A DNA stretch of 9,198 nucleotides from Naegleria gruberi (Eukaryota): the NCBI GenBank assembly GCA_000004985.1, contig GG739044.1; one strand, given 5' to 3'. Both the position numbers and the translations under genes were made by a program. The notes below the pieces were generated by a model that was given only the letters and a program-made list of their open reading frames with translations, had not been told where the DNA came from and did not search any database. The first letter of the stretch is position 1. The number at the start of each line of letters is the position of its first letter. Positions 1-9,198 of the stretch are shown in pieces.

Positions 1-958
1 GTGGAGTGTTGGTAACTAAATTGTAAGAAATAATAGAATTGGTCAATCCAAAAAGAACTTCTGTATCAGATTTGAATGTAATGTCAACAAAATAATTATT
101 GGAAATAAGCAAACTGTTTCGTATTACTACAACAGTACCGTTTGAAAATACTCTAAATATTCCCTTATTTGAATAAATCATCAAATCTCCAGTATTCAAA
201 TTCATTGAAAAAGATTTCAAATCTCCAAATGTAGTATTAAGGGCCATACCAAATGTATTAACTGTACTATTTTGCTTTGAACCTGCAATTGTTGTAATAT
301 ATCCATTGGAAACCTTTCTAATTAGTCCATTATATGTATCAGCAAAATAGACATCTCCCTTTGAGTCAACTTGAGCATATTTCGGATAATTAAGATCTGT
401 TGCGGTTGCCAATCCATCACCATTGTAACCTCCTTCTTGACGGTACGTATTTGGAGAGATGGGATTTAGAGTTGTTCTACCAGTTCCAGCGATGGTAGAA
501 ATAACACCATCAGACGAAACCTTTCTAATTCTATGATTGTTTATGTCACATATGTACACATCTCCATTCATTGGATTAACAGATATACCCAGTGAATATG
601 ACAGTTGTGCATGAATTGCCAACCCACCATCACCACTAAATCCATAACTGGTCTCAATTCCAGCAACCGATGGAACAAATAATCCATCAGAAGTAATTTT
701 ACGAACAGTTCCTCTACCCAAAGTTGTATACATATCACCATTGGCAGAGATAGCCAATTGACGACCAACATAATTGTCAAAGATAATAATTTTGGCATGG
801 ATGGCTCTTGTTTCGTTCAATGTTCCACCGATAACAGAACTAGTGTAAACAGCTTGACCGGAAACGAAAGTAATATTAGTAGTAGTGGACAGAATAATCA
901 CGAGCAGAAGAAACAAAGTGAAGAAATGATGAATACTGCTGAAGTGTTGTTGGGTCAT
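1..958 (-). CDS. Secreted NHL-repeat protein, 3'-partial (C-terminus lies beyond the window start)
   Basis: Manual translation of the minus strand from the ATG at 958..956 gives 319 consecutive sense codons to position 1. I checked every plus-strand triplet at positions congruent to 2 mod 3 for TTA, CTA or TCA and found none. There is an in-frame upstream stop at 1004..1006. The N-terminus MTQQHFSSIHHFFTLFLLLVIILSTTTN is hydrophobic and signal-peptide-like. Downstream there are tandem NHL-type repeats, e.g. SGDGGLAIHAQLSYSLGISVNPMNGDVYICDINNHRIRKVSSDG and YNGDGLATATDLNYPKYAQVDSKGDVYFADTYNGLIRKVS. The ORF track does not list it, presumably because there is no stop inside the window. Confidence 0.75.
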   Translation of the reverse strand, partial: MTQQHFSSIHHFFTLFLLLVIILSTTTNITFVSGQAVYTSSVIGGTLNETRAIHAKIIIFDNYVGRQLAISANGDMYTTLGRGTVRKITSDGLFVPSVAGIETSYGFSGDGGLAIHAQLSYSLGISVNPMNGDVYICDINNHRIRKVSSDGVISTIAGTGRTTLNPISPNTYRQEGGYNGDGLATATDLNYPKYAQVDSKGDVYFADTYNGLIRKVSNGYITTIAGSKQNSTVNTFGMALNTTFGDLKSFSMNLNTGDLMIYSNKGIFRVFSNGTVVVIRNSLLISNNYFVDITFKSDTEVLFGLTNSIISYNLVTNTP

Positions 959-1212
959 TGTTTTTTGAAAAGCTACAAATGTCAAGTGTGAGAAATTTAC
1001 ACGTCACAGACAACCTTGCCTTGATTACCAAAATTGCAAAACGTGATTTTTAACAGGATTAATAATTTTGGCGGGAAATCAGAGCATCTTGTTATTTTGC
1101 CAATGAAGTTTCTCACTTGTATGGAATTTGGATTGGAGTGAGAATGGAGTGGCCAATGTACACGAAGTCATCCGATCATACAAAATTATTACTGTTTATA
1201 TTTGGTGAATGC

Positions 1213-1279
1213 TGTGTTACTAGTATTCAAATAGAATAGAGAATGGCTCTTACCAGCTCCACTTAGAGCTAGTAACACA
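1213..1279. repeat. Hairpin-forming inverted repeat (11-bp perfect arms, 45-nt spacer) in the intergenic region
   Basis: TGTGTTACTAG at 1213..1223 is the reverse complement of CTAGTAACACA at 1269..1279. Confidence 0.4.
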
Positions 1280-1466
1280 AATATCTTTGATCTAGGATTT
1301 CCTCTGTCTTAAAACCAGATCAGAAATTGAAATTGGTTTCGCAGCATTTGCATTACAATTTATCAGTGGAGACAAGACTAGTTTGCTATTGGGAATTTGT
1401 TCTGGATATTTACTTGGAAAAATAGTAAGAAAGTATAGAAGTTTGAGAATGGAATTTTGAAAATGT

Positions 1467-2423
1467 TTATTCACATGAATAAATTAACTTTGTATGATAA
1501 AGAATGGCTTCTCCATCTGGTGATGATTGTAAAGGTTCCTCATTGTGTGAAGTTTCTTCATTGACACGTCTCAATTGTTCATACAGAATATTGACTGAAA
1601 GAGCCATAGTTCTTGAAATGAATGAAACTGACATGAAAGTAAACAACTTGATAAGGTTAAGGCAAAATTGGAATGAGGAAATGAACTCGATCAAAATTTC
1701 AGATCCACACTTGATACAGAAAGTAGGAGTGGTAGATCCAGTTTTGGATTCAACTTTTTCAATGTTAAATCCGTGCTTTCGAATATAGTCGTAGGCAATT
1801 CTCTTGGAAATAATTTTCTTTGGAAAGACTTTGTCTAATTCTTCTTGACTGTATCGGTTGATATGTTTTTGAATGTATTTAGGATAACTCTTTAGAATGG
1901 CAACTGATTCCAGGCATTGTTCTCTATTATTGAATACCCATTCAGATTCGAAATATTGGGCACTATTCAATTCTATACTTTCCTTTTGATAAACAGCATA
2001 CCAATGAGCGAGTATTAAAGGAGGACAAACCAACATGGTGGCCATTCCAAAATTCTCAGACGAAACAAAGTCCATTACACCCTTGCTTAGTTTGCTCTTT
2101 TTCACAATTGGTTGAGCTGGTTTGTAATATTGAATATTACCAGCAGTTTTGGCAAACTTGGAATACTTATTTACATGAGTGGCCTGTTTACACTCCTTCC
2201 AATCAATATAATCCTTCAAATTCTTCAAATTCATTGAAACATTAGTTCTTTCAAGTTGTGAGTTGGTTGACTTTTTCTTTGAATAGACATTCGAACAAGC
2301 AACATATTGCCAATCTTGATCAAAGTCAACTTGTTCCAAAATCCATTCTCTCGATTCAATATCAATCATTCTTAATCCATCTTGAAAAAGAAGACACATC
2401 CAATCTTCCTCTTCCCTAACCAT
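1467..2423 (-). CDS. Hypothetical protein of 318 aa from the first in-window Met. The frame stays open upstream into the N gap at 2442, so the true N-terminus is probably missing.
   Basis: A 318-codon ORF in an AT-rich context is very unlikely by chance. The frame continues without a stop from 2423 to 2441 (...LNDSDIM) and runs into the gap. I recognise no family. The C-terminal roughly 90 aa are low-complexity and may not be real coding sequence, e.g. if an unrecognised intron is present. Confidence 0.55.
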   Translation of the reverse strand: MVREEEDWMCLLFQDGLRMIDIESREWILEQVDFDQDWQYVACSNVYSKKKSTNSQLERTNVSMNLKNLKDYIDWKECKQATHVNKYSKFAKTAGNIQYYKPAQPIVKKSKLSKGVMDFVSSENFGMATMLVCPPLILAHWYAVYQKESIELNSAQYFESEWVFNNREQCLESVAILKSYPKYIQKHINRYSQEELDKVFPKKIISKRIAYDYIRKHGFNIEKVESKTGSTTPTFCIKCGSEILIEFISSFQFCLNLIKLFTFMSVSFISRTMALSVNILYEQLRRVNEETSHNEEPLQSSPDGEAILYHTKLIYSCE

Positions 2424-2441
2424 GATATCTGAATCGTTGAG

Positions 2442-2491
2442 NNNNNNNNNNNNNNNNNNNNNNNNNNNNNNNNNNNNNNNNNNNNNNNNNN
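2442..2491. other. Assembly gap (50 N)
   Basis: A run of n characters. Confidence 1.
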
Positions 2492-2499
2492 ATTATTCT

Positions 2500-3099
2500 T
2501 CAGAGAACTATTGATGAAACAGCAGATAAACTCTCGTTACTGGTAGTATTGAATGATGTTGATGATGATGCAAAACAACTATCGTTGCAGTCTTCTTCTT
2601 CTTCTTCGGTATTAGTTGAGTAAGAATAACTTGTTGGTGATTCTACTCTATAGTCATCAAGGCAATTTTCTTCAGTTGATATTGTTGATGATGAATAATT
2701 CCAACTCTCTGATGATGATAAATAGGAGATTGGTTGTAGATGAGCTGATGATGATTGAAATTCTTCCATGCTGCCTATATTACTGCTATTGTTAATGCTT
2801 CCATCCTTATCAGTGAAGGGAATGATTCGGGTCTTATTAATAGCACGAGTGGTACGACACTGATCATTATTCTCTTCCTGATGATGATGATAATGGTAAT
2901 TAAATTCTTGATGATGAGCATCAGCAAAAGTTTCCGAGCTGTTACTATTAAAATTAATAATATTCGAAAGGGAGTAGTACTCTTGATGAGAGTGGTCGAT
3001 ATTTGACCAGTTTTTGGCTGGTGATGAATCCACTGATGTTATTTCTGGATAATTATGCATTTGAAAATCACCGAGAGTGATAAAGGCATGAATGGACAT
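2500..3099 (-). CDS. Ser/Asn/His/Glu-rich low-complexity protein of 199 aa. The TGA stop at 2502..2500 abuts the assembly gap. It is either a separate gene or the upstream part of the 1467..2423 gene.
   Basis: A 199-codon open frame in AT-rich DNA. Composition is biased (HHHQEE, EEEEED, poly-S/T). No recognisable domain. Confidence 0.4.
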   Translation of the reverse strand: MSIHAFITLGDFQMHNYPEITSVDSSPAKNWSNIDHSHQEYYSLSNIINFNSNSSETFADAHHQEFNYHYHHHQEENNDQCRTTRAINKTRIIPFTDKDGSINNSSNIGSMEEFQSSSAHLQPISYLSSSESWNYSSSTISTEENCLDDYRVESPTSYSYSTNTEEEEEDCNDSCFASSSTSFNTTSNESLSAVSSIVL

Positions 3100-3422
3100 T
3101 TCAGAAGTGTCGCTGGATTATTTAACTCTTTACTGAAAGGGTTGTTTTGCTATTTCAAATTAGTCCAAGACTACAGTAATAATAAATTGTAGTAAAGGTA
3201 ATTAAATTAATTAATAGAAGAAGGTTAAATATTGAGATGAAGAAGAATGCAGAAGATTTTGTTAGTGACAGTTGAGTTATTATTTTTGTCAGGAAGATCC
3301 TCTTCAATGGAAGTCCTGCATTTGATATTTGAGATCATACCATTGTTCCCAACTTCCTAGATAATGAAATAGAGTCACAGAGATATGAACTAACTTGGTT
3401 TATTGTCGAACATCATTGATTG

Positions 3423-4262
3423 TTACCACAAGGCATCAGCGTTTGGATCTTCATTTGTAACTTTCTTCGTTCCATCTGTTTTGATAAATCTAAAGGTGAG
3501 ACTCACTCTTCTGTAATTTTCATCCCTTATTAATGTTTCACCAGTGCTTGGGACGTAGACTTGTTTCATATGGGTAATTCCATGTTTCCATTTGAATCTG
3601 GAATCGTCTTTCATTACAAATAAACTTCTTGGTTCGAGTAGAATCTTAGTTTGAATATTCTCATTGGATGCCAATTTCAGAACCATGTAAATTGGTTTGT
3701 TGAGTGAAACCAGTGTGATGATATCTCCAAACGGACCAGGATTATCAACATGACTACTAATTCCCTGTGTTCCAATATATTCATTCACAAGACATTGTGT
3801 TGGATTTCCATAATCAGTCTTGTACAGTCCATCCCGTTCCACAAGTCTTTCAATAAGCCAATCAAATTCCTTCAAATCCAAATGTTGATAATTGGAAGAG
3901 CTCTCATTAACTGGTTGCATTGTTGGAAGATTATGTCTTGTATGATAATAGGTATAGCCATACATTTGTGTTCTTCTACAAATTTCATGGCACCATGCCT
4001 TAGAGTCAATTAATTTCATAATTCTCTCCTCTTCCTCTTCGGAAATGTAGTTTTTAATGTAGATTGCTCCAGGAACAACAACATTTGGATTGGTAGAAAA
4101 TAATTCCTTACATCCTGTTAGGGAGTTGTATTCAACCATGTGTGGCTCAACTGTTGTGCTAATACTATTTGATGGAGTTGAAGAAGTGCTCATTGATGAT
4201 GAATCATCACCTCCACAACAACACTTTTCTGTGGATGATAAAGTACTTTCGGTTGTTGCCAT
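3423..4262 (-). CDS. AlkB-homolog 2-oxoglutarate/Fe(II)-dependent dioxygenase (ALKBH6/ALKBH4-like)
   Basis: Motifs match the AlkB-homolog fold. VPGAIYIKNYISEEEEERIMKLID matches the conserved N-terminal ALKBH6 block. QCLVNEYIGTQGISSHVDN carries the HxD iron ligands. LLEPRSLFVMKDDSRFKWKHGI carries the distal His. RRVSLTFRFI is the RxS...R 2OG-binding strand. There is an A-rich region in front of the ATG. Confidence 0.85.
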   Translation of the reverse strand: MATTESTLSSTEKCCCGGDDSSSMSTSSTPSNSISTTVEPHMVEYNSLTGCKELFSTNPNVVVPGAIYIKNYISEEEEERIMKLIDSKAWCHEICRRTQMYGYTYYHTRHNLPTMQPVNESSSNYQHLDLKEFDWLIERLVERDGLYKTDYGNPTQCLVNEYIGTQGISSHVDNPGPFGDIITLVSLNKPIYMVLKLASNENIQTKILLEPRSLFVMKDDSRFKWKHGITHMKQVYVPSTGETLIRDENYRRVSLTFRFIKTDGTKKVTNEDPNADALW

Positions 4263-4636
4263 TTTTTTTCCTATTCGGGTAATTTTTAAACCACATGCTA
4301 AAGCTTTAATTTTGAGGAAGGTGCATTTTCAAAATACTTTGAAGATAAATTGAGAATGAAAAAATTGTGTTATTTCATATTATTTTAGTACACTTTGGTA
4401 TTTATTTGTTTCCTTCACAAAGGTAACAATTATGAAATGAGTTGGTTGAAATGGAGGTATATTCATCAAAACCTCTCAATTCTTCTGCTATTCTAATTTC
4501 CTCTTCTCAGATTGACCAATAAATGACCTCTATCAAAAAAAAGTTAGAGTTTGAATTAATTACGCGTCTTGGTTTTAGGAAAGAAGAACTGAAAGGACAT
4601 TTTTCCACAAATGCCTTAATATTACTGTGAAATGAA

Positions 4637-4717
4637 GCAGACTTGGCCGAGTGGTTAAGGCGACAGACTTGAAATCTGTTGGGGAAACCTTCGTAGGTTC
4701 GAATCCTGCAGTCTGCG
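4637..4717 (+). tRNA. tRNA-Ser (anticodon TGA), class II with long variable arm, no intron
   Basis: Acceptor stem GCAGACT pairs with AGTCTGC and is followed by discriminator G. A box TGGCCGAGTGG. Anticodon arm ACAGA-CTTGAAA-TCTGT gives anticodon UGA. Variable arm GGGGAAACCTTC. T arm GTAGG-TTCGAAT-CCTGC (B box GGTTCGAATCC). Near-identical in architecture to known eukaryotic cytosolic tRNA-Ser(UGA). Confidence 0.92.
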
Positions 4718-4724
4718 TCTGAAA

Positions 4725-4734
4725 TTTTGATTTT
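4725..4734 (+). terminator. Pol III T-tract terminator for tRNA-Ser(TGA)
   Basis: TTTTGATTTT begins 8 nt after the tRNA 3' end. Confidence 0.6.
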
Positions 4735-4770
4735 ATGATATTCTTTCAATGGTTATGTTTTCATATCCCG

Positions 4771-4785
4771 ATCCTGCAGTCTGTG
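4771..4785 (+). repeat. Orphan copy of the tRNA-Ser 3' end (T-loop 3' half plus acceptor 3' strand)
   Basis: atcctgcagtctgtg matches the tRNA 3' end atcctgcagtctgcg (4704..4718) at 14 of 15 positions, about 55 nt downstream of the intact gene. No 5' half is present. Confidence 0.5.
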
Positions 4786-4992
4786 TATGAATCTTTTGAT
4801 TGAGAAGTACTTATTTTTCTTAATATGTTGGACTTTAAATGGTAGGGAGGATTCACCCAATAAAGGACATTGAGAATTGTTTTTTGGCAAGAAACAAACA
4901 ACTGGTAAGTAGGTCTAATGCAAATAGAATTTTTGCTTATGTTGCAAGAATATTCCTGAACGAATCCCTTAATACATACACAGAGGGGAGAA

Positions 4993-5073
4993 GCGGTCTT
5001 GACCGAGTGGTTAAGGTGATTGACTAGAAATCAATTGGGGCGACCCGCACAGGTTCGAATCCTGTAGACCGCG
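4993..5073 (+). tRNA. tRNA-Ser (anticodon AGA), class II, no intron
   Basis: Acceptor stem GCGGTCT pairs with AGACCGC and is followed by discriminator G. Anticodon arm ATTGA-CTAGAAA-TCAAT gives anticodon AGA. Variable arm GGGGCGACCCGC. T arm ACAGG-TTCGAAT-CCTGT. Very close to canonical eukaryotic tRNA-Ser(AGA). Confidence 0.92.
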
Positions 5074-5077
5074 AATA

Positions 5078-5082
5078 TTTTT
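5078..5082 (+). terminator. Pol III T-tract terminator for tRNA-Ser(AGA)
   Basis: TTTTT begins 5 nt after the tRNA 3' end. Confidence 0.6.
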
Positions 5083-5135
5083 AGGTAAAAGGAGGACAAG
5101 GTCTGATATTCCAGAACAAGTTAGTTGATTTTATG

Positions 5136-5951
5136 TTAAAACTCAAATAATACAACGACAGGAAGGTGATCTGAAATACCAGAAGCATCGGAATCAATCC
5201 ATGATTGTTTGAGATATGGCTCCAATTCAGTATTACTAATGACATAGTCAATTCGAGTGTCGAGTCTTGAAGAACCAGTTCCTTTCTCTCCCTCAAATAT
5301 GATATCTGGATTTAAAACTTTCCAACAATCCACGAGTNNNNNNNNNNNNNNNNNNNNNNNNNNNNNNNNNNNNNNNNNNNNNNNNNNNNNNNNNNNNNNN
5401 NNNNNNNNNNNNNNNNNNNNNNNNNNNNNNNNNNNNNNNNNNNNNNNNNNNNNNNNNNNNNNNNNNNNNNNNNNNNNNNNNNNNNNNNNNNNNNNNNNNN
5501 NNNNNNNNNNNNNNNNNNNNNNNNNNNNNNNNNNNNNNNNNNNNNNNNNNNNNNNNNNNNNNNNNNNNNNNNNNNTACCAAGTACTGATCTTTCACCTCT
5601 TCCAACATCTTTCTTTTCCTGAAATAGAATTGGATATTTACTCAGAATAATATTCGACTCATAATTAGTGGGTCCAGACCGATATTGATAGGGCCGAGCC
5701 ACTTCCACCTCCTCAGGTAATGATGAATTCAATGCATAAACCAAATCTCTCAGAGGATGAGAATACTCGCTATCTTCATAAACTTCATTCAGGCAGACAA
5801 TGTCGAAATTGTTTTTATGCAAATATTTGTATAATTCGGTGAGGTTACTCCTTCCGTATGCAGTGGAGAAGTGATGAACATTGAAGGAACAACAGGAGAG
5901 TAAATTGTTGGATTCTGGAGGTGGTGGAGATGAAGTTTGATCGAGAGACAT
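5136..5951 (-). CDS. Endonuclease/exonuclease/phosphatase (EEP, DNase I-like fold) family hydrolase; the gene is interrupted by an assembly gap
   Basis: N-terminal block FNVHHFS...NFDIVCLNEV has the catalytic N/E signature of the EEP fold. C-terminal GISDHLPVVVLFEF is the classic SDH motif. The middle of the gene is replaced by N's. The in-frame read-through of X residues is an artefact of the gap length. Stop TAA at 5138..5136. The ATG at 5951 is preceded by an A-rich stretch. Confidence 0.8.
   Translation of the reverse strand: MSLDQTSSPPPPESNNLLSCCSFNVHHFSTAYGRSNLTELYKYLHKNNFDIVCLNEVYEDSEYSHPLRDLVYALNSSLPEEVEVARPYQYRSGPTNYESNIILSKYPILFQEKKDVGRGERSVLGXXXXXXXXXXXXXXXXXXXXXXXXXXXXXXXXXXXXXXXXXXXXXXXXXXXXXXXXXXXXXXXXXXXXXXXXXXXXXXXXLVDCWKVLNPDIIFEGEKGTGSSRLDTRIDYVISNTELEPYLKQSWIDSDASGISDHLPVVVLFEF
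5338..5575. other. Assembly gap (238 N) inside the EEP gene
   Basis: A run of n characters. Confidence 1.
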
Positions 5952-6048
5952 TTTTTTGATAGAAGAAATCGGAACATGGTTGAATGTAATAATATTAGAG
6001 TGTATTAGTACGTGGTTTACAAATTAGTATTTAAATATTGTTAAATAT

Positions 6049-6160
6049 TAGACTTCCGGAAAAAGTTTTGCTAAAAGTCGACTTTTTTAAGGTACTTTCA
6101 CGCTAATTTGCAAAAAGGCGCCTAAAAGGTGCCTAAAAGGTGCCTTTTTTACCTAAAAAC
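6049..6160. repeat. Left arm of an inverted-repeat pair, carrying palindromes and an 11-bp tandem array
   Basis: The TAGACTTCCGGAAAAG terminus contains the palindrome CTTCCGGAAG. AAAAGTCGACTTTT is itself palindromic. AAAAAGGCGCC is followed by about three tandem GGTGCCTAAAA-type units (6112..6160). Its inverted partner is at 6861..6904. Confidence 0.55.
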
Positions 6161-6366
6161 TACTTGAAACACATCCAAAGTTTGTTCAAGAAAATCTTGA
6201 GCAACTTTCAAACTGTTTTCAAACAATTCCTCAAGAATGATTAATTATTTCTCAACCAAATTCTCAAAACGCTCAAGTATTTGCTGAAAAAACCCCAAGG
6301 GCCCTCAAACTTCTGAACTCACTCTCTTTCTTAACTATATCCTTTTCCAAAAAATCCACCAATTCC

Positions 6367-6660
6367 TTAAGAGATCCAAGGTTTTTGAATGTCACCATCT
6401 CGGGTCACTGTAGTTTTGATGGATTTTTTTACATCAATCACGAAATCTTTCGAAAGCTCTGGTCTTTTGGGCTCCTCAACTTTTCTTGGCATGATGATTG
6501 TTTTCTTTTTGATAAGGTTCAGGTTTTTTCTCTTTCTGGGTGGAGTGATGTTCAAATCAGATCTCTTCCTCTTCTGGATTTTTTCTTGTTTCACACTTTT
6601 TTCTTGTTCCTGTTTCATGCTTAATTCAGAATATGGTGTTTCATTAAGATTTTCTTCCAC
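6367..6660 (-). CDS. Small Lys/Arg-rich basic protein of 97 aa with NLS-like KRKR and PPRKRK stretches; function unknown
   Basis: An ORF whose frame is open upstream to 6768 with no earlier Met. It has an acidic N-terminus followed by a strongly basic middle. The overlapping plus-strand ORFs are Phe/Leu-rich mirror images of its Lys/Glu codons and look less protein-like. It lies inside the inverted-repeat-bounded segment. Confidence 0.45.
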   Translation of the reverse strand: MEENLNETPYSELSMKQEQEKSVKQEKIQKRKRSDLNITPPRKRKNLNLIKKKTIIMPRKVEEPKRPELSKDFVIDVKKSIKTTVTRDGDIQKPWIS

Positions 6661-6860
6661 TTCCTCAACATCTTCCGTTCCATCAACAATAGAATCAGCA
6701 AGATTAGGGAACCTTTCAACTTCAGCAAATGCAGTAAAGAAAAGGTTGACATCAGGAAAAAGAAAGTTTCAATAAATATGCAGGAAAGGTTTAAACATTT
6801 CTTGAATTATGCTCAAACAAATTTCAAAAATTGCTCAAACATTTTTCAAACCACTTTTTT

Positions 6861-6904
6861 AAAAAGGCGCCTTTTTATTTCTTTTTGACTTTTCCGGAAG
6901 TCTA
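6861..6904. repeat. Right arm of the inverted-repeat pair
   Basis: The perfect 16-nt palindrome AAAAAGGCGCCTTTTT is followed by CTTTTCCGGAAGTCTA. The reverse complement TAGACTTCCGGAAAAG equals the left terminus at 6049..6064. Flanking TTAAATATT-type sequence also mirrors imperfectly. Confidence 0.55.
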
Positions 6905-6965
6905 TTTGTAATCTTTAATATTTAATCAATAATAATTAATAATATTTAATATTATTTAAAAAAAA

Positions 6966-7952
6966 ATGGCAATCACTAAAGTCATCATACCTATTGCAGG
7001 TCACGGCACGAGAATGTTTCCTGCATCAAAAGTCATGCCAAAGGCTCTCTTTCCAATCCTTGATCCGAAAGATAAACTTTGCAAGCCTATTTTATTAATA
7101 ATTATTGAACATGCAGTGGAGGCGCTACTTGCAGAACAACCACAAATCGGATGGGATGATATTCAAGTTTGTATTGTCATGCAGGAAAATCAGAGGAGTA
7201 TTATAGAGGAATTTTTCAATGCGCCTTGTGCTTTTTCTATGGAAGGAAAAGCAAAGGAAATTCAAGATTCGATGAGAATGATTGAGAAAATTTCAAAAAC
7301 TCTGACTTTTATTGTACAGGAGGAACAACTTGGATTTGGACATGCATTGTTGTGTTGTGCTGATAAATTCATTAAGGAGAATGAGGCATTTATTGTCTTG
7401 TTGGGAGATCATATCTATACATCGAGGACTCAAAGTGGAAAAAGTTGTTTGCAGTATGCTGTTAGAGCTTTTAACAAGTTCAATAAGGCTATTGTCACAT
7501 TGGATACCATTTCAGAAAAACATACGTATGCAAATGGTGTGCTAAAGATTGGACAAGTATTGGAGAAGGAGAGTGAGGTTGTTTATACGTCCATTCTGAC
7601 TACTATTGAGAAACCGAACAAGATTCAATGTGAAAATCACAATCTCTATATAACAGAGGAGGAGTTACAAATGCTTGAAGTGGAGAGAACATGTAAGAAT
7701 GAAAATGATGTTGTCTGCTATTTTGGCATTGACATTTTAACCTATGAAGTGTTTACCCATTTGAGAGAAAATTGGAAATGTGGAAAACTTCATAATGGTG
7801 AACTTAATTTAAGAGAAGCTATGTGTCCCACTATTGAACGTGGAGATATGGTTGGTGTTTTTGTTAGAGATGCTTCACGGCACGATACAGGATTACCATT
7901 TGAGTATTGGCAATCACTACAAGATTTTTACAATAATATCAAGAATAAATAG
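6966..7952 (+). CDS. galU: UTP-glucose-1-phosphate uridylyltransferase of the bacterial GalU type (NTP_transferase fold)
   Basis: Collinear with E. coli GalU over its whole length. [29 protein letters not shown] aligns with [61 protein letters not shown] aligns with [39 protein letters not shown] aligns with [46 protein letters not shown] aligns with [38 protein letters not shown]. The start is AAAAAAAATGG. Stop TAG at 7950..7952. Confidence 0.9.
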   Translation: [328 protein letters not shown]

Positions 7953-8106
7953 ATCTAATTTATTTAGGAGATTTTCTATTATGCCAAAGATTGGGTTCTG
8001 TAGCATTAAAACCAGAAACGATTATGTCTACCTGTGTGGCCAGAAACAAGTAGGTAAGGGAAATAAATTTATAACACATTAAACTCAATTTTTGAAGTAA
8101 GTTTTA

Positions 8107-9198
8107 CTAGTTGAAAAGGTTATTATAAACGTCATCAGAAGTTTCACCATCAAACAAATCTAAATTTTCTTGGTGATTGACCACTTCTTTTGCATCTTCG
8201 AATTGTTCAATGTAAAGTTGCTTGTGTGCAATTGTATCTTGTGGATTCAAAGTACATTTGAGATCGCAATTTTCCTTATTAAGACGATTGATCTGTTGGA
8301 ACAGTTCTTGGATATTGTTAAAGTGAGCAAGAGCCATTTCAGAAATTTTAACATTGTAATGTTGATGGGTAGAAGCAACGGTATTGTCTCTGTCTTCTAT
8401 TATGCCTTCCAATCGAATAATTTTGGCTATGAGATCTTCTTGAGACATTTGGGCAAGTTCAGCTGGGCGGGATTTATATACTACCTTTGGCTGAGAAAGA
8501 GGTTGACTATTTTCATGTGGAATAGGATTATTTTGAATGGTTGTGCTTGCTGATTGCAAGCTATTAGTGTTTGAATTATTTGCAAAAGCAAGGTCAAGTT
8601 GAGACACCAAATCAGTACTGGCTGCGTCTATTCCAGAAGATGAAGCTTCTCCTGGTTGACTATTGCGCTTTACTTTCTTTCTGGATTCAGAGGGATCAAG
8701 CTTTTCATTGGTAACTGGATAAACCTTTGTACAAACCAATAACTGCAATATTTCCTTGTTATCTTTCGTACAAATCCATAAAATCAATCGACATTTTTCA
8801 CACTTCTTCATCACGCTATGAATTGTCTTGCAACTCTTAATGTCCAAGGAACCAGAAGATTTCTTAATATCTGTATCTCCAATAATCTTACAAACTTTGT
8901 CTTTTTGACTCTCATCAACACCAAACAAGAATATTTCCAAATTATCAATGTCTCCATATTGTGAAATTCCACTTTTTTTAGACAAGGCAAGTTTTCTTCT
9001 TCTCAAAGACACTCTATTTTGATCATTCTCAAATTCTTCAGTCTCAACCAAATTCGTCTTCATGATGATGTCTTCATAGATATCCTGAATAAAGGTTGCC
9101 ATGTCCTTGTCTCTCTTCGGAGGACTTGTTGGTTTCTTCTCTGCAGGAATATCATCTAAAATATTGCAAAAGGTANATTCGTTCCTTCTCCACAAGCG
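8107..9198 (-). CDS. Hypothetical protein, 5'-partial (the frame is open to the window end), with a Cys cluster and a coiled-coil-like C-terminal region
   Basis: Over 360 open codons. An in-window Met at 9195 exists, but the frame continues to 9198. A single n at 9176 gives an X in the translation. Central CKTIHSVMKKCEKCRLILWICTKDN carries three Cys within about 15 residues (CKTIHSVMKKCEKC) and a fourth 7 residues downstream. The C-terminal third is heptad-like (IAKIIRLEGIIEDRDN..., NIQELFQQINRLNKEN). No recognisable family. It is convergent with the GalU gene, with 154 bp between the two stops. Confidence 0.6.
   Translation of the reverse strand, partial: RLWRRNEXTFCNILDDIPAEKKPTSPPKRDKDMATFIQDIYEDIIMKTNLVETEEFENDQNRVSLRRRKLALSKKSGISQYGDIDNLEIFLFGVDESQKDKVCKIIGDTDIKKSSGSLDIKSCKTIHSVMKKCEKCRLILWICTKDNKEILQLLVCTKVYPVTNEKLDPSESRKKVKRNSQPGEASSSGIDAASTDLVSQLDLAFANNSNTNSLQSASTTIQNNPIPHENSQPLSQPKVVYKSRPAELAQMSQEDLIAKIIRLEGIIEDRDNTVASTHQHYNVKISEMALAHFNNIQELFQQINRLNKENCDLKCTLNPQDTIAHKQLYIEQFEDAKEVVNHQENLDLFDGETSDDVYNNLFN

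What the first reader, a model, noticed from the sequence alone, without database searches (positions are those of the whole stretch)
6049..6904. An ~860-bp segment bounded by imperfect inverted repeats made of palindromes, enclosing a small basic ORF and sitting immediately upstream of the GalU-like gene
The left end TAGACTTCCGGAAAAG (6049..6064) and the right end CTTTTCCGGAAGTCTA (6889..6904) are exact reverse complements over 16 nt. Each end carries the palindrome CTTCCGGAAG. Each end also has a subterminal AAAAAGGCGCC palindrome (6112..6122 and 6861..6876), but at different spacings of about 62 versus about 27 nt, which implies indels. The flanking TTAAATATT-type sequence also mirrors imperfectly. 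Inside the segment lie a Lys-rich 97-aa ORF and clusters of TCAAAC motifs. The architecture fits a degenerate MITE or foldback-type non-autonomous DNA element. Alternatively it may be a pair of duplicated promoter modules serving the EEP gene, the small ORF and GalU. Either reading is unannotated structure.
Basis: seen in the sequence. Interest (0 to 1): 0.6.

Follow-up and report, generated by a model that had tools for sequence, protein, structure and literature searches.

The report
Small inverted-repeat transposon in Naegleria gruberi
The 856-bp stretch between two divergent genes of the amoeba Naegleria gruberi is most likely a small non-autonomous "cut-and-paste" DNA transposon, because a 99.5% identical copy ending at the same inverted repeats sits next to an unrelated gene in an independent data set; this is an ordinary kind of element, but an uncommon find in a genome reported to have very few transposons.

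Summary
The window is a whole 9.2-kb scaffold of Naegleria gruberi. It is probably an allelic haplotig, because its GalU protein has a 327/328-identical twin on a 695-kb scaffold.

The inverted repeat is real but 15 nt long, not 16: TAGACTTCCGGAAAA at 6049-6063 and 6890-6904. The palindrome at each end is the 8-mer TTCCGGAA, not CTTCCGGAAG. Alone, the 15-mer is not significant across the window (35/200 shuffles). Combined with the subterminal AAAAG(G/T)CG(C/A)C palindromes it is (0/200).

The decisive result is a Logan contig (L004, run ERR1078381):
- It starts exactly at the right terminus.
- It matches window 6904->6046 at 99.5% identity without gaps.
- Three nt past the left terminus it continues into unrelated DNA, the 3' end of an eIF2D-like gene that is 100% identical to N. 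gruberi NAEGRDRAFT_58788 over the shared 38 aa.

So the IR-bounded unit exists in at least two genomic contexts.

Its interior is a frameshifted coding remnant of about 200 codons, including an intact 83-aa ATG ORF. Codon usage is host-like and no homologue was found anywhere. Orthologous loci in N. fowleri, another Naegleria and Willaertia lack the segment and its motifs.

Best reading: a non-autonomous TIR DNA transposon, possibly TA-flanked. Foldback and paired-promoter readings are not supported. Copy number, target-site duplication and transposase remain unknown.

The parts
6049..6904 (.). The whole element (856 bp). It would be 6051-6902 if the outermost TA on each side is a target-site duplication rather than part of the TIR.
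   Evidence: L004 1-859 equals window 6904->6046 at 99.5% identity with 4 mismatches and no gaps. The contig starts at window 6904, and similarity ends 3 nt beyond 6049.
6049..6063 (+). Left terminal inverted repeat, TAGACTTCCGGAAAA, containing the 8-nt palindrome TTCCGGAA.
   Evidence: (pair I8).
6890..6904 (-). Right terminal inverted repeat. It is an exact reverse complement of the left one.
   Evidence: (pair I8).
6073..6086 (.). Left subterminal palindrome AAAAGTCGACTTTT. It aligns with the right-end AAAAGGCGCCTTTT when the two ends are compared.
6113..6145 (+). Three tandem 11-nt units: AAAAGGCGCCT, AAAAGGTGCCT, AAAAGGTGCCT. The first and last can pair as a 12-nt stem.
   Evidence: (family D1 with spacing 11, 11; pair I21).
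6861..6876 (.). Right subterminal perfect 16-nt palindrome AAAAAGGCGCCTTTTT.
6367..6618 (-). Intact 83-aa ATG ORF, Lys/Arg-rich, with KRKR...RKRK stretches (coordinates include the stop codon). It is identical in both copies. It lies inside a 133-codon stop-to-stop open frame, 6370-6768.
   Evidence: Protein P0027 is 100% identical and is the only hit among 1.84 billion representative proteins. In-frame codon log-odds is 0.22 bits/codon against -0.20 off-frame.
6152..6398 (-). Two further stretches in the other two minus-strand frames: MVTFKNLGSLKELVDFLEK... at 6276-6398, and ILERFENLVEK*LIILEELFENSLKVAQDFLEQTLDVFQVVFR at 6152-6289. Both have host-like codon usage. I read them as the frameshifted 3' part of the same decayed coding sequence.
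   Evidence: 0.20 and 0.18 bits/codon in frame. The same frameshifts are present in L004, since the alignment has no gaps.
6208..6310 (+). Left cluster of TCAAAC hexamers, starting at 6208, 6219 and 6305. On the minus strand they are the (L/V)FE codon strings of the decayed ORF.
6813..6851 (+). Right cluster of TCAAAC hexamers, starting at 6813, 6835 and 6846. It has the same orientation as the left cluster, so the two are a direct repeat and not part of the inverted repeat.
   Evidence: (D6: 6202-6228 versus 6818-6844, 74%).
5136..5951 (-). Flanking gene of the endonuclease/exonuclease/phosphatase family, interrupted by an assembly gap at 5338-5575. Its ATG is 97 nt from the left terminus. 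It is not part of the element.
6966..7952 (+). Flanking GalU-type UTP-glucose-1-phosphate uridylyltransferase gene (NAEGRDRAFT_54772). Its ATG is 61 nt from the right terminus. It is not part of the element.

Best explanation
Window 6049-6904 is one copy of a small, non-autonomous DNA transposon of Naegleria gruberi with terminal inverted repeats.

Shown:
- The unit is bounded by 15-nt perfect inverted repeats, extended imperfectly by subterminal A/T-flanked CG palindromes.
- The same unit, with the same ends, occurs at 99.5% identity in a second, unrelated genomic context.
- Its interior is a frameshifted coding remnant with no detectable transposase.

Inferred:
- The element inserted into what was a divergent promoter region of about 158-160 bp between the EEP and GalU genes.
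- It moves, or moved recently, by cut-and-paste. The transposase would be supplied in trans by an autonomous relative and would recognise the TTCCGGAA-containing termini and the repeated AAAAG(G/T)CG(C/A)C subterminal sites.
- The TA at each outer edge may be a Tc1/mariner-type target-site duplication.
- The insertion may be heterozygous and may be the reason this 9.2-kb piece was assembled apart from its allele on the 695-kb scaffold.
For: 1. Ends. The inverted repeat is exact over 15 nt. The same 'TIR + spacer + AAAAGKCGMC' layout is found at both ends and in 0 of 200 shuffles. The gapped end-to-end alignment beats 1998 of 2000 shuffles.
2. Second copy. Looking up the inner 83-aa ORF returned Logan contig L004, from run ERR1078381.
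   - L004 1-859 matches window 6904->6046 at 99.5% identity without gaps. L004 860-1701 has no similarity to the window.
   - That flank encodes the C-terminal WH_eIF2D + SUI1 part of an eIF2D-like protein. Its first 38 aa are identical to N. gruberi NAEGRDRAFT_58788, which lies on a 362-kb scaffold. GalU lies on the 9.2-kb and 695-kb scaffolds.
   - So the flank is a different locus of the same species.
3. Contig start. L004 begins exactly at the first base of the other terminus. In a de Bruijn assembly this is expected where copies with different flanks converge (inference).
4. Interior. There is a 133-codon open frame plus two shifted continuations, all with host-like codon usage. Pfam gives no match. 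The only hit among 1.84 billion representative proteins is the L004 copy's own 83-aa ORF, and a word-indexed search of 5.8 billion found nothing.
5. Relatives. Upstream of GalU, N. fowleri, a metagenomic Naegleria and Willaertia have neither the segment nor its motifs. Their intergenic spacers are 166 nt (N. fowleri) and 130 nt (Willaertia). This is close to the 158-160 nt left in the window once the element is removed.
6. Allele. GalU has a 327/328-identical twin on a 695-kb scaffold, so the window is probably an allelic haplotig.
Against: - Only two contexts are documented. One of them comes from a single 1.7-kb contig of a run whose organism label I could not read.
- The reference assembly could not be searched, so copy number is unknown. 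N. gruberi is reported to be very poor in transposons, at 0.28% of the genome (bioRxiv 10.64898/2026.06.24.734286).
- No unambiguous target-site duplication exists. TA or AAT flank both copies, but neither can be separated from the repeat itself or from AT-rich background.
- No transposase or autonomous partner was found.
- L004 runs through the left terminus into its flank without a break. That is not what a simple many-copies model predicts for that end.
- The 15-nt repeat alone is within chance for a 9-kb window.
Confidence: 0.72

Rival explanations
1. Segmental duplication, rearrangement or assembly chimera. On this reading the segment is ordinary intergenic DNA, perhaps with a small orphan gene. 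It was either copied or translocated by a process other than transposition, or L004 is a mis-join.
For: Only one extra contig supports a second context. No clear target-site duplication exists, no transposase was found, and the genome is reported as TE-poor. The eIF2D gene model in the reference is truncated exactly where L004 continues, which hints at assembly trouble around that locus.
Against: Both limits of the shared sequence fall on the inverted-repeat termini, exactly at one end and within 3 nt at the other. A random breakpoint would do this about once in several hundred tries per end. A 15-nt repeat is shorter than the assembler's k-mer, so it should not cause a chimera (inference).
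Confidence: 0.14
2. Paired cis-regulatory modules. The two ends would be copies of a promoter-proximal module (A/T-flanked GGCGCC or GTCGAC palindrome, then TTCCGGAAGTCTA, then a TATTTAA-like box). Each copy would serve one of the divergent genes, EEP and GalU, and the DNA between them would be normal spacer.
For: Both copies have the same orientation relative to the gene they face, and lie 61 and 97 nt upstream of the ATGs. Similarity continues weakly into the AT-rich gene-proximal flanks (ATATTTAA..., TAATATTATT). CCGGAAGT resembles an ETS-type core; this is from my own memory and is not a test.
Against: Any inverted-repeat element shows that 'same orientation' by construction. Similarity of the outer flanks is not significant once AT-richness is kept (107/2000). 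The second copy places the same terminus 32 nt downstream of a stop codon, which is not a promoter. The whole 856 bp recurs, not just the motifs. The motifs are absent upstream of GalU in three relatives and upstream of the other genes in the window.
Confidence: 0.06
3. Chance. On this reading the inverted repeat and the palindromes are coincidental low-complexity matches in an AT-rich intergenic region.
For: 17.5% of shuffled windows contain an exact inverted repeat of at least 15 nt. The window also holds a chance 16-nt exact direct repeat (D8).
Against: The composite end pattern occurs in 0 of 200 shuffles. The end-to-end alignment scores 2/2000. The termini coincide with the limits of an independently assembled second copy.
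Confidence: 0.03

Closest known systems
MITEs and other non-autonomous class II (TIR) DNA transposons
   Same: Short terminal inverted repeats, subterminal short repeats, AT-rich sequence, no transposase, near-identical copies at unrelated gene-proximal sites (a 5' intergenic region and a 3' flank).
   Different: At 856 bp it is at or above the usual MITE size limit. It keeps a decayed ORF of about 200 codons. High copy number is not shown: only two contexts are known. It is better described as a deletion derivative or non-autonomous element than as a classical MITE.
Tc1/mariner-pogo derived non-autonomous elements (Stowaway-like)
   Same: Both copies are flanked by TA if the element is taken as GACTTCC...GGAAGTC. 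The TIRs are short. The insertion sites are AT-rich.
   Different: The TA is itself part of the inverted repeat, so a duplication cannot be shown. The TIR sequence has no resemblance that I could test to known Tc1/mariner or Stowaway termini. No DDE/D transposase partner was identified.
Foldback elements
   Same: Inverted ends that contain short repeated subunits (A/T-flanked CG palindromes, three tandem 11-mers at one end).
   Different: Foldback elements consist largely of long inverted arms. Here the arms are 15 nt exact, about 45 nt with indels, which is roughly 5% of the element per arm. The TCAAAC clusters near the two ends are direct repeats, not inverted ones.
hAT-type elements with subterminal transposase-binding hexamers (Ac/Ds-like)
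   Same: A short TIR starting TAG..., and clusters of a repeated hexamer (TCAAAC) in the subterminal few hundred bases.
   Different: There is no 8-bp duplication: TTAAATAT against TTTGTAAT. The TIR TAGAC does not fit YARNG. The hexamers are better explained as codon strings ((L/V)FE) of the decayed ORF.

Membership tests
Non-autonomous TIR (class II) DNA transposon | Terminal inverted repeats at the exact ends of the unit | tested here: met
   The 15-nt exact inverted repeat lies at 6049-6063 / 6890-6904. The limits of the second copy coincide with it.
Non-autonomous TIR (class II) DNA transposon | More than one copy, in unrelated genomic contexts | tested here: met
   The window copy lies between EEP and GalU. 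The L004 copy lies 32 nt 3' of an eIF2D-like gene at 99.5% identity. Only two contexts are known, and the full genome could not be searched.
Non-autonomous TIR (class II) DNA transposon | Target-site duplication flanking each copy | tested here: inconclusive
   TA (element GAC...GTC) or AAT (element AGAC...GTCT) flank the window copy and the one readable end of L004. Both overlap the inverted repeat or could be chance in AT-rich DNA. No empty site was available.
Non-autonomous TIR (class II) DNA transposon | No functional transposase of its own; a related autonomous element exists | tested here: inconclusive
   The absence of a transposase is shown: no Pfam match and no homologues.
MITE (strict sense) | Size below about 800 bp and no coding capacity | tested here: not met
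   The element is 856 bp. It has an intact 83-aa ORF within a frameshifted coding remnant of about 200 codons.
MITE (strict sense) | High copy number (tens to thousands) | not testable with these tools
   No eukaryotic genome collection can be searched by DNA. Two JGI metagenome scans and one viral scan with end patterns gave 0 hits.
Foldback element | Long inverted arms making up most of the element | tested here: not met
   The arms are 15 nt exact and about 45 nt with indels. The interior clusters are direct repeats (D6).
Tc1/mariner (Stowaway-like) | TA target-site duplication | tested here: inconclusive
   TA is present at all three readable junctions but cannot be distinguished from the outermost TIR bases.
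hAT | 8-bp target-site duplication and YARNG termini | tested here: not met
   The flanks are TTAAATAT and TTTGTAAT, matching at 4 of 8 positions. The terminus TAGAC has C at position 5.
piggyBac / Kolobok | TTAA target-site duplication | tested here: not met
   The flanks are ...ATAT|TAGAC and GTCTA|TTTG. There is no TTAA at either junction.
PIF/Harbinger (Tourist-like) | 3-bp TWA (TAA/TTA) duplication | tested here: not met
   The only 3-nt direct repeat at the junctions is ATT/AAT, which is not TWA.

The most novel reading that the evidence does not exclude
This is a young, possibly still mobile, lineage-specific transposon family in an otherwise nearly transposon-free model amoeboflagellate, with three features. 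First, its ends are built from dimer-type palindromes (TTCCGGAA, GGCGCC, GTCGAC). Second, the insertion is polymorphic between the two haplotypes of strain NEG-M. Third, its outward-facing termini now form part of the promoters of the adjacent EEP and GalU genes. Its orphan basic ORF might even be a remnant of a new kind of end-binding protein.
Probability: 0.12. Interest if true: 0.5.

Novelty: new member of a known kind. Interest (0 to 1): 0.3.

Why it matters
Naegleria gruberi is the non-pathogenic model for the 'brain-eating' N. fowleri. Its genome is reported to be almost free of transposons (0.28%).

Two copies that differ by only 4 of 859 bases point to recent movement. From my own knowledge, stable genetic tools for Naegleria are poor. 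An endogenous, recently active cut-and-paste element with defined 15-nt ends could therefore be a starting point for an integration vector, once its transposase is found.

On a practical level, the element explains an unannotated 0.86-kb block that splits a compact divergent promoter. It may also explain why this 9-kb piece was assembled apart from its allele. Beyond that, it is an ordinary kind of genomic feature.

Tried and rejected
1. Paired-promoter reading. I favoured it at first, because both ends face their gene in the same orientation and AT-rich similarity extends outward. I rejected it after the outer-flank test (107/2000) and the discovery of L004.
2. Conservation in relatives. I fetched the GalU loci of N. 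fowleri (L001), a metagenomic Naegleria (L003) and Willaertia magna (L002). Neither the segment nor the motifs are there. Synteny is broken between the 2OG oxygenase gene and GalU, so no true empty site could be read.
3. Homologues of the inner ORF. The word-indexed search with a frame-corrected 222-aa conceptual protein found nothing. The full HMMER scan of 1.84 billion representatives found only the Logan copy. Pfam found nothing.
4. Reaching the N. gruberi reference. Look-ups of P0001, P0028, P0029 and the window's 2OG oxygenase all returned 'not on record'. The allelic site on the 695-kb scaffold and the eIF2D 3' flank on the 362-kb scaffold therefore could not be inspected.
5. Collection scans with end patterns. 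One viral and two JGI metagenome scans gave 0 hits.
6. Literature. No paper contains the TIR string or the run accession, and I found none describing Naegleria MITEs or promoter motifs.
7. RNA and structure. Rfam finds only the two tRNA-Ser genes. Single-strand folding of the ends is not exceptional (z = -0.7 and -1.9).
8. TF-site resemblances for the palindromes, from memory only. An E2F reading of AAAAGGCGCCTTTT fails because the A and T runs sit on the wrong sides. An HSF or STAT reading of TTCCGGAA fails because there are only two half-sites, or the spacing is wrong. None of these was tested or relied on.

Full report
**Source of the window.** The GalU-like ORF (6966-7952) is 100% identical to a predicted protein of Naegleria gruberi whose contig is 9198 bp long. 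The window is therefore a complete small scaffold of the NEG-M draft assembly. It contains two runs of N, at 2442-2491 and at 5338-5575; the second lies inside the EEP gene. It also contains two tRNA-Ser genes. A second N. gruberi GalU protein, identical at 327 of 328 residues, lies on a 695,587-bp scaffold. The window is thus probably an allelic haplotig. Heterozygosity in N. gruberi is documented (Fritz-Laylin et al. 2010, as cited in PMC9928731).

**The observation.** The inverted repeat exists, but it is exact over 15 nt, not 16: TAGACTTCCGGAAAA at 6049-6063 and its reverse complement at 6890-6904.
- The palindrome shared by the two ends is the 8-mer TTCCGGAA. The 10-mer CTTCCGGAAG is complete at neither end.
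- AAAAAGGCGCC is at 6112-6122. The full 16-nt palindrome AAAAAGGCGCCTTTTT is at 6861-6876.
- The left end also has AAAAGTCGACTTTT (6073-6086) and three tandem 11-mers AAAAGG(C/T)GCCT (6113-6145).

**Significance.**
- An exact inverted repeat of at least 15 nt appears in 35 of 200 dinucleotide shuffles of the window. By itself the 15-mer is not remarkable. Within the 1014-nt intergenic region the figure is 11 of 1000.
- The composite 'TIR, 5-25 nt, AAAAGKCGMC' matches both ends and none of 200 shuffles.
- A gapped alignment of the two ends beats 1998 of 2000 shuffles.
- The AT-rich similarity outside the repeat is weak, at 107/2000.

**An early lead that failed.** Both ends face the adjacent gene in the same orientation, 97 nt from the EEP ATG and 61 nt from the GalU ATG. 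An alignment in gene orientation suggested a shared module: palindrome, TTCCGGAAGTCTA, then a TATTTAA box. Any inverted-repeat element shows this symmetry by construction. The motifs are also absent upstream of GalU in N. fowleri, a metagenomic Naegleria and Willaertia magna, and elsewhere in the window.

**The decisive result.** The inner minus-strand reading frame was searched against 1.84 billion representative proteins. The only hit was an 83-aa protein identical to the ATG-initiated ORF at 6367-6618. It comes from a single Logan assembly contig, L004, of 1701 bp from run ERR1078381.
- L004 positions 1-859 equal window 6904 down to 6046, with 4 mismatches and no gaps. The contig therefore begins at the very first base of the right terminus.
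- The match ends 3 nt (ATA) beyond the left terminus.
- The remaining 842 nt have no similarity to the window. They encode, on the opposite strand, the C-terminal WH_eIF2D + SUI1 part of an eIF2D-like protein.
- The first 38 residues of that protein are identical to N. gruberi NAEGRDRAFT_58788, which lies on a 362,555-bp scaffold.

So, in N. gruberi DNA, the same 856-bp unit with the same ends lies 32 nt downstream of the eIF2D stop codon. That locus is unrelated to EEP-GalU.

A contig that starts exactly at the first shared base is what a de Bruijn assembler produces where copies with different flanks converge. This is an inference. It fits a shared sequence beginning at TA better than one beginning at AAT. 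L004 does not break at the other terminus, and I cannot explain that.

**Interior of the element.** On the minus strand there is a 133-codon stop-to-stop frame (6370-6768) that contains the 83-aa ORF. Two stretches follow in the other two frames, at 6276-6398 and 6152-6289.
- All three have codon usage like the window's genes: 0.22, 0.20 and 0.18 bits per codon in frame, and negative off-frame. The five reference genes score 0.25-0.33, although they were scored against their own table.
- I read this as one frameshifted coding remnant of about 200 codons. The same frameshifts are present in L004.
- It has no Pfam match and no homologue.
- The TCAAAC clusters (6 of the 7 in the window, all on one strand) are the (L/V)FE codon strings of this remnant. 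They form a direct repeat, not an inverted one (D6).

**Junctions.** The window reads ...AAATAT|TAGAC...GTCTA|TTTGTAATC. L004 reads |TAGAC...GTCTA|ATAAAATTTT.
- The only duplications compatible with these junctions are TA (element GAC...GTC) or AAT (element AGAC...GTCT).
- Patterns of 8 bp (hAT), TTAA (piggyBac) and TWA (PIF/Harbinger) are not met.
- Because TA is part of the inverted repeat, the duplication cannot be proven without an empty site.
- Removing the element leaves 158-160 nt between the two ATGs. This is similar to the GalU upstream spacers of N. fowleri (166 nt) and Willaertia (130 nt).

**Interpretation.** The best-supported reading is a non-autonomous TIR DNA transposon (confidence about 0.72). 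It would be mobilised in trans by a transposase that recognises the termini and the subterminal palindromic sites.

Shown:
- the ends;
- the second context;
- the lack of a transposase;
- the decayed ORF.

Inferred:
- cut-and-paste movement;
- the TA duplication;
- heterozygosity of the insertion.

Rivals:
- a non-transpositional duplication, or a chimeric contig (0.14);
- paired promoter modules (0.06);
- chance (0.03).

**Limits.**
- The N. gruberi reference genome could not be read with the tools. Look-ups of four of its proteins were 'not on record'. Copy number, the allelic site and an autonomous partner therefore remain untested.
- Scans of viral and JGI metagenome contigs with end patterns found nothing.
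- No paper mentions the sequence or the run.
- I could not check Repbase or Dfam, so the family may already be catalogued.

**Novelty and interest.** This is a new member of a known kind. Interest is modest (0.3). N. gruberi is reported to have only 0.28% transposon content. Two copies differing at 4 of 859 positions imply recent activity, which could matter for building genetic tools in Naegleria. The feature itself is conventional.

Noticed in passing
window 6966-7952, whole window: The window's GalU protein (NAEGRDRAFT_54772) has a 327/328-identical twin (NAEGRDRAFT_64268) on a 695,587-bp scaffold. The 9.2-kb scaffold therefore looks like an allelic haplotig, not a separate locus.
   Followed up: partly
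L004 889-1701 (minus strand): The contig encodes an uninterrupted eIF2D C-terminus (WH_eIF2D + SUI1). The reference gene model NAEGRDRAFT_58788 (425 aa) is identical up to ...KYLAARE and then ends in six unrelated residues. The reference model or assembly is probably truncated there.
   Followed up: partly
window 1067-1078: TTTGGCGGGAAA lies about 110 nt upstream of the ATG (about position 958, minus strand) of the secreted repeat protein that I judged NHL-like by eye. From memory it is a textbook E2F-type site.
   Followed up: no
window 4771-4796: A 26-nt copy (85% identical) of the 3' end and trailer of tRNA-Ser(UGA) (4703-4728) lies 68 nt downstream of that tRNA. It looks like a partial tRNA duplication (D3).
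   Followed up: no
window 4256-4269 and 6959-6972: The 2OG-Fe(II) oxygenase and GalU genes share an identical 14-nt start context, AAAAAAAATGGCAA (I11). It may reflect a preferred A-rich translation-start context.
   Followed up: no
window 3423-7952 versus L001 5499-11014: The 2OG-Fe(II) oxygenase and GalU genes are neighbours in both N. gruberi and N. fowleri, but the genes between them differ. N. gruberi has two tRNA-Ser genes plus EEP. N. fowleri has a 417-aa ORF plus a tRNA 2'-phosphotransferase. In a metagenomic Naegleria, a relative of the 417-aa ORF abuts GalU directly.
   Followed up: partly
window 6966-7952: The uridylyltransferase belongs to the NTP_transferase (GalU/GtaB) family. 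Homologues in Naegleria, Willaertia and Acrasis score 45-67% identity, followed by unnamed metagenome proteins at about 45%. This is compatible with an old acquisition in Heterolobosea. No phylogeny was made.
   Followed up: no
window 5338-5575 and 2442-2491: These are assembly gaps (runs of N). The first removes the middle of the EEP gene and produces the apparent GC dip at 5200-5800 in composition profiles.
   Followed up: yes
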